Shown: piece by piece, positions 1-64,000 of the stretch
Layout: each line of letters starts with the position of its first letter
Numbering within the stretch: the first letter of the stretch is position 1
Source: Terriglobia bacterium
Lineage (GTDB): Bacteria > Acidobacteriota > Terriglobia > 20CM-2-55-15
Length of the DNA stretch: 64,000 nucleotides
Direction of reading: 5' to 3'
Assembly: GCA_963664115.2 (NCBI GenBank)
Contig: CAXWPJ010000007.1
Location: 40,732-104,731, forward strand
Program-made: the position numbers and the translations under genes
Notes under the pieces: generated by a model
What the model was told of the DNA's origin: nothing
Database searches by the model: none
The model's input: only the letters and a program-made list of their open reading frames with translations

Positions 1-2
1 CG

Positions 3-287
3 GTGGACCCGGGCGGCGAGGATAATTCTTTCTGGGTCTGCATTCGCGGAGAGGATGTCACGATCGAGCAAGGCCCACCGCCCCGAAGCAGCGCACGGAA
101 CCATCTTTCCGGAAAGGTGAGTGCGGTTTTCCCACAGGGAACACTCACGAAGGTGGTGCTGGACGTGGGATTCGAGCTGGTCGCTCTCGTAACCCGTCAG
201 GCGGCCCGAGACCTCAATCTGGCGCCGGGTGTCGGGATATCGGCCGTATTCAAAGCCTCGATCGTCCATCTCATCCCCACTAAATGA
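3..287 (+). CDS. C-terminal TOBE domain of a molybdate/tungstate-type ABC ATP-binding protein (5' truncated by window edge)
   Basis: SSARNHLSGKV...LVALVTRQAARDLNLAPG...AVFKAS is a typical TOBE/Mop signature. Confidence 0.8.
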   Translation: MDPGGEDNSFWVCIRGEDVTIEQGPPPRSSARNHLSGKVSAVFPQGTLTKVVLDVGFELVALVTRQAARDLNLAPGVGISAVFKASIVHLIPTK

Positions 288-696
288 CACTCGACAAGAC
301 GATCTGAAGTCCTTCGCGGTTCGTGTTCCAAGAGAGCCGTTCAGAAGCCTCCAGAGCCGGCAGCCAGGCATAAGCCACGTGTTCATCAGACAGAATCACT
401 GCATGGAATCGCTCGACTTCGGCTCCGACGAGGAGCTCCCTCACTTCGGCTGCATCCTTCTCGAAATGAAACTCGACTCCGGTCTCGACAAAGTGGAGAA
501 CGTCGGTGATGCCTGTTTCCTCTTCCAGTTCGCGCGCGGCCGAATGTAGGAAATTACGGTCTTCGGGCTCCATTTTTCCGGTCACAGGCTGCCAGATGTC
601 GCCCCGGTCGGGCGGGCGCTGGAGAAGAAGGACCTGGATCTCTGGCGCTCTGCAGTAAACAATGACTTGAACCTTTCGTATGATGACATCAGCCAT
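280..696 (-). CDS. NUDIX hydrolase, NudB-like
   Basis: WQPVTG followed by a Nudix box (AARELEEETG); LSDEH..Y.W C-terminal motif. Confidence 0.85.
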   Translation of the reverse strand: MADVIIRKVQVIVYCRAPEIQVLLLQRPPDRGDIWQPVTGKMEPEDRNFLHSAARELEEETGITDVLHFVETGVEFHFEKDAAEVRELLVGAEVERFHAVILSDEHVAYAWLPALEASERLSWNTNREGLQIVLSSVI

Positions 697-738
697 GATT
701 GCAGTGCATTGTAACCGTTCCGCATATGTGAGTCAGCG

Positions 739-1176
739 ATGTCGGCCGTGATCGAAGTCGGAGACGAACTGCGGATTCCGGAGGATGCACTCGAATTCCG
801 TGTGGGAACCAGCAGCGGCCCCGGGGGTCAGAACGTCAATCGCGTTCGGACTCGGGTCACCGTTTGTTTCGATGTGGCCCACGCCGCATGTCTGTCGGAC
901 CTACAGCGGCAACGCATTCTCGAACGTCTGGCGGCCCGGATTAACAAGGAGGGCATCCTCAAGGTCCGATCCCAGAAGCACAGGACGCAACAGATGAACC
1001 GCGCTGGGGCACAGGAACGGCTGATCGAGCTTCTGGGGGCCGCGCTGCATGTGGCACGACCCCGGAAAAAGACCCGGGCGAGCCGGGCCGCTAAGGAACG
1101 CCGGCTGGAGGACAAGAAGCGGCGTTCACGGCAAAAGCGGGACCGGACCCGGCCTGCGGGGATGGATCAGGATTGA
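739..1176 (+). CDS. arfB: Alternative ribosome rescue peptidyl-tRNA hydrolase ArfB (YaeJ)
   Basis: SSGPGGQNVN (GGQ motif), R.Q..NR, basic C-terminal tail. Confidence 0.93.
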   Translation: MSAVIEVGDELRIPEDALEFRVGTSSGPGGQNVNRVRTRVTVCFDVAHAACLSDLQRQRILERLAARINKEGILKVRSQKHRTQQMNRAGAQERLIELLGAALHVARPRKKTRASRAAKERRLEDKKRRSRQKRDRTRPAGMDQD

Positions 1177-1180
1177 AGCG

Positions 1181-1804
1181 GTGGGGCAGTCGCGACTGAC
1201 AATTGAGGACGGGGTGCGGGAAGTCGTCCGTTGGGCGCGGGCAGACCGGAACCCACCGGTAGTTGTGGGTATCGGGGGAGGCTCGTGTGCAGGAAAGACG
1301 AGCGTTTCCCTTGCTTTGAGGGAAGGGATTGCGGATTCGGGCATTCTTGAAATGGATGCGTATTACCATAGCCGCGCAGATGTGGGCGAACAGGTCGATG
1401 TCAACTTCGACGAGCCAGGGGCCCTGGACTTCACATTATTAAAAAGACACTTGAAGTTTCTACGTTCAGGTATTGGAATTCATAAGCCTGTTTACGATTT
1501 TAAAAAACATGTGCGGTCCGGTACGGAATGGTTCGCTCCGTGCCGGGTCATTATCCTGGACGGCATCTTCGCCTTGCATTCAAGCCTGGAGGGATGGCTG
1601 GATTTTGGGATCTTCGTGGATTGCGACGCGGTGGAGCGCTTGCGGCGGAGGCTCAAGCGGGATCGTGTCGAGCGTGGCCGGACTTGGGCAAGCGTCCGCC
1701 ACCAATTCGAAACCACCGTGCAACCGATGTTTCTAATCCATGTCGAGGGAACGCGGACGGCGGCCAACATCGTCATCTCGAATCAAAAGCACCTTCAGCT
1801 CTAA
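1181..1804 (+). CDS. udk: Uridine kinase family protein
   Basis: GIGGGSCAGKT P-loop, NFDEP, P.YDF..H.R, RRL.RD..ERGR; start moved to GTG 1181 just after the arfB stop. Confidence 0.85.
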   Translation: MGQSRLTIEDGVREVVRWARADRNPPVVVGIGGGSCAGKTSVSLALREGIADSGILEMDAYYHSRADVGEQVDVNFDEPGALDFTLLKRHLKFLRSGIGIHKPVYDFKKHVRSGTEWFAPCRVIILDGIFALHSSLEGWLDFGIFVDCDAVERLRRRLKRDRVERGRTWASVRHQFETTVQPMFLIHVEGTRTAANIVISNQKHLQL

Positions 1805-1873
1805 AGAAAGCGTCCCCTGTTGCCGATCTGTCTATTAACGATACGGACGATACTCCTAAGGGGAGAGACCGGC

Positions 1874-2047
1874 ATGGACGCCATAATAGTGAGTGAATTG
1901 GACAAGATTATCGCCTCGCTCGAGGTGATCGAGAACCAGTTAACGAAGGTCAAGGCCAGCGAAGAAGGCGCGGTATGGATTCGCTCAGAGTTTCCGCCGA
2001 TGCCCTTTCCGGCATTCGACCAGGAATCTTCATCACTTCCCATCTGA
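1874..2047 (+). CDS. Small hypothetical protein (57 aa)
   Basis: ATG 1874 preceded by AAGGGGAGAG; amphipathic, coiled-coil-like N-terminal half. Confidence 0.45.
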   Translation: MDAIIVSELDKIIASLEVIENQLTKVKASEEGAVWIRSEFPPMPFPAFDQESSSLPI

Positions 2048-2106
2048 GGACGCGCCCACACGGTCTGGGGAAGTCGCTTCGAGTTCAGAAGCTCAACTGC
2101 TCGGAC

Positions 2107-2148
2107 ACGCCCGCGAGAATTCGAAGCTCTGACCTTCGGATTCGTAGT
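2107..2148 (-). repeat. Direct repeat of the tRNA-Arg 3' half (att-like island boundary)
   Basis: acgcccgcgagaattcgaagctctgaccttcggattcgtagt matches 14665-14706 at 39/42 nt. Confidence 0.9.
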
Positions 2149-2432
2149 TCAATCCCTAACTTTTCAGCTGTTTTAATTCCGTTCAGACTGTCTGCTAATA
2201 CGTTGACAGTATGCGCCTTCTCGTCAAAGTCACACCCCATCCCTTTTTGGCTGTTTTTGGGTGTCTTCAGGCGTGTTGGTAGATGTTGTTAAATGCGGTA
2301 CCCTCGGACGCAACGCGATGTTTAAGAAGAACTGAACAAGCGGATTCAATATGTTCTCAGTGAAGCCGGTGGGGACACGGATGAAGTGGCCTTTTGTCGG
2401 CCGCCTATCACTGCTTTCGGTTCTCTTTACGT

Positions 2433-2447
2433 TGGCACTGCGCTTGC
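2433..2447 (+). promoter_or_regulatory. Putative sigma-54 (-24/-12) promoter
   Basis: TGGCAC-tgcgc-TTGC, an exact TGGCAC-N5-TTGC match ~100 bp upstream of the 2545 CDS. Confidence 0.6.
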
Positions 2448-2544
2448 CACTATGTTTGTACGACCTTTTAACCGGGGAGCGATCAACGCCACTCCACTGT
2501 CAACGAACATTAACGTGATTACTACAACTTATTGAGGAGTGATT

Positions 2545-3540
2545 ATGGCTAAAAAAACGAACAGACGCGAGTTTGTCAAGGTCGCTGGACTGGCGGCCTC
2601 GGGCTGGATGGCGACGGCCCGTGCGGTGAGCGGAGCAGTTCCTGAGTCGCAGGGGCAACCGGCGCCAAGAACAATGGGTGCGCGCTTTCGCGCGTTGATG
2701 AATGGGCCGGAACCGCTTATATGCCCGAACGGTTATGACACGCTTACGGCTCGTCTGATCGAGGCTCACGGCTTCAAAGGAGTGTTTATCGGCAGCAGTG
2801 TCGCTAATCAAGCCCTGGCCGGTATGCCGGACCAGGCGATCGTCACGGTGTCCGAGATCATCGAATATGATAGTACTGTCGCCGCGAACGTGGATATTCC
2901 TGTCCTTGCGGATCTCGATGACTTCGGCGCCACGCCTCTCACTATTTACCGCCTCGCGCAAAAGGCTGAACGCGGTGGGATCGGCTGCGCGGCCTTCGAT
3001 GACCGAATGCCCCTCAACCGCGCCACGGCCTATGCCGTTCCGGGTGTCCACCCCAGGGCTCGCATGATCGACAATATTCATGCAGCAGCCGACGCGCGTA
3101 CGGACATGGTCCTGATCGTGCGCTGTCTTGCGCCCACTCCGAATAATTCGTACAACGAGATGCTGGACCGGGCCGCCGCTTACGCCGAAGCCGGCGCTGA
3201 CGCTGTGTGGCTGGGATTGCCGACGGCCGAAGACTACGTACAGGCTGCCGGCATGATCACGAAGCCGCTGATGGCTACCGTCGGTGGCGCAAATTTACCG
3301 GCAACGGCGGCCGCTATGCTAGCAGCTCGAATCACCGTGGGTCAGGTCCCCAGCATGGTAGACATTGCGTTAGGCGCCATCGACAGAACACTGGTCGAAT
3401 TGAAAGCGACCGGACATAGGACCGAAGCAATAAAGGGGGCGCTGAACCGGGAGATGTCGCAGAAAATTAAGCAAGTTGAAGAACTCAATGCGCTCTCACG
3501 GAAGTACAATCTTCCCAGCGCCTCGGCTCCGGAACGCTAG
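2545..3540 (+). CDS. Isocitrate lyase/PEP mutase family protein with Tat signal
   Basis: NRREFVK twin-arginine leader; YD.LTARLIE..GF, G.PD, PVLADLDDFG, RAAAYAEAGADAV; RBS GAGGAG. Confidence 0.85.
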   Translation: MAKKTNRREFVKVAGLAASGWMATARAVSGAVPESQGQPAPRTMGARFRALMNGPEPLICPNGYDTLTARLIEAHGFKGVFIGSSVANQALAGMPDQAIVTVSEIIEYDSTVAANVDIPVLADLDDFGATPLTIYRLAQKAERGGIGCAAFDDRMPLNRATAYAVPGVHPRARMIDNIHAAADARTDMVLIVRCLAPTPNNSYNEMLDRAAAYAEAGADAVWLGLPTAEDYVQAAGMITKPLMATVGGANLPATAAAMLAARITVGQVPSMVDIALGAIDRTLVELKATGHRTEAIKGALNREMSQKIKQVEELNALSRKYNLPSASAPER

Positions 3541-3580
3541 CCCGCGTTGACAGCCCGCGTTGGCAAGGATGCCTGCTGAG

Positions 3581-4375
3581 GGCTCTGTCAACTTATCTTC
3601 CAACGGCCGAACCGATGGCATTTGGTCGCGAGTTGATCAGGCTGCCGTCACCGCTTCCCAAGTCGCAAAAGAACGCGCCCTCAACATGCGGTGGTGAACT
3701 GCTTTTAGTCTGTGCCTGGCCAAGCGGAAAAGATTCAGAACAACACCGTGAACATAGAGGAATCGTTGAGCGTGCGCAGGCGACTTGAATTTCCTCATCT
3801 GCCGTTCGTGCTGTCGGGTAGGTTGGTGTGAGGCTTCCGCTCGATTGTTCGCGTAACGTTCAGTGTCATGATTCGTCGAAGGCATGATCGTCCGGAGCGC
3901 TGCGCCGTGACTCTTCAACTTATCGGTGACGATTCGCAGCGGAGTCTTTCCTTGACCTTTCAAGAGTTTGCGAAAGAAGCGCTCCGCTGCACGACGGTTG
4001 CGCCGCGACTGAACGAGGATATCGATCACGTCACCGTCTTGATCCACGGCACGCCACAGGTATTGCCGTTGACCGTTGATCGTCACGAAGACCTCGTCGA
4101 GGAACCCTGTATCTCCGAGTCGACCTTGTCGTCGCTTCAGGCGCTTGGCATAGTCGAGCCCGAACTTCGCACACCACCGGCGAATTGTCTCGTAGGACAC
4201 GGTGATTCCTCGCTCGGCCAGCAAATCCTCGACTTCCCGAAAGCTGAGACTGAATCGATAGTAAAGCCAGACTGCATGCCTGATGATTTCAGCGGGATAG
4301 CGGTGTCCGTGGTAGCGGGATTGGGCGCTTTTCATCCAATCAGTGTGGCAGGTATGGTCTCAAGTTGACAATGCC
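3581..4375. mobile_element. IS6 family insertion sequence
   Basis: Terminal inverted repeats ggctctgtcaactt (3581-3594) and aagttgacaatgcc (4362-4375), 12/14 match, around a transposase. Confidence 0.92.
3637..4335 (-). CDS. IS6 family DDE transposase
   Basis: GHRYPAEII..AVWLYYRF.LS.R.VE, LDEVFV, YLWRAVD, IVTDK, NNRAE.SH. Confidence 0.95.
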   Translation of the reverse strand: MKSAQSRYHGHRYPAEIIRHAVWLYYRFSLSFREVEDLLAERGITVSYETIRRWCAKFGLDYAKRLKRRQGRLGDTGFLDEVFVTINGQRQYLWRAVDQDGDVIDILVQSRRNRRAAERFFRKLLKGQGKTPLRIVTDKLKSHGAALRTIMPSTNHDTERYANNRAEASHQPTRQHERQMRKFKSPAHAQRFLYVHGVVLNLFRLARHRLKAVHHRMLRARSFATWEAVTAA

Positions 4376-4678
4376 ATCTGGATTCCTCTGTCAAGTAGGC
4401 GTAACTCTCCTGTCTGTTTTCTCCCGCAAATATATTCAGCAGGACTGACTAGAGGTTGCGAGGTGAGTAGCTAGTCGACTGCATCCGTATCTTCGGCCTC
4501 AAAAGTGGAACGGTATTGTTCCGGGCCATGATGGAAATTTGCGCGCGGGGAGCCATCCAACAAAGACGTCTTGAGGACACCCGCGTCGCTTCAAATTCAC
4601 GGCCCACGGGTTTCGACCGTTCGGTTCAGCGTTCCACGCGGTGGGAAACAACCCGCGAAGTGTGGTATGAACTAAAGG

Positions 4679-5080
4679 ATGTCAGAATTTGGAGAAGCAA
4701 CTGGAGAAGTCCTTGGACAACATCTGATCGCCGACATGACGGGGTTGTCCCCTGTCCTCCTGCGTGATGGTGAGCGGATCATGCATGTTCTTAACGACGC
4801 GTTGGCGCTGGCAGGTTTTCACTCCATCAGGAGCGTGGAACATCACTTCGTCGAGCGTGGTGCGGGATTTACGGGGATGGTCCTTTTGGCGGAATCCCAT
4901 GCCGCCGTTCATACCTATCCCGAGCAGGAATACCTCGCGCTCGACATCTTCGCTTGCGGCGGTATCGATCCATCCACCGTCATGGACGCGTTGGTTCGAG
5001 AGCTGGGTCCTACATCAGTCGACGTGCGGACTCTGACACGCGCTCCTCGCGCGAGCATTCCCGCGGACAGAAAAACCTAA
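4679..5080 (+). CDS. speD: S-adenosylmethionine decarboxylase proenzyme
   Basis: G.HLIAD, G.TG.VLLAESH..VHTYPE (E-S autocleavage site), DIF.CG. Confidence 0.9.
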   Translation: MSEFGEATGEVLGQHLIADMTGLSPVLLRDGERIMHVLNDALALAGFHSIRSVEHHFVERGAGFTGMVLLAESHAAVHTYPEQEYLALDIFACGGIDPSTVMDALVRELGPTSVDVRTLTRAPRASIPADRKT

Positions 5081-5134
5081 TCCGGAGGGATATCACCCGA
5101 AAATGTTCGGGGTGAGGCCGGATTTGGCCTACCC

Positions 5135-6142
5135 TCAGAAGGTCCACACGATCAGGATCGAAGCGCCGATGTAGCCGAACGCTTCGAGGAGGCCGGCGCC
5201 GATGTTAGGATGTTCCTGCGTCTGTTCGTCGGCAAGTTTGACGCCCGGCGCCAGTAAGATGTCGGTGAATTTGTGGACGAAGAACAACATGATGAAGCCA
5301 AATGTGACATCGACCGCGAACAGCATCAGGCTATCGGTCCAGCCGGTGAAATCGCCGCCGACTGCCACACTGATGACATTGCCGATTCCGATGAGCGCTC
5401 CTCCGAACGCGAGGCCTACCGCAGCGTTATCTCTCTCCAGTTCTTCAAGAAACTTGTATGGGGTCACCCACTCGTACAGTCGTCCGGCGATCACCAATAC
5501 CACCTGGGCGAGTAACCAGAAAGCCAGTAGGACTAGCATGCCCGAACCCATGGCGCTGAATGCGCTCGCCGCGGGAGAAGCTCCCCCTAATTCGCCCTCG
5601 GTGGCACGGAGAATGATCAGGCCGTTGGCGATATATACGCCGGCCTCGACGTACCCCACGCCGAGGTTGCGATCTTGGACAATCTCTTTGGTGTTGTTGA
5701 ATGTAGGCAGAAGGATTTTTTCGCACATGAAGCTCGCCAGAAGCATAAGGACGATTGCAGAAAGACCGTAGATAGCGATCGTAACCACGTCTGTTCCGAG
5801 ACCCTGTGATTCGCCCGAAATCGCCCCACCGAAAGCGACCAGAATGCCGAAGTAATAGCCCACCGTGGAGATTGCGAGCGCCTGATTGTCCCGGGTGAAG
5901 AGTTCCGCATTCAACTCCACACGCCGATATAGACTGGAATAAGCGAATTTCGCGATCCACAAGAGAACAAACGCTTCGAGGATATAAACGAAGGATTCGC
6001 CGATTAGATACAAATTATCTACCAGAGAAACCTGCACCAACTGCGGCGTAGAAGTTTGCGCAGAGAGTGTAAATCCCAGTCCGGCGAATACCGGAGCGGC
6101 TAAGCCAAGTACGACAGCGAGAATGGCCGGCTGTTTGCTCAT
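5135..6142 (-). CDS. Tandem DUF350 (YjfL-like) membrane protein
   Basis: Repeated EL...DN.A.A/N.G.G motifs between TM helices; probable start ATG 6142 (MSKQPA), since the track's longer N-terminus overlaps the upstream gene. Confidence 0.8.
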   Translation of the reverse strand: MSKQPAILAVVLGLAAPVFAGLGFTLSAQTSTPQLVQVSLVDNLYLIGESFVYILEAFVLLWIAKFAYSSLYRRVELNAELFTRDNQALAISTVGYYFGILVAFGGAISGESQGLGTDVVTIAIYGLSAIVLMLLASFMCEKILLPTFNNTKEIVQDRNLGVGYVEAGVYIANGLIILRATEGELGGASPAASAFSAMGSGMLVLLAFWLLAQVVLVIAGRLYEWVTPYKFLEELERDNAAVGLAFGGALIGIGNVISVAVGGDFTGWTDSLMLFAVDVTFGFIMLFFVHKFTDILLAPGVKLADEQTQEHPNIGAGLLEAFGYIGASILIVWTF

Positions 6143-6173
6143 AATGAAATTCCTGTTGTGTCGTCGATCGCGA

Positions 6174-6929
6174 TCATTTTCCAAAGCTGCGCCCGCCTGA
6201 GACCGCCCGACTGCTTGCTCTGGCCTGAAAACGCGCCTGTTTGGCCTGATACCTCTGAGAGAAAGATGGCCGCGTTGTGGCAGTAGCCGTACCGTTCGCG
6301 CCGAAGGTGGGCCGTCCTCCAGTCTGAGGGCCGTAGTAGGGCTGTCCGCGATTCCTCGTGCCGACGTAGGTGCCGTAATCTCCCCGATTGATCCGGTGCC
6401 CACCCAACGCGGTCCTCATGAACGCGTACTGCCCGTAAAAAATCCAGAAACCGCCGGCACCAAAATACCCGTATTGGCTGCGACCCACATGCTGATAGTA
6501 GGGCGGGTGGCTCTGGTCATAGCCGGTCAAGGTGCCATCCGCATTCTTTGCGGCCACGACCATACCTATGGATCGCTCATAACGGTCCACCAGACGGTCG
6601 GAGATCGAATAGGTGTTCACCTGTTCATCAAACTCGGCCGCCTCGCCCTCGTCGGGGTTCTCTCCGATCGGTTCAGCGACCAGGTAGCTGCTCTTGAGCG
6701 TCATCGAGTTCCGCAGAAATCCGTCGTCGACATCGTCCACGATGATCGAATACTCGGAATATTCGGCAAGCTGTCGCGCCAACTCTGGGACCGGGTCATT
6801 GCGCGACAGCCAGCCGCCGACTACCCAGAATCCCAGCAGTACCACGACGGCGACCATCCCTGCCTGGATCCAGCGTTCCTCGCTTGTCTGCCTGGGCATC
6901 TCTCGACGCCTTGGATCATTTCTGTTCAT
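6174..6929 (-). CDS. Single-TM hypothetical protein with Gly/Tyr/Arg-rich tail ending GGRSFGK
   Basis: N-terminal TM helix, FW.FYGQYAFM motif, low-complexity tail; lies in operon between DUF4178 and DUF350 genes. Confidence 0.8.
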   Translation of the reverse strand: MNRNDPRRREMPRQTSEERWIQAGMVAVVVLLGFWVVGGWLSRNDPVPELARQLAEYSEYSIIVDDVDDGFLRNSMTLKSSYLVAEPIGENPDEGEAAEFDEQVNTYSISDRLVDRYERSIGMVVAAKNADGTLTGYDQSHPPYYQHVGRSQYGYFGAGGFWIFYGQYAFMRTALGGHRINRGDYGTYVGTRNRGQPYYGPQTGGRPTFGANGTATATTRPSFSQRYQAKQARFQARASSRAVSGGRSFGK

Positions 6930-6937
6930 GGTAGTTC

Positions 6938-7486
6938 CTAAGCGTCCCCACTCGGCAGGATGTTTGTGAACTGATACTCTTCCACATATTCGCCGACGAC
7001 AGACTTGAAATCCCTTTCTCCGTACTGCGTGACGAACAGTACATTGTTTCCTGTATCGTCACAATAGGTCCAACTGATGAAGTCTTTACCCGGGCCCTCG
7101 GCGTTTTCATGGAACCGACCTGCGCCGCTCTCCATCAGCCTATGGCTTCGCCCATTGCGGGTCAAGGTCTTAGGTGGATCTTCATGTCGGCGGGTATGTT
7201 CAATGACTTCTTCGGAGATCTCGCTGATAGAAATGCTTTCTGTCAGCGTCCAGGTGATCCCGTCGTCACTCGCACGTTCCAGATAGAGGACCTTGTCGGA
7301 GGTTTCGAGCACCCATTCTCTGGTCTCGACTCCAGAGTAGTCGTAGGTATTGTACCCCTTGACCTCCCAGGTCTTCATATCGTAATCGACCAGATATCCA
7401 ACCTTCATAACGCCCAGTTCAAAGTCCACCTGCGTGTCGGATTCTGCATCGTCTTGGCCACGGCCAAACCATTTTTTCCATCCCAT
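6938..7486 (-). CDS. DUF4178 domain protein
   Basis: G.LVDYD..TWEV, YDY....EW.L, beta-rich aromatic composition; operon context. Confidence 0.7.
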   Translation of the reverse strand: MGWKKWFGRGQDDAESDTQVDFELGVMKVGYLVDYDMKTWEVKGYNTYDYSGVETREWVLETSDKVLYLERASDDGITWTLTESISISEISEEVIEHTRRHEDPPKTLTRNGRSHRLMESGAGRFHENAEGPGKDFISWTYCDDTGNNVLFVTQYGERDFKSVVGEYVEEYQFTNILPSGDA

Positions 7487-7515
7487 CTTTCATCATCCCC
7501 CTAGGGAGCATCGGA

Positions 7516-9108
7516 CTACCATCGAGCGAGATCGTCCCGATAATACCCCGCCAGAGTCGGTCGTGCCAAGGTATTAGGCTCGACCTCAACACGGGTCATG
7601 TCCGCATCAAAATGTAAATTGGCCAAGAACAATTCCTTGTTCAGGTAACGCAGCCCGGGCATAAACTGAACGCTGCCAGGATCGATCGGTGCCTCGGACC
7701 CGATATGAAAGCCCCATTCGCCGAAGGAAGGTACGTAGGCGTGAAACGAGAGCACCTCGAGATCCGCTTCTTCCATCGATTTGCCGATACACCAGTAGGC
7801 CTGGCGCGTGTAGTAAGGGCTCGTCGCCTGAGTAATTACCACTCCTCCGGGAGCCAGATGCCGACGAATCAGCTTGTACGCTTCGACCGAGAACAGTTTT
7901 GAGATCTCTTCTTCTCGCGGATCTGGAAGATCGATTACCACCACCGAATAGGGTTCGTGTTCCCTCTGCAGAAAACTAAACCCATCTTCGTTAATCACCC
8001 GGACCCGGGGGTGGCTCAGGGCGTTCCGGTTCAGGTCGGTAAAATAGAGATTGCGCCTGGCCAGCGTCGTCATGGCCGGATCGAGGTCCACCAGCTCGAT
8101 CTCGTCCACCTCGGAATACCGCAGGATTTCACGAACGGCGAGACCGTCACCGCCGCCGACGACCAGAACCCGTGCCCGGCTATGCGAAAACGCCATGGCA
8201 GGGTGGACCAGCGCTTCGTGATACCGGTACTCGTCGACTGAGGAGAACTGTAGATGCTCGTTCAAAAAGAGCCGGGTTTCATCCTTCCAGCGCGTAACCA
8301 CAATCTTCTGATATTCGGTCTCCGTGCTGAAAACCACCTGGCCTTCGTAGAGGGAATCTTCCCACCGATCCATCAGGGGCTGGGCTTGACTTGCGAATAC
8401 AGCCAACACAGTAGAAATCAGGACGCCCTGGACGACGAGTCGTGCCCGGTCTCCGGCCGATATTTGGGCCCACACGGCGAGAAGGATGGCCGAACCAGCG
8501 GCAACGTTGAGGGCGCCGGCGAGGAGTGATGTATGAAACGCCCCGAGAACCGGCAAACAAAAGAATGGGAAGAGAACAGCGGCGACCAGAGCGCCAACGT
8601 AATCGACCGAAAGCACATTCGACAGGATCGTCCGCAACGATCCGTGTCTTCGCAGGATCCGTGTGAGGAGCGGGATCTCCAGTCCGATGAGCGTGCCGAT
8701 GATCAGGATGATGACCAGCATCAGGTATTTGTAGACGCTGGTGTAGGCGTTCGCGAGGTACAGAGCGGGAACTGTCAGACCTCCGAACAACCCGAGCCAC
8801 AGTTCCAACGCCACCAACCGCCGGATCAAGTTCCCGTGAACGGCCCTCGAGATCCACGAGCCCAGGCCCATCGCGAAAAGAAAGAATCCGATCGTCAGCG
8901 AGTACTGTTGGACGCTGTTGCCCAGGAAATACGACGAGATACTTCCGACCAGTAACTCGTAGACGATTCCGCACGCCGCGGCGACGAAAATCGATGCGAG
9001 TATCAGGAACAGACCCAGCCGCGACAGCCTTTCTTCTCCCAACCCGACATCGTCGAACTCTAGTTCGTTGGGGGTAAGATTGGTGTCAGGTGTCTTGCTG
9101 ATGCTCAT
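7516..9108 (-). CDS. speE: Polyamine aminopropyltransferase with N-terminal multi-TM domain
   Basis: CG.VYEL TM domain; YQ.I, LQFSS.DEYRYHEALVHP, VGGGDG, VDLDP, IDLPDP, PSFGEWGF. Confidence 0.92.
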   Translation of the reverse strand: MSISKTPDTNLTPNELEFDDVGLGEERLSRLGLFLILASIFVAAACGIVYELLVGSISSYFLGNSVQQYSLTIGFFLFAMGLGSWISRAVHGNLIRRLVALELWLGLFGGLTVPALYLANAYTSVYKYLMLVIILIIGTLIGLEIPLLTRILRRHGSLRTILSNVLSVDYVGALVAAVLFPFFCLPVLGAFHTSLLAGALNVAAGSAILLAVWAQISAGDRARLVVQGVLISTVLAVFASQAQPLMDRWEDSLYEGQVVFSTETEYQKIVVTRWKDETRLFLNEHLQFSSVDEYRYHEALVHPAMAFSHSRARVLVVGGGDGLAVREILRYSEVDEIELVDLDPAMTTLARRNLYFTDLNRNALSHPRVRVINEDGFSFLQREHEPYSVVVIDLPDPREEEISKLFSVEAYKLIRRHLAPGGVVITQATSPYYTRQAYWCIGKSMEEADLEVLSFHAYVPSFGEWGFHIGSEAPIDPGSVQFMPGLRYLNKELFLANLHFDADMTRVEVEPNTLARPTLAGYYRDDLARW

Positions 9109-10811
9109 TGAACTGCGCCCGTCTCTCCGGATAGACCCTTGATCGATGATTCGAATGTCCTGCCGAGGCGCTCCAGGACCTGTTCGGCCGCCCGGATGCC
9201 GGAAAAACAGGCTTCTTCGAACAGCGGCAGTCCTGTCGTGTCACACGAGGCGAAATACACGTTTCCGAAAGGCTCCCTCCGAGTGACGCTTTCTGGGCCC
9301 CATATGAGTCCCGGCCTCGGCCGGATCATGGCGTGACCCCACCGGTAAACGTCGATGCGGTCTACGACACGCTCCAGGTCCGGATGGGCCAACAGTAGGT
9401 CCCGCATGATCACGTTGACCCAGTACGGATGTTCTTCTTCAAGGAGCTTTCTACGAGCAAGGTCGATGTCCTCGACGAACGGGAGATAATAAACCAGGAT
9501 CGATGGGTTGTCTCTGTAGACCTGTCGGGTTTGATGATCAGCGACAATGTAGCCTAGGGATTGGCTGTCGCGGAGTACATTGTCCCACGCGATCGAGACT
9601 TCGGCGTTTGTGGGCAACTCGCTCACGTGGATACTGGCGGTCAGCCATGGGCTGTAATCACAGGATTCGATCGCTTCTACCTGGGGCCGTGGCAATCCAT
9701 CGACCAGGAAAGGCGCGGTGTGGAGCTTGGAGGCATGGATCACGGTTCGGGCCGAAATAGTGCGATATGTCTCACTCGGTGTATCGAAGTAGCCGACCCG
9801 AACGCCGGGATTGTCGTTATCGATGTTGTCGATGCGAAGCACCGTGCATCCGAGCCGGTATTGCGAGTCGTCCAGGTCTTGGGCTAAGCGTTGTACCAGA
9901 AACCCGTTTCCCGCGGGCCACGTCAACGTATCCGAAGGGTACTGGTCCCACAGCCGCTCGTCGTAGTATCGGCAGGCGAAATAGTGAATGCCGGCCCAGG
10001 CCGACACGGTTGCCATCATGCTCCCGTAATCGTCCCGGCAAGCATAGTTGATCATCCAATCCAACCGTGGCGAATTCCATCCTTTGGAGCGGACGTAGGT
10101 TTCCATCGAAATCTTGTCGAGATCACGAACCCGGGAGTCCGTGGTGCTGTAGCTGAGAGGGAGTGCGAATGCGCGCCGGCCGTCAAAACCGCGGTAAAGC
10201 GTCCAGGTCAGCATGTCGTCCTCAAAGGCAAGTATGGCTTCGCGGTCCTGGGTTGAGGCCCCGGCGAGCAGATCCCATTCGATCCATCTTCCGTCCATGA
10301 AGACACGTTCGGTGGGCCATCGCAGGATGTGTTGTTCGGGAATCCTCGGCCGTCCGGCCTCATCGTAGCCTTCGATTATGCCCAGGTCGGACAGGACTTC
10401 TTTGACGCAATCCGCTTCCGCGGGCGGAATATTGATGTAGTGTGCCGCCCAGGGGAATTCCGCGCCCTCTGCGCTTCCGGACGCGGAGGTGCCTCCAAGC
10501 CAGGGCTCCAGTTCGAGCAGGACAAAGTTGTCCAGTCCGGCCTTCATCAGCTTCCAGGCTGCGCACAGTCCAGAAACGCCACCTCCGACGATGGCGACGT
10601 CGTAGGTATGAGCATCAGGCTCGGGAAATCGATCGCGAGGGTGGGGTTCGCGCAGAAGATGCCCCGCCTGCTGGCCCCCCCCCACGATTTGCCCCGGAAC
10701 TTTGAAGGTCCTCGGAGGCGGAGTGCCTGAATTCCAGCACGAAGGCACGACCGCCAGAAGGCTGCCGGTCGCGGAGAGGCGAAGGAACCGACGGCGTGTA
10801 AAGAACGACAT
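9105..10811 (-). CDS. FAD-dependent oxidoreductase (amine oxidase-like) with Tat signal, possible lipoprotein
   Basis: TRRRFL leader then VPSC; IVGGGVSGL Rossmann motif; WAAHY, YACRDDYG, RWGHAM, LFEEA; start ATG 10811. Confidence 0.85.
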   Translation of the reverse strand: MSFFTRRRFLRLSATGSLLAVVPSCWNSGTPPPRTFKVPGQIVGGGQQAGHLLREPHPRDRFPEPDAHTYDVAIVGGGVSGLCAAWKLMKAGLDNFVLLELEPWLGGTSASGSAEGAEFPWAAHYINIPPAEADCVKEVLSDLGIIEGYDEAGRPRIPEQHILRWPTERVFMDGRWIEWDLLAGASTQDREAILAFEDDMLTWTLYRGFDGRRAFALPLSYSTTDSRVRDLDKISMETYVRSKGWNSPRLDWMINYACRDDYGSMMATVSAWAGIHYFACRYYDERLWDQYPSDTLTWPAGNGFLVQRLAQDLDDSQYRLGCTVLRIDNIDNDNPGVRVGYFDTPSETYRTISARTVIHASKLHTAPFLVDGLPRPQVEAIESCDYSPWLTASIHVSELPTNAEVSIAWDNVLRDSQSLGYIVADHQTRQVYRDNPSILVYYLPFVEDIDLARRKLLEEEHPYWVNVIMRDLLLAHPDLERVVDRIDVYRWGHAMIRPRPGLIWGPESVTRREPFGNVYFASCDTTGLPLFEEACFSGIRAAEQVLERLGRTFESSIKGLSGETGAVQ

Positions 10812-10824
10812 TGCTGGATGATAC

Positions 10825-11526
10825 TCAGATGCCCATTTTCTTCTTGAGCTCAGCCAGCGAGTCGCTGGTCTCGGCCGAGCTGGGCACCGCAAGGGTTCTG
10901 TCAATCTCCTGGTCCAGGGTGACGCTCGCGTCTGTCATGTCTCCGTAAGCCTCGGCAAGCGACTCCTCCTCTATCACTTTGTCCTTCATCCTTTCCAGTA
11001 GTGCAATCGTACTGGAGGAGTCGGCGTTCGACATCTGCTGGTTGATTTTCCGCATCGATGTCGCCGTCTTGGCACGGGCTCTCAAGGTCACCAACTCGGT
11101 CTCGAAGCGGCTGATGGTTTCCTTCAGCGTTCCCACCTTCGCCTGGAGCTGGTCCCCCATGGATTTTTGCTGCTCGTAATCCTTCTTTAAGGAACCTGAG
11201 CGTTGGAGAGCCTCCTCCTTCTTGGTCAAGGCTTCAGTTGCCAGACGTTCCGCGTCAGCTTCGGGCAGATCCCCGCTCTTCATTTTCTGGAGAAGAAGCA
11301 TCGCTTTTCTTTCGTAATCCTTCGCAAGCTTTTTCTGGTCGTCCGAGTCTTTCTTGAAACGAATTGCGATCGCTTTAACTTGCGCCAGACTCTGCATAGA
11401 GCCCTGCAGGTCTTTCTTCAGGTCGCGAATTCCCTGCTCGCTCATCTTGATCGGGTCTTCGAGCTTATCCGCGACCGAATGTGCCTGGGACTGCACGTTT
11501 TTGAAAATTCTTTGAAAAAAACTCAT
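10825..11526 (-). CDS. pspA: PspA/IM30 (ESCRT-III-like) family protein
   Basis: MSFFQRIF amphipathic start, DKLEDPIKM.EQ.IRD, long coiled coil, LERMKDKV...E..AEA, LAELKKKMG. Confidence 0.92.
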   Translation of the reverse strand: MSFFQRIFKNVQSQAHSVADKLEDPIKMSEQGIRDLKKDLQGSMQSLAQVKAIAIRFKKDSDDQKKLAKDYERKAMLLLQKMKSGDLPEADAERLATEALTKKEEALQRSGSLKKDYEQQKSMGDQLQAKVGTLKETISRFETELVTLRARAKTATSMRKINQQMSNADSSSTIALLERMKDKVIEEESLAEAYGDMTDASVTLDQEIDRTLAVPSSAETSDSLAELKKKMGI

Positions 11527-11942
11527 TTGTCAGCTCCCCCCGACTGTCGGTGACTAAATTTCAGCAACTCTGGGCCGTTTTCGGCCAGGGCAAGCTCCAG
11601 CGACCGGATGGAGCCTTCCAACTCGTTACAATCCAGGTTTTCCAGTTGCAAGGTATCGCGGAAAAGGACACGGTTACCTTCTTCGTCATCGAGCACAAAC
11701 GCTCCATGTACCATGGTTCGGTTCATCTGGAGGAGGCGTTTGAAGAAATCTCCAGCATCCTCGGGGACATCCATGATGAGTTGTTCGAGGATGACGATTG
11801 GGGGTTCGCAGTCAATGATCAGGTTATGAATCCCATTCTCCTCATCCTCCACCACGATCAACTCTTCGGCTTCATCCTCGCTGACGATCTTGAGATCGAT
11901 ATCGAGCAGATAGCCCTTCACCAAGTCTAGGTTCTCGGACAT
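11523..11942 (-). CDS. YbjN/CesT-like chaperone-fold protein
   Basis: LLQMNR.MVHGAF.LD, FRDTLQLENLD.NEL; 4-nt overlap with pspA. Confidence 0.7.
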   Translation of the reverse strand: MSENLDLVKGYLLDIDLKIVSEDEAEELIVVEDEENGIHNLIIDCEPPIVILEQLIMDVPEDAGDFFKRLLQMNRTMVHGAFVLDDEEGNRVLFRDTLQLENLDCNELEGSIRSLELALAENGPELLKFSHRQSGGADK

Positions 11943-11944
11943 GT

Positions 11945-12334
11945 TTACTTCTCCTGTCTGTTTGTCTCGCTCTGGGACCGCTTCCGTAGCCGCTCGTAAG
12001 CACCGTTCAACCGTTGCGTCAGTTCATCGGCTATTTTTAGTTTCTCGAGATCTTTCGAATGCAGATCCGGGTGGTATTTCCGTAACAGCCGTATCCATGC
12101 CTTCCGGACCGTGGCAAGGCTGGAACCATAGGGCACCTCCAGGTTGGAATAGAGTTCGGCCAACTCCGGATCGATGCGCTGGGCGTTAGATTCGATATTT
12201 CTGCTACCGTGGCCCGGCCCGTGGGCCCGAGTCTGCCTTTGGCGTCCACGTGCCCGATCAGCGTGAATCCGTCCGTTCGAGCCAGCGTGGATCTGGGCTC
12301 GAATGAGGCGGATCACGCGGGTTGCCAGTTCCAA
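11945..12334 (-). CDS. J-domain (DnaJ-like) protein
   Basis: YSNLEVP....VRKAW..LLRKYHPD...LN.AYE.L with HPD motif. Confidence 0.85.
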   Translation of the reverse strand: MELATRVIRLIRAQIHAGSNGRIHADRARGRQRQTRAHGPGHGSRNIESNAQRIDPELAELYSNLEVPYGSSLATVRKAWIRLLRKYHPDLHSKDLEKLKIADELTQRLNGAYERLRKRSQSETNRQEK

Positions 12335-12463
12335 TCAATCAGCTCCCTCGAAGACAGGTTTTCAATGACGACATTGCGCGCTCATCAGAATCATAACTCA
12401 ATAGGTTATATTTGGCGGTATTGATAAGCTCGCGTTCGTCAGTGAAGGGATGACTCGATCACC

Positions 12464-13522
12464 ATGCTCAGGTTGATTATGGAATGGTTCCGGCGCTTCA
12501 GGCCGGAAAGACACGGCGAAATCCGTAAGGTAATCCTCTTGTTTTCCGCCCTGACCGCCCTGGGTGCGGTCGGTTATAGACTTTTCGAGGGTGCTGCCGA
12601 TCCCGAGCTGTCCTGGAACGATGCCATTTGGTGGTCGATCGTTACGATGACGACCGTGGGATACGGGGACTATTTTCCAACGACCGCCTACGGTCGCTAC
12701 CTGGTGGCGATTCCACTGATGTTTGTCGGCATCGGCATCCTTGGCTACTTGCTCTCGGTGATGGCAACTGCGTTGATTGAGTCGAGGTCAAAGGAGTTGA
12801 AAGGCATGACAGATCTCCACGTTGAATCCCATGTGCTCGTAGTGAATTTTCAAAGTGAAGGCCGGAATCTAGAGATTGTCAAGGAGCTGCGGGAGGACTC
12901 CAAGACAAAGGACCTTGCAATAGTGTTGGTCGATGACCACCTCGACGAGCTGCCGCCCGAACTGGGGAAACTGGGTGTCCGTTTTGTGAAGGGCAACCCA
13001 TCGAGGGAAAGTGTCCTGCGGCGCGCATGCGTCGACAAGGCGCGTTATGCGATCGTTCTTGCCTCGGAAGTGGACCCATCGCGCGCCGATGACCATACTC
13101 TTGCCGCGGCCCTTACAATCGAATCGATCAACCCCAACATCTTCACGGTCGCCGAATGCCTCGACCCTGAGCGTGTGGGACTGATGCGCCGATCGGGATG
13201 CGACAGCGTGGTCTGCGTGTCCGGTCTCGCATCGTCCTTCTTGGTTCAGGAGGTTTGCGATCCTGGCATGCATGCCGTCGTCAACGAACTGATGTCAAAC
13301 AGATTTGGTCAACAAGTCTACATCGTTCCGGTTGAACAAATGCAAAACTGGGAATTTTCTGAGCTGCAGGCACATCTTTCACGAAAAGGGTACCTTGTAT
13401 TGGGAATACAACGCGGCAGCGAGGCACTGCTCAACCCAGGGAATGCGTACAAGATCGAAGCGAGCGATCACGTCATCTGCATGGGGCCACACAGGCCCGC
13501 TCCGGTTCGGATCTCGAGCTAG
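12464..13522 (+). CDS. Potassium channel with RCK/TrkA domains
   Basis: TMTTVGYGD selectivity filter between two TMs, followed by Rossmann-like RCK and TrkA-C regions. Confidence 0.92.
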   Translation: MLRLIMEWFRRFRPERHGEIRKVILLFSALTALGAVGYRLFEGAADPELSWNDAIWWSIVTMTTVGYGDYFPTTAYGRYLVAIPLMFVGIGILGYLLSVMATALIESRSKELKGMTDLHVESHVLVVNFQSEGRNLEIVKELREDSKTKDLAIVLVDDHLDELPPELGKLGVRFVKGNPSRESVLRRACVDKARYAIVLASEVDPSRADDHTLAAALTIESINPNIFTVAECLDPERVGLMRRSGCDSVVCVSGLASSFLVQEVCDPGMHAVVNELMSNRFGQQVYIVPVEQMQNWEFSELQAHLSRKGYLVLGIQRGSEALLNPGNAYKIEASDHVICMGPHRPAPVRISS

Positions 13523-14286
13523 CGATCTTTGGTCGGTGACTGCGCCTTAGAACGTTTCCAGAATGCGGATAGTCCTAACACCAGAACGCCCACTGAGATT
13601 GCTCCACAAACAACACCCCAGAACCAATACGGCAAGAATAGTAGATCTGCGAGCTGTGCAACGTCGGAGGGCATAGCTCCGGCACCAGTCATCGCGGTCT
13701 TGGTGAAGAGATAGTCCGCGCGCGAGAAAACACTGAGTGCCATCTGTACGGCTAGGACTGCGACAGTAAACTGAGCGATTCCGGCACCAAAGCGTCTACC
13801 CACATAGAACAGGCTTCCACCCACTGCTCCGACGAAAGCAAACCCAAAGACGTTGCGTATGACCAGGACGCAGGCAGCAATCATTAATGCTCCGAATGCC
13901 ATGAGCGCGATCTGTGCAAGGCGCGCGCGGGCGGACAACCAAAACAAGAATGCTCCTGCAACTGCCGGTCCAATGAGCCCGCCCGCCGCTGTGGCCGCAC
14001 GGCTCAATCGGCCCGCGGCGCCTCCTATCATGGCTACCCCGGACCCGTCAGCGTAGAGTCGGAAAGAATCGAACTCCAGGCCAACCAACATTGCCGTCAG
14101 TCCGTGGCCCATTTCATGGGCCACGGTTGACAAGAGAAGAATCGGATAACCGACAACTCCACCAAAGGGAAGCAATGGCGCCAAGATGCCGACGGCTGTG
14201 GCCGCAGTCAACGCAGCTCTCGCACGCGCTCGGTCTGAGGATCCCTGGCGAATTCGTAAGGAATCGAAAAGTCGCTCGAAATTCAT
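13519..14286 (-). CDS. M50B-like membrane metallopeptidase
   Basis: HEMGH, AGG.IGP and SD...LA motifs; multiple TMs. Confidence 0.85.
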   Translation of the reverse strand: MNFERLFDSLRIRQGSSDRARARAALTAATAVGILAPLLPFGGVVGYPILLLSTVAHEMGHGLTAMLVGLEFDSFRLYADGSGVAMIGGAAGRLSRAATAAGGLIGPAVAGAFLFWLSARARLAQIALMAFGALMIAACVLVIRNVFGFAFVGAVGGSLFYVGRRFGAGIAQFTVAVLAVQMALSVFSRADYLFTKTAMTGAGAMPSDVAQLADLLFLPYWFWGVVCGAISVGVLVLGLSAFWKRSKAQSPTKDR

Positions 14287-14425
14287 ATCGCTCGAGAGGG
14301 AATCGTTCCTGACAACTGAAACCGTCGCGTGCCTAACGCGTGCGGCTGAAGAACTGCGACCTCATGCACTCGCCCAACTTTGAACACTCCACGAGCCCCC
14401 GCAACAGTCAGAGTCTTCCCTCGAC

Positions 14426-14584
14426 CTATAATAGACAGTTGACCCCTCGCCGTTCACCTGCCAGTTGTTGAAGCTTGAGGTTGAGCTTATAGGCGACGAC
14501 CTTCGCCTTACGGAGCAGTTCTGTCGTTGAAAAGGATGGGTTCAAGGCGTCCCGCTGCAGTTCGAGGACTATTGGGTCAGGCAT
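14426..14584 (-). pseudogene. Truncated AbiTii-like N-terminal domain
   Basis: IVLELQRDAL.......LLRKAKVVA.KL resembles the AbiTii N-terminus; ends after ~52 aa. Confidence 0.6.
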
Positions 14585-14663
14585 AGCGTGGCAACCTATG
14601 GCAACCAGAGGCGAGAAAACGAAAAAGGCCGCCACTTTGGCAGCCTAACTTCTTTGTTTTCAA

Positions 14664-14737
<74 letters not shown>

Positions 14738-14796
14738 GAAACAGGATTTGGACTACGTCTGGCCGCTCTACCGCATGACAGGGCTGGGGTCAGGGG

Positions 14797-15375
14797 TCAC
14801 AGGATACGCAACAAGCGTTTCGACTCCTCCAGCAACCGATCCAAATCAAGAGGTTTGGGTAAGAAACAGTCCGCTCCCGCCTGAAGAATCTTCGATTCAA
14901 CTTCCGGTTGTCCACTGATCGCAATGATCGCGGTGCGGTTAGCTGGATTTTCCTTGATTCGACGGCAGACTTCGAGCCCATCCACCCCGGGGATGAGTAT
15001 ATCGAGGACGATCAGGTCCGGATGCGAGCGCCCGATTTCAATCAAGGCCGTAATACCATCTGAGGCGGCGTTGACCTCGTATGCATCCTCCCGCTCGAAA
15101 AAGGTCGTCAGGACCTTGACGATACTGTCTTCGTCTTCAACGATCAGCACCTTGAGCTTTTCTGCCGTGAGTGCCGCGGGGACAGGTATCTGGTGCTTTC
15201 TCAGGAAAGCCAGCAAGTCCTCCCGGCTGATGCGGCGATGTCCCCCGGGTGTCCGATAGGAATTGAGCAAGTCCTGCTCAATCCAGTTGATCATAGACCG
15301 GGGATTGACCTGCAGTAACTTGCTGACTTCGTGGGTCGTAAAGATGTCTTTGTTCGGGTTAGTACTTGCAGCCAT
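14797..15375 (-). CDS. Response regulator with N-terminal excisionase/MerR-like HTH
   Basis: FTTHEVSKLL.V, YRTPGGHRRI, then receiver domain (IVEDE, VLD, KP); start ATG 15375. Confidence 0.9.
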   Translation of the reverse strand: MAASTNPNKDIFTTHEVSKLLQVNPRSMINWIEQDLLNSYRTPGGHRRISREDLLAFLRKHQIPVPAALTAEKLKVLIVEDEDSIVKVLTTFFEREDAYEVNAASDGITALIEIGRSHPDLIVLDILIPGVDGLEVCRRIKENPANRTAIIAISGQPEVESKILQAGADCFLPKPLDLDRLLEESKRLLRIL

Positions 15376-15577
15376 CCAGCGTTCCTGCCGCGCCAGGTGG
15401 GGCCGGGGACGCGTTGCCTCGTTCGATACCAATCGAATTCGACCCGGCGGAGCCGAATTTCCATTTTCGCGCCGGTTCCGAACCCGCATCTTCTACCAGT
15501 GGTCCCCGTCACCCTCCCCACATCGACTATCGAGGACCGTATGCGAGCCGGTATAACGTAACATACTGACATTCCTT

Positions 15578-16072
15578 ATGGGAATCGCTATTCGGGATTG
15601 GCAGCCTTCGGATTTCGAGCGGATTACTTCGCTTTGGTTGTCCGCTTATGCGCTTGTCTCCCTCCCGGACGCGCCACTGCGAAGCGACGCAAACCGGGTG
15701 CTGACCGAGTGGCTGGACGATCGATTTCGGGACCGGCGGTCCCTGGGTTATGTCGGAGAACGGGACGGCGATTTCGCTGGATTCGTACTGGGACGCATTG
15801 GCGAGTGGGAGTCGGATCCCCCCATTCTCAAGCGGCGCCGGATTGGACTGATCGACGTGGTGTACGTCCTGGAAGTGCATCGCAGGTACGGGGTCGCAAG
15901 CGCTTTGGTGCAATTTGTCATCGAACGCGCCCGGGCACGCGGTGCGACCGCGCTTGAGACAAGCTTTGAGACTGCTAACGAACCGGCCACCAGGCTCTGG
16001 TGGAGTTTGGGTTTCAAGCCCTGGATCGAGCGTGCCTACCGTCCGATCAGATCCTCAAGCTCAAACGACTGA
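15578..16072 (+). CDS. GNAT family N-acetyltransferase
   Basis: VYV...HRRYGVASAL motif A; N..A..LW..LGF. Confidence 0.85.
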   Translation: MGIAIRDWQPSDFERITSLWLSAYALVSLPDAPLRSDANRVLTEWLDDRFRDRRSLGYVGERDGDFAGFVLGRIGEWESDPPILKRRRIGLIDVVYVLEVHRRYGVASALVQFVIERARARGATALETSFETANEPATRLWWSLGFKPWIERAYRPIRSSSSND

Positions 16073-16199
16073 GATGGAACGCATGGCATCTAAAAGGCTT
16101 CGAAAGCTAAGCTGTGGGTCCAGCCCTGTCGCACCTGATTGCTAAACTACCCCGACGTCGGCCGAACGCGATGATGCCCAAGGGCCTGAAAGTTGGAGT

Positions 16200-17003
16200 A
16201 TGACGGTGAAAATAGTCACCTGCATGAAACTGGTTCCCGATCCCACCGCGCGCCTCCTCATAAACGAAAGTAAAAGCTGGATCCAAGAGACAGACCTGAG
16301 CTTCGTCCTCAACGAAGCGGACAGCTATGCTCTCGAAGAAGCGCTGGCACTCAAAGAAAAACACGGCGGGGAAGTGATAGCCCTTTCCGTGGGACAGGAG
16401 TCGACCTTACGGATACTTCGCCAGGGACTGGCCACCGGCGCAGATCGGGCAATTTTTCTTTCTGACAAGCGGTTTCGAGGTTCCGACGAGTTTGTGACGG
16501 CACAGATCATCGCGCGGGCTGTGGACAAAGACGGAGGAGCCGACCTGGTGCTCACGGGTGTGCAATCCGATGATTTGGGCACGGGTACGACGGGAGTGAT
16601 GGTGGCTGAGTTACTCGGATGGCCGCACGCCAGTGTCGTCATCAGCGTGGACGCGGCACCGGAAGAGAGGCGCGTTCGGGTCAGACGGGAGCTCGAAGGT
16701 GGCATAACCGAAGAGGTCGAATTGGAATCCCCCTGTGTTTTGACGCTGCAGTACGGGATCAATCAGCCACGGTATCCATCGCTGAAGGGAATAATGGCGG
16801 CCAAAAAAAAGGAACTTCGGAAATGGGACCTGGAAGATCTTGAGCTGGGAGACGATGCGGTGGGTGTGTCCGGAAGTATGGTTGAGGTCGCCGCTGTCTT
16901 CGTCCCTGAACGAACCGGCGATGTAGAGATCATCTCCGGCAGCCCCGCGGAAGCGGCTGCCCGGCTGGTTGAAAAATTGAGAAAAGAAGCAAAAGCCTTG
17001 TAG
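16200..17003 (+). CDS. etfB: Electron transfer flavoprotein beta subunit
   Basis: CMKLVPD, N..D.YALEEAL, G.QS.D..TG, PRYPSLKGIMAAKKK. Confidence 0.95.
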   Translation: MTVKIVTCMKLVPDPTARLLINESKSWIQETDLSFVLNEADSYALEEALALKEKHGGEVIALSVGQESTLRILRQGLATGADRAIFLSDKRFRGSDEFVTAQIIARAVDKDGGADLVLTGVQSDDLGTGTTGVMVAELLGWPHASVVISVDAAPEERRVRVRRELEGGITEEVELESPCVLTLQYGINQPRYPSLKGIMAAKKKELRKWDLEDLELGDDAVGVSGSMVEVAAVFVPERTGDVEIISGSPAEAAARLVEKLRKEAKAL

Positions 17004-17013
17004 GTGTGCTCTT

Positions 17014-18036
17014 GTGATATTGGCACTGACGGAACACGAAAACCAAAACTTCAAGCCCCTGACGCGTGAATTACTGGGCATGGCCCGGCGCCTCGGGCAG
17101 GAACTCGAGGAACCGGTGGCGGCGGTGGTCCTCGGATCGGGGGTGGACGGACTGGTTCCAGAGCTCGGGGCCCTGGGTATCGATCGTGTATTCACCGTGG
17201 ATGATCCCGCGCTTTCCGCCTATAGCCCGGATGCCTACCTCGCTGCGCTGGGGGCCGTGACCGACGCCCTGACGAGGGGACCGGACGCGGGGCCAAAAGG
17301 GATTCCGAACAGTCGAAGACCCTATCTCGTGATGGCGGGGCATGCGGGTATCGGACCGGATTTGCTTCCGCGAATGGCGGCGCAGTTGAGGCGGCCCCTG
17401 GTGGCGGCCTGCGTGGATATTGAGAAGCAGGGCGAACGGTTGTTTATGACCCGCCAGATTTTTAACGCGAAGATGCACATGAGGGTATCGCTCCGCGGGG
17501 AGGCGCCGTATTTTGCGACGATAGCGCCGGGTGCGTTTCCGGTCTCCGAAGTCGCTGAAGAAGACAGGGTCCGGCCGGAGACGGTTCCGATCGAACTGGG
17601 GGAAGTGCATATCCGCCAGAGGGTGATCGGCAGGGAAGAGACCGCCACAGGCGCACTCGACTTTGGGTCGGCTTCCACCATAGTTTCCGGAGGCCGGGGA
17701 CTCAAGGCTCCTGAGAATGTGGCGCTTGTCGTCGAATTAGCTCAGGCATTGGGGGGCGCGGTCGGGGCGTCCCGGCCTGTCGTCGACGCGGGATGGTTGC
17801 CACGTGAACACCAGATCGGCAGTTCCGGTCAGACAGTGTCTCCAAAGCTGTACTTCGCCATCGGCATTTCCGGAGCGATTCAGCATCTGGTGGGCATGCA
17901 GACCGCGCAATGCATCGTTGCGATCAACAAAGATGCGGATGCTCCAATTTTCAAGGTAGCGCAGTACGGCATCGTGGGCGATCTTTTCGAGATCGTTCCG
18001 GAAATCACAAAGATAATCAACGACCTGAACGCCTAG
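17014..18036 (+). CDS. etfA: Electron transfer flavoprotein alpha subunit
   Basis: SGGRG, GASRPVVDAGW, QIG.SGQTV.PKLY, GISGAIQH, AINKD..APIF. Confidence 0.95.
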   Translation: MILALTEHENQNFKPLTRELLGMARRLGQELEEPVAAVVLGSGVDGLVPELGALGIDRVFTVDDPALSAYSPDAYLAALGAVTDALTRGPDAGPKGIPNSRRPYLVMAGHAGIGPDLLPRMAAQLRRPLVAACVDIEKQGERLFMTRQIFNAKMHMRVSLRGEAPYFATIAPGAFPVSEVAEEDRVRPETVPIELGEVHIRQRVIGREETATGALDFGSASTIVSGGRGLKAPENVALVVELAQALGGAVGASRPVVDAGWLPREHQIGSSGQTVSPKLYFAIGISGAIQHLVGMQTAQCIVAINKDADAPIFKVAQYGIVGDLFEIVPEITKIINDLNA

Positions 18037-18168
18037 CAGTCGGGCAGCACTCGAACGTTTGATTCGGATCAGCCGATTTGAATTTATTTGCATCCTTTCG
18101 AATAGAAACACCTAGAATCGACCGTGCAGGGACTTCAAATTAGAGTCGTCGTCAGGGGGAAGCGCAGT

Positions 18169-18570
18169 ATGCAGAACGCTTCGTTGTTGATCGGGCTCTG
18201 CCTGATCCTGGCGTTGGCACCGAACGGCTGGAAGGACTGTTTCGAGAAGCGGTTCCGATATTACCAGGGGATGCGTCTCCAAGCCGCGGTAATGATCGCC
18301 AGCAAGGCGGCCGCAGAGGCTGTTGCGGTTGCGAATGCGACTAATCTGGAAGCGGCGACAACGGCACACGGAATCATTGGAAAAGGCTCGCGGCATCTGT
18401 CATTCTCAGTTTCGTGGGAAAGCTCCGGATGGGTCTTTTCGCTTCAAGACAGAGGAGTTAGGCAGTCGACATATCGGCTCGACCGGAGGGAAAACGATCC
18501 CATCCGAGTGGACCAGATACCGGACCAGCGAAGCGCCTGCCTGGAGAAATACGGCAGGACGTTAATTTAA
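18169..18570 (+). CDS. Hypothetical protein with N-terminal hydrophobic segment
   Basis: ATG after AGGGGGA; signal-like N-terminus; no family recognised. Confidence 0.4.
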   Translation: MQNASLLIGLCLILALAPNGWKDCFEKRFRYYQGMRLQAAVMIASKAAAEAVAVANATNLEAATTAHGIIGKGSRHLSFSVSWESSGWVFSLQDRGVRQSTYRLDRRENDPIRVDQIPDQRSACLEKYGRTLI

Positions 18571-18606
18571 TTGACTTTCATTGGGAAGGACGAGTAGCCT
18601 TCTATC

Positions 18607-18680
18607 AGTGAGTGGTGTCTAAAAGAAAGATTTCCTCCACCATCCTACTCTCCCCGCGGCCGAGCCGCGGGGATTTTTTT
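18607..18680 (+). ncRNA. Candidate small RNA
   Basis: TTGACT-N18-TAGCCT promoter-like element (18571-18600), short ORF-less C/U-rich body, strong intrinsic terminator. Confidence 0.4.
18651..18680 (+). terminator. Intrinsic terminator
   Basis: TCCCCGCGGC-cga-GCCGCGGGGA followed by T7. Confidence 0.85.
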
Positions 18681-18935
18681 GTGCCACCCATCCCGGCCGA
18701 CACCCCCTTAAGCAACGCACCCGCGTTATCAATCCATGGCACCATCGGGAACTTTGCCTATCGTGGACAGCGAATATCAAGTCTGCAGCAGATGTCCTCA
18801 GAGTCCGTGACGAAGCATTGGGCCGTGCTTAGCGACCGCTTGCATTCCGGCAATGACAGTTGCGACCGAGTCCCGTTTCTCAAGAAGCGATCTCTAGTGA
18901 TACAGAACAAATACGACTACAGTGAGGGCCCAAAG

Positions 18936-19133
18936 ATGACGATTACGAGAAATGAGAGCTCATCCGAGCATGGTGTGATGATGCGTTTATTGCGACAGCT
19001 GCTTTTTTTTGGCCTTCTGTTTGAAGGATTGGGAATGCTTTCCCTGAAAGTTTTGCTTGCCATTGTTGCAATTTGTTTGGCTATTGTTATGTGCGCTCAT
19101 TTTGTATGCAATCGCGACGTTAATTCCGCTTGA
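18936..19133 (+). CDS. Small hydrophobic hypothetical protein
   Basis: Two hydrophobic segments; no family recognised. Confidence 0.3.
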   Translation: MTITRNESSSEHGVMMRLLRQLLFFGLLFEGLGMLSLKVLLAIVAICLAIVMCAHFVCNRDVNSA

Positions 19134-19625
19134 TTCTCCTCTGCCGAGGTAATACCCTAAGCAACCTGTTCCGGAAACCATCGATACGATTTTCCTCTCT
19201 TCCGGTCTCGACAGCGTTCACTGCGACACGAAACGCTGGGTGCGACCCGAGGGGGTCCGTTGCTTCATCCGGCCCGACAAGTTCCAAGCTGATTTGATGA
19301 ACTTGCGGTTGTAGGATGGCTGTGTCGATTGACTGCAGTCTTAGCAGCATTCGAGTAGTGCAAGAGTTGGGGCACGAGTTTTTATCCGTACTTTCTCCCT
19401 TCGTAGTACCTCGATCGATGTATCCGGTTTCGTTAGAGCAGTAGGTGCGACGCGGCCAATCGGCGGCGGAGCGCCCACCGAACCCTTTCGAATGAGTGAT
19501 GGGGGACGTGATAGGGAACGGTTGAGGCGCAGTCGTTTTGAATAGCCCGTCATGCAGGAAGCTGACGCTCCCTTCGGCGGACCTCTATCCCGCACGCAGG
19601 GACACACCCCATTACTTGTTTGACG

Positions 19626-21074
19626 ATGCCGACAGCGACAATTCAAGTTCTGATTCTTGCCAGCGACAAGCGACTCGAAGAAGTCCTGACTGGAACACTC
19701 GCCGGGTGCGGGGTCAAAAGCGTCAGCGCTTCGATTCTTGAGGGTGCCGCGTTGCGCATCCAGGACGAATGTCCCGAGTTAATCCTCGCCGACCTCGACT
19801 CGACCGGAGCAGACGCCCTGGACTTGATCGCCGATCTGCGACAGTCGGACTTCGCGGGAACCATCATTGTGCTTGCGGGTAAAAGCTCGATGTTCCGCGC
19901 GTGCGAGGCACTGGAAAAAGGCGCCACCGGGTATCTCAGAAAACCCGTCGAGGCTTGGGAGCTCGCCCTGGCCGTTAAAGAATCGGCAGCCCGCTTTGAT
20001 CGTTCCCGGGAAAAAACGGCAGAAGACGCCACGGCCCAGATCTATGGGTCCAGTCCCGAGATCCAGACCGTCTTGAAAATTGTGGACCAGGTTGCGAGTC
20101 GGGACGACCACCTGACGTTGTTTGGAGAGGCGGGTTCCGGCAAGCGATTGATCGGCCGGTTGATCCATAGTTACAGCGAGCGCAAGCAGGCACGTTTCAT
20201 GAGTCTCGGCTGCTCGGGATTGAGTGAATCGGTAATCGATCGGGAACTGTTCGGTTACCGGGATCCACAGGGAGAGACTGCGGGCAAGCGACACGCCGGT
20301 TGTCTCGAGTTGTGTGAGGGTGGCACCGTGCTGCTCGACGAAGTTGGCAACCTGCCGCGACGGACACAGGAAAAGTTACTGCGATGCATGACGCGGCGGA
20401 GTCTCCACGTGGGCGGGCCGGTTGTCCGAACTTTCAACGTTCGAATTATCGCGACGTCGAGCCAGAATCTCGAAGAGAGAGTGCGTGCAGGTCGCTTTCA
20501 CCGGGAGTTCTTCGATCGCTTACAGAGTATCCAGATTCCTGTCCCCGCCCTGCGACAGCACCGATCAGACATTCCGATTCTGATCGACCAATATATCCGA
20601 AGTGCAGCCCGCATCGAGGGTAAGGTGCTCAATGGGGTGTCACCGGGAGCGTTGGCACGGCTGATGCAGTATGACTGGCCTGGAAACGTGCGTGAATTGA
20701 AGGACATGATCAGACATGCCGTCTCGGGTGCAGAGGGCCCGGTACTCGGTGATCAAGACCTCCCTTCGTTGCCCGAGCCTGTCGGATCCGGCCCGGATGT
20801 CATGGTTATGGGATCAACGATTCAGGAAGTCGAAAAAGAAGCAATTTTAGGTACGCTTGAAGCAGCGGGCGGATCGACAAGCCGGGCAGCGAAGATTCTT
20901 GAAATGAGCGTTCGCAAAATCCAGTACAAACTCAAGGAATACCGTCAGGAAGCGGCTACGGCCGTTCGCCTGGAAACAGTCCGAAGTGTTCCCCCGGCCC
21001 AGGCACCCCTATCAAAGAAGACCCTTCCCCTAAAAAAGACCGTTTTCGTGGCCCATTCAGATCGGCCGGAGTGA
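19626..21074 (+). CDS. Atypical NtrC-family regulator (REC-AAA+-Fis HTH) lacking GAFTGA
   Basis: GEAGSGK Walker A, ELFG, LLDEVG, WPGNVREL, C-terminal HTH. Confidence 0.9.
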   Translation: MPTATIQVLILASDKRLEEVLTGTLAGCGVKSVSASILEGAALRIQDECPELILADLDSTGADALDLIADLRQSDFAGTIIVLAGKSSMFRACEALEKGATGYLRKPVEAWELALAVKESAARFDRSREKTAEDATAQIYGSSPEIQTVLKIVDQVASRDDHLTLFGEAGSGKRLIGRLIHSYSERKQARFMSLGCSGLSESVIDRELFGYRDPQGETAGKRHAGCLELCEGGTVLLDEVGNLPRRTQEKLLRCMTRRSLHVGGPVVRTFNVRIIATSSQNLEERVRAGRFHREFFDRLQSIQIPVPALRQHRSDIPILIDQYIRSAARIEGKVLNGVSPGALARLMQYDWPGNVRELKDMIRHAVSGAEGPVLGDQDLPSLPEPVGSGPDVMVMGSTIQEVEKEAILGTLEAAGGSTSRAAKILEMSVRKIQYKLKEYRQEAATAVRLETVRSVPPAQAPLSKKTLPLKKTVFVAHSDRPE

Positions 21075-21224
21075 GCCGAGCCGCTCGAGGTTCCCCCTGC
21101 ATCCATTAGTCGCAGTCTGCGTACCTTTGCGGTCGCGAATCGCGAGACCGTCAGGCTCGCCCTCCGCATATGTGCCTGCCGGCATGGCTTTGGGCTAAGG
21201 TGGTCGACGTGCTTCGTGAGGGCC

Positions 21225-21488
21225 ATGTCTGCGTTTTCACACGGGACCCTGACCCCTGGGGACAGAACAAGTCCCCATTGGGTGCGTTGCCTTAGATGCG
21301 GTGCCCGCTTCGATGTATTCGGCGCCCCATGGTGCCCCTGTCGGTCCGGGCATAGAACGAAGCGGTGCCCGCACTGTGGGGAGTGTCTGTGTTCTCGACC
21401 GGAATATCAGGACCCGAATTATTGGGTGGATCCACCGGATGCATTCCGGAGGCACGGTTTCAAGGCCTTGCTGGTGTTTTACATCTGA
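21225..21488 (+). CDS. Small Cys-rich putative double zinc-binding protein
   Basis: CxxC...WCxC...CxxCxxCxC pattern. Confidence 0.65.
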   Translation: MSAFSHGTLTPGDRTSPHWVRCLRCGARFDVFGAPWCPCRSGHRTKRCPHCGECLCSRPEYQDPNYWVDPPDAFRRHGFKALLVFYI

Positions 21489-21510
21489 GGAAGGGTACGA
21501 CGCCCGGACC

Positions 21511-22419
21511 TTACTCTCGCACTTCGCGCGGCAGCGTTTGCCGCATCACGAATTCGCGCGCAATCGTATCGCCCTCAGGTCCTGCAACATGAAATCGGAA
21601 TCCGGGATTGTCCGCCTCTCCTGTCCGCTCCAGCGGATAGACACCTCGGAGATTTCTAAGCCGGAGTGTCGTTTCATACTGATGTTCTTCGAGGTTCCAG
21701 ACGAAGACTCGAATGCCGTCATACGCGATGTCCGATGCGGCATCGGAGCGCCGTTCGGCGACGACATACCAATCGATAAGGCCTGCAACAGGATCCTGGA
21801 CCTGACGGAGTTGCTGAACCGCAACGTAGGTACGGCCCTCCATAAACGGCAGCAGCGGTTCGGGGGCATCGAATTCGATCAGCTGGGAATAGACCCAACC
21901 GATTTCATTCTCCGATGGACGTACTTTGAACCAAACGTCGGTTGCGGTGCTTTCAGGTCGATCCGTCGTGCTGCGTTCGAGTACCTGGAGCGCGGTGCGA
22001 CGGCGCAGCCGTCGGATGATGTCGGTGTCACGGCCGGGAGCGAGCCTTAAATTGACTTCCTCGCTTGCCTGCGCCGTGTTCTGAATCGGCAGAGTTGAGG
22101 CTTCGGAAACACTCATCTGCATCGCTGCCATCGTGCGATCGCGAAGAATCGTGCTCTCATCCATCCAGCCTTCTAGCTGATCGCGGTCGCGAACGCGGTA
22201 CCATGTGCCCCGTTTCTCAAGGATTGCGACCCGTTCACCCTCATACAATGTATACATGGTGCGCGATGCAGAACTGGCGTCGACGCGCAGGGAAGTGTTG
22301 TCTCTTAAGACAGTGGCCTCGTCGATCGCAGGTTCCGGCTCAGGCAGGCACCCGGTGATCATGAAGCTGAGGCTGAGCCAAACAATCAAGATGTGACGCA
22401 TGCTGCGCATAGAATACAA
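21511..22419 (-). CDS. SH3b-domain lipoprotein
   Basis: ITGC lipobox; two SH3b repeats (LR....S...WYRVR...EGW; VNLR..PG...WFKV...GWV). Confidence 0.8.
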   Translation of the reverse strand: MYSMRSMRHILIVWLSLSFMITGCLPEPEPAIDEATVLRDNTSLRVDASSASRTMYTLYEGERVAILEKRGTWYRVRDRDQLEGWMDESTILRDRTMAAMQMSVSEASTLPIQNTAQASEEVNLRLAPGRDTDIIRRLRRRTALQVLERSTTDRPESTATDVWFKVRPSENEIGWVYSQLIEFDAPEPLLPFMEGRTYVAVQQLRQVQDPVAGLIDWYVVAERRSDAASDIAYDGIRVFVWNLEEHQYETTLRLRNLRGVYPLERTGEADNPGFRFHVAGPEGDTIAREFVMRQTLPREVRE

Positions 22420-22554
22420 GAGGAGCGCCCCTGGCCCACCACAAGAAAGAGGGCGATTGCTGAACTTGGCCCGGCTTTGGGGAACTTCGCCTAACGGGAA
22501 TCAAGCGACGCCTCTCGTTTCAAATTATATCTGCGATGGGCTAAAATTGGTCCC

Positions 22555-22821
22555 ATGACTGAAGCCGCAACGGATCCGCCGAAGGAATTTGAAGCCGCGC
22601 TCGGGCGCCTCGAAGAGATTGTGGGTTCACTGGAAGACGGTGAGCTTGGCCTGGAAAACGCACTGGAGCTCTTTGAAGAGGGAATCCGCCTGTCACGTTT
22701 CTGTCATGGCAAGCTGGAGCAGGCCCAACGCCGTGTTGAACTCCTGCTCAAAGACGCAGCCGGCGATGTCAAACCTGTCCTGTTTGACGCGGGAGCGGAG
22801 TCGCCGCACGAGCACGAGTGA
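22555..22821 (+). CDS. xseB: Exodeoxyribonuclease VII small subunit
   Basis: FE.AL.RLEEIV..LE.G.L.LE.AL.LFEEG. Confidence 0.95.
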   Translation: MTEAATDPPKEFEAALGRLEEIVGSLEDGELGLENALELFEEGIRLSRFCHGKLEQAQRRVELLLKDAAGDVKPVLFDAGAESPHEHE

Positions 22822-23711
22822 AGACTGCCAACGTCACATCTTTCTTCGAACAGACAGTGCCTGCGGTGGAAGAGACTCTGTTTCACATACTTCCTGCGGA
22901 AACCCGAGTTCCAACACAGCTTCACCTCGCGATGCGCTATAGCGTGTTTGCGGGTGGGAAGAGACTGCGTCCAGCACTCTGCGTTGCCGGCTATTCCGCC
23001 TTTCGTTCCGACTGGGAAAACGTTCTTCCCATTGCGGCATCGCTTGAATTAGTGCACACCTATTCCCTGATTCACGATGACTTACCGTCCATGGATGATG
23101 ACGATTTCCGCCGCGGGATGCCTTCCTGTCACCGGAAATTCGGCGAGGCGATCGCAATATTGGCCGGGGACGCATTGCTCACGCTCGCCTTCGAAACAAT
23201 CGCGCGTTCGGAGCGATTTTCTCCGGAGAAGATTCTTGCTGCCTGCGCCATGGTCGCTCAAGCGGCCGGCACACCGACAGGAATGATCGCTGGCCAGGTG
23301 CTCGATCTCGAAGCGGCCGGTACGGCAGTCGAGTCCGAACATCTCGACTTGATCCATCGCTCCAAGTCCGGGGCACTGATCGAGGCTTCGATCGTCCTCG
23401 GCGCTCACCTCGGTGAAGCCGGTCCCGATGAAATGCAACAGATTCGAGCGTACGGTCAGCACATCGGTCTTGCTTTTCAGATCGCGGATGACATTCTCGA
23501 CGAAACCGGGAAAGGGGAAGATCTGGGTAAGACGCCCGGCAAGGACCGCGACCAACGCAAGGCAACCTATCCGCTGATTCACGGTATTGAAGAATCTCGG
23601 CGGATGCTTCGCGAATTGACCGCGAAAGCGGCCGAGAGTGTCTCCCGAATCGGTGAGGGCGCCGGGTTGCTGGTGGAAATTGCGGATTACGTGGAGACAC
23701 GCTCCCATTGA
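22818..23711 (+). CDS. ispA: Farnesyl diphosphate synthase / polyprenyl synthetase
   Basis: GGKRLRP, HDDLPSMDDDD.RRG, FQIADDILD, GKT.GKD. Confidence 0.95.
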   Translation: MKTANVTSFFEQTVPAVEETLFHILPAETRVPTQLHLAMRYSVFAGGKRLRPALCVAGYSAFRSDWENVLPIAASLELVHTYSLIHDDLPSMDDDDFRRGMPSCHRKFGEAIAILAGDALLTLAFETIARSERFSPEKILAACAMVAQAAGTPTGMIAGQVLDLEAAGTAVESEHLDLIHRSKSGALIEASIVLGAHLGEAGPDEMQQIRAYGQHIGLAFQIADDILDETGKGEDLGKTPGKDRDQRKATYPLIHGIEESRRMLRELTAKAAESVSRIGEGAGLLVEIADYVETRSH

Positions 23712-24439
23712 TGAAAACGCGTATCGATAAACTTCTGGTTGATCGCGGACTGGTCGAGTCGCGTGAACGGGCGCGCGCACTGATCATGGCGGGCGACGTG
23801 CTTGTTGAAGACACGCCGGTTCGAAAAGCGGGCACGGGTGTGGATAGCCACGCGTCTGTGCGCTTGCGACGTCCACCACATCCCTTCGTGAGCCGAGGAG
23901 GAGTCAAACTCGATGGCGCCTTGGAAACCTTAGGCATCAACCCGAAAGGCTGGATTGCGGCCGACATCGGTTCTTCCACGGGCGGCTTCACGCATTGCCT
24001 CCTGCTCCGAGGTGCGCAACACGTGTATGCTGTCGACGTTGACCCCACTCAACTGGATTGGAAGCTCCAGACAGACCCGCGCGTGACGCAGATCGAAGGC
24101 AACGCGCGATACATGGAACCGCACTGGATTCCCGAACCTGTGGATCTGGTTACCGTGGACGTCTCATTCATCTCTCTGGACAAGATCCTGCCCGCTGTTT
24201 CCCCCACACTCGGTGAGGGAGCACGGTGCCTCGCCCTGGTCAAACCGCAGTTTGAAGTCGGAAGAGCGCATGTTCCCCGAGGTGGCGTTGTGACCGACCC
24301 GGTGTTGCACGATGAGGCCGTCGCTGCGGTGATTGCCCGGGCCGAAGAACTCGGCTTACGACATCGCGCCACCTGCCCTTCTTCGATTACCGGAAAAGAA
24401 GGCAACAGGGAGTTTTTTGTACTGTTGGTAAGACAATGA
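23711..24439 (+). CDS. tlyA: TlyA family rRNA 2'-O-methyltransferase
   Basis: S4 domain, VSRGG.KL, DIGSSTGGFT, DVSFISL, LVKPQFE, GNREF. Confidence 0.95.
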   Translation: MKTRIDKLLVDRGLVESRERARALIMAGDVLVEDTPVRKAGTGVDSHASVRLRRPPHPFVSRGGVKLDGALETLGINPKGWIAADIGSSTGGFTHCLLLRGAQHVYAVDVDPTQLDWKLQTDPRVTQIEGNARYMEPHWIPEPVDLVTVDVSFISLDKILPAVSPTLGEGARCLALVKPQFEVGRAHVPRGGVVTDPVLHDEAVAAVIARAEELGLRHRATCPSSITGKEGNREFFVLLVRQ

Positions 24440-25296
24440 AGATTGAAACTGTTGGCATTATCACGAAGCCGGGTGCGCCCGAAGTCGCCCAGGTGGCCGC
24501 GCGACTCACCGACTGGTTTTCCGAACGCAATGTTACGGTCCTCTTGGAGGCTGAAACTGCACAGCAAAGCGGCCGGGTCGCGTCCGGTGTGAGCGACGAG
24601 GAATTCGGCCATCGCCCCGATCTGGCCGTTGTTGTGGGAGGCGACGGAACTCTGCTGGCGGGAGCCCGCCTTCTTGCTGGCCGTGAGATACCGATTCTCG
24701 CTATCAATTATGGCGGACTGGGTTTTCTCACGGGCGTGACCATGCAGGAATTGTACACGGATCTGGAACGCGTCCTGGCAGGCGAATTCGTCAGTGAGCG
24801 CCGGATGATGATCGAGGTAAAGCAAAATCGTGGTGGAAGCCCGATCGCGTCACACCGGGCGTTGAACGACGTCGTCATCAACAAGGGCACGCCCGCCCGC
24901 ATGATCGAAGTGGAAGTCAGAGTGGATGACGAGTACATGGCCACCTTTCGTGCTGATGGCTTGATCGTCGCCACTCCAACAGGGTCCACGGCCTACAATC
25001 TTTCCGCCGGCGGGCCGATCGTCCACCCGAATTTGAACGCTGTTCTCATGACGCCGATCTGTTCGCACACCTTGACAAACCGCCCGATCGTACTTCCCGA
25101 GGGCGTTCGAATCGTTGTGATCTTTAATTCACAAGGTGAAGAGGGCGTTTATGCAACCGTGGACGGTCAGGTGGGTTTGTTGCTGGAAGGTGGCGATAAG
25201 CTGGAGGTTCGGGCCGCCCGGGAGCGAGTCCAGCTGATCGCTCCCCTTGGGAAGAGTTATTTCGATGTGTTGCGCGGGAAACTCAAATGGGGATGA
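24436..25296 (+). CDS. nadK: NAD(+) kinase
   Basis: GGDGTLL, LGFL, ALND, DGLIVATPTGSTAYNLSAGGP. Confidence 0.96.
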   Translation: MKIETVGIITKPGAPEVAQVAARLTDWFSERNVTVLLEAETAQQSGRVASGVSDEEFGHRPDLAVVVGGDGTLLAGARLLAGREIPILAINYGGLGFLTGVTMQELYTDLERVLAGEFVSERRMMIEVKQNRGGSPIASHRALNDVVINKGTPARMIEVEVRVDDEYMATFRADGLIVATPTGSTAYNLSAGGPIVHPNLNAVLMTPICSHTLTNRPIVLPEGVRIVVIFNSQGEEGVYATVDGQVGLLLEGGDKLEVRAARERVQLIAPLGKSYFDVLRGKLKWG

Positions 25297-25490
25297 GCTT
25301 GTTCCGACGTGGAAGGGAAGTGTTCCTTCGCCTGTCTCCGAATTCGCAAAACGACCAGTCCCAGGCACGCACCCGGGCTGCGGCAGTGTATCGACATGCC
25401 GACGATGCCGGGCTGCCTGCTATACTGCCGTCGCAACATCGGGTAAGCATGGGGCAGGGGTCGGTCTGGATCAGGAGGCATCGCTAAGAC

Positions 25491-25697
25491 GTGAAGGAAA
25501 AATCACCACGACAGACCGTTTGCAACGAGGCTGGAAGCACTCCCAAGAAACCTTACTGTGGTGGCAAACTCAAGCGAATCACGGAACTCGAGCCTGAAAT
25601 CGCCCAGGCTGCAGGCAAGGGCATGGATGTGCTCCGATGTCAGGTGTGCGGGGCCTTATACACCGAGGCGAGCCCGTACGCGGCTCTCAAGAGATAG
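25491..25697 (+). CDS. Small putative zinc-ribbon protein
   Basis: CNE......C.G.LK and RCxxCG.LY; GGAGG upstream. Confidence 0.55.
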   Translation: MKEKSPRQTVCNEAGSTPKKPYCGGKLKRITELEPEIAQAAGKGMDVLRCQVCGALYTEASPYAALKR

Positions 25698-25709
25698 GCC
25701 CGGTCCCCG

Positions 25710-26534
25710 TTATGCCGGTATAGGTGCTTCGTTGACGCGTCGGATGGCCCGGGAGACGGCGACTTCGATCAAACTTTGTTCGTAAGCGTCTGCTTCCAAC
25801 TCTGCCATTTCCAGCAGTTCGACTGCGGCGACTGCCGCGACCATCTTCACATTTTTGTCGTTCAGAGGCTTGCGGTTCAGGGCCCGTGAGGCTGCCGGCG
25901 CATGTACGGGGATGACCGTGGAACTGGACACGATGATTTCCGAATCCATCACCACGTTGCGCCGCAACCGTGTCTTCACAGAAGCGGACACTGTCGGTCG
26001 TCCGCCTCCGGGATTGACCCTGAAGAAACCAACGCGCCACTTGGGATCAAGCTTCGTGAATTCCACAGACGAGGGAAACTCGCCCGGATTCAAGCCGCTG
26101 GCCGCAGCCATGAGAAATTCCTTGATCGGTATCGTTTGATTGCCCGTAAGGGACTGCACGCGGACCGTGGCGCCCAGGTTTACCAGTGCGGTGGCCAGAT
26201 CGAAGTAGTGCGAATCGAGCAAAAGCGCCGCAAAAACAGTGACCCGGTTTCGGACAAGCGGGTTGGCCATCATGGATATTGCCTGCTTCAAGAGACCGTT
26301 TTCTCCCTTGACCTGCCTCAGGACTTCCCCGAAATGGGCCCCGGCGCCGATTTTGACTTTCGCGCCCCTGGAACTCACATTGTCAAACCCTCGAATGCGG
26401 CCGACGTTGATCAGCACTCTGTTGGAGACAGTCTTCGTGGCGTCGGCACTGGCGACGACGGACGCACGTTCACCGTGCTTCGCCAGAACGCGGGCTAAGC
26501 CTGTAAGTGTCTGTGGTATCTGTGTTTTCGGCAT
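25710..26534 (-). CDS. CoxM/XdhB-like FAD-binding subunit (divergent)
   Basis: IGAG, A.P.VRNR.T, D.A.AL...A.V; C-terminal CO dehydrogenase flavoprotein-like domain. Confidence 0.7.
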   Translation of the reverse strand: MPKTQIPQTLTGLARVLAKHGERASVVASADATKTVSNRVLINVGRIRGFDNVSSRGAKVKIGAGAHFGEVLRQVKGENGLLKQAISMMANPLVRNRVTVFAALLLDSHYFDLATALVNLGATVRVQSLTGNQTIPIKEFLMAAASGLNPGEFPSSVEFTKLDPKWRVGFFRVNPGGGRPTVSASVKTRLRRNVVMDSEIIVSSSTVIPVHAPAASRALNRKPLNDKNVKMVAAVAAVELLEMAELEADAYEQSLIEVAVSRAIRRVNEAPIPA

Positions 26535-26724
26535 TAGACTGTATCCAATCTGCAGGACGGAAAAACCGGTCGGATTCTAGAGATCACGGCGCCGAAAGTC
26601 AAGTCAAACCGGTATGTGTCGGGTATGAAGTGACTCCGGAGGGTCGGTCCGGCAGGCAACGAGGCCAGGTGAACGGTCCCTTTCCGACTTCTCTCTTCCC
26701 GGTACTGTTGCTACACTGTGCGGG

Positions 26725-27549
26725 ATGGAAGTCGATCTTTTTGATGAACTTGTGAGCTTGCGCCAGAAGGGCCAGAGAGCAGCGCTGGCGACGATCATCC
26801 AGGTTCAGGGCGCTGGGGTGTCAAGCTTTCAATCCGGAAAGATGTTGGTCCGGGAAGACGGTTCTGTCCTCGGGACAGTCGGTGGTGGTGCGGTTGAAGC
26901 GGATGTCTGGGCTGCGGCTCAGGAAGCAATCAAGGATGAGAAATCCCGCGTGTTGCGCTTCGACCTGAGCAATGACCCGATGGCCGACAGTGGACTCGTC
27001 TGCGGGCAAAAATTGGAGATATTCGTAGAGCCCGTGCTTCCCGTGCCGCGAATTGTAATTTTTGGCGCCGGCCATATATCCGTCCAGTTGTCGAAGATAG
27101 CGACTGTTGCCGGATTCAGGAGTTGGGTCGTCGACGATCGACCGCTCTATGCGAACGATGACCGTTTTCCTGAGGCGGAGCGCATTTTCGCCGACAGCTT
27201 CGAAAATACGTTTCCCCGGATTGAACCGGACCAGAACACCTATCTCATCATTGTGACGCGTGGACACCAGGACGATGAGAGCGTCCTGAGGTGGGGTGTG
27301 GACACCGATGCGCATTACATCGGAATGATCGGCAGCAAGAAAAAGATTCGAACAGTCGTCCGCAAATTGGAGTCCGAAGGCATCTCAGGGGAAAGACTGG
27401 GACGCGTTCACATGCCGATCGGTCTGGACATTGGAGCGATCGCACCCGAAGAAATAGCGGTGGCTATCGTGGCCGAAATGATTCATTACCGACGCCGGGG
27501 CCAGAAGCATCCGATCAGCAAGAAGACCTACGAAACAAGCCAATCCTGA
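26725..27549 (+). CDS. xdhC: XdhC/CoxI molybdenum cofactor maturation protein
   Basis: KMLV..DG...GTVGGG, CG, FGAGH, VTRGH..D, YIGMIGS, PIGLDIGA..PEEIA. Confidence 0.9.
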   Translation: MEVDLFDELVSLRQKGQRAALATIIQVQGAGVSSFQSGKMLVREDGSVLGTVGGGAVEADVWAAAQEAIKDEKSRVLRFDLSNDPMADSGLVCGQKLEIFVEPVLPVPRIVIFGAGHISVQLSKIATVAGFRSWVVDDRPLYANDDRFPEAERIFADSFENTFPRIEPDQNTYLIIVTRGHQDDESVLRWGVDTDAHYIGMIGSKKKIRTVVRKLESEGISGERLGRVHMPIGLDIGAIAPEEIAVAIVAEMIHYRRRGQKHPISKKTYETSQS

Positions 27550-27647
27550 TTGGCATTTATCAATGTCCGGTTAACCAATTCGTTTCATTTTACGTCCAAG
27601 ACGGTGATGTCTGTCCGTGCGAGAACCGGTCGAGGTGAACAAGTCCT

Positions 27648-28205
27648 ATGCGGATCTACACAAAATTTGGTGACCGCGGAGAAACCCGCCTCTTCGATGG
27701 CACGCGCGTTCCCAAGTCCAATATCCGTGTTGCCGCCTACGGAAACGTGGACGAACTGGCCTCGGTATTGGGAGCCGCGGCGGCCTTTATCGAGGATGAA
27801 CCGATCTGTGGGGTGTTGAACGATATCCAGAGGCAACTGCTGACGCTGGGAGCTCAGTTGGCCAACCCGCACTCGGACAATATCAACACTGCCCAAGGTG
27901 GGAATCCCGACAAGGCCCGGTTGGCAAAGGAGTCGGTGACCAACATGGAGGCCTGGATCGACGGCTATGAGGCAGAGCTTCCAGAACTTCAAAAATTTAT
28001 TTTGTCAGGGGGCGGGCCTGCTGGGGCTATGGTACACCTCGCCCGGACTGTTTGCCGCCGTGCGGAGCGCGGCGTGGTCAGTCTGGGTCAGGAAACATCC
28101 CTGGATCCGCTCATCATCGAGTATTTAAATCGACTTTCGGACTTCTTGTTCGTACTGGCCCGAACAGTCAATCACAGGGAAGGGATAAAGGAAATCCAAT
28201 GGTGA
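27648..28205 (+). CDS. pduO: PduO-type cob(I)alamin adenosyltransferase
   Basis: IYTK.GD.G.T.L, YG.VDEL, ARTVCRRAER, YLNRLSD. Confidence 0.93.
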   Translation: MRIYTKFGDRGETRLFDGTRVPKSNIRVAAYGNVDELASVLGAAAAFIEDEPICGVLNDIQRQLLTLGAQLANPHSDNINTAQGGNPDKARLAKESVTNMEAWIDGYEAELPELQKFILSGGGPAGAMVHLARTVCRRAERGVVSLGQETSLDPLIIEYLNRLSDFLFVLARTVNHREGIKEIQW

Positions 28206-28744
28206 AACGAATCGCTCTGGTTCTACTGGCAGTTGTCGTCGTGGCCTCGCCGGCCACGGCTCAGGACTTTTCATCACTCGACGTTTCATTTGGTTATGGC
28301 AACTACGGTGTCGAAGACCAGCCCGCGGGCCCTACGTCGTTAACAACCGACCGTGTGCACGGCTTCGCGATGCACACCACGTTCAACCTTATGAGTTGGC
28401 TTGGACTCGAAAACTTTACGGGTGCGTACGCGCTCAACAACGACGTGACCCTGATCACGAACACCTTCGGTGCAAAGCTGATTGCCCGTGACGTGCTTGA
28501 AGGGCGGATATCGCCGTATCTTGCAGGCGGGATCGGCGTGGGTTATTACACCAGCAATCAAACGGGTGGTGGCTTCAGTACAATGGCGGCCCGGTACGGC
28601 GGCGGGATCGACTTCAACTTGAACGGCGGCATGGCCATTCGTGTGGACGTCGGAGGCCTTGCGATGGGGAGCGGGTTGTTCACAAATGGATGGCGATCCA
28701 ATCTGAACGTCACGACTGGAATCGTTTTTAACCTTGGCGGTTAA
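28199..28744 (+). CDS. Outer-membrane beta-barrel protein
   Basis: Signal peptide (ATA-Q), amphipathic strands, PYL.GGIG, terminal G..F; start ATG 28199. Confidence 0.75.
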   Translation: MVKRIALVLLAVVVVASPATAQDFSSLDVSFGYGNYGVEDQPAGPTSLTTDRVHGFAMHTTFNLMSWLGLENFTGAYALNNDVTLITNTFGAKLIARDVLEGRISPYLAGGIGVGYYTSNQTGGGFSTMAARYGGGIDFNLNGGMAIRVDVGGLAMGSGLFTNGWRSNLNVTTGIVFNLGG

Positions 28745-29007
28745 ATCGCAACGAATACGGCCCAGTGAGAGGCGCCGAGCAAATAATTTGTGCGGCCACC
28801 GTCAATCTGATAGGCTCGTGGCGATTTGTGAGAGATTAGCCCGCCAACAGGCTCGCATCGGAGTGTCGACTGGAATGTTTCCGCGTTTCACCCTCACATG
28901 AGCGTGTCCGTTCGCAATAAGAGCAATATCTCTTGAATGACAACAGGCTAAGGTAAATTCCGGTCCGGACCGAGCGGTCCGCAGACCACAGGCAAGAGAA
29001 GGAATTC

Positions 29008-29331
29008 ATGGGTAAGAAACTGTACGTTGGAAACCTGCCCTATCAGACAACTGAGGGTGACTTGGAACAGTTGTTTGGCGAGATGGGCGCTGTTGAGTCG
29101 GTCCGGATCATCACCGATCGGGAAACCGGTCGCAACAGGGGATTCGGGTTCATCGAAATGAACAGCGATGAAGATGCGGACAAGGCCATCGAAAAATTCA
29201 ACCAGTACGAGTTGGAAGGCCGCGCGTTGACGGTAAACGAAGCGCGTCCCCGCGAGGACCGCGGTGGCGGTGGTGGCGGCGGTGGGGGCGGTGGGGGCGG
29301 GGGCTATCGGCGCGACGAGCCCCGCTGGTAG
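29008..29331 (+). CDS. RRM RNA-binding protein with Gly-rich tail
   Basis: LYVGNL (RNP2), RGFGFIEM (RNP1), VNEARPR. Confidence 0.95.
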   Translation: MGKKLYVGNLPYQTTEGDLEQLFGEMGAVESVRIITDRETGRNRGFGFIEMNSDEDADKAIEKFNQYELEGRALTVNEARPREDRGGGGGGGGGGGGGGYRRDEPRW

Positions 29332-29343
29332 GTCAGAATCTTC

Positions 29344-29967
29344 TCAAGAAATACGAGCGCGGCCGCCCGATTGCTTTAGAAACTCTTCCAGCGCTTCATA
29401 GGGATGCGCGCCGACCAGTTTCTGGCCATCTACAGCGAAGGTGGGCACACCCGTCACGCCCTGGGTTCTGGATTTTGCCCAGTCGGCATCGACCGCATCC
29501 CGGAAGTGGCGTGCCTCGAGCACCTCGCGAGCACGAACGGGAGACAGTCCGACGGATTCGGCTAATGCGACAAGTATCCCGAGCTCCCCGATATTCTTTC
29601 CGTCCACAAAATACGTTCTGAACAACGCGTCGTGGATCGCCTCACCTCCAGGCTGGGTCTCGGCCCAACACCCCAACTCCTGGGCCAGGCGGCTGTTGTA
29701 GGTATGTGTCCGCACGCCATAGGGCAAACCCTCTGCATCCGCCAGTCCTTTAAGGCGTGCATTCATGGCGCCGATGTCCCGACCGCTTCCGGCAAACATG
29801 TCTTCCAAAGACCGCCCTTCGGGAGGCGTTTCCGGATGCAAGGGAAAGTGCACCCAGCGGATGGTGATGTCGAATGCCTTTTTCAGTCGTTCAATACGCC
29901 CGGTACTGAGGTAGCACCAGGGTCAGACGTAGTCGCTGAAGACTTCGAACGGTATAGCTGTGTTCAT
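29344..29967 (-). CDS. DsbA/FrnE-family thiol oxidoreductase, probable selenoprotein (UxxC)
   Basis: MNTAIPFEVFSDYV-TGA-PWCY is in frame with the track ORF 29344-29853; TGA at 29923-29925; GVTGVPTF cis-Pro motif. Confidence 0.85.
29891..29909 (-). promoter_or_regulatory. Candidate bacterial SECIS hairpin
   Basis: TCAGTAC-CGGGC-GTATTGA, a 7-bp stem (one G-U) starting 13 nt after the UGA, with G-rich apical loop. Confidence 0.55.
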
Positions 29968-29973
29968 CGCATT

Positions 29974-30061
29974 AAAATGGGGTCAGAGCCCTATTTCCCC
30001 ATTTAACTAACACGAATAACTGTACGGACAAATAAGGGAAATAGGGCTCTGACCCCATTTT
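29974..30061. repeat. 26-bp perfect inverted repeat (REPIN/MITE-like)
   Basis: aaaatggggtcagagccctatttccc ... gggaaatagggctctgaccccatttt around a 36-bp spacer. Confidence 0.85.
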
Positions 30062-30199
30062 CCCATAATACAGGGGACTGCAGGCGTGATAAATCGTGAG
30101 TCGCGGCATTCGGACCCCGGCGAGTACGAGTTTCCGTCGGCAATGCGCGGGGACCGCTCTTGCCTTCTAATCGCTTCGCCTCATATCATCAGAGGGTCA

Positions 30200-30272
30200 G
30201 GGCGGTTAGCTCAGTTGGAAGAGCGTTCGGTTTACACCCGAAAGGTCACAAGTTCGAGCCTTGTACCGCCCA
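30200..30272 (+). tRNA. tRNA-Val(TAC)
   Basis: GGGCGGT/ACCGCCC acceptor stem, TTCGG-TTTACAC-CCGAA anticodon arm, GTTCGAG T-loop; CCA not encoded. Confidence 0.96.
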
Positions 30273-30306
30273 TTCCTTTCATTGTTGCAGCCCGCCAAAG
30301 GCCCAG

Positions 30307-31490
30307 CTACGGTTGAGGGGGTCGACCCAATCCCTTGAATATCCACCGTTGAACCCGGTTGCCGGAGTCGACGGACGAAGTGTACAGATTGCCTCTTGAA
30401 TCCACAGCGAGATAGTGGACCCCCTGAAATTCGCCTGGCGACGTGGCGGTGACCGACGTCCGACTCCCCGGTATCGCGCTCTTTCTTCCGAACTGATACA
30501 GAACTTTGAGGGTCTTGCGCTCTACGACGACGACGTGGTCCGTCTCGTTTTCGGCCACGTACATGAACCGCTGTTCGGGATCTCGTGAGAACGCGAGTCC
30601 TGAGGGATTGGACGGGCCACTTCCGTTGATGAACAGCTGGGTAAGGTATTCCCCGTCGACGGTGAAGACCTGAATGCGTCTGTTGACCCGATCCGCCACA
30701 TACACAAGGCCATCGTTCGATACCCTGACCGAATGCGTGGCCGCGAATTGCTGCGGTCCTTCTCTGCCGGGTACCGGAGGTTGCTGGGAGTCGCCGCTGG
30801 GCGCTGGCGAGCCGGTCGGTACGTTACCAAAGGCGCTCCACATGCGCTTGAACGCGCCCGTGTCGGCGTCAAACACGATGACGCGCAGGTTGCCCTCATC
30901 GCCGACGAATACTTCATTCGTCTTGCTATAGACGAAGATGTCGGCGGCTCCGTGCACGTTCTCCATATCTAGTGGGCCGGTACTCTGACCTTGACGACCG
31001 ATCTGCATCACCAGCTCCCCCTGGGTCGTCAGCTTCAACAGCATGTCGTCTGAGAGGGGCGTGGGGGCGTCAAGGCGGCCATACGACCCTCCGATCCAGA
31101 CATTATCCTCCTCGTCCACGAACAGACAATGCTCCTGATTCGGCCATTCGTACCCTTCGGCGCCGGCCTGGCCGCCCCAGGCCTGGAGAAACGCTCCGGA
31201 CGCGTCGAACTGCAGTACCGGGGGGGCCACGCTATCCTTCATGCTCTCCGGCACGCCAACGCGATAACGATTTAGGAGCCATACGTTGTCGTGTCGGTCG
31301 ACTGCCACCGCAGACACGACGCCCATTACCCAATTGTTGGGTAGCTCGGGCCAGGTGGGATCCACCTCGAATATCGGAACTTGCGGCGCGACTTGCGCGG
31401 CCGCGGTCAGAGCCAGTCGTGGTGGCCGACGACGATAACCAAGGCCATTGCTCCCGCTGCAAAACTGACCAGCATCTTTCGCCTCATCAT
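30307..31490 (-). pseudogene. NHL-repeat beta-propeller (PAL-like) protein, frameshifted in its signal peptide
   Basis: VD..WP, VAVD, VYVADRVNRRIQVF repeats; the RBS-linked ATG 31490 is out of frame with the body (30307-31365). Confidence 0.75.
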
Positions 31491-31528
31491 TGTCCTCCCT
31501 ATGGTCCTCCTTGGATGAAGAAGCCCGG

Positions 31529-32477
31529 TCAAGGCGTGTTGGCCCTGAAGTATTCGACCTTCTCTCTCGCGACCTTCAACATGTCGTCCAGAAACTGATC
31601 CGTGAACGCCGGTCCTTGAACGGATGCATTCGGGCCGGCTGGAGTCGGCTCCTGGTAACCCAGGTAAACATCCTTCGCTGTAATCGGCCCGTTCCGGAAC
31701 GGCGTGTACGGGTGCTCTGGGAGGATCCCATCCCAGGGGCCCCGCTGCTTCAGCTTTACGATGCTCTCGGCGTACAGCTCGCTCAGTTCAAGCGTATTCG
31801 CCGCCCGGATAGTCAGGCGCATGTTGACCAGCCGGTAGGTCTCCCCGTTGGCGCGCGCCGGGATCTCGAATGCCACCGCGCCGTAGCTGTGCCCAGGCGT
31901 CGTGTGGACTTTCACCGAGGTGTCGCCCAGCGTGATCATATCGTTGTCGTTGAGCACCAGATCCCGGGTCAGCTTCATGCAAGGGAGAGAGCATTGTGCG
32001 AGGCCCTCCCCGGCCTCGATGTAATCCCAGTCGGGGCCCGACACGCCGATGCGCGCATTGGGTGCCACCTGTTTGATCCGTCCCGCACCGGCGAAATGAT
32101 CTTGGTGCCCATGACTGATCAGAATGTACTTAATGTTCGCGGGATCGAATCCGAGCTTGCGAATGTTGTCCAACACAAAATCGGCCGTGTCACCGTATGC
32201 GGTGTCGATGAGCATAAGACCGTCGGACGTCGTGATCAGGAGTACAGAGTTGTTTTGAAGCCCGACGTAGTACAGGTTGTCGAACATCTTGAAAGGCTCG
32301 GCGACCAATTCCGCTCGCGGCACACCGGCCCAACCGGCTCGGAAGCCAAATTCCCACGCCCTCCAGGGCATCTCCATCTGAATGTCCGGTGGTTCGTCCC
32401 CACCGCCCTGGGCTTGTAGGGTCAACGAGGTGTCGAACAGAACAGCGATGACTCCGATTTAGGCATGAACGTTTCAT
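31529..32477 (-). pseudogene. B3-like metallo-beta-lactamase-fold hydrolase, frameshifted in its signal peptide
   Basis: PFKMFDNLYYVG, SHGHQDH, TPGHS; ATG 32477 (after GGGAGG) is one base out of frame with IGVIAVLF...QAQ. Confidence 0.75.
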
Positions 32478-32604
32478 AGTGTCCTCCCGCGCGGTAGCGT
32501 AGTGGCTACTCTATCGAACAAATCGATCGAAACACACGTCCTTTTCAGCACAAAAACAGCGTAGCGTATGGACCGTGCTTCAGCTTCCTGCTTGCTCTTC
32601 GTCG

Positions 32605-33633
32605 CTACCGGCGGGCGATGGTGCTGGGACCTGCATTTCCGGTGTTGCCGTCTCCAAACGTGATCCGAATCCCTGTCGTGAACAGCAGGTCATTCGGCCG
32701 TTTTCCGACGCGGGGGTTGCTCAAGTAGCGGTCGCTCAGCGTCGCCTGCCAGCTGAGCCAATCGTTTAGTCGGGTCGTTGCCGTGGAATCAAAGGTCATA
32801 CGGTACTCCCCGAGGTTGCTGAGGTTCGAATAGAACGTCAGCCGTTCGGTGAAGGACGTGTCGTCTGTAATCCGATAGGTCCACTCCTCGCCTGCAACAG
32901 ATTCTCCGGATTTCCTCCGGAGCCCGGATCCGAAATACTCCTGATTGGAAGAACCGCCTGCAAAAACCTGAAACTCGCTTCGCGGACTGTTGACCAGGTT
33001 GAGTCCGAAACCGCCTCCAAGGACGAAACGCAGATCGAGGTCCTGAAAGCGGTCGAATTCAAGATCGGAAAAGCCAAAGGTGAAGAGGCGCGACTTCAAG
33101 TCAATCTCGTAACGCCCGCCTCCCCGGATCGCATTCGCTGTCGTCACCGATTCTCCAGAGGTCGAATTGTTGGCAAAGAGCGATGTGAAGTAAAGGCTTG
33201 TCCGGTCACGTCCGGTTGTGCGGGCGGCTTGCGTTCCGACGTTCACGCTTCGGGTATCCGCATTGCCGTCGGTCAGGCTGAGCGCCGCATCGACGGTCGC
33301 AGTCCACAGACCTCCCACACCGGGACTCGTCTCGGTCTGAGACGTCGCGAGCATGGTCACATAAGGCATCCCGGGGCGAATCGCTCCAGCGTCCGTGGTC
33401 GAAGCTCCAGTGACGCCTGCATCGGAGACGATGGTCTCGATCGCTTCGAGCGGCGCATGAACAACGCCGATGAGATTCGATTCGAACTCGATGCCGCCCT
33501 CCGTCACTCGTATGATGGTGCCTGTGAGCCTGTCTCCGTTCGTCAATACGATTTGATCCGCCTGTGCCGAAAGGCACGAGAGGGTAAAGATAGATATCAA
33601 AAACAGCGTGTCTTTAGTCATAGCCTGTCTCAA
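32605..33633 (-). CDS. DUF481 outer-membrane beta-barrel protein
   Basis: AQA-DQI.L.NGDRLTG N-domain, DRFQDLDLR, amphipathic strands. Confidence 0.8.
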   Translation of the reverse strand: MRQAMTKDTLFLISIFTLSCLSAQADQIVLTNGDRLTGTIIRVTEGGIEFESNLIGVVHAPLEAIETIVSDAGVTGASTTDAGAIRPGMPYVTMLATSQTETSPGVGGLWTATVDAALSLTDGNADTRSVNVGTQAARTTGRDRTSLYFTSLFANNSTSGESVTTANAIRGGGRYEIDLKSRLFTFGFSDLEFDRFQDLDLRFVLGGGFGLNLVNSPRSEFQVFAGGSSNQEYFGSGLRRKSGESVAGEEWTYRITDDTSFTERLTFYSNLSNLGEYRMTFDSTATTRLNDWLSWQATLSDRYLSNPRVGKRPNDLLFTTGIRITFGDGNTGNAGPSTIARR

Positions 33634-34487
33634 TTCCGCGGGGCCTCGTTTTCAAAGATGAACGCGCGTAGCTCTCCCATACGCTGCACTCCCAATCCCA
33701 TGATCGCGCCTTCGTGAAGCGCAGCATCGAGCGTGAACAGGCGCTTCGGTTCGGGGGCAGCCTCGAAGAGGGCATTGCCCAGTGCGTATGGAACGACCGG
33801 ATCCCCCCGGGCGTGTACAACGGCGAGTGGGGCGTTGATACGCTCGATCTTGGCAAGCGAATCGTACGAGGTTTGAATCAACCAATCAATGGGTATCCGG
33901 AAGTGGTGACGCAGGGTGGCCCCGGCGCTGGTGAACGGGGCTTCGAGGATCATGCCGCCGATGGTTTCTCTTGATGCTAGATCGACGCTCACGCCGGTGC
34001 CCAGTGACTGACCCATGAGGTAGATGTTTTCAGGGAGAAACCCTCGGGCGCGTGCCGTCTGATAGGCCGCCTGAATGTCAGAATAGGTGCCTTCCTCTGA
34101 CGGGGAACCCTCACTCTGTCCATAACCCCGGTAGTCGTACAAAAAGATGTTGACGTGGAGTTCCTCCCGCAAAAACTCTCCCATGTCAGCCCGGTAGCCA
34201 ATGTTGCCACCGTTTCCGTGGCTGACGATCAGGATGTTCGGGCTCTCTGTCGCAAGCCACCAGCCGTGGAGACGGACGCCGTCAACAGTCTCGAAGTAAA
34301 GGTCTTCGTAGTCGCTCTGCGGGGTGCGGACGAGTCCGGCCTCCGGAAAGTAAACGAGTCGATGTTCGAAGACCTTCACGTAGAGCACCAGGACGACGGC
34401 AGTGGCCAGCGTGATGCGGCAAACAGAGGCAAGTATGCGGCGGAAGGCAGAAGTCACGACGCGCATGGTCCCGTTAAGTCTGAGCAT
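33630..34487 (-). CDS. Alpha/beta hydrolase (Bem46/YfhR-like)
   Basis: HGNGGN, DYRGYG.S.G.P.E.G, GQSLG, D..VP, H. Confidence 0.9.
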   Translation of the reverse strand: MLRLNGTMRVVTSAFRRILASVCRITLATAVVLVLYVKVFEHRLVYFPEAGLVRTPQSDYEDLYFETVDGVRLHGWWLATESPNILIVSHGNGGNIGYRADMGEFLREELHVNIFLYDYRGYGQSEGSPSEEGTYSDIQAAYQTARARGFLPENIYLMGQSLGTGVSVDLASRETIGGMILEAPFTSAGATLRHHFRIPIDWLIQTSYDSLAKIERINAPLAVVHARGDPVVPYALGNALFEAAPEPKRLFTLDAALHEGAIMGLGVQRMGELRAFIFENEAPRN

Positions 34488-35549
34488 CTACCCGAAAAAC
34501 GCCCGTGAGACGAACCAGTAAAAGCCCAGACACATGATCGCCACCGAGGCCAGCGACATCACGTGTTCCTTCCAACGGGTCCGGCCGACATAGAGCAAGA
34601 GTGGGAACAGTATCGCCACGAATACAAGTTGACCGATCTCCACGCCGAAATTAAAGGAAAACAAGGAAATCGCCAGTCGGCTCCGACCCAGGCCCATATC
34701 TCTCAGGACATTCGAAAAACCAAAGCCATGGACGAAACCGAACAGAAGCGTCACCACCCAGCGATGAACCAGTGTCCGGCCTACAAAATTTTCGATAGCG
34801 ACGTAGGCAATACTCAATGCGATCAGGCTCTCAATAAGCCGTGACGGCAAGGCGACAACGCCGAGAGTGGCCAGCACCAGCGTTACGCTGTGACCCAGGG
34901 TAAAGCATGTGACGACTTTTGCGAGTGAAACAAGCGTTGTTGTCGCCAACAGCAGGGCAAGTAGAAACGCGAGGTGATCGTAGCCGGTGAAGATGTGTTC
35001 GATCCCCAGTAACACGAAGTCGCGGATCGTGACCCAGAAGGGAATTCCTGTCACGTAATCGATATCGATACTGGGGTAGTCGCGGTCGAGCACTGCGGTT
35101 CGGGCCGCATCCCCTTCGCCGATCTGCAGAAGATGCTTGTGATTCTCCTGGGTCAAACGATCCAATGTGGAGACCACGGTGAGGTCACGAACGTCGGCGT
35201 CAAAAGTATGCAGCACACGCAGGCGAACGACGTTTTCAGCCGTAAGGAAGTGCTCTGTCAGCGCGGTCTCCAGAGGAGGATCAGGGGCCCTGACTTGATA
35301 GTTGGCGTCGATCGCGGCAAACAGCGCGTCGATACCCACCTCCAATTCTTCAGCGTCGACGCGGCCGTCCTGGTTGAGATCCAGTCTGGGGCCTTCATGA
35401 AAATCAGTCGCACTGAAGGTCAGCATCACGCTGACTTCGGGGCCTTCGGCTGCGATCAGGGAATAGCTTGTCGAGAAATCGTGGGCACGGGCCGGCCCCG
35501 CAATGGCGAGAAGGCAGACGATGACGCCGAGGAGGGGTTTTCTCTGCAT
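34488..35549 (-). CDS. HupE/UreJ family protein with periplasmic N-terminal domain
   Basis: ARAH signal end, GIEHI.TGYDHL.F, FT.GHSVTL, FG.VHGFGF, FN.GVEIGQ. Confidence 0.9.
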   Translation of the reverse strand: MQRKPLLGVIVCLLAIAGPARAHDFSTSYSLIAAEGPEVSVMLTFSATDFHEGPRLDLNQDGRVDAEELEVGIDALFAAIDANYQVRAPDPPLETALTEHFLTAENVVRLRVLHTFDADVRDLTVVSTLDRLTQENHKHLLQIGEGDAARTAVLDRDYPSIDIDYVTGIPFWVTIRDFVLLGIEHIFTGYDHLAFLLALLLATTTLVSLAKVVTCFTLGHSVTLVLATLGVVALPSRLIESLIALSIAYVAIENFVGRTLVHRWVVTLLFGFVHGFGFSNVLRDMGLGRSRLAISLFSFNFGVEIGQLVFVAILFPLLLYVGRTRWKEHVMSLASVAIMCLGFYWFVSRAFFG

Positions 35550-35596
35550 TCATCGCTCCTAAGTAGGCTGTTACACTAGCCGGGAATGCACCGTGA

Positions 35597-36154
35597 TTGT
35601 ACTGGCCCCGCTTCGCCGCAGTCAATCGTGGGCACCGCACCGGGAAAGGGGAAATCATTTACGTACTTGCAGTCATCCTGCTTCCACCGCTTCTGGTGTT
35701 TGGGATCTATCACCTCTTGCTGTGGTTCAACGTGATGGCCATAAACGGCCGGGTATTCTGGCGTCGTGTGGCGCTCGCCTCCGCCGTTTCCCACGTTCTG
35801 CTTGTCACTGGATTTTTCCTGTTCTCCTATATGGATTATCGACTCCACGTCAACATTGCCGGCACCCCGCAGGCCTTTGATGCTTACCTGTTCAACCAAT
35901 CTCCGTTCTGGAGTTTGCTGCTGGTCTGTGACACGGCCGCTATGGTGGTTCTTCTGGGCGTTTTCGGAGCCCTCGACTGGCTGGGTATCAGCTTTGGAAC
36001 TACGGTAGCGCTCACCGCGGGGATCGTTCTGCTGGCCGGGACGCTGCAGTGGTACTGGATCGGTGGCGTTATCGGAGCGGGCCTGGAGCGTCTATGGTCC
36101 GGTTTGAAAGGTCCTGAAGACGAACCCGGGAGCGATCGAACGGGCTGGCTCTAG
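35597..36154 (+). CDS. Hypothetical membrane protein
   Basis: About four hydrophobic helices; start uncertain. Confidence 0.6.
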   Translation: MYWPRFAAVNRGHRTGKGEIIYVLAVILLPPLLVFGIYHLLLWFNVMAINGRVFWRRVALASAVSHVLLVTGFFLFSYMDYRLHVNIAGTPQAFDAYLFNQSPFWSLLLVCDTAAMVVLLGVFGALDWLGISFGTTVALTAGIVLLAGTLQWYWIGGVIGAGLERLWSGLKGPEDEPGSDRTGWL

Positions 36155-36210
36155 ACGGAGGGGCGGGGCCCGATCCAGAAATTAGTCTTCTGAATCAGAA
36201 ATTGACGGCG

Positions 36211-36416
36211 TAAGATTTCGCTCGGTCGTTCAATCGGACATCCTGTCCGAACGACCGGCGAGCCTCGCAATCATCCTGATTGCGAGGTCTATTGGGGATG
36301 AAGAAATGTTGATTCAGTTCTTCGAACGAACCCGCAGCGAGGAACGCTGCGGGTAAACGGCTTTCATTGTAAAGAGGCGGTAGCCGAGGCGTTCAGAATA
36401 AGAAGATGCTTGGATC
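36211..36416. ncRNA. Structured dispersed element, copy A
   Basis: Homologous to 43924-44119 (inverted) and 60770-61000; several hairpins with compensatory changes. Confidence 0.75.
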
Positions 36417-36461
36417 TGATGCGGACGAAGCTGTTAGAAACCTGAATTCTAACCGAGCGTA

Positions 36462-37619
36462 CTAGTGGTCCCCGTCAAACAGACTGTACCTTATTGAGGC
36501 TCTTGCGAGCGCGTTGGACTTTTTCAAGGATGTCGGAAGCCTTAGCGGTCCAGATAAACGGCTTGGGATTCTGGTTATGGCCGGCGACGTAGTTTTCCAC
36601 GGCCCTTATTAACTCCGGAACAGAGCAGAATACCCCACGCCGAAGCCGTTGTTCAGAAAGATCCCGGAAGAAGCGTTCAACCATGTTGAGCCAGGATGCG
36701 CTGGTTGGCGTGAAGTGCACATGAAATCGTGAGTTGCGCTTGAGCCAGTTGACGACTTTCTGGTGTTTGTGCGTCGCATAGTTGTCGCAGATGATATGGA
36801 TCTGCTTGTCTTTGGGCACGGAGCGTTTGATTGTATTGAGAAACCGAATCCACTCCTGATGCCGATGCTTGGGCATGCAGGTCCCAATCACTGAACCGTC
36901 CAGGGTATTGAGCGCGGCGAACAACGTGGTCGTTCCATTGCGCTTGTAATCGTGGGTCATGGTGCCACCGCGCCCCTTCTTCAAAGGTAACCCGGGTTGC
37001 GTACGATCCAGGGCCTGCATCTGGCTCTTCTCATCGCAGGATAAGACGATGGCGTTTTCCGGCGGACTCAGATACAGACCGACCACATCCTCCAGCTTCT
37101 CGGCAAATTGTTTGTCGTTGGACAGTTTGAATGTGCGTGACAGATGTGGCTTCAGTCCATGGGCCCGCCAAATCCTTCCGACTGTCGCATCGCTGACTCC
37201 GGTCGCCGCCGCCATCAAAGACCGGCTCCAATGCGTCGCGTTGGGGGGCTTCTCTTCAATCGTCTTCTTCACGATCCGGGCCCGCTTCCGGGCGCTGATC
37301 GAGGGAATTCGTCCACTTCGGTGCGCGTCCTTTTCGATCCCTGCCAGTCCATGTCGCACAAAACGATCGCGCCATCGCCCGGCCTTCTGGCGCGTAATCT
37401 TCAGCCGGGCTGCGATATCCTGATTATTCAGCCCTTCGTCGGCCAGTAAGATAATTCGGGATCGTTCTGCCAACCGTACCGTCGTACTCCGGCTTCGACT
37501 CAGTCGTTTCAATTCCTTGCGCTGTTCGTTATCCAATTCAATCGTTGCTGCTTTTCTCATACCAACATTTGACGTTGGAAAAGCAATTACGTTACATTAA
37601 TTTCGACGGGCTACACTAG
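36462..37619. mobile_element. IS630 family insertion sequence
   Basis: CTAG at both ends; imperfect inverted repeats ctagtggtccccgtcaaa / ttcgacgggctacactag. Confidence 0.9.
36475..37560 (-). CDS. IS630 family transposase
   Basis: HTH region, CDEKSQ.QAL, HDYKRNGTT, DNYATHK, TPTSASWLN.VE.FF. Confidence 0.96.
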   Translation of the reverse strand: MRKAATIELDNEQRKELKRLSRSRSTTVRLAERSRIILLADEGLNNQDIAARLKITRQKAGRWRDRFVRHGLAGIEKDAHRSGRIPSISARKRARIVKKTIEEKPPNATHWSRSLMAAATGVSDATVGRIWRAHGLKPHLSRTFKLSNDKQFAEKLEDVVGLYLSPPENAIVLSCDEKSQMQALDRTQPGLPLKKGRGGTMTHDYKRNGTTTLFAALNTLDGSVIGTCMPKHRHQEWIRFLNTIKRSVPKDKQIHIICDNYATHKHQKVVNWLKRNSRFHVHFTPTSASWLNMVERFFRDLSEQRLRRGVFCSVPELIRAVENYVAGHNQNPKPFIWTAKASDILEKVQRARKSLNKVQSV

Positions 37620-38200
37620 GTGGCAGGCTGACGCTTGCTTTCAGGCAGAACGGAATCGTCGTTGAACGGACGGATGCCGCGCCGGGAGTAGGTCGGCTCT
37701 GAAGTGTTCCGGCAGTCAAAATAGTCCCAGCGATTCGTGTGATCGGACACGAACACCTCGTCGAAAACCAGGAAGAGCATCGGCAGAATAAACGGCTTAC
37801 GAACACCATGGATCTTAAAAACAGCATTGAAGCCCTCTCTCTTAAGAGCACTCCACTGCTCTCTTTCATCGTCGCTAAACGCAGTGATGTTGTCGTTGAG
37901 CAGGTCACGGAAGAAGCGAAGCCTGTAGCCATCGTGAAGATGGTTCGTCGCGATAATCATTTTGTCGTCTTGATGAAAGAGTATGGCTTTCGTGGATCCG
38001 CGATATGAGAAGAGCTGGACCAGGGCGATGGCAATCGTCGCCAGGGCGACGAGGCCGATTACGATAAAGAGAAACTGCCCGATCTGGTTTCTTTGGGAGA
38101 AGCCGCGCGCAACGCTCACCAGGACCGTCAGAGCCAGCAGCACGCCCAGCATGTTGCCAGTCCGCATCCGGTTGATCTCTCGACGGGAAAAAAACACCAT
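37616..38200 (-). CDS. Hypothetical two-TM membrane protein
   Basis: RBS AGGAGG; two TMs then a soluble domain; stop codon coincides with the IS630 CTAG. Confidence 0.6.
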   Translation of the reverse strand: MVFFSRREINRMRTGNMLGVLLALTVLVSVARGFSQRNQIGQFLFIVIGLVALATIAIALVQLFSYRGSTKAILFHQDDKMIIATNHLHDGYRLRFFRDLLNDNITAFSDDEREQWSALKREGFNAVFKIHGVRKPFILPMLFLVFDEVFVSDHTNRWDYFDCRNTSEPTYSRRGIRPFNDDSVLPESKRQPAT

Positions 38201-38371
38201 AAAGTGACGCCTCCTGTTTCCGTCTTACAGGTCCCTATTATAGCAATTCAGGAGCAATCTGTTCTCGTTCTGGTGAATTACGCGCAGCTGTGAAACATGC
38301 CAGGGCACGGAACCGGGATCACCGCACGACAGGTGGGCGGACGTGTTTATCCGTGACCGAACAACAGTTAT

Positions 38372-40435
38372 TTATTCTTCCGGGTACGGTGTTCGATTGC
38401 GGTAGAGAACCCAAAGCAGAGCCAGCGCCGATACGATTCCTAGGCCATACACCGGGCCTGGGAGTTGATCGATAGGAAGCTCATAATGGGCCAGAAGAAG
38501 CGCAAGGGCATTGTTTCCGAGATGTAAGACCATGCCGGGAAATATCGACCCCGTCAACAACGCAACGGCGGTGATGGCAATTCCCAGGACGCCTGTGGTT
38601 AAGATGCGAGAAAGACTGAAGTGGAAGAAGCCGAAGATGAGTCCCACAACGACAGCCAGGACCGGCATCGAAAACCTGCGCCGCAGTCCGTAGAGCAGGG
38701 GACCACGAAACGCGATTTCTTCGCAGACTCCGGGCAAAACGGCGAAGAGAAGAAAGATCTGCCATAGGGGCACGCCATCGAAGGAAAACTGTTCGCCCAG
38801 TTGTTCGAGGTAGCTCTGGGGCAGAGGAAAGACCGTACTTGCGAAGCGGTTCACGACAACAGCTGTCAGATGAAGAGGGCCAATCAACAGAACCACCACA
38901 GGCCAGAGGGTGAACCGGACGCGTCTCAACGCCAATGCACGCCGTACATTCAGCTTGTAGACGCGAAGAATCAGAACGGATCCTCCGGCCAGTATGACAA
39001 TTTCGTTGAACAGCGCCTGAAACCGGAAATCGGAAAGTACCGGTACGACGGCGGCGCCCACGAACAACACGGCCCACATCACACCATACCAGCGCCAGAG
39101 CTGCGATCGGAACGCCCCCAACCCATGCCACCCCTCCGGATGCGGCTCCTGCTTTGCTGAGACCAACCGTTCGTCCCCAAGCAGCGTGGTCGAATAGTGA
39201 AGCAGCCAAGTGGCAGCGACAGAGTTCGTCACGAAGACTGCTGCCAACAGCCACCAATCGGTGTGCCCACTGAGAATGTCCCGAACCGCCACACTCACAT
39301 TGGCCAAGGGGATGAGAGCGATTGCCGAGCGCAGAGGGATATCGCCGACCACACCTGCCGCCGCCGGAAACATTCCGATCAGATACACCGGGAAGAAATA
39401 GAGTTGGGCCTCCTTGTAAGACTTCGCGTATGCGGAAACCAGAAGGAGGGCGCCAGCGATCAAGACAGCAAATGGAAGATACGTAAGGAGCATGGCGACC
39501 GCGTCTTCAAGGCTGAGTTGGAAACTGAACGACTCGGGTAAGGGCAGGAAATCCAGCCGCGTGTACACAAAGAGATTCGCGATCTGGAGAAGCGTGATTG
39601 CCAAAGCGGACGTCAGAATCACGAGCTGTTTTGCGACAACGATCTCTCCCCGACCTGCCCCCGTCGTGAGTAATGTTTCCAGGGTGCCCCGTTCCTTCTC
39701 GCCGGCAATTATATCCATGGCCACAACGGAACCGCCGGTCAATGTCAGGATGAACAGAAGCAGAGTCAGGAACCGTCCGATGAACAAGCCGGAAGTTTGG
39801 GCGTCTGAAGCCACATTGACATCGCTCGAGGCGAGTACGTTCGCGAGCTCGAAATCGAATCCCTGCGACCGGAGGCCGCGCCCAAGCTCGATGCCGCGTC
39901 CGTATGCGAGGAGCGCCCCCATCTGCCGGGCGCCAGCCGCTGAGATGGCGCGATTGCCCGGTAGCTTGATCCGGACACCCGGAACGCCGTCGAGCCGTCG
40001 CTCGAGCCAGGGAGGTGTCGGCTGCGGAGCGGTGTCTTCGGCTACATCTTGATCCCACTCCAGGTCGGCACGTTCCGGGCTGAAGGTTTCCAGATAGAAA
40101 TCGATCTCGCCTGAGCGAACGCTCGCCACCGGGTCTGAAGCGCTGGTCTCTTCGTACTGAAAACCTTGAAGTTCGGAATCGGGATCATTCTCGAGTCCAT
40201 TCGCAGCTGATTCGATCAGCAAGCGTGCCGGATCGGACCAATCCCCAGTGATGGCGTAGCTGTATATACGAGAGGATTGCTGGCCTTCCTGAAACTCGGT
40301 GCTGAAGCGGGTCGCCATGAGCATCAGCGGCATGACGAGAATTGGAAGCAGCACTGACAGAACGATCATGCGACGGGAGCGCAGGAGCGTGCGCAGTTCC
40401 AGAGTCCAGATCAGCCGGATTATTTTCCAATCCAC
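38372..40435 (-). CDS. NatB-like ABC permease fused to a CPBP (CAAX protease/Abi) domain
   Basis: D.IAGEKERGTLETLL and AKS.KEAQ in the permease; EEIAFRG, FGFFH, HLGNN CPBP motifs. Confidence 0.88.
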   Translation of the reverse strand: MDWKIIRLIWTLELRTLLRSRRMIVLSVLLPILVMPLMLMATRFSTEFQEGQQSSRIYSYAITGDWSDPARLLIESAANGLENDPDSELQGFQYEETSASDPVASVRSGEIDFYLETFSPERADLEWDQDVAEDTAPQPTPPWLERRLDGVPGVRIKLPGNRAISAAGARQMGALLAYGRGIELGRGLRSQGFDFELANVLASSDVNVASDAQTSGLFIGRFLTLLLFILTLTGGSVVAMDIIAGEKERGTLETLLTTGAGRGEIVVAKQLVILTSALAITLLQIANLFVYTRLDFLPLPESFSFQLSLEDAVAMLLTYLPFAVLIAGALLLVSAYAKSYKEAQLYFFPVYLIGMFPAAAGVVGDIPLRSAIALIPLANVSVAVRDILSGHTDWWLLAAVFVTNSVAATWLLHYSTTLLGDERLVSAKQEPHPEGWHGLGAFRSQLWRWYGVMWAVLFVGAAVVPVLSDFRFQALFNEIVILAGGSVLILRVYKLNVRRALALRRVRFTLWPVVVLLIGPLHLTAVVVNRFASTVFPLPQSYLEQLGEQFSFDGVPLWQIFLLFAVLPGVCEEIAFRGPLLYGLRRRFSMPVLAVVVGLIFGFFHFSLSRILTTGVLGIAITAVALLTGSIFPGMVLHLGNNALALLLAHYELPIDQLPGPVYGLGIVSALALLWVLYRNRTPYPEE

Positions 40436-40438
40436 GCT

Positions 40439-41197
40439 TCACGCTCCCTGAACATAACGAATAAAAATATCTTCCAGATAGTGTTCCCCGGTGGCTTCGC
40501 GGAGTTCTTCCAGGGTCCCGGACATCAGTATCCGGCCCTTGTGAATGATCGCGATCCGGTCACACAGCTTCTCGGCTTCGCTCATGACATGCGTTGAAAA
40601 CAAAATCGTCTTTCCTTCGTTCCGGAGTTCCCTGATCTCCCGATGAACCTCCAGGGCGTTCAATACATCAAGACCCACGGTTGGTTCGTCGAAGATGAGA
40701 ACGGGGGGATCATGAGCCAGCGTCCGGGCAATGGAAACTTTCTGTTTCATTCCTGACGAGAGCTTTTCCACGCGGGCATCGGCATAGTCGGCAAGGTTGA
40801 AACGCTCGATGAGTGACCCGACGCGATCGGCGAGATCTGGGGCCGGGTAGTGATTGATGCTGGCGAAAAACGCTATCGTCTCCCGTGCCGTCAGCCTTGG
40901 ATAGAGGGCCGTCGTTGAAGAGTAAAAGCCTAAGTGCCGGCGCGCTTCGGTGGGGGCCCGAACCACATCGTGACCCATGATCGATGCCCTTCCGGACGTG
41001 GGTGCAATGATCGTTGAAAGCATCCGCAGGATTGTTGTTTTTCCTGCACCGTTCGCACCAAGCAAGCCCAGGACCTCTCCACTCCGGGCATCAAAACTGA
41101 GGCCGTCCACTGCACGCACCGCTCCACGCGCTTCGTCGTGGAAGGTCTTCCCTAGATCGACCACCGAGACGGTCAGCATTGGAAAACTCCACGGCAT
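40439..41197 (-). CDS. NatA-like ABC transporter ATP-binding protein
   Basis: GANGAGKTT, LSSGMKQKV, IFDEPT, STH. Confidence 0.93.
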   Translation of the reverse strand: MPWSFPMLTVSVVDLGKTFHDEARGAVRAVDGLSFDARSGEVLGLLGANGAGKTTILRMLSTIIAPTSGRASIMGHDVVRAPTEARRHLGFYSSTTALYPRLTARETIAFFASINHYPAPDLADRVGSLIERFNLADYADARVEKLSSGMKQKVSIARTLAHDPPVLIFDEPTVGLDVLNALEVHREIRELRNEGKTILFSTHVMSEAEKLCDRIAIIHKGRILMSGTLEELREATGEHYLEDIFIRYVQGA

Positions 41198-41210
41198 GTC
41201 GGATGCGCCC

Positions 41211-42488
41211 TCACTGTCTTCGGCCCCACCGGAGAATTTCAGTCTTGAAAAAGCGTCCGAAACTGCTCGCGTGAGAACCCGTTAGAAAATCCTCATGAGA
41301 GAGAATTTTGTGCGCCAGTGAAAGCGCCAGTGCGATCGTCATGACCTCGACCGCCATCGTGATGCCGATCAGACGCCAGCTGTAAAACCCTTCGATCGCA
41401 TCCCGGAACATCAAGGTGACGTTGACTACCGGGACGAGTGCCAGCTCCGCGGTGAGGTGGAGATCCGGAGCCTGAAGGAACATCACCGGGATCAGGATCG
41501 CAATATAGAAGGGTCCGATCATAGCCTGTCCTTCGCGAAACGTCCGGGCGAAAGAGGCCAGGATCATCATGCCGGCGGAGACAAAGAGCGCCATGAGCGC
41601 CGCGCCCAGGACCAGTACGACGATCGTGGCAAATGGAAGCCGGAAGCTGAGCCCTGAGGCGTCCTCACCGGCAAGGGGGGCCAGTATGGCCCCGAGGGAA
41701 ATCATGATCGCGATCACGTTGAGCATCCCGGCCGTGAATGACATCGTGGCGACGTACAGATACTTTGCGATGACGATGCTGCTGCGGCGGCTCGATACCG
41801 TCATCAACGTTTCCCATGTCGCGTTTTCCCTTTCGCCTGCAGTCGCGTCAATCGCGGGATAGACGCCACCCACGACAAGCATGATGACCATTAGAAGTGG
41901 AACGAGCAGTCCAAGAATGAACCGGCCCATCTCGTTCGCTGTGGCCAGATTCTCCTGCTCGATCCAGACATGCTGGATTGTGGCCTCACGGATGCCGGCG
42001 TCCCGGACGCGCTCGAGCAGATACTGCTGGCGGTAGTCGGAAAGATAGTCGTTCAGCCGCGCCTCGGCGGTGCGACTGCGATTGCGCGAGCCGTCGTAGA
42101 GAAGGCGCACCCGGAAATCGTCGACGAGATTTCTAAGGTCCGTGGTTCCCGTGCCCGGGCTTTGAATAAACTCGATGGCAACATCAAGGTCCCCTCGTCG
42201 GAGGCTGTCCTCCGGGAAATCAAGGGAGAGGATTTCCACTGATATCTGATTTTCGAGAAAATTTTGAAATGCACCGTGCTCGGCGGGCAGGTCCGCCAAC
42301 ACAATTCGGGACGTCAGACGCTCCGATTGGCCAGCGACAAAGGAGATGCCCGAATAGCCCAGCCACAGCAAGACCGGATAGAGCAGAATAGGCAGGATGA
42401 TGCTGTTGATGACGATATTGCGCTCACGCAGCGCCGAGCGCAGCTCCCGCGTATAAAGCGTCCTTATCTCAGCGACACGGTCTCTCAA
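41211..42488 (-). CDS. NatB-like ABC permease
   Basis: AID.TAGERE..TWETL, FARTFREGQ, multiple TMs. Confidence 0.88.
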   Translation of the reverse strand: MRDRVAEIRTLYTRELRSALRERNIVINSIILPILLYPVLLWLGYSGISFVAGQSERLTSRIVLADLPAEHGAFQNFLENQISVEILSLDFPEDSLRRGDLDVAIEFIQSPGTGTTDLRNLVDDFRVRLLYDGSRNRSRTAEARLNDYLSDYRQQYLLERVRDAGIREATIQHVWIEQENLATANEMGRFILGLLVPLLMVIMLVVGGVYPAIDATAGERENATWETLMTVSSRRSSIVIAKYLYVATMSFTAGMLNVIAIMISLGAILAPLAGEDASGLSFRLPFATIVVLVLGAALMALFVSAGMMILASFARTFREGQAMIGPFYIAILIPVMFLQAPDLHLTAELALVPVVNVTLMFRDAIEGFYSWRLIGITMAVEVMTIALALSLAHKILSHEDFLTGSHASSFGRFFKTEILRWGRRQ

Positions 42489-42622
42489 CGGCGTCCTCCG
42501 TGAGCTCGCGCAAGCGCATCTTTCCAGCTTTAGGGGGCGGATACTTGATAAAGGCGTGCTTTGATCCTGACACCTCCATTTTAAGGGTCCGTCTCCTCGG
42601 GGAGGGATTGTACTCTATCCCT

Positions 42623-43848
42623 ATGCCCTCGATCTCTATGACGAGTATTGCCGCGGAAGTGGTGGCTCTGTTGTGGCTGGGGGCGGGGGTTTACCTGGGT
42701 TTGGGATGGCTGCGCTTCGAAGGACTTCTCCGCGCCAGCGCTCGGCCCGGTATCGCGGGAGGGCCCTTGCCATCCGTATCGCTTGTGATAGCCGCGCGCA
42801 ACGAAGCGGACAGCATCGGCGACACTCTCGACCGGCTCTCCCGCGTGGATTATCCAGAGCTTGAAATCGTGGTGGTCAACGATCGGTCACGAGATGGCAC
42901 GGGTCAGATTGCGTCCGAATACATCCGCACGCTAGGGGGACTCAAGGTGGTGGATATCGAAACGCTACCCCCGGAATGGCTCGGAAAGACGCATGCGCTC
43001 CATGAAGGCTCCAAACAGAGCTCTGGTGAGTGGCTGTGTTTTATTGATGCCGACGTGCCATCCCGTGTCAGGCAACCTCTGGATCGCTTCGCTCGAACCG
43101 GACTGCCTCAGACGTGCTCGAACCGGACTGCCTCAGACGTGCGTGGCCGGCCCGGATGAGGCGTCTGGACCATCTCTGCCTGTTTCCTGCGCTTCGAACC
43201 CACGGACTACTCGAAAGCGCGTTCGTCATGACGTTCGGGTTCTATTTCGGGGTGTACATGCAGCCCTGGAAGGCAAAAGATCCGAGGTCTAAGAAATTTT
43301 GTGGTGTCGGTGCCTTCAACCTGATCCGGCGGAACGCTTATGAAGCGATCGGTGGACACGAACGATTGCGTATGGAGGTCGCAGACGATATCAAGCTGGG
43401 CAAGCTGGTGAAGCAGCACGGCTACCGACAGGATGCGATGGACTCCGACGGTCGGGTTCATCTGCGGTGGCAGAAGGGCGGGGTCGGTGCATACCTCCGG
43501 GGTATCGAAAAGAACGCTTTCGCGGGGGTGGATTACAGTCTCGTGCGCGTGGCGTTGGGCAGCGTGGCAATCATAATGATGAGCATCTTTCCTTTCGTTG
43601 CGGTGACCGTGGGCGATTTCACCGCACGCTCAGCTGGGGCAGTGGCTCTGGCCGTCATCGCACTCGCTTACGGACCCCTGGGCCGCCCACTCAACAAATC
43701 ACGCCTGTACTTTGTGACGCACCCGCTGGGAGCAGGAATTCTTCTGTCCGGGTTGTGGATTTCTACCGTAAAAACGCTCTGGCGTGGCACCGTCGTCTGG
43801 CGGGGAACAGCCTATCCGCTTCCATTGTTGAAAAAATATCTCGTCTGA
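42623..43848 (+). pseudogene. GT2 glycosyltransferase interrupted after the DxD motif
   Basis: IAARNEA, VNDRS.DGT, WLGK, FIDADV; a frame change at ~43058-43150, then G...LIRR.AY..IGGH, DDI.LG, WRG. Confidence 0.8.
43091..43140 (+). repeat. 25-bp tandem duplication
   Basis: gctcgaaccggactgcctcagacgt twice. Confidence 0.95.
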
Positions 43849-43923
43849 GGTATCTCGTGTTCTTTCGCTAATGGGATGGTGGTGCCTCAGTTTAAAAAGA
43901 CAGGTCCGTTCCTAGCTGGAGCG

Positions 43924-44119
43924 AATCATCTTTTTGCACTGACGCCTCGGCTGCTGCCTCCTCAATTTAAAAGCCGTCCATCCGCAGCGGGGGACCGCTG
44001 CGGATTTTCCGGGGCCTGCTTCAACAGGTCGGTTTGCCCCATAAGCCTCTCCATCAGGATGATGGAGAGGGACGCCGGTCGTTCGGCCAGGATGGCCGTT
44101 TGAACGACCGAGCGAAGTC
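43924..44119. ncRNA. Structured dispersed element, copy C (inverted relative to A and B)
   Basis: cctctccatcaggatgatggagagg, gccggtcgttc...gaacgaccgagcgaa and acgcctcggc blocks shared with the other copies. Confidence 0.75.
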
Positions 44120-44255
44120 CCCCCTAGACGGAGACTGAATTTCAAGCCGGGGCACTACTTCTAGGATGACTTTCTGAACGCAAGGGAAGGCCATCGAAGC
44201 TCGAGAGACGGACAGATGCCGGCCGGGATTCCTCCGGCCGGCATCTGGGACGCGT

Positions 44256-45404
44256 TTAATCCCGATAGCTATCGCCCGGGGGCAGGCGTGCGCCGCTGCC
44301 CGGTCTCGGCGCTTCTTCGCCCACCACGGGCAAACGCAACGTGCCGATTCCATCGATGCTGGCCACGATCTCCTCGCCCGCTTGCAGGAAGCGTTGCTCA
44401 CCGCGGACCGCGGTGCCCGCCCCGGTGCCGCCCGACGTCCCGTTGTTGATCACGTCGCCCGGGAAAAGCGTGACGATAGAGGAACCATATTCGACCAATT
44501 CCCAGAGAGAGTGAATCATGTCACCCCCGGTGGCTTCCTGCATCGAAGTGCCGTCGATGCTTAGAGTTTGCCGAAGAATTTCCATGGGATTGCCGTAGAA
44601 CTCCTTCGGGATGATCCATGGACCCGTGGGCAAAAACGTGTCGTGTCCTTTGCCGACAAACCAATCGGATTGCAAGGGATTCCCTCCGGGCGGTCTTCCG
44701 CCCCGGTCGGAGATGTCAAGCGAGACCATATAGCCGAAGATGTAATCTTCGGCTTCGTCTGCGGTGACGTATTTTGCCGCACGACCGATCACCGTGGCGA
44801 GTTCCACCTCCCAGTCGATTCGGGTGCGGCCATAGGGCAGCACGACGGGGTCGCCGTTGCCGATCACAGCCCCCTCAGAGGGCTTCAGGAAAAGATAGGG
44901 CACTCCCCGGTTTTCCCGCCGCTGGCGGCGCGCCTCTGTGCGTTCTTCGGGTGTTCCTTGCTCGTCCACATGGCTGTAGAAATTGACGGCGGCGTTCAGG
45001 ATCTTGCCGGGATACATGATAGGTGGCAGTGTCCGGAGCGCGCTGACTTCGTAGACGAAGTCCGGCCGGGCGTTACCGGTCAGCTGGTTGTCGAGAACGA
45101 GATCGTTGACGATTTCGTAAAGCCGGAACTTCAGGCCGTATTCATAGCGGCTGATCAATTCCCGCATATCTGCCGGCATGGGAATCGACGGGTACATGGG
45201 ATTCGATTCCAGGGCCGCGTTCGCCTCGTTGAGGTCGGCGATCAGGCTGTCACGCAGAACAATGCCGACCCGCGGAACGCCGTCGATCTCGAACGTTCCT
45301 ACCTTGAAGGGCTCGGTGCTTGTCGTTGCGGGCCCGCCCTGTGCCGCGAGCAGGCCAGGGCTCAGAAGGGCCACAAACACAGTCAGAATTAAAGTAAGTC
45401 GCAT
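44256..45404 (-). CDS. Fumarylacetoacetate hydrolase family protein with signal peptide
   Basis: LAA-Q signal; P.KI...VN, FLKP, DWEVEL, D.SDR, GK..DTF.P.GP, PGDVI..GT. Confidence 0.9.
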   Translation of the reverse strand: MRLTLILTVFVALLSPGLLAAQGGPATTSTEPFKVGTFEIDGVPRVGIVLRDSLIADLNEANAALESNPMYPSIPMPADMRELISRYEYGLKFRLYEIVNDLVLDNQLTGNARPDFVYEVSALRTLPPIMYPGKILNAAVNFYSHVDEQGTPEERTEARRQRRENRGVPYLFLKPSEGAVIGNGDPVVLPYGRTRIDWEVELATVIGRAAKYVTADEAEDYIFGYMVSLDISDRGGRPPGGNPLQSDWFVGKGHDTFLPTGPWIIPKEFYGNPMEILRQTLSIDGTSMQEATGGDMIHSLWELVEYGSSIVTLFPGDVINNGTSGGTGAGTAVRGEQRFLQAGEEIVASIDGIGTLRLPVVGEEAPRPGSGARLPPGDSYRD

Positions 45405-45554
45405 GTTGCTCCTTAGGCGCAGCTGGTAGCTACTGAGTGAAACTGCATAAAAGTGAAAAGTTTTTCTTATTCGGGTTTTTACTCTGGTGAGGCTCGACTG
45501 TCAAGGTTCCAAATAACCTGGGCTCACCTCGGGATTCAGGCGGGCGCAATAAAG

Positions 45555-45585
45555 AAAAAAGTCCGGACAAGCGCGCCGGACCTTT
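45555..45585 (-). terminator. Probable intrinsic terminator
   Basis: GTCCGG...CCGGAC hairpin followed by T6 on the minus strand, just after the 45607 stop. Confidence 0.6.
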
Positions 45586-45606
45586 TCACTTTAAACCGGC
45601 CCACGA

Positions 45607-46464
45607 TTACCGTTCCGGCATCAGCTCCCGGATCCGTTGTTTGAACTCCGGGTACATCGTTTCCGGCCCGCCCTGGGTGGCCTCGAGTGGGAGCGAGTAA
45701 ACGCCCGCGGCTTCCAGGGCATAGGGGTTTTCCCCGGGGAAATAGTGGGGTACAAACCCGACCGGCCGGTCGACCTCCGTCACCACCGTGCACGGATACG
45801 GCGGCACCTGCTGATTCCGTTCCCAAAGGAATTCGCCGGTACGAATGAGAGGCTCCTCCAGGTAAATCGGATCGTAGGTGATCGTGGTCCAGGTGATGAC
45901 GTCGTCATTCCGAATCAGGTATTCGACGACTTCGGCCCTGTCGCTTCGCGGCAGGCCGTTTCTTCGAATGTAGTCTTCCTTGATGTGCGTGGTGTGAATC
46001 CGCAGGACGTCGCCAACCCATTCACCGGTGGAAAATCCGGACCAGGTATGCGGTTCGTTCGGGCCCGGGTGCGGGCGGCCGTCCATGTAGACGGGGCGGT
46101 CGACCGAACGCAACCATTCCATGTGGTACGCGACGATATTCCGCGTCACAGGATCAATTTCCGCTGTGATAAAGGGATCTGAAGGCCCCCGGGTAATGTA
46201 GTCCACCCCATGGGGGCGGCACTGCCACTCGGGCAGGGACTGGATCGACGAATCCCAGAGTTCGGCTCTCGCCCGGGACGCGTCGTTGATCGGCATCCCC
46301 ATGTATTCACCGAGTTCCGGACCGCCGGCCCGCTCATCGCGGTCCTCGTCGAAGACGGGTCCCCATTGACCTGAGATGTCCATCTGGGCAAACGCCGGAT
46401 CGCTGAGAAACATACCAATGGCCAGGACCATGACCAGACCCGGGAAAGAAATAACCCTATTCAT
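45607..46464 (-). CDS. Secreted hypothetical protein (paralog of 48531-49385)
   Basis: AFA-Q signal; D.SG.W, QC.PH, R.VYMDGRPHP, W.GFS.G.W.GD.L, YIRRNG.P.S, DP.YL.EP. Confidence 0.85.
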   Translation of the reverse strand: MNRVISFPGLVMVLAIGMFLSDPAFAQMDISGQWGPVFDEDRDERAGGPELGEYMGMPINDASRARAELWDSSIQSLPEWQCRPHGVDYITRGPSDPFITAEIDPVTRNIVAYHMEWLRSVDRPVYMDGRPHPGPNEPHTWSGFSTGEWVGDVLRIHTTHIKEDYIRRNGLPRSDRAEVVEYLIRNDDVITWTTITYDPIYLEEPLIRTGEFLWERNQQVPPYPCTVVTEVDRPVGFVPHYFPGENPYALEAAGVYSLPLEATQGGPETMYPEFKQRIRELMPER

Positions 46465-46546
46465 CTAACCCTCCTGTGAGCGCTCAATTCGCTTATTCTG
46501 CTTTGCAATTCCTGTACTAACAAGCACGTCATAGTGATTTCTATAC

Positions 46547-47335
46547 CTACTCGTAAGCTGAGCACGGTGTCGGATTCCACTTGGCACCATTCGGCTCCTT
46601 CTTATAGTGCGTGCTTTGCATGTACCGCCGCGTCAGGTAGAGGGGGTCCTCATAGAACGCGGTCAGCACGAGCCAGGAATCAGCGGGGAAGCCAGCGACA
46701 CTGGGTTCATCAAAACTGAACAAGTACTCCGTCATAACTGTCTGATTACTGTATGGAACACCATTGCGGCGGAGGTAGCCCATGTTCATATGGTCAGTGA
46801 CGACCTTCAGTCGGCCGGCCGGTTCCGAACCAGGCTCGCGGCCACCGCCTGCACGGGTCCATTCCGCACGGGAAAAACCCTGCCAGGCGTTTTCATCCGG
46901 CGCTTCAACCGAAGGATCGAAGTGGAGCATGCGGGTTTGCGTCCCGGCATCGGTATCGATCCGGAGCGTGTTCTCGTCCTCCCAGGTGATGTGTAGGCGC
47001 CCGGGAATGCGCATGACGCCTCCGGCACCGTAATATCGGCATTCTTCGCCGGCGGCGGCGTCGGCATCGGGATCCCAGGCGTCAGCAATTTCCTCGGCAG
47101 CAGGCGTCATGGCGGTACTTTCGTAGTCGCCCTTACTCGCAACGACCATCCGGTGCCGCCAGCCTTCGGTGACTACGGATACCCAATAACCGGTAGGGTC
47201 GATCGGAGCGATTTCTTGTGCCGGGCCCTGGGGGCCACGGCCTCTTTGCGCGAGTGCATTCGAAGGGACAACCAAGAGGATCGCAAGTAAAAGCCCTCCC
47301 AGAAGGTGACTCCAGGTAATGTTTCGATCACTCAT
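46547..47335 (-). CDS. Secreted hypothetical protein, distant member of the same family
   Basis: ALA-Q signal; D.TG.W, WQGFS.A.W, GYLRRNGVPYS, DP.YL; start ATG 47335. Confidence 0.8.
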   Translation of the reverse strand: MSDRNITWSHLLGGLLLAILLVVPSNALAQRGRGPQGPAQEIAPIDPTGYWVSVVTEGWRHRMVVASKGDYESTAMTPAAEEIADAWDPDADAAAGEECRYYGAGGVMRIPGRLHITWEDENTLRIDTDAGTQTRMLHFDPSVEAPDENAWQGFSRAEWTRAGGGREPGSEPAGRLKVVTDHMNMGYLRRNGVPYSNQTVMTEYLFSFDEPSVAGFPADSWLVLTAFYEDPLYLTRRYMQSTHYKKEPNGAKWNPTPCSAYE

Positions 47336-47336
47336 A

Positions 47337-48422
47337 TTATTCCCCTCTCCCTTCCACCAAACTTCGATATACAGCGGTGACAAAATCCGTCGGCGTCCAC
47401 GTGCGGTCGTCGCCATAGAGGCCGTCATAGGCCTTCGTGGGTCGTTCCTCCAGGACCTGATCCAGAGTCCATCCCCGGTTGATCATTTCCTGGATGTTAT
47501 TTCGAACGATCGTCACCATGTCCCTGTAGTAACCCACATCGGCCGTATCGCTGACGCGGCCATGACCCGGGATGACCAGCGTTCCCCCCTCGCTCCGGAA
47601 CTCCGGAATCGCGGTGTCGAGCACCCAATTCAGCGCATCGATCACACCATCGATACTTCCGCCGTTCTCGAGATCGACAATCGGATACCGCGTATGCGAG
47701 AAGAAATCACCGGTCACGATGATGTCCGAACGCGGGAAATAGACGACGGTGGCGTCTGTCGTGCTTGATGGCATGTGGACCATCTTTACGCCATCACCGT
47801 TAAAGAAATGGCTGAGCTTGTACGAATCGCCGTAGAAGGTATCCGTGGGAAACATCTCAAAGGGAAGGCCGTCCTCGAGCATCCGGAAGAGGACTTCCTC
47901 ACGGGCATATATAGCAGCGCCGACACCGGCGTCCTGGATCGATCCGGCAACGTTGCCGCCGACATAGGTGATTCCGCTGTCCTTGATGATCTGGTTTCCA
48001 CCTGAGTGATCGGGATCTGCGCTGGTGTTGAGGATGTAGCGAACAGGCTTCGGCGGTGCATAGCCATCCCGATAGGCGAGAACCGAGAGACGCCCTTCAG
48101 CACCCCAGTTTTCTATTCCGGCCCAGGCATAGGCGCGCCCCTCGAGCTGCATGACCTGGATTTGAGCGATCGTTTCCAACACTGCATCGGCCATTTCGGC
48201 CGTTCCCGAATCCACGAGCAAGACGCCGTCGGGACCGATCGAGGCCATGATGTTTCCACCTGCGCCCGCGAGCATGTAGATGGGGCCCCGCACCCAAACG
48301 ACGTCGATCGGGTTCTCCTGAGCACTGGCGACGCTCCCCACGCCTAAGACGCCCAAAACCAAAGCCAGTATGACGGGCAATAGTTTCGGGGAAGTCCCGG
48401 GCTTTAACCATTGAATGTTCAT
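47337..48422 (-). CDS. Secreted MBL-fold (cyclase-like) protein with degenerate metal motif
   Basis: GAGGNI...G.DGVLLVD, NTSADPDH.GGN, TGD, IPGHG. Confidence 0.85.
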   Translation of the reverse strand: MNIQWLKPGTSPKLLPVILALVLGVLGVGSVASAQENPIDVVWVRGPIYMLAGAGGNIMASIGPDGVLLVDSGTAEMADAVLETIAQIQVMQLEGRAYAWAGIENWGAEGRLSVLAYRDGYAPPKPVRYILNTSADPDHSGGNQIIKDSGITYVGGNVAGSIQDAGVGAAIYAREEVLFRMLEDGLPFEMFPTDTFYGDSYKLSHFFNGDGVKMVHMPSSTTDATVVYFPRSDIIVTGDFFSHTRYPIVDLENGGSIDGVIDALNWVLDTAIPEFRSEGGTLVIPGHGRVSDTADVGYYRDMVTIVRNNIQEMINRGWTLDQVLEERPTKAYDGLYGDDRTWTPTDFVTAVYRSLVEGRGE

Positions 48423-48530
48423 TCCACTCTCCAAATTATTCTCATGCGACTAAACAGTCTGGCACCCCGGGGCCGGCGGCGCCGGGAGTCCGTAATTCTT
48501 TAACTTTGCTGATCACAGCGAGAAATGGAT

Positions 48531-49385
48531 CTAGCGCTCCGGCATTAATTCGCGGATGCGCTCTTTAAATTCGGGATACATGGTTTCCGGTCCACCCTGG
48601 GTTGCCTCCAGCGGCAGCGCATAGACGCCTGCAGCTTCGAGCGCATAGGGATTCTCTCCCGGATAGTAGTGCGGTACAAACCCGGGTTCCCGATCCACCT
48701 CCGTGACCACCGTGCATGGATAGGGCGGGACTTGCTGGTTCGCGGTCCACTGGAATTCTCCTGTTCGAATGAGGGGCTCCTCCAGGTATACCGGATCGTA
48801 GGTGATCGTGGTCCAGGTCATGACATCATCATTCCGGATCAGGTACTCCACAACCTCTGCACGGTCGCTCCTGGGCAGGCCGTTTCTTCGAATGTAGTCC
48901 TCCTTGATGTGCGTCGTATGGATCCGGAGGACATCACCCACCCAGGTGCCCGTAGAAAAGCCGGCCCAGACGTGGGGTTCGTTCGGACCGGGATGCGGGC
49001 GCCCATCCATATAGATGGGACGGTCGACAGAACGTAACCATTCAAAATGGTAAGCGACGATGTTCCGCGTGACGGGATCGATTTCAGGGGTAATGAATGG
49101 CCGTGACGGACCGCGGGTGATGTAATCCACACCGTGAGGCCGGCACTGCCACTCGGGCAGGGACTGAATTGAGGAATCCCATAGCTCGGCCCTGGCCCGG
49201 GACGCGTCATTGATCGGCATCCCCATGTATTCGCCCAGTTCGGGGCCCCCGACGCGCTCGTCGCGGTCTTCGTCCATTACGGGGGCCCACTGCCCCGAAA
49301 TATCCATCTGCGCAAACGTGGGGACGACCCCAAAGGCCATCGCAATCACGCACATGCAGCATATTCTAAGAGGATCGGTGTTCAT
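48531..49385 (-). CDS. Secreted hypothetical protein (paralog of 45607-46464)
   Basis: Mature region nearly identical to 45607-46464 by eye; different signal peptide. Confidence 0.85.
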   Translation of the reverse strand: MNTDPLRICCMCVIAMAFGVVPTFAQMDISGQWAPVMDEDRDERVGGPELGEYMGMPINDASRARAELWDSSIQSLPEWQCRPHGVDYITRGPSRPFITPEIDPVTRNIVAYHFEWLRSVDRPIYMDGRPHPGPNEPHVWAGFSTGTWVGDVLRIHTTHIKEDYIRRNGLPRSDRAEVVEYLIRNDDVMTWTTITYDPVYLEEPLIRTGEFQWTANQQVPPYPCTVVTEVDREPGFVPHYYPGENPYALEAAGVYALPLEATQGGPETMYPEFKERIRELMPER

Positions 49386-49651
49386 ATTTCTGTCCTGAAA
49401 ATCAAAAACCGCCTTCTCATCGGGAAAGCGATTGAGGCAGTCCGGTCCACTTTCGCTGGGGGCCCTAGACCCCTGTTTCTAGAGTGTTATACACCCTCAA
49501 ATGGGGGCGTCCAAGTCGAAACTTGGTTTTGGCGCCTTCGAACTCGCACCATTCTAAGCCATATCGTAATCCGTCCCCAAATCAACGTCCGGTGGTCGGG
49601 CTTCGGTCGTCGCCAATTGACTCCTGTCCCGACGGGTGCTAGCTTCCGCCC

Positions 49652-50971
49652 ATGCGCATCAAATCGCCGACTGAATCCGTAAACCCTGTGTCGTCGGCAG
49701 GGGAATGGACGCTCGTCGAGCGGCTGATCTTCCGCTTCTGCTTCATCTATTTCGCACTATTTTCTCTTACGACAAAAATCGCGGGCGGCCTGCTCCTTCT
49801 GCCCGATCGATCGATCAGCGGTCTGGGCATCCTCTGGCCCTTGCGCCAGGTCACTTTCTGGGTCGGGGCGCATATCTTTGCCATCTCCGAAACTCTCCAG
49901 TACACGGGGAACAGCTGGGACACCGATTTCTACTGGGTACAGGCAGCCTGGGTGCTGGCCGTCTCCATCGCTGCCACCGGCCTCTGGTGCGCGCTCGACC
50001 GCCGGCGCCACAACTACGTGATGCTTCATGAATGGATGCGCATCTTCCTTCGACTGGCGATCGCCTCTCAGATGTTCGAATACGGAATCGCCAAAGTGAT
50101 TCCGGTCCAATTCCCGACCCCGTCTCTGATTACGCTGGTCACACCGGTAGGTGGCGTGTCGATTCAGGGGCTGCTGTGGACTTTTATCGGTGCGTCTCCG
50201 CTGTATCAAATTCTGACAGGGGTCGTGGAAGTGACGGGGGGCCTCTTGCTGCTCGTTGGACGTACGACCCTGCTGGGCGCCTTCATTACGCTGGCCGCCA
50301 TGCTACAGATTTTCGCCTTCAATGTGCTGTATGACGTCGGCGTAAAGTTGGTCTCGTTCCATTTGATCCTGATGACGCTCTTCCTGCTGGCGCCGCAGTT
50401 TCCACGTCTTCGAGATTTCTTCTTAAGGAATCGCCCCGCTGCGGCTTCAGACCGGCCCCAGATCTTCGCCACGCGCCGCACCCGGCGCATCGCGGTCGCA
50501 GCCCAGCTGATATTCGGCCTCTATATGCTGGGTGTTTACACAAATGTGACCCGGATTTATTGGTATCAAGGGGGTGGGGGCAGTCCGCGCTCGCCCCTCT
50601 ACGGGATCTGGGACGTGGAAGAACTTTCCGTCGACGGCCAGGTGCGTGCACCCGTCCTCAACGATTACGATCGCCGCTGGCGCCGTGTGATTTTCGACGA
50701 ACCAGCCAGCATGGTCTTTCAACGCACCGATGATTCGTTTTCCCGCTACGGCGTGTCCATCGACCTCAACCGCAACGTTCTGGTACTGAGCAAGGGTGAG
50801 AGCAGGAGCTGGAACTCCAGCTTCATCTTCCAACGCGGGGGGGATGATCGACTGGTCCTTGAAGGCGACATGGACGATTATAGTATCCGCATGGAACTCC
50901 GGCGCCTTGAACCGGACACGTTCCAGCTCCTCAACAGTCATTTCCGTTGGGTCCGACCTCCGGATCCCTAG
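49652..50971 (+). CDS. DoxX-like multi-TM membrane protein
   Basis: YG.AK....QF, LLW.F.G.S..Y....G..E, N..YDV.VK; soluble C-terminal domain (SPLYGIW.V). Confidence 0.7.
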   Translation: MRIKSPTESVNPVSSAGEWTLVERLIFRFCFIYFALFSLTTKIAGGLLLLPDRSISGLGILWPLRQVTFWVGAHIFAISETLQYTGNSWDTDFYWVQAAWVLAVSIAATGLWCALDRRRHNYVMLHEWMRIFLRLAIASQMFEYGIAKVIPVQFPTPSLITLVTPVGGVSIQGLLWTFIGASPLYQILTGVVEVTGGLLLLVGRTTLLGAFITLAAMLQIFAFNVLYDVGVKLVSFHLILMTLFLLAPQFPRLRDFFLRNRPAAASDRPQIFATRRTRRIAVAAQLIFGLYMLGVYTNVTRIYWYQGGGGSPRSPLYGIWDVEELSVDGQVRAPVLNDYDRRWRRVIFDEPASMVFQRTDDSFSRYGVSIDLNRNVLVLSKGESRSWNSSFIFQRGGDDRLVLEGDMDDYSIRMELRRLEPDTFQLLNSHFRWVRPPDP

Positions 50972-50988
50972 TGACGTCTGCGAAGGCA

Positions 50989-51504
50989 CTATTGCTTCTC
51001 ATACACCACCATGCTGTGTACTTCCTGCCCCGCAGCGTTTCTCTCGGTGGTGACCGTCGTGAGCGTTCGGCCGTCGGGGGAGACGACGGTTCGTGCCCTG
51101 GCAACCCGGCCACCGTCGACCTTGATGACGACGTCGTAGGTCAGGGCGTCAATCCGCGTGTAGGCGTTCGTCAGGACATAATCCGCCCCCTGCACAGCGT
51201 AATCCTGCCCGTCAAATTTTCCGGTCCACTCCAGATGGATAACGCCGCCGCGGATGCCAACCACGTCGTAGGTCACTTTCAAACCGTCTTCCCACGGTTC
51301 GATCCAGCACGTCGTCCTTTTAAAGCGCGTCGAGCTTTGTGACGACGCGGAAGCGTCGAGTTCCCAGGTTCCAAATAAAAGGTCTGAGCTTTGGCCCATC
51401 AGCGTGCATGGCAGCATTATTGCGGCCATTATTAACATCAGGGCGCCAAAAATCCTTCGCCTGCGCATGAGGCAAAGCATCACACTCTCGATCTGAGGTG
51501 TCAA
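50989..51504 (-). CDS. Secreted hypothetical protein, lipocalin-like
   Basis: GTW.L...S, FDG.DY.V.G, VS.DG.TLT, VYEKQ; start uncertain. Confidence 0.65.
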   Translation of the reverse strand: MTPQIESVMLCLMRRRRIFGALMLIMAAIMLPCTLMGQSSDLLFGTWELDASASSQSSTRFKRTTCWIEPWEDGLKVTYDVVGIRGGVIHLEWTGKFDGQDYAVQGADYVLTNAYTRIDALTYDVVIKVDGGRVARARTVVSPDGRTLTTVTTERNAAGQEVHSMVVYEKQ

Positions 51505-51657
51505 CCGATCGAGCAGGGCAGTCGTGATGTCTTTTAAAAAAGGAATTGCACCGACCGTTCAAAAAACCCAAGGGCGAGCCGGGGTGGAGACCTCATCCCT
51601 TATCGCCGCCATTGAGGGGCCGCCGAGAGTTGCACATCGAAGGGTCTGTCCCGGAGA

Positions 51658-52101
51658 ATGAAGGGCAGGGATATGGGAACTCGTCCACCAACCGCGAATC
51701 TGGAATCGAGGGACGCCATCGTTTTCTTCGACGGCGTATGTGGTCTTTGCAACCGTTTCGTGGACTTCATGCTGGCAAGGGATCACGAGGCCCATTTTCT
51801 ATTTGCCCCTTTGCAGGGCGAAACCTTCGCCGCCAGGGTCGGGGCGACGCGACATGAGGAGAGGCTTCGAAGCATTGTTTTCTGGGACGGTCAGCAGGCG
51901 CATGTGAAGTCGGAGGCGGTGCTGCGAGTCATCGCGCGTCTCGGTGGAGGATGGTTCCTGGCGCGCCCGTTGCGACTCGTTCCTCTTGCTTTGCGTGATT
52001 CAGTCTATGACTGCGTGGCGAAAAATCGTTACCGCTGGTTTGGTAAACGCGAAACCTGCCGTCTGCCGTCTGCGGCTGAAAAGGAACGCTTCCTGCCGTA
52101 G
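51658..52101 (+). CDS. DCC1/DUF393 thiol-disulfide oxidoreductase family protein
   Basis: FDGVCGLCN, FAPLQ, RD..Y..VA.NRYRWFG. Confidence 0.92.
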   Translation: MKGRDMGTRPPTANLESRDAIVFFDGVCGLCNRFVDFMLARDHEAHFLFAPLQGETFAARVGATRHEERLRSIVFWDGQQAHVKSEAVLRVIARLGGGWFLARPLRLVPLALRDSVYDCVAKNRYRWFGKRETCRLPSAAEKERFLP

Positions 52102-52241
52102 ACCCGGCCTTGCTCCAGCTTTGATCCCGACACCATCCCGATTGGATCGATCCCCGTCCCTGGCCCCGTCGATCTCCGCCATCTTGCTTACCGGCCCGGT
52201 ATACTGGACAGCAGACCAACTTAAAAGAACGAGGAGAACTG

Positions 52242-52565
52242 ATGGAACTTTCAGAAAAGACCTGCGTGCCGTGCCGCGGGGGCATCCCACCGCTGACACC
52301 CGAGGAGATCCGTCCGCTGGCTGGGGCGGTCAACAACTGGAGTGTGATCGAGAATCATCATATCGAAAGACAGTTCGAGTTTTCGGACTTCAAGATGGCT
52401 TTGGAGTTTGTGAACCGGGTCGGAGCGCTGGCCGAAGAGCAGGGGCACCATCCCGATCTCTACCTGGCATGGGGCAGAGTCGGTGTCTCAATCTGGACGC
52501 ATAAGATCGACGGGCTCACAGAGAGTGATTTCATTCTTGCAGCCAAGGTGGACAGTCTCCTGTAG
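52242..52565 (+). CDS. phhB: Pterin-4-alpha-carbinolamine dehydratase
   Basis: AE..GHHPD, WTH..DGL.E.DFILAAK. Confidence 0.93.
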   Translation: MELSEKTCVPCRGGIPPLTPEEIRPLAGAVNNWSVIENHHIERQFEFSDFKMALEFVNRVGALAEEQGHHPDLYLAWGRVGVSIWTHKIDGLTESDFILAAKVDSLL

Positions 52566-52811
52566 CAGCCTGGTTCGATTGCGGCACTCGAGGCAAAGGA
52601 CCCACCGTCAATTCAAGTGTTTGCGAGTTACGTTTCCTTAAATTTCAGCCGTTCAGAACGGACCTGCTCTGGCTGACCGACCCATAGCGTTAGATGATTC
52701 GAGATGAGACTTGACTCGGGCCATGTCATAATTCTAATAATTATAGGAATTGCTGGCTCATTGGCTGTGAGCTAAGCGGCCCGACCCAGAACCTAGAGCC
52801 AGGAAGAGCCG

Positions 52812-54014
52812 ATGGAAAAAACCTACGTCAGTCGAAAACCGATATACGGATCCAACGTGAGCGTGCATGCTTACGAGCTCATTTCACAGCCGCGTGAGCG
52901 CAGCAATCCTCTCCCAACGGCGATCGACCTGGACACGCTTCGTGATGATCTGGGGACTTTTTCCGAAGTGGGCCTCGATCAGATTGTTGGGGACCACCAG
53001 GCCTTCGTGAACGTATCCCGTGAAGCCGTGATCGCCGGCTATTGCCTGTCTCTTTCAAAGCACCGGGTCGTATTGGAAGTTCTCTCAGAAATCATCTCGG
53101 ACCCGGCGCTCACGGATGGACTCTCGGAGTTGTCCCGAATGGGATACAAGATCGCGGTTGGAAACACGACGCTCCAGTCTTTGAATGGAACCAGCCGATC
53201 GGTTGTGGATATCGTTCGGGTCAACGTTCGTGACTTAAAGGATGACGAACTGGCGGAGCATGTCAATGCGCTGTCGGGTCTCAGCGTCCGTCTGCTGGCG
53301 GACAACGTCGATACCTACGAACAGTTCGAGATGTGCAAAAAACAAAACTTCGAAATGTATGAGGGATACTTCTTTTGTTCTCCGAAGAATACAGGCACAG
53401 ATATCCCCGTCAACCGCCTGGCCGCGGTGCGGCTCCTGGGCAAGCTCCAGGATCCCTCCCTCAGCCTGAACGAGCTCGAGCAATCCATCAGTACCGACCT
53501 TACGCTCAGCTACAAGCTGTTGCGGTTTGCGAACTCCGCCTTCATTGGACTGAACCGGACCGTGGACTCGATCAGCCACGCCGCAAAACTGATTGGAATG
53601 GAACGAATCCGCCTCTGGGCCAGCCTGCTGATGTTCTCCAAGATGGAGGACAAACCGCGGGAACTCATGATCACTGCAATCGTACGTGCCGCCATGTGTG
53701 AAAGGTTGGCCTCTTCGGCCAACGACCGCCCGAAAGAATCTTTCTTTACCGTCGGTCTCTTGTCGGTGCTCGACGCGCTGATGGATCGTCCGATGGAAGA
53801 GGCTCTAACGGAACTACCCGTTTCGACTGAAGTTGGATCCGCGCTCACACATCTGGAAGGGTCTTATGGCGAAGCGCTCCGGTGTGTTCTCGCCTATGAG
53901 CGGGGTGAGTGGGATCGTGTCTGTTACAAAGATCTTCGACCGATGACGATTCGGAGCCACTATCTGGATTCGTTGGGGTGGGCTCGCCGTATCAGTGAAG
54001 GGCTCGAAATCTAA
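52812..54014 (+). CDS. EAL-HDOD domain protein (YuxH-like)
   Basis: R.PI....V.AYEL, VVLEVL, LLA..V, GYFF; HDOD region LSYKLL...NS, F.VGL.S.LDA. Confidence 0.85.
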   Translation: MEKTYVSRKPIYGSNVSVHAYELISQPRERSNPLPTAIDLDTLRDDLGTFSEVGLDQIVGDHQAFVNVSREAVIAGYCLSLSKHRVVLEVLSEIISDPALTDGLSELSRMGYKIAVGNTTLQSLNGTSRSVVDIVRVNVRDLKDDELAEHVNALSGLSVRLLADNVDTYEQFEMCKKQNFEMYEGYFFCSPKNTGTDIPVNRLAAVRLLGKLQDPSLSLNELEQSISTDLTLSYKLLRFANSAFIGLNRTVDSISHAAKLIGMERIRLWASLLMFSKMEDKPRELMITAIVRAAMCERLASSANDRPKESFFTVGLLSVLDALMDRPMEEALTELPVSTEVGSALTHLEGSYGEALRCVLAYERGEWDRVCYKDLRPMTIRSHYLDSLGWARRISEGLEI

Positions 54015-55453
54015 TTGGACACATGCTGCGTGTCGAAGTAAGCCTGTTTGAAATGGACGTAGCGCTGCCTGAGTCCCCGGTCGGGGTCGGGACCAATCGT
54101 TCGGGCCGTGGCCAGTAAAGATTCGCTCGCCTCCCGTGTCGTAACGCCCAGAGCCTCGAAACCGCAACGGGCAGCCCCGCGCAAGGTGGCCAAACCCGGC
54201 TCGAGGGGTTCAATGACCCTGGCAGGAATGATCGCTGCCAGGATGACGGCCAGTTCCCGTGTCTGAAACCCGTTACCGGAGAGGACGGCGGTTTCCGAGT
54301 CGGGCCCCAAGACCTCGCTGACCCGTTCATAGTAAACCCCGATCTGGAAAGCCACACCTTCAAGCACCGAGCGTCCTAACAGCTCAAGATTTGCGCCGCA
54401 GTCGGGGAGAATCCAACGTGCATGTTGGGTCGAATCCCAGAAGGGCGCGCGTTCGCCATAGATATGCGGCAGGAACACGGGCACCTCTTCCCCTTGCTGG
54501 GGCTCTCTGAACGTGCTCACTCCGAGTTCCTGGCGTGCCCAATCCAGAACGTTCCCGCCATTGTTACTGGCGGCTCCGATGAGGAACAGCTCCGGTCCGT
54601 AGCGATAGCAAAACGTACCGCTACTGTCCTCCATGGACGGCGCGGGCGCGAAGCGGCGAACGCTGGCCGTAGTACCCACTGTTATAGCGATTCGCTCAGG
54701 CCTATCACCTCCCGAGCCCAGGGTCGCGAGGAACCCGTCACCGCCGCCGGCTATGACGGGCAAACCCGCCCGAAGCCCCAGCATCGGAGCCGCGGATTCA
54801 GAGAGTGGAGCGATCGCTTCACCGGGCTGAATCACGGGAGGAAACTTGGCGGGGTCGATCCCGAGGGCATCCAGAGTCAGCGTGTCCCACCGTCCGGTGT
54901 GCAGATTTAACAAGCCCGAAGCGGAGGCGGTTGAAACGTCTTCGGCCCAATGACCCGTCAACTGGGCGCCGACATATGCTTTGACTGAAAGGACGCGATG
55001 CGTTTCGGCGAGAACGTCGGGAGTCTCGTGACCGATACGTGCCAATTTGAATACCGGGAACGAGGGGTGAAAATAGGCCCCGGTCCTCAACGAATAATCG
55101 CACCCCAATCGTCCTTCAACGTGGTCTGCGAATTCGGGATGTTCCGAATCCATCCATGTGTAGACAGGGGACACGGCCAGGCCCTCCCGGTCGGTGAGGA
55201 CGAGCGTGTGCATCATCGAAGACAGCGTGATCGCATCGGGCGCTTCCGTGCCCGAGACGCAGGTTCGTATGGCGGCGCTCGTCTGTTCCCAAACGAAGGA
55301 AGCCGAAAGCGTTTGCCTCCCGCTGGAGTCGGGAATGAACGTCCAATCGAAGCGGGTCCGTCGAATCGGCCGAAGTCCGGGTGTGAACAGAGCCGCCGAG
55401 ACACCACCTGAAGAGATGTCCACCGCCAGAATGGTCGCGCGGTTCGCCTGCAT
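54011..55453 (-). CDS. gntK: FGGY-family carbohydrate kinase (gluconokinase-like)
   Basis: S.MH, TW.D, S.AS.SGL, GDG, GERAP.W, EGV; coupled to gnd. Confidence 0.75.
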   Translation of the reverse strand: MQANRATILAVDISSGGVSAALFTPGLRPIRRTRFDWTFIPDSSGRQTLSASFVWEQTSAAIRTCVSGTEAPDAITLSSMMHTLVLTDREGLAVSPVYTWMDSEHPEFADHVEGRLGCDYSLRTGAYFHPSFPVFKLARIGHETPDVLAETHRVLSVKAYVGAQLTGHWAEDVSTASASGLLNLHTGRWDTLTLDALGIDPAKFPPVIQPGEAIAPLSESAAPMLGLRAGLPVIAGGGDGFLATLGSGGDRPERIAITVGTTASVRRFAPAPSMEDSSGTFCYRYGPELFLIGAASNNGGNVLDWARQELGVSTFREPQQGEEVPVFLPHIYGERAPFWDSTQHARWILPDCGANLELLGRSVLEGVAFQIGVYYERVSEVLGPDSETAVLSGNGFQTRELAVILAAIIPARVIEPLEPGLATLRGAARCGFEALGVTTREASESLLATARTIGPDPDRGLRQRYVHFKQAYFDTQHVSN

Positions 55454-56361
55454 CAATCGTTGGACGCGAACCCGTGTCCCCCGAACTCGTGACGGAGTGC
55501 GGCCAGGAGCCTGTTCGAAAACGCGTCTTGATCGCGAGATTGCAGCCTTGAGAGCAGGGCAAGCGTGATGATCGGAGCCGGAACGTCGAGGTCAATGGCT
55601 TCAGCCACGGTCCAGCGTCCTTCTCCGGAATCCTCGACACGCGAGCCGATATTTTCGAGCGAAGGATGCTCGGTCAGGGCCTTGCCGACGAGTTCGAGGA
55701 GCCAGGAACGAACGACACTGCCACTGTTCCATAGGGTCGCAACCTCGGCCAGATCGAGTTCGAAATCACTTTTTTTCTCAAGCAAGGCAAAGCCCTCGGC
55801 ATAGGCAGCCATCATGCCGTACTCGATCCCGTTGTGGATCATCTTGACGAAGTGACCGGCACCGGCAGCTCCAACCCGTCCCCATCCAGCGTCCGGGCGT
55901 GGGGCCAGCGCGGAAAAAATCGGGCCGAGGCGTTCTACTGCGGACCCGTCGCCGCCTATCATCAGACAGTATCCGTCGGCCTCACCCCAGATGCCGCCGC
56001 TTGTCCCGACGTCGAGGAATCGGACGCCGATCCGGGCAAGGGCCTGGCTGCGTCGCATACTGTCCTTATAATTCGAGTTGCCGCCATCGATCAGGATCCC
56101 ATCCTTGCCTAATCGTGCACTGATCTCTGCTATCGTTGCATCAACCGTACTTCCCGCAGGCACCATGAGCCAGATCGCGCGCGGTTCGTTGAGGCTTTCG
56201 ATGAGTTGGGTCACCGACGATGCGGTCTCGATCCCCGTGTCCCCAAGTCGGGCTCTCACCTCAGGATCTGAATCGAAGCCCACCACCTGATGACCTTTTA
56301 CGCTGAGGCGCCCTGCGATTCCTGCCCCCATTCGCCCCAGACCCACTATCCCGAGTTGCAT
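55453..56361 (-). CDS. gnd: 6-phosphogluconate dehydrogenase, short decarboxylating form
   Basis: GLGRMG, WLMVPAG, DGGNS, GTSGG.WG, GHFVKM.HNGIEYG, DSGEGRW, FGGH; start ATG 56361. Confidence 0.93.
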   Translation of the reverse strand: MQLGIVGLGRMGAGIAGRLSVKGHQVVGFDSDPEVRARLGDTGIETASSVTQLIESLNEPRAIWLMVPAGSTVDATIAEISARLGKDGILIDGGNSNYKDSMRRSQALARIGVRFLDVGTSGGIWGEADGYCLMIGGDGSAVERLGPIFSALAPRPDAGWGRVGAAGAGHFVKMIHNGIEYGMMAAYAEGFALLEKKSDFELDLAEVATLWNSGSVVRSWLLELVGKALTEHPSLENIGSRVEDSGEGRWTVAEAIDLDVPAPIITLALLSRLQSRDQDAFSNRLLAALRHEFGGHGFASND

Positions 56362-56410
56362 ACGGTCAGTCTCCTTCGCCCGCGTAATACACTGCATAAT
56401 ACGCCAGGTA

Positions 56411-58942
56411 TCATGCCATTGCTCGCAGAGCTGCTTCGAGCCTACGGGAGAACGACGCGTAGGATTCGTCTTCTTCCGGACGGATCGGGGTGCCGATCTT
56501 AAGCCATACCTCTCCGCGTTTCGGCCAATGCGCACCCACCGGAAGCAGCTCGAACGTGCCTTCGATCAGAAGCGGTACGACAGGGATCTCGAGCCGCACT
56601 GCCATAAACCCGACGCCGTACTGTAGGGGGCCTAAGGAACCATCGACGGTCCGCTTACCTTCGGGAAAGATAAGTGGGCAGTAGCCCGAACTGGCTAACT
56701 CTCCCGTATAGCGTAGCGATTCCCTCACCCGGCCCAACTGTTGCGGGAGGGTGTAGGTGTTGAAGGTCAGCGATGCCAGAAAATGTTCGACACGACCGAA
56801 AAAGGCAGAGGAGCTCCGGCGAAAGTATTCTTCCCGTACGGCTGGAGCGATTCGACCCCGCCAACGCCGCCCCAGCCCCTTGAGAATTACAGGCGTGTCC
56901 AGATGGCTGGCGTGGTTGGATGCGAACAATACCGGCCCTCGGATCGCCTCGAGGTACTCCAGTCCTTCGACATTCAGCCTGACAAAAACTCCCAGAAGCG
57001 GGCGAACCAGGGCTGTTTGCACGAGACTGCGAATCGACCGAACTATCAGATTGCGCGACCATCGCGAAGGGGACAGATCGGACATCGCTTGCGCGGAATC
57101 TGAGATTGTGCGTCTCATGGGCATTGCATCCACGCGTGTCGTTCCATCCCGGGCGGCTTCTACCTGGGCTTCAACTTCGGCAAGCGTCACAGCTTCTGAG
57201 AACTCGGTTTCGTCGAGCTCGATGCCGTAACGGGCTTCGAGTCCGGTGAGCAGATCGATTCGTTCCAGAGACGAGAGTCCCAGATCTTCGCTCAGATGCG
57301 TGTTCGGGCGGAGTCGGCCCCCACCGGGACCGATCAAGCCAGCAATGGATTCGATGAGCGAGGATGGATCTGGGTCGCGAGTGTGTTCGGAAACTGCCCC
57401 CGCCTCACCTACCCTTTCCCGTACCAGCCGCCGTTGCACTTTCAGTGTCGCCGGAGTACGGGGAAAGTCCGCATCGGGCCACAGTGAGCAGCTCCGAATG
57501 CGCTGTCCCGGCTCCAGGAGGCGATTTGCAGCCTCTATAAGCGAAGCCGGTTTGTTAAGCGGTTTGTCCAGGATCAGCACGGCATGGGGAACCTCACCAT
57601 GGGAGCCGGGGACCGGAATCACGACGCTATCGCGGACCCCACTGATCTTATTGAGAACCCCTTCGACGTCGTCGGGGTAGACGTTGAAACCGTCCGCGGT
57701 GACGATGATGTCTTTCTTCCGGCCCCGGTAGATCAGGTTTCCTTCTGCATCGATTTCACCAATGTCGCCCGTGTGGAACCAACCGTCCGAGTCGGTGACC
57801 GGGCGGACACCCGATCCGCTTTGGACGTATTCCTCGACGACGCTGGGCCCCCGGACCCGTATTTCACCATCCTCGGCGATAGTAATTTCCTGATTGCCCA
57901 GGCTTCGGCCTATGGTGCCACGTCGTGCGCGGAGAGGATGATTGGCGGTAACGACAGGACTGGTTTCTGTCAGTCCGTAACCCTGAATGACCAACAAGCC
58001 GATTCGAGACCAGAACTCCTCGACACTGACTTCAAGCGAAGCGCCCCCCACAATGAAGGACCAGAATTTCCACCCGAATTCCCGATGTATTCTTCGATAC
58101 CGCCACCAACGGCCCGGAACGCTACGCGCTTTCGTAGGGTCGAGACCTGTTTCCGGGTGCCGTCGTTCGACATCGGATCGGAGGGTTTCGAGAACATGGG
58201 GGACGGTGACAAGGACCGAGACCCCCTGGCTTCGAATCGTGCGGCGAATCGCTGCGGGATGGAGACCGGTCATGAAAACAACTGCACCTTCCAGCAGTAC
58301 AGGGATGAAGATCCCCATTGACTGTCCGAACATGTGACTCAGTGGGACCATGTCCAGGAATCGGACGGGCTGGAAGGGACGCGCCCAATGCCGATAGCGG
58401 TCGATCTCGCGACCAATCGGTGTCAAATTGGAACAGATGTTGCGATGGCGGTGCACCACGCCCCTGGGCTTTGCCGTCGTACCCGAGGTGTAGAGGATCT
58501 GGACGATGTCTTCACCCTTGATCGGAGGCCCGCTTCGGTCAGAAGGTACAGGCAGATCTGTGAGTTCCTGAATCCGAAAGTCTTCCGCTCCCTGAGGGGG
58601 TGGGGCGGTAAGCTGGCCACGAACCAGTAATCGCGCACCGGCCTCGGATTGAATCTGAGAGATCCGTTTCGGGGTCGCGCTCGCATCGACCGGAACGACC
58701 ACAACACCCTGGCTGATGCAGGCCCAGAAAACCGCAATCCACTCCGGACGGTTTTCACTCCAGAGAAGGAGACGGTCGCCGGGTGCGAAGCCCTCTCGTT
58801 TGAGGTATCCCGCAAATCGCGTGATGGCGTGGTCCAGTTCCTGATAAGTCCAGATCTCGGTGCGAATGCCGTCCGAAAAGCGGATAGCCTCTCGGGGACC
58901 CAGAGAGCGAATGCGCGAAAGGAGTTCCAGCAGAGTTTCCAT
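56411..58942 (-). CDS. Acyl-CoA synthetase-ACP-acyltransferase (PlsC) fusion
   Basis: YTSGTT, QGYGLTE, TGD; ACP DLGLSSL; NHASHLD, FPEG.R. Confidence 0.92.
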   Translation of the reverse strand: METLLELLSRIRSLGPREAIRFSDGIRTEIWTYQELDHAITRFAGYLKREGFAPGDRLLLWSENRPEWIAVFWACISQGVVVVPVDASATPKRISQIQSEAGARLLVRGQLTAPPPQGAEDFRIQELTDLPVPSDRSGPPIKGEDIVQILYTSGTTAKPRGVVHRHRNICSNLTPIGREIDRYRHWARPFQPVRFLDMVPLSHMFGQSMGIFIPVLLEGAVVFMTGLHPAAIRRTIRSQGVSVLVTVPHVLETLRSDVERRHPETGLDPTKARSVPGRWWRYRRIHREFGWKFWSFIVGGASLEVSVEEFWSRIGLLVIQGYGLTETSPVVTANHPLRARRGTIGRSLGNQEITIAEDGEIRVRGPSVVEEYVQSGSGVRPVTDSDGWFHTGDIGEIDAEGNLIYRGRKKDIIVTADGFNVYPDDVEGVLNKISGVRDSVVIPVPGSHGEVPHAVLILDKPLNKPASLIEAANRLLEPGQRIRSCSLWPDADFPRTPATLKVQRRLVRERVGEAGAVSEHTRDPDPSSLIESIAGLIGPGGGRLRPNTHLSEDLGLSSLERIDLLTGLEARYGIELDETEFSEAVTLAEVEAQVEAARDGTTRVDAMPMRRTISDSAQAMSDLSPSRWSRNLIVRSIRSLVQTALVRPLLGVFVRLNVEGLEYLEAIRGPVLFASNHASHLDTPVILKGLGRRWRGRIAPAVREEYFRRSSSAFFGRVEHFLASLTFNTYTLPQQLGRVRESLRYTGELASSGYCPLIFPEGKRTVDGSLGPLQYGVGFMAVRLEIPVVPLLIEGTFELLPVGAHWPKRGEVWLKIGTPIRPEEDESYASFSRRLEAALRAMA

Positions 58943-59310
58943 GACGAACTCGGAAGCGAAGTCGGGCTCGTGATCCTCCGCGAGCAGATCACACAGGGAA
59001 AGTAATACTTGAGATATATAGTGTCATCACAATGTTAAATATATATTTATAATCAAAATATGTCTGGTATTTCCTGAAAACCGACTGCCGGTTTCAAATT
59101 GCTCTCAAGTCTATAATAGCGCGCTGATCCCGCCCACCGAGACAAGGCACAGAGCCGGGTCCCGGCCGGCGCCCCTTTGCCTGGACTCGGGCCGTGGTGC
59201 ACTGAGAAGCGCAGGCGCGGCCACTGCGCCAGTTTCTGCGTTATTTTGCTGTCATAAAGGACGTTTTGGGGTCCAATAGATCAGGTTCGCTTCTGACGAA
59301 ACATCCGGCT

Positions 59311-60681
59311 ATGATGCGATTTCAAATTTCCAGAGCCACCACATGGCTCATGTTCCTCGCGCTATCGGTTCCGTCCGGGTGGGCACAGCGCACCGAACTC
59401 GAACCGGGTTTCAACGTATTCTCTCCCGACGAAGATGTTGAGATGGGCCGCCGGGTCGCAAGCGAGGCCGAGCAGGAACTCGATCTCATCGACGACGCCC
59501 TCCTGGGCGAATACATCAATCGCCTGGGACAGCAACTCGCAACGGTCACTCCGTTCGAGCCTTACACCTATCAATTCACTCTCGTCAACGATTCAAGCAT
59601 CAACGCCTTTGCTCTCCCGGGAGGCTTCATCTATATCCACCGGGGCATCCTCGAGGCGGCTGACCGGGAAGCTGAAGTTGCGGGCGTCATCGCGCACGAG
59701 ATCGGACACGTGGCCCTACGCCATGGAACGAATCAGGCATCGAAAGCTTACATTGCGCAAGCTCCGCTCGCGCTCTTGGGAGGGCTTTTTGGTGGGGGTG
59801 GCGGTGTGGGGTCTATCTTGACTCAGTTGGGAGTGGGCTTTGGAGCCAACTCTATTTTTCTCAAGTTTTCCAGGGATGCCGAGCGGCAGGCCGATTTGCT
59901 CGGAGCACAGATTCTCTACGATGCCGGTTATGACCCGAAAGGGATGACCGAGTTCTTCGAGAAGATGGAAGCCGAAGCCGGTAGCGGTGGCTCTGAATTT
60001 TTCAGGAGCCATCCGAATCCCGGCAACCGTTTGGGCAACGTGGCCGACGAGATCGAACGACTCGGTGCCCCCCCCGCCACCTACTTCGACGATTTTTCCG
60101 GATTCCGCCGGGTCAAAGCCCGTCTCGCGGACATCCCTGAAGTTTCCCCAGGGGAGCGAGAGCGGGCGCGGGAAGCTCGCACCCCAAGGCGTCCACCGGA
60201 ACCACCATCGAGGCGATACCAGAATTACCAGACGAACAGCTTCCGCTTGATCTTCCCCGTAAATTGGACCGCTTACGAGTCCACCGATTCGCTCAGCTTT
60301 GCGCCTGAGAGGGGATTCGGGGGAGAGAACGACGGCCTCGGATACGGACTCCTCATTTCAACGTTTGAACCCACCCCCAACAGACGAGGACGACTGACAC
60401 TGGAGGACGCGACCGACCAACTCATCTCAAGTTTGCGTCGCGCGAATCCATCAATGCGCATCGGGCAGGGATACCGAAGGGAAAGGCTGGATGGCTTGAA
60501 TGCCATGTCGGTGGGTATCGGATCGGAGTCTCCCTTCGGAGGTCCCGAAAGAGACTGGCTCGTTACGGTATTCAGTCCTGATGGCGCGTTCTACTACTTC
60601 ATCGCGGTAACCCCTGAAGCCGCCTTCGGTGACTACGAGGAAACCTTCGGAACGATCTTCGATTCCATCCGTTTCAGATAG
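59311..60681 (+). CDS. M48 family metalloprotease (BepA-like) with C-terminal extension
   Basis: Signal peptide, INAFALPGG, HEIGH, SR.AE.QAD, SHP. Confidence 0.92.
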   Translation: MMRFQISRATTWLMFLALSVPSGWAQRTELEPGFNVFSPDEDVEMGRRVASEAEQELDLIDDALLGEYINRLGQQLATVTPFEPYTYQFTLVNDSSINAFALPGGFIYIHRGILEAADREAEVAGVIAHEIGHVALRHGTNQASKAYIAQAPLALLGGLFGGGGGVGSILTQLGVGFGANSIFLKFSRDAERQADLLGAQILYDAGYDPKGMTEFFEKMEAEAGSGGSEFFRSHPNPGNRLGNVADEIERLGAPPATYFDDFSGFRRVKARLADIPEVSPGERERAREARTPRRPPEPPSRRYQNYQTNSFRLIFPVNWTAYESTDSLSFAPERGFGGENDGLGYGLLISTFEPTPNRRGRLTLEDATDQLISSLRRANPSMRIGQGYRRERLDGLNAMSVGIGSESPFGGPERDWLVTVFSPDGAFYYFIAVTPEAAFGDYEETFGTIFDSIRFR

Positions 60682-60769
60682 GACAATCATCGCGGACCTG
60701 GAAGGCCATCGGAGTTCGAAAGCGAACTTCTAGCCCCACACGAATATCGTGAGCGAAAGGCGCGGGATA

Positions 60770-61000
60770 TAAGATTTCGCTCGGTCGTTCTTACGGCCGA
60801 CCGTCTCTGTCGCACCATGTGCGTTGGGCCGAACGACCGGCGACCCTCTCCATCATCCTGATGGAGAGGCTTATTGGGATCAACGGAATGTGAAGCAGTT
60901 CCCCGAAAAATAACCCGCACTGGCTCGGCAGTGCGGGTGGACGGCTTTCAAATTGAAGAGGCGGTCGCCGAGGCGTCTAGAGTAAGAAGATGATTGGATC
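60770..61000. ncRNA. Structured dispersed element, copy B
   Basis: Same orientation as copy A; first hairpin extended by an inserted sub-hairpin. Confidence 0.75.
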
Positions 61001-61044
61001 GGCCAGCACGAAACTCTTAAGCGGCAAACCTCCCCCCCAACCCA

Positions 61045-61632
61045 CTACTCCCAACTCTCCGCCTTCAAGTAAGTCCCGAATACAAAATCCCACACCGGGG
61101 AGGTCACACCAAAACACTTCGTCTCGTCGACGAAGTGATGCCGAAAGTGGCGGCTTCGATGGCCGCTGAGACCCAAGGTGGACCCGCTGGTGTGGACACG
61201 GTAATGCACCCATTCATAGTAGAGAAAGCCCGCCCACACGCCCATCACCAGGCCTGTGGTCGTCGTGGTATTTCCGGTCGCCCCATAGGTGAGTCCCAGA
61301 ATGATTACCGAAAGCGGCAGTGTGGTTCGGGCCCGGGCCAGGATGCATTTCGGATCCCGGGGCCGTCCGTGATGGACGAGATGGAATCCGGAAACGAAGT
61401 TGGCCAGGCCCCGGCTCTGGGGTTTCCAGTGAAAAAAGAAGCGATGGAGCCCGTATTCGATCAGCGTCCAGAGAAAGATCCCGAAAGGAATCATGATGAC
61501 GTAGTCCGCCACCCAACGCTCCGGTTCACGCGATTGGCCAAGATAAATCAGGAGCAACGACGCGAACGGATAGATCCAGAAAGAGCTGAAACGCATCAGG
61601 CGAGCTCCTGAACCATCAACTGGGTTCTTCAA
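61045..61632 (-). CDS. Fatty acid hydroxylase/sterol desaturase family protein
   Basis: EY.LHR..FH, H..HH, YEW.HY..H, H..HH, FGVTSP.WD; start possibly 61596. Confidence 0.9.
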   Translation of the reverse strand: MKNPVDGSGARLMRFSSFWIYPFASLLLIYLGQSREPERWVADYVIMIPFGIFLWTLIEYGLHRFFFHWKPQSRGLANFVSGFHLVHHGRPRDPKCILARARTTLPLSVIILGLTYGATGNTTTTTGLVMGVWAGFLYYEWVHYRVHTSGSTLGLSGHRSRHFRHHFVDETKCFGVTSPVWDFVFGTYLKAESWE

Positions 61633-62317
61633 GCTGCGGGACCTTCAACCGCCAGATTGCCATTGCGGCCAGAACCGCATAGAGGACGCAGCCCGCAATC
61701 AATGGCCAGACCAACCACGGAAAGGCAGTGAACAGTTCCACCGAGAGGTAAGCCTGGATATAGCAGAGCGGCGCCATGCCAAAGAGTGTGCCGATCATCA
61801 CCGCAGAAGTCGAAATCGGTGTCAGGCCGGCGGCGTATGAGACGATGTCCGATGAAGTGAGCGGGTTCACCCGCAACAGGGCGATGCTGAGTACTCCGTG
61901 TCGGAGGATGAAATCTTTGACACCGAAGAGCCGGCCCGTTGAAAAGAAATCCTTGCTCCACGAACGGCCCACGAGCGTCCGCATGAGTTCGCAACAAATT
62001 CCGGCGGCGACGATGTTGCCGATCAACGCAAGCGTACCTCCCCAGAATCCACCAAAAATCACGCCGCCCGGCAGATACAGAATCGCTCCCGGAATAGGCG
62101 CGATCACGCATTCGGCAACGACGAGAAGAACATAGGCCAGGGGCGCCAGAGGCCCCCAACTGCTGAAGAAAGCCCGCATGGATTCGATCTTGTCTGCCGA
62201 GCTCGCGTCAACACTGAACAGGACGGCAATGACGCCACCGCTCCAGTAGGACCACACGACGATCACCCCAAACCCCAGGAGAGTTATGATCGCCAACAGG
62301 CGCCCCTTATTCACCAA
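61616..62317 (-). CDS. TVP38/TMEM64 (VTT/DedA) membrane protein
   Basis: PIPG......G..FG, LR..P....D..SY.AGLT. Confidence 0.88.
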   Translation of the reverse strand: MVNKGRLLAIITLLGFGVIVVWSYWSGGVIAVLFSVDASSADKIESMRAFFSSWGPLAPLAYVLLVVAECVIAPIPGAILYLPGGVIFGGFWGGTLALIGNIVAAGICCELMRTLVGRSWSKDFFSTGRLFGVKDFILRHGVLSIALLRVNPLTSSDIVSYAAGLTPISTSAVMIGTLFGMAPLCYIQAYLSVELFTAFPWLVWPLIAGCVLYAVLAAMAIWRLKVPQLEEPS

Positions 62318-62525
62318 CGATCACCCCTCTGACGCCACATGCGGTTTCCACTGTAAGTAAAGTTCATGACGTCTCCACTTTACCATCCGCGCATGCACCC
62401 GTTCCGCAAGGATTGAACTCCGCGGAGGCCGCCGGGAACGAATAGAAGCTCTGGAGGGTCACCCACACCCGAACTCCCTCGTTGCACCCGCGGGAGAAAA
62501 GTGCGACCCTCTTCGTCTATCGCTT

Positions 62526-63770
62526 ATGCCTCGCAAGGACTCCATTGACACTATCCGTAAATCGCTGGACCGTGCCAGCCAGGAGCTCCGGATACTCCAC
62601 GAGATCAGCCAGTCGATCAGCTGTAATTTAGACCTGGACCAGGTCCTCAAGGAAATCATTGACCTCGTCGTCGATGTCACCCGCTGCGATTCCTGTCTGC
62701 TCTATCTGGTGGACGAGTCCGAACCGTATCTCTTCTTGCGGGCATCCAAGAACCCCCATCCACGACTGATCGGAAGGATCGCACTAAAGGTTGGAGAGGG
62801 CATTACCGGGTGGGTGGCCGAGAACGCCGAACTGGTCATGATCGATAAGAATGCCGGTAAAGATCCACGCTTCAAAGTGTTCAACAACCTTCCCGAGGAC
62901 CGCTACGACGCCTTCCTTTCGGTTCCCATCATTGTAGCTCCGGATAAAGTAATCGGCGTCATCAACGTCCAGCACCGAAAGTCCCACCGCCACACAGACC
63001 GGGAACGTACATTGATTTCGATTATCGGTCACCAGGTCGGAGGCGCCATCGAGAACGCACGTTTGTACGAAGAGACGAAGCGGCGCAACATGCAGCTGTC
63101 GACTCTCTCTCAGGTCAGCCAGATCGCAGCCTCCGGTCAATATCTGGACGAAATGCTCCAACTGATCGTGAACATGCTGGGTGAAACGATGCCCGCACGG
63201 GTCTGCTCCATCATGTTGGTGAATCAAAAGAAGAACGAACTGGTTTTGAAAGCGGCGAAGTGTTCGAGTCAGGAGTACTGGAAGAAACCCAACCTGAAGA
63301 TAGGGAAGAGCCTGATATCCCGAGTCGTGAAGCAGGGTAAGGCCCTGATGGTCAAAGACGTAACGAAAGAGGCGGATTATCTTTATCCGGAACTGGCAAA
63401 GAAAGAAGGGGTGCGCTCGCTGGTTTCAGTACCGATGCTCGCCAAAGGGACTGTGATCGGGGTGGTGAATGTTTATTCGGATGAAGGGCGCGTGTTTTCG
63501 GATGACGATATGCGTGTCCTTACGACGGTCTCGGGTCAGGCAGCTCTCGCCATTGAAAACACGAACCTGGCAGTGGAAATTCAGGAAAGGGAAGCTGCGC
63601 TGGAAGCAAGAAAGATCGTCGAACGCGCCAAAAGCGTTCTCCAGCAGCAGCTTGCGTTATCTGAGGACGAAGCCTATCGCAGACTGCGGAAGCAAAGCAT
63701 GAAGACCCGGCGGACGATGCGCGAAATTGCCGAGGCGGTTATTCTCTCCAGTGAGGTGGGGTCAAATTGA
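62526..63770 (+). CDS. GAF-GAF-ANTAR RNA-binding regulator
   Basis: Two GAF domains (GEGITGWVA, SVP...GVINV) and C-terminal ANTAR (RK.VERAK..L...LSE.EAY..L...SM). Confidence 0.9.
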   Translation: MPRKDSIDTIRKSLDRASQELRILHEISQSISCNLDLDQVLKEIIDLVVDVTRCDSCLLYLVDESEPYLFLRASKNPHPRLIGRIALKVGEGITGWVAENAELVMIDKNAGKDPRFKVFNNLPEDRYDAFLSVPIIVAPDKVIGVINVQHRKSHRHTDRERTLISIIGHQVGGAIENARLYEETKRRNMQLSTLSQVSQIAASGQYLDEMLQLIVNMLGETMPARVCSIMLVNQKKNELVLKAAKCSSQEYWKKPNLKIGKSLISRVVKQGKALMVKDVTKEADYLYPELAKKEGVRSLVSVPMLAKGTVIGVVNVYSDEGRVFSDDDMRVLTTVSGQAALAIENTNLAVEIQEREAALEARKIVERAKSVLQQQLALSEDEAYRRLRKQSMKTRRTMREIAEAVILSSEVGSN

Positions 63771-64000
63771 ACCCGGGCGGGCGCTGGCGCCGATGATGGT
63801 CCGAAGCTCTTCCTCGTAGTACTTGCGATAGAGGATATCCCATTCCTCACTGCCTTCCGGGATCGGACGGGTCTGTGACTCGATCTTCTCGCGGGCGATC
63901 TTGTCCATACCCTCTTCCTTCTTGAGCCACTTGTTCAGAATTTCCAGGGCAGCCAGGCGGATCGTGTTGCGATCTTCCTTGAAAGTCACTTCGTCGATCT
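63762..64000 (-). CDS. DUF507 family protein (5' truncated by window edge)
   Basis: AR.KI......IPEGS.EWDILY.KYY.EE. Confidence 0.75.
   Translation of the reverse strand, partial: IDEVTFKEDRNTIRLAALEILNKWLKKEEGMDKIAREKIESQTRPIPEGSEEWDILYRKYYEEELRTIIGASARPGSI

Follow-up and report, generated by a model that had tools for sequence, protein, structure and literature searches.

The question raised by this locus is what a PspA/ESCRT-III-like protein has to do with the enzymes encoded beside it: a decarboxylase of S-adenosylmethionine (SAM), a membrane-fused aminopropyltransferase and a flavoenzyme. The genes form one block within the window, the whole stretch of 64,000 nucleotides analysed here from a Terriglobia bacterium. 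All eleven were judged to be real and intact from their open reading frames and from Pfam and equivalog profile scans.

4679-5080, plus strand: speD, class 1b pyruvoyl SAM decarboxylase (PF02675 and TIGR03330 above cut-off)
5135-6142, minus strand: two-domain DUF350 (YjfL-type) membrane protein, 335 aa (PF03994 twice; nine hydrophobic segments, one N-terminal and eight TM)
6174-6929, minus strand: proposed acceptor, anchored in the membrane by one TM, with a folded domain and a Gly-Lys-ended tail rich in Arg, Ser and Gly
6938-7486, minus strand: DUF4178 protein, predicted to be cytoplasmic (PF13785)
7516-9108, minus strand: 7-TM aminopropyltransferase (NF002956 602.6, cut-off 472; model and fold searches; charge bias)
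9105-10811, minus strand: flavin amine-oxidase-family protein with a twin-arginine signal (PF01593; N-termini of relatives)
10825-11526, minus strand: PspA/IM30, ESCRT-III-like (PF04012, 143 bits; sole copy in the genome by a single match)
11523-11942, minus strand: CesT/Tir-like (YbjN-like) chaperone-fold protein (PF22550, 168.8 bits)
11945-12334, minus strand: small J-domain protein with HPD motif (PF00226, sequence)
12464-13522, plus strand: 2-TM K+ channel with RCK/TrkA domain (PF07885, PF02254)
13519-14286, minus strand: M50B membrane metalloprotease (PF13398)

Eight of these genes run along the minus strand in the order J-domain, CesT/YbjN-like, PspA, flavoenzyme, TM-fused aminopropyltransferase, DUF4178, Gly-Lys-ended (GK) protein and two-domain DUF350. 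The intergenic distances are 2, -4, 13, -4, 29, 8 and 31 bases, and the tightly packed operon described in the initial annotation is thus borne out by the coordinates; the CesT-like gene directly precedes pspA with a 4-base overlap. Seven of the eight genes pass a Pfam cut-off; the GK protein belongs to no family. The genes for DUF350 and the flavoenzyme probably begin at 6142 and 10811, respectively, instead of at the starts of the longest open reading frames. As had been claimed, speD converges on the end of the run. The K+ channel and M50 protease assigned to the start of the operon are indeed there, but they are not members of it: the channel is divergent and the protease converges on the channel. 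The channel appears to be an accessory, which in relatives further away points in the same direction as the operon, and the protease (2 of 43 loci) accompanies the block in close relatives only. Scans for promoters and terminators gave counts not above those of shuffled sequence (3 versus 4.6 and 10 versus 9.4, respectively). Contigs from four RNA runs of a single study, with small shares and mostly 90-95% alike, overlap parts of several genes of the block and some of the flank, which is no proof of transcription.

This kind of operon is already in print (PMC11237479), so the block is not new as an instance and its original description as an uncharacterised candidate system needs qualification. 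In the accessible part of that paper (Ravi et al. 2024), the PspA operons called the 'second major group', for example the SO_3765 region of Shewanella oneidensis, share with the block the CesT-PspA dyad, the 7-TM synthase fusion, an 8-TM DUF350 protein, DUF4178 and an exported protein with a low-complexity tail. The gene order of the block differs from that group as described there, no RHH gene was seen in it, and it additionally contains the J-domain gene, the Tat flavoenzyme, speD, the K+ channel and the M50B protease. Its tail protein has a signal anchor instead of the lipobox Cys expected of the Ctha_1186-domain lipoprotein of Ravi et al.; the two are likely to be of one type, being alike in slot and architecture, and looking up the clusters of ten GK-family proteins did not connect them to Ctha_1186. 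We found no mention of the terminal Lys, the outward topology or mobility in the portion of PMC11237479 available. A PspA-free band-7/SHOCT variant outlined in the same portion carries, as the block does, an AdoMet decarboxylase (speD) and a polyamine (flavin) oxidase beside the DUF350 set, whereas the block retains CesT-PspA and has no band-7 gene; L025 and L101 in our locus survey are of this variant type. The MFS-spermidine-synthase-like fusions of Li et al. (2019; Biochem J 476:2579), known to us through the accessible parts of PMC11237479 and PMC12803844, likewise combine a membrane part and a SpdSyn-like domain with a class 1b SpeD.

The proposed likeness to E. coli yjfI-yjfC also holds. 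The yjfIJKLM-yjfC operon (and ygiB-ygiC) likewise has CesT-like, PspA-family and DUF350 proteins and an Arg/Ser/Gly-tailed lipoprotein-like protein with a polyamine-transfer enzyme adjacent. In yjfIJKLM-yjfC, however, an ATP-grasp ligase, DUF1190 and DUF2491 replace the aminopropyltransferase, GK protein and DUF4178 of the block, among whose proteins no Pfam match to a GSP-synthetase-like ATP-grasp domain, DUF1190 or DUF2491 was found. The tail in the E. coli yjf/ygi operons ends in GG (35 of 36 full-length homologues) and that of the block in GK. The sister-operon enzyme is annotated as a peptide-spermidine ligase, an activity attributed to YgiC/YjfC in the part of PMC11762307 available. Comparison with the classical Psp system gave a TIGR02977 score of 47.5 (cut-off 242.95) and no pspF, pspB or pspC neighbours among the scanned proteins. 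A coupling to PspA had been suggested; PspA is optional, being present in 11 of 43 well-flanked enzyme loci.

The aminopropyltransferase consists of one six-helix MFS bundle, a seventh helix and a spermidine-synthase-fold domain. Fold searches with the model matched residues 28-219 to a single MFS bundle (OxlT, Z 18.3, rmsd 2.8, 181 aligned; FLVCR2, Z 17.9) and residues 245-528 to aminopropyltransferases (Z 35.1); MFS proteins have two 6-TM bundles per chain, whereas the enzyme has one and resembles half an MFS. The GGG(D/E)G motif that binds decarboxylated SAM (dcSAM), the YHE motif and the catalytic DxxD motif, as given in the accessible part of PMC11107197, are all present, with GGGDG intact. 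Residues E51, E102, E144 and D169 of the TM part and Q267, Q287, H297, D321, D393 and D396 of the catalytic part are conserved in 74-78 of 78 rows. Over the 78 homologues, the N-terminus and loops 2, 4 and 6 are K/R-rich and loops 1, 3 and 5 are K/R-poor, which places the C-terminal catalytic domain outside; on this sequence evidence it is predicted to face the periplasm. The soluble aminopropyltransferases (Thermus 1UIR/3ANX and E. coli SpeE 3O4F) share the catalytic fold and motifs, but they are at most ~30% identical to the enzyme, lack a membrane domain, are cytoplasmic and act on free polyamines. The scores of the enzyme against soluble-SpeE equivalogs (TIGR00417, 133.2 against 249.55; PRK00811, 162.9 against 260) and its seven TM helices also set it apart.

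The genome has a single copy of speD (one profile match). Its product scores 101 with TIGR03330 (cut-off 75.65) and has a self-cleavage motif that aligns with those of the solved enzymes 2III and 1TLU. Judged from its sequence, SpeD is the likely source of dcSAM for the block; we note that SpeD homologues can switch substrate from SAM to ornithine or arginine (PMC10407285, accessible part). The check for a separate soluble SpeE that had been proposed found none among the five PF01564 matches in the genome. Three PF01564 proteins with 12-13 TM helices were considered as partners of SpeD and rejected as improbable because the Asp of GGGDG is absent. In the flavoenzyme family a conserved Cys follows the twin-arginine signal (N-termini of relatives), and the protein is predicted to be a Tat-exported lipoprotein. 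Among solved sequences it comes closest to amine and putrescine oxidases, by a weak match confined to the FAD motif. Among the 43 well-flanked enzyme loci, the flavoenzyme occurs in 23 and speD in 22.

The terminal GK was found in 24 of 24 locus copies of the tail protein and in 121 of 150 family representatives. Of the 73 enzyme loci, 52 have, in the same orientation, a hydrophobic ORF that ends in [GH]K, compared with 1/73 on the opposite strand and 4/87 distal windows. The carriers come in unrelated forms, namely peptides of 50-90 aa, DUF4178 fusions and lipoproteins of 250 aa, and in some relatives DUF4178 is fused through a TM segment to the GK protein itself (fusions P0095 and P0117). 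Arg-ended homologues have an adjacent DUF350 in 0/4 cases versus 41/50 and the enzyme in 0/3 versus 31/42, tiny counts from related kin; 11 of the 42 K-tailed homologues have no enzyme within the locus. For the GK protein of the window (model pLDDT 91), Foldseek gave no match at E<=0.001, which as the result of one program does not make the fold new, and the ESM Atlas returned unnamed lipoprotein clusters only, with recognition under the tool's mark. The complex predicted for the enzyme and the GK protein scored 0.03 (tool's mark 0.32), which we treat as neutral and give no weight either way.

In our view, the best reading of these data is a putative aminopropylation of the tail lysine within an envelope-stress module, to which we assign a probability of about 0.5. 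The membrane-localised, non-housekeeping aminopropylation system advanced in the initial annotation thus remains the preferred interpretation, and its expectation that the genes co-occur is confirmed by their recurrence together across genomes and phyla. A printed claim of tail-lysine aminopropylation was not found in the accessible literature, most subscription papers lying outside the search.

A different acceptor has to be weighed against tail-lysine aminopropylation. The [GH]K tail tracks DUF350 almost perfectly (51/52 versus 1/21; concordant in 71 of 73 enzyme loci, with neither nearby in 20 of the 73), so the tail may be a ligand of DUF350 and not the substrate of the enzyme. The enzyme could then aminopropylate a small molecule, a lipid head group or a cell-wall amine outside the membrane, with the tail serving DUF350 as a peptide for docking or sensing; in Selenomonas, cadaverine linked to the cell wall is known (PMC8503589, accessible part). 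In two loci the enzyme adjoins a GG-tailed lipoprotein and a GSP-type ligase, where a supply of free polyamine fits equally. However, DUF350 also partners GG tails in the ligase operons, which ties the change to a terminal Lys to the type of enzyme and not to DUF350, and this Lys is retained on otherwise unrelated carriers. We regard this alternative as possible but doubtful. The terminal Lys of Braun's lipoprotein is its point of cross-linking to peptidoglycan, and the tail protein might similarly tether the membrane to the wall, with polyamine chemistry acting on the wall or tuning the link. Most GK-family members are lipoprotein-like (a lipobox-like Cys in 76/96 by a loose pattern) with an invariant free C-terminal Lys, but no recurrent transpeptidase gene was found among the annotated neighbour clusters and the GG-ended analogues have no such Lys, which makes a tether improbable. 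The single speD, the failure to find a soluble SpeE and the intact GGGDG would also suit a bulk spermidine route of the host. Against this, the enzyme falls below the SpeE equivalog cut-offs, its domain is predicted to lie outside, no orthologue was found in 15 of 24 family genomes with the enzyme of the window as query, and bacterial membrane-fused aminopropyltransferases are reported, in the part of PMC12803844 available, to make neither spermidine nor spermine; a bulk route is equally improbable.

The initial annotation had also considered an anti-phage role plausible from the location of the block in a tRNA island beside an Abi remnant. The elements of that island were all found.

2107-2148, no strand: left island edge, a direct repeat matching the 3' end of tRNA-Arg (39/42 bases identical to 14665-14706)
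3580-4378, minus strand: IS6-family element at the left edge of the block (transposase ORF 3637-4335; NF033587 207.9 bits, cut-off 125; further copies in the genome)
4376-4564, no strand: repeat of ~190 bases, multicopy in this genome and relatives (likely an IS end or MITE)
14426-14584, minus strand: AbiTii N-terminal stub, 52 codons (Pfam E 7.8e-6, just below cut-off; PADLOC E 4.9e-8)
14664-14737, minus strand: tRNA-Arg(ACG), right edge of the island (tRNA call)

The GC content (block 0.561, genome 0.567) does not mark the island. A contig joint skipping 1932-14663 was seen in two DNA runs; its short side is merely 30 bases and it was given no weight. Homology of the block to its relatives stops near 14444, and the AbiTii stub was likely truncated by the arrival of the block. 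The gene order is conserved in 9 of 24 same-family genomes with different flanks every time, and the identity of the block across a class boundary is 85-88% compared with 69-72% for rpoB; judged from these sequences, the block is mobile and has spread horizontally between bacterial classes. This mobile, patchy distribution, the frequent IS flanks (6/9) and the island setting with its adjoining AbiTii stub are what an anti-phage system has in its favour. The island association is, however, private to this genome: the block sits away from the tRNA-Arg site in 9/9 relatives, and that site holds different cargo in 5/5 relatives examined. The island is real and the block is a guest inside it, so the stub gives no argument for defence. 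PADLOC 2.0 yielded partial generic matches only, to 2 of 11 block proteins (methyltransferase-fold, FAD motif), DUF350 was not found among the matches listed in the literature search, and the accessible part of PMC12492005 connects the sister operon in E. coli with adaptation to heat. The enzyme family is stably kept across whole families of the phylum (58/301 genomes). We consider an anti-phage function very unlikely, and the evidence at hand does not make the block a candidate for defence. The enzyme had no match among 50,697 phage records; it matched 129 plasmid records, all >1 Mb among the 20 matches listed.

In the tail-lysine reading, the neighbouring SpeD would make dcSAM, which the membrane enzyme likely passes to its catalytic domain, predicted to face the periplasm, possibly by way of a half-MFS dimer in which the four conserved acidic residues line the path. 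Aminopropylation would then likely take place on the terminal lysine of the tail protein encoded alongside. DUF350 may hold or read the tail in the membrane, DUF4178 may link it in the cytoplasm to CesT-PspA, and the exported flavoenzyme may act as an oxidase on the aminopropyl group, either removing or oxidising it. The membrane-repair output would be PspA, with the J-protein and the K+ channel as presumed accessories. More tentatively, and with rather less confidence than in the acceptor, we propose a full modification cycle outside the membrane in which the half-transporter-fused enzyme would export dcSAM and write aminopropyl on the C-terminal Lys of a lipoprotein, the Tat oxidase would erase it and DUF350 and DUF4178 would relay the state of the tail to the bacterial ESCRT-III; on this view the ligase operons of E. 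coli, with their GG tails, would have arrived at the same polyaminated tail by convergence.

The contrast between Gly-Lys and Gly-Gly ends provides a candidate acceptor for the widespread membrane-fused 'spermidine synthases' and a candidate physiological substrate for YgiC/YjfC. The block shows the full version of the module moving between bacterial classes. If the interpretation is correct, the two operon classes, GK with aminopropyltransferase and GG with ligase, would share one logic, a lysine modification outside the cytoplasm would be added, and the bacterial ESCRT-III would gain a signal input.

All eleven genes described in the initial annotation were recovered by the ORF list and family scans. 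Eight form a minus-strand run with intergenic gaps of -4 to 31 bases; speD converges on its end, the K+ channel gene diverges from it and the M50B protease gene converges on the channel gene. The run and two of its products are as follows.

Minus strand, head to tail: J-domain protein, CesT-like protein, PspA, flavoenzyme, TM-fused aminopropyltransferase, DUF4178 protein, Gly-Lys-ended protein, two-domain DUF350 protein
7516-9108, minus strand: TM-fused aminopropyltransferase (the enzyme)
6174-6929, minus strand: Gly-Lys-ended partner, to which the family scans assigned no family

Position 10811 is the most probable start of the flavoenzyme. Its N-terminus carries a twin-arginine signal and a cysteine that is kept in most relatives compared. 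Pfam relates the protein clearly to amine oxidases, whereas its resemblance to solved sequences is weak. We note that two related loci, of two classes, carry an opposite-strand, membrane-type ORF of 360-400 aa between pspA and the flavoenzyme gene (L022:10907-12001, without a Pfam match, and L041:5499-6704), and that in three metagenome loci (L151, L199, L201) a second TM enzyme and flavoenzyme pair converges on the operon.

The setting of the block is defined by the following features.

14664: end of tRNA-Arg(ACG), the island edge
2107-2148: repeat of the tRNA-Arg 3' end, 39/42 bases identical
4376-4564: repeat of about 190 bases, likely a MITE or IS end, with at least 10 copies at 81-96% identity in the host genome and many in relatives
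2539-3540, plus strand: PEP-mutase/isocitrate-lyase-family protein whose N-terminus is twin-arginine-like; export would be unusual for this family

Since the tRNA-Arg 3' end recurs at 2107-2148, the interval is an island of about 12.5 kb, as had been claimed, but the block is probably a newcomer there. Homology of the block runs from about 4574 to 14444, bounded in the window on the left by an IS6 element and the multicopy repeat and on the right by a cut AbiTii stub. All five relatives examined carry different content between arfB/udk and tRNA-Arg, in an interval of roughly 2 to 32 kb; four of these have the block elsewhere, and in the fifth it was not found using the enzyme as query. In none of nine block-carrying relatives was a flanking gene of the window or a tRNA found near the block, within 20 kb stretches (11 kb for one), and transposase ORFs lie near it in six of the nine over the same stretches. 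We infer that the site was already a hot spot when the block came in and cut the Abi gene. No integrase was matched among the island proteins scanned. The PEP-mutase/isocitrate-lyase-family gene is island cargo in the window and in one relative (G002) and lies elsewhere in two others (G001, G004). At the same tRNA-Arg site, G002 has two att-like repeats and ORFs that are phage-like by eye (L116-L117, G002:C2:3578000-3603000).

The closest named records, both Terriglobia, match the enzyme at 96% and 88% identity, and orthologues (83-97% identity) occur in 9/24 same-family genomes. The co-occurrence of the eight-gene core proposed earlier holds in all nine, where the order of the eight genes and speD is conserved, with insertions in some; the eight genes also occur together in two Vicinamibacteria, two Latescibacterota and one Gemmatimonadaceae record. 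Compared with surveyed locus L040, DNA identity over the block is 85-88% and the enzyme is 85% identical, whereas rpoB of that genome is only 69-72% identical and EF-G 71%; in three family members the block is likewise more alike than rpoB (94 versus 83, 84 versus 77, 81-85 versus 76). Horizontal transfer is therefore favoured, and the comparison supports a recent event. More widely, the enzyme family is present in 58/301 genomes of the host phylum. In 43 of 80 loci, those flanked by 5 kb or more on the upstream side and 2.5 kb or more on the downstream side, its neighbours are DUF4178-type proteins (35), DUF350 (34), flavoenzyme (23), speD (22), PspA (11), K+ channel (9), J-domain protein (7) and M50 (2); the two sets of enzyme loci surveyed overlap and their totals are not additive. 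Four sequencing runs (X5, X6, X9, X10) contain many 90-95%-alike contigs over 5000-13500 and not over the flanks, a pattern that related copies in several members of the community would produce.

The partner ends in Gly-Lys in 24/24 locus copies. Among the best 150 of 584 GK-family representatives, 121 end GK and seven RR, many others being fragments; GK or HK endings are absent from 94 enzymes, 27 PspAs and 50 SpeDs. A co-oriented hydrophobic ORF ending [GH]K was found in 52 of 73 enzyme loci (seven of the 80 were left out for short flanks), versus 1/73 on the opposite strand and 4/87 distal windows. The carriers of the tail are unrelated in size and sequence. Fusions of the form DUF4178-one TM-GK domain exist and place the two domains on opposite sides of the membrane. 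One 504 aa protein, P0109, joins a GK-family domain to two DUF350 domains; the fusion may be genuine or an artefact of read-through. Counted from 86 loci after removal of open, duplicate and short-flank rows, DUF350 is adjacent in 0/4 Arg-ended versus 41/50 comparison homologues, and the enzyme is in the locus in 0/3 Arg-ended versus 31/42 K-tailed ones. We also note a GK-family subgroup ending in Arg runs, with neither DUF350 nor enzyme nearby (loci L136-L139; proteins P0082, P0084, P0093, P0150, P0173).

The structure model of the enzyme (pLDDT 91, 78 sequences) combines, by fold searches, a C-terminal spermidine-synthase-fold domain with an N-terminal part matching one six-helix MFS bundle (OxlT, Z 18.3). 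Residues with catalytic roles in aminopropyltransferases are kept in 74-78/78 rows and four acidic residues in the helices in 75-78/78. Read by the positive-inside rule, the bias in charge across the family would leave the N-terminus and loops 2, 4 and 6 on the inner side and, after seven helices, the catalytic domain outside. Such a domain would need decarboxylated SAM (dcSAM) from the cytoplasm, for which the acidic half-transporter part would be the likely route, probably as a dimer. The host genome has one copy of speD, and the suggested search for a separate soluble SpeE found none among its five PF01564 matches, one of which is short and weak. Three others (C2:539016-539471, C1:82829-83311, C6:95096-95548) are SpdSyn-like domains without the Asp of GGGDG, in proteins of 820-1060 aa with 12-13 TM; they are common in the family and possibly represent full-MFS-fused methyltransferases.

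In the sister operon of E. coli K-12 (yjfI-yjfC) the last gene is annotated as a peptide-spermidine ligase and the tail protein ends Gly-Gly, an ending shared by 35 of 36 full-length homologues by protein sequence (selected from 112 matches; those named are enterobacterial), whereas the partner in the block ends Gly-Lys. The case for aminopropylation of the tail lysine, the best proposed mechanism, to which we assign a probability of about 0.5, turns mainly on this contrast in tail ends: a ligase would be suited by a free carboxyl, an aminopropyltransferase by the free amine of a lysine. It is likely that the block modifies the envelope in a way coupled to PspA. A terminal lysine that serves as a peptidoglycan cross-link, as in Braun's lipoprotein, is an improbable reading of the tail.

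Against tail-lysine aminopropylation, the tail tracks DUF350 (51/52 versus 1/21), 20/73 enzyme loci lack both, and 11/42 K-tailed homologues have no enzyme nearby, counts that ignore kinship among relatives and are not to be read as probabilities. A free polyamine product, or an aminopropyl group added to a ligated diamine, also fits: in two Bacteroidota loci (L053:674-2405, L087:33-1785) the TM enzyme gene diverges from genes for a GG-ended lipoprotein and a GSP-synthase-like ligase, bringing both operon chemistries together. The anti-phage role suggested by the tRNA island and Abi remnant is very improbable, as that position is private to the host genome among the relatives examined.

PMC11237479 describes this kind of operon, a variant that lacks PspA and carries AdoMet decarboxylase and polyamine oxidase, and a ligase-type operon with a K+ channel; it proposes that they monitor polyamines or aminopropylate other substrates. 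Other papers report that bacterial membrane-aminopropyltransferase fusions do not make spermidine or spermine (PMC12803844, citing Li et al. 2019), that YgiC has peptide-spermidine ligase activity with an unknown substrate (PMC11762307), that yjfIJKL expression is linked to heat-evolved strains (PMC12492005) and that one of these operon types is without experimental data (PMC10948618). No printed statement of tail-lysine aminopropylation was found in the literature searched. The block is real and is a fuller, mobile version of a published kind of operon; it is not a novel kind of system, but it allows a recognised question to be put to a direct test.

Follow-up and report, generated by a model that had tools for sequence, protein, structure and literature searches.

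The window analysed here is a 64,000-nucleotide stretch from a Terriglobia bacterium with a genome (G000) of 4.89 Mb, and it contains three copies of a multi-hairpin repeat, designated A, B and C (Table 1). For comparison we used four other species of the same genus, g1 (G001 to G004), the family f1, and a second, sister genus, g3. A sequence-only reading of the window had described three diverged copies with ordered blocks and compensatory changes in their stems. The copies, the blocks and the cited stem changes were all found at the positions that it gave, and each copy does lie between convergent genes. Its intervals correspond to real repeats but cover the interior of the element only, with each contained in a larger element of 278-306 bp. 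Conservation reaches ~30 nt further to the left and ~55 nt further to the right, into decayed inverted repeats that begin with TA, and the statement that terminal inverted repeats (TIRs) are lacking was therefore wrong. Compared with a 22-nt IS630-type end, the two TIRs carry 5 and 9 mismatches in copy A and 10 and 9 in copy C, while those of copy B differ from an IS1-type end at 4/21 and 3/17 positions.

Table 1 Features of the three repeat copies and their surroundings, in window coordinates.
Feature	Position	Strand	Remarks
Copy A, whole element, 282 bp, TA to TA, decayed IS630-type ends	36183..36464	+	Same-site copy in G002
Copy A, structured core	36211..36397	+	Covariance model (CM) match 185 bits
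Copy A, hairpins	H1 36218-36261; H2 36263-36287; wobble-rich H3; H4 36330-36354; then H5 and tail	+	
Resident IS630 element, transposase 36475-37560	36463..37618	-	NF033545, 267 bits
TAG stop of gene 37616-38200(-)	37616..37618	-	Original target of copy A, prior to IS630 insertion
Copy B, whole element, 278 bp, IS1-family-type ends	43880..44157	-	Same-site copy in G002
Copy B, structured core	43937..44122	-	CM match 177.5 bits
Right-end remnant of an earlier copy, directly beside the left end of copy C	60722..60741	+	Better preserved in G002 orthologue
Copy C, whole element, 306 bp, long-H1 variant	60742..61047	+	G004 syntenic site carries different sequence
Copy C, structured core	60770..60981	+	CM match 177.6 bits

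The earlier claim that no cognate transposase accompanies the repeats needs qualification: an IS630 transposase gene adjoins copy A, but its element has different ends and is not the cognate partner. This resident IS630 inserted into the CTAG at the right end of copy A and is absent from the G002 orthologue. In G000 as a whole, the right ends of 4 among 33 resident IS630 elements lie in the CTAG that closes the hairpin element on the right, all in the same orientation (C2:407382, C7:77194, C9:547803 and C9:830972). The TAG at the right end of copy C is the stop codon of a fatty-acid hydroxylase gene (61045-61632, minus strand), and before the IS630 insertion the terminal TAG of copy A was likewise a gene stop. 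The remnant beside copy C probably reflects a nested insertion at the element's own TA, and the H4 loop of copy A has the opposite orientation to that of most copies. In G002, A, B and C each have a counterpart at the same site. Where syntenic sites could be recovered in other species, they gave no profile match for A, B or C; a CM match is absent at the copy A site in G004 and G003, and the copy B site in G004 holds an ends-only remnant. DNA contigs from four other runs, which span the flanking DNA and extend into copies A and B, showed no decisive polymorphism. The contigs of these runs skip positions 43058-43116 and add 3 bases nearby, in a region (42500-43848) where a glycosyltransferase is split over two ORFs, and the window assembly or strain therefore probably has a local error or insertion there.

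From their TIRs, TA target and empty sites, we conclude with high confidence that the repeats are copies of a small, non-coding, non-autonomous transposon (MITE), which bears out the earlier suggestion of a non-autonomous element. Intact copies are non-coding, multi-copy and 263-305 bp long (n = 29), and the MITE size class is 70-300 bp. The same IS630-type end is found on both sides in 46 of 76 classified G002 copies (0-15 mismatches of 44) and, in decayed form, in 11 of 42 G000 copies (9-17 mismatches of 44). This shared end, TAGTGTCCTGAGTCAGAAGTTCG, terminates a complete 1165-bp IS630 element from another family of the phylum (L115, 282 bits to NF033545), and a near-identical end terminates IS630 element L128 (269 bits); the match to autonomous IS630 elements applies to copies A and C, with copy B having IS1-type ends. 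L128 and L129, from viral-collection contigs, represent a 1446-bp IS630 element with a small extra ORF that belongs to no NCBIfam family. The target is the TA within CTAG: of the 29 intact copies, 14 have C-TA at the left end and 17 have TA-G at the right end, and the terminal TAG closes an ORF of at least 100 codons in 24 of 37 copies. Comparison with empty sites confirmed the insertions: for the 79 sampled G002 sites, the corresponding G000 locus is empty in 38 cases, occupied in 19 and without synteny in 22, and the empty sites inspected have a single TAG. At several shared sites (L038, L051, L065, L189 and L229) the element lies in opposite orientations in G000 and G002. CTAG is rare in G000, with 2910 occurrences observed and ~18,400 expected, a six-fold under-representation. 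The genome is also very IS-rich, with families of ~79, 60, 34 and 23 near-identical copies, several of which target CTAG.

The cognate transposase was not found: among 39 tblastn matches in G000, none of those read has the end of the hairpin element, and none of 10 IS630 loci of sister species at which ends were inspected has a matching one. The resident IS630, with 49% amino-acid identity to L115 and different ends, was rejected as a partner, and IS701 and IS4, considered for the likeness of their ends, were dropped after the exact end was found on IS630 elements. Copy B and several further copies have a second end type, which in G000 is also the end of IS1-family elements; a third, present in a few copies, bounds IS1182-family elements. 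Mixed ends occur, and all three end types begin at TA. These three shells were probably acquired when elements inserted into one another's CTAG and their cores then recombined. Both the ends and the TA target mark the element as a DDE (IS630-type) MITE, and mobilisation through a folded RNA or ssDNA, which the earlier reading had entertained, is unsupported as the main route. An IS1-family element at L252 (G000 C6:129403-132523) and at C4:64360-67480 carries passenger genes, one for an HTH plus IrrE/M78 peptidase protein. G000 also has two other structured MITE families of ~300 bp, one at C1:35948-36246 and C2:1029157-1029455 and the other at L262 (C8:47869-48171), and a G002 copy of the first adjoins the hairpin element at a shared CTAG (L045).

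As had been predicted from the density of copies in the window, the genome holds many more, ~55-70 in G000. A profile of the three copies gave 73 nhmmer matches at E ≤ 1e-3, 41 of them near full length, and the CM count for G000 is 58 of 75 scored candidates. By BLAST, the element is present in 5/5 genomes of the genus and 0/26 other relatives. Counts of a core 16-mer are 134 in G002, 30 in G003, 15 in G004 and 14 in G001, with none for the reversed control; the G002 copy number is thus at least 134 pattern matches, and 79 copies were sampled. The CM matched in 9/35 family genomes and in 0/149 other genomes of the phylum under stricter filters, and a pattern for the 3' tail was found in 7/401 genomes of the class. 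In the second genus, G440 has 62 matches and G441 has 37. In GTDB, a scan with the core returned 12 stretches: three Terriglobia MAGs account for 10 of them, and the other 2 lie on 4-kb contigs, possibly misbinned, that are assigned to other phyla. Two core patterns gave 0 stretches in viral contigs. The element is confined to a narrow uncultured Acidobacteria lineage. In g3, a module of H4 plus tail occurs in tandem and inverted arrays without g1-type TIRs, and H1-H2 occurs separately. In 32 metagenome stretches the H4 stem varies freely and the tail is kept, the tail being the search pattern. A tail module without the hairpin lies in sense orientation between rpsC and rplP on two metagenome contigs (L342 1153-1260; L353), and in the sister genus a 5' module closely precedes a tRNA gene (L277, G441 C16:9461-9633). 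The family was not recognised in the earlier reading, and Rfam 15 likewise gave no family match, with only tRNAs at gathering score in the window and nothing credible by E-value on copy C, 15 loci and 12 further loci. No description of the element family was found in the literature searched, which lay mostly outside subscription journals, and the MITE catalogue in the supplements of PMC11602168 could list it.

Copy A folds better than 200 shuffled sequences on both strands (z = -6.3 for plus and -6.2 for minus). The alignment comprises 155 copies, with partial ones (CM/HMM span under model positions 55-225, or <100 bits) excluded, and alignment A5 comprises 68 short-H1 copies. The stem covariation proposed from three copies holds in A5, where pairing is kept in 94.5% of cells and both partners have changed in 24 of the 50 named pairs (mean of 11.9 after shuffling), counts that kinship between copies inflates. 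None of 500 shuffles reaches any of five pairing measures, and slid controls are 29-46% paired. A long-range pair that closes H5, 198:235, covaries across ~35 nt (GC in 61 copies, AT in 41). Unpaired and bulged positions are 93-99% conserved and are interleaved with variable ones at the scale of single bases. The covarying pairs support simple hairpins, and HDV-like and hammerhead ribozymes, the kink-turn and attC, considered by consensus features and checked through Rfam alone, were rejected on this ground. The loop is inverted in 3/155 H2 and 6/155 H4 hairpins, copy A's H4 included. Template switching is described, in the available part of PMC8794818, as a source of both compensatory changes and inverted loops, and because the inverted loops carry this signature some of the covariation may be mutational in origin. 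Wobble pairing (G-T over A-C) favours the plus strand at 13 of 16 informative H3/P5/H5 pairs, a biased count in that these helices were chosen on the plus strand, and at 8 of 9 informative H4 pairs. The preference turns to the minus strand in H2 (1 vs 8) and disappears in H1 (7 vs 5), and the core helices that were counted first have similar numbers of G-T and A-C (163 vs 180). The plus strand folds lower in 59/68 copies. An intrinsic terminator has a U tract behind a GC hairpin. On the plus strand a U tract follows the four hairpins in 0, 4, 0 and 0 of 155 copies; on the minus strand, one follows H4 in 28/42 G000 and 16/79 G002 copies.

Over the 155 copies, per-column conservation is 55-70% in the TIRs and 90-99% in the core stems. 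At the 12 same-orientation sites shared by G000 and G002, which are the only same-site pairs usable, identity is 325/336 (97%) for H1, 283/312 for H2, 289/477 for the linker and 312/550 (57%) for the TIRs, and fourfold sites of flanking genes at shared sites are identical at 14657/21666 positions (68%). The corresponding JC distances are 0.03 for H1, 0.10 for H2, 0.56 for the linker, 0.65 for the TIRs and 0.42 for fourfold sites, with H1 changing roughly 13-fold slower than synonymous sites. Across 69 copies, core mismatch is steady at 2-3% while TIR mismatch goes from 7% to 34% (rho 0.01), the core columns having been chosen for being conserved. G003 has 30 core matches, no intact TIR and no DDE_3 gene. 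The ends of the element diverge like neutral DNA and keep site-specific ancestry: partner permutation shows same-site ends to be more alike than chance (p = 0.0005), and in the 7 pairs without alternative end types 29/44 non-consensus TIR bases are shared, versus 16.3 by permutation (p = 0.0003). The interior of the same 7 pairs gave no signal of shared ancestry (p = 0.12; linker p = 0.85-0.92), nor did the variable linker and H4-H5 columns under partner permutation (p = 0.80 and 0.43), and variable columns of H1-H2 gave a weak same-site signal (p = 0.016). Modules are mostly in linkage equilibrium, with most module pairs unlinked, and in 11 of the 12 pairs the interior from G002 obtains a higher score for likeness to G002 than the one from G000. 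Because site-specific ancestry is lost in the interior only, the interior appears to have been overwritten by other copies. In old insertions the ends are retained, whereas the interior takes on the character of the species, a pattern of concerted evolution that gene conversion would explain. A ten-fold difference in rate between neighbouring bases is more than conversion can produce by itself, and we therefore infer selection on the fold. Furthermore, the core is found within IS630-, IS1- and IS1182-type ends, and its halves as free arrays in g3, so the fold is likely selected independently of transposition. These sequence comparisons make selection on the fold at resident copies a likely proposition, in agreement with the earlier view that the structure is under selection.

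Convergent gaps hold 30 of the 55 G000 copies, versus 485/2937 of all gaps longer than 50 nt. The convergent share is 343/1679 for intergenic CTAG sites, 12/73, 9/54 and 3/18 for three young IS families, and 10/31 for a fourth, the resident IS630. Insertion at stop codons alone explains much of this location at 3' ends. In tandem gaps, the plus strand of the element is co-oriented with the genes in 33/37 cases in G002, 13/21 in G000 and 55/69 pooled, with genes called by a crude script of our own. This bias comes mainly from G002 (33 vs 4), which also has an overall plus-strand bias and in which, as elsewhere, copies are not independent; G000 alone gives 13 vs 8 (p = 0.38). No replication-strand bias is visible in G000, where GC skew is weak.

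Taken together, we lean towards an explanation that we rate at a little better than an even chance: a decayed IS630-type MITE at gene ends, with a recombined and selected fold that is predicted to serve as an mRNA 3'-end structure. A MITE of ~280 bp would have inserted at the TA in CTAG, mostly at gene ends, moved in trans by an IS630 enzyme no longer present. Its ends would have decayed, and recombination between copies probably overwrote the hairpin interior again and again, with selection likely holding its single-stranded fold. Carried in 3' UTR or intercistronic RNA, the plus-strand stem-loops would protect upstream mRNA against 3'-5' decay or guide how it is processed. This REP/ERIC-like job, as a predicted mRNA-decay shield or processing signal, is drawn by analogy and is tentative, with a probability that we put well short of even. 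A broader and rather doubtful reading is that the core is a domesticated or selfish structured RNA module: a self-maintaining, recombining intragenomic population that reaches stop codons inside MITE shells belonging to three unrelated transposase families, persists after these shells are lost, is renewed by conversion and can form free arrays. If true, it would be a second stably maintained bacterial sequence population besides REPINs, and one without a dedicated transposase, and the module could act at the 3' ends of dozens of mRNAs or serve as a scattered CsrA sink. The authors of PMC8049555 know of no stably maintained intragenomic sequence population other than REPINs, according to the available part of that paper.

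The fold could also be selected for its own copying, as an ssDNA or RNA form or as a conversion donor, rather than for host benefit, with the core riding any shell and refreshing old copies. The occurrence of the same core in three types of end, the replaced interiors at old sites, the tandem and inverted g3 arrays of the 3' module without those ends, and the G004 site with ends only are all consistent with such a core. We nevertheless consider it unlikely, as no dedicated enzyme was found: adjacency to an HUH/RAYT gene, raised in the sequence-only reading, was seen for none of the 7 Y1/HUH genes of 5 genomes, and no mobile-element family emerged from the 4 scanned among the ORFs that recur around 61 module loci. 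DDE transposition proceeds without a single-stranded step, which also counts against self-copying, and co-orientation with transcription fits an RNA role. In the absence of any selection, the element would be a dead MITE, with stems repaired by replication template switching and an interior homogenised by neutral gene conversion. The inverted loops are a template-switch signature in the available part of PMC8794818, conversion is evident, and the G-T/A-C balance in the first helix set points the same way. This account is already disfavoured, and we regard it as improbable, because unpaired and bulged positions are conserved among variable neighbours, pair 198:235 covaries over its long span, the variable linker sits between conserved blocks, and the core is recognisable across a genus in which flanking genes are 69-92% identical, and in a second genus.

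A minus-strand transcript could instead act as a sponge, with GGA in three hairpin loops like CsrB/Rsm titrating one of two CsrA homologues. TCC, the minus-strand GGA, is present in 87/101 short H1, 129/155 H2 and 114/155 H4 loops, and 122/155 H2 loops agree with the consensus for CsrB repeats in the available part of PMC7652899. All genomes with CM matches encode CsrA, and two g3 genomes without matches lack it; however, CsrA is family-wide (16/18 other f1 genomes), with one copy in a flagellin-type/FliW cluster. The evidence from wobble and orientation is mostly for the plus strand, the stems are 10-17 bp long compared with ≤4 pairs in most selected binders (PMC7652899, in part), a promoter-like site was not found in 3 copies, and identity of the H4 TCC between same-site copies is only 25/35, all of which makes a sponge very improbable. 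Besides the FliW-linked copy, most of the family has a second CsrA-like gene that stands alone; at L003 1402-1629 (G000 C9:507406-507534) it matches only profile positions 1-43. The repeats could also be REPs/REPINs mobilised by an HUH tyrosine transposase, or ncRNA genes of an independent family. The BIME-like arrays in g3 and the strong covariation would suit either, but the TIR/TA architecture and empty sites, the lack of a flanked Y1 gene among the seven in 5 genomes and the lack of an Rfam match render both extremely improbable. The REP tag GTAG/CGTC is absent before H4 in g1, while some g3 modules have, by eye, a GTAG that overlaps the stem, and dimers and arrays are present in g3 and rare in g1.

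Bacterial MITEs are usually conserved at their ends and free inside. The hairpin MITE family reverses this pattern, with its interior kept and its ends decayed, and comparison of the same sites in sister species makes it possible to tell apart how the ends decay neutrally, how the interior is converted and how the fold is constrained at specific positions. If, as in our preferred reading of a selected mRNA 3'-end structure, the core is selected by the host, it would be a second case besides REPINs and would offer an example of domesticated MITEs that is open to testing; a self-selected core would instead point to an unknown copying step.

The closest comparison within the phylum is with 164-bp MITEs of other Acidobacteriota, in which the same IS630-type terminal repeat surrounds a conserved folded interior. 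These elements (L099, L100, L106, L118 and L123) have divergent, similarly folded interiors and come from three families of the phylum. Homology to their core was rejected: model R1 misses them and model R2, with a seed of only 7 sequences, misses the hairpin element, so that by two-way model tests the two cores appear not to be homologous. Model R2 also matches the two other ~300 bp MITE families of G000 weakly. RUP of Streptococcus pneumoniae, with IS630-Spn1, is likewise a non-coding intergenic MITE with a TA target and TIRs that match an IS630 (PMC2229807). RUP is described without further structural signature in the available part of that source, whereas the interior of the hairpin MITE is far better kept than its ends; moreover, unlike RUP, the hairpin MITE has its core in three end types, and a matching IS630 was not found in the genome. 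CsrB, RsmY and RsmZ share with the minus strand of the element their repeated GGA hairpin loops (PMC7652899, in part), but the element is dispersed in a mobile shell, has long stable stems and shows strand evidence that points mostly to the other strand. Its existence as a long-lived intragenomic population at gene 3' ends and in convergent gaps, with arrays and inverted pairs in g3, resembles REP/REPIN/BIME as described in the parts available of PMC3733652 and PMC8049555, from which it differs in having no RAYT association, a 190-nt core and DDE-type ends. ERIC/IRU and Correia/NEMIS are structured MITEs beside genes that are co-transcribed and have proposed orientation-dependent effects on mRNA decay via RNase E or III (PMC2229807 and PMC3733652, in part). 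The hairpin MITE resembles them as a structured MITE beside genes, with co-transcription predicted only, and sequence likeness to them was checked through Rfam alone. In the stem-loops of other repeats the two ends pair with each other, as described in the available part of PMC2229807, whereas in the hairpin MITE a multi-hairpin interior outlasts the pairing of the ends.
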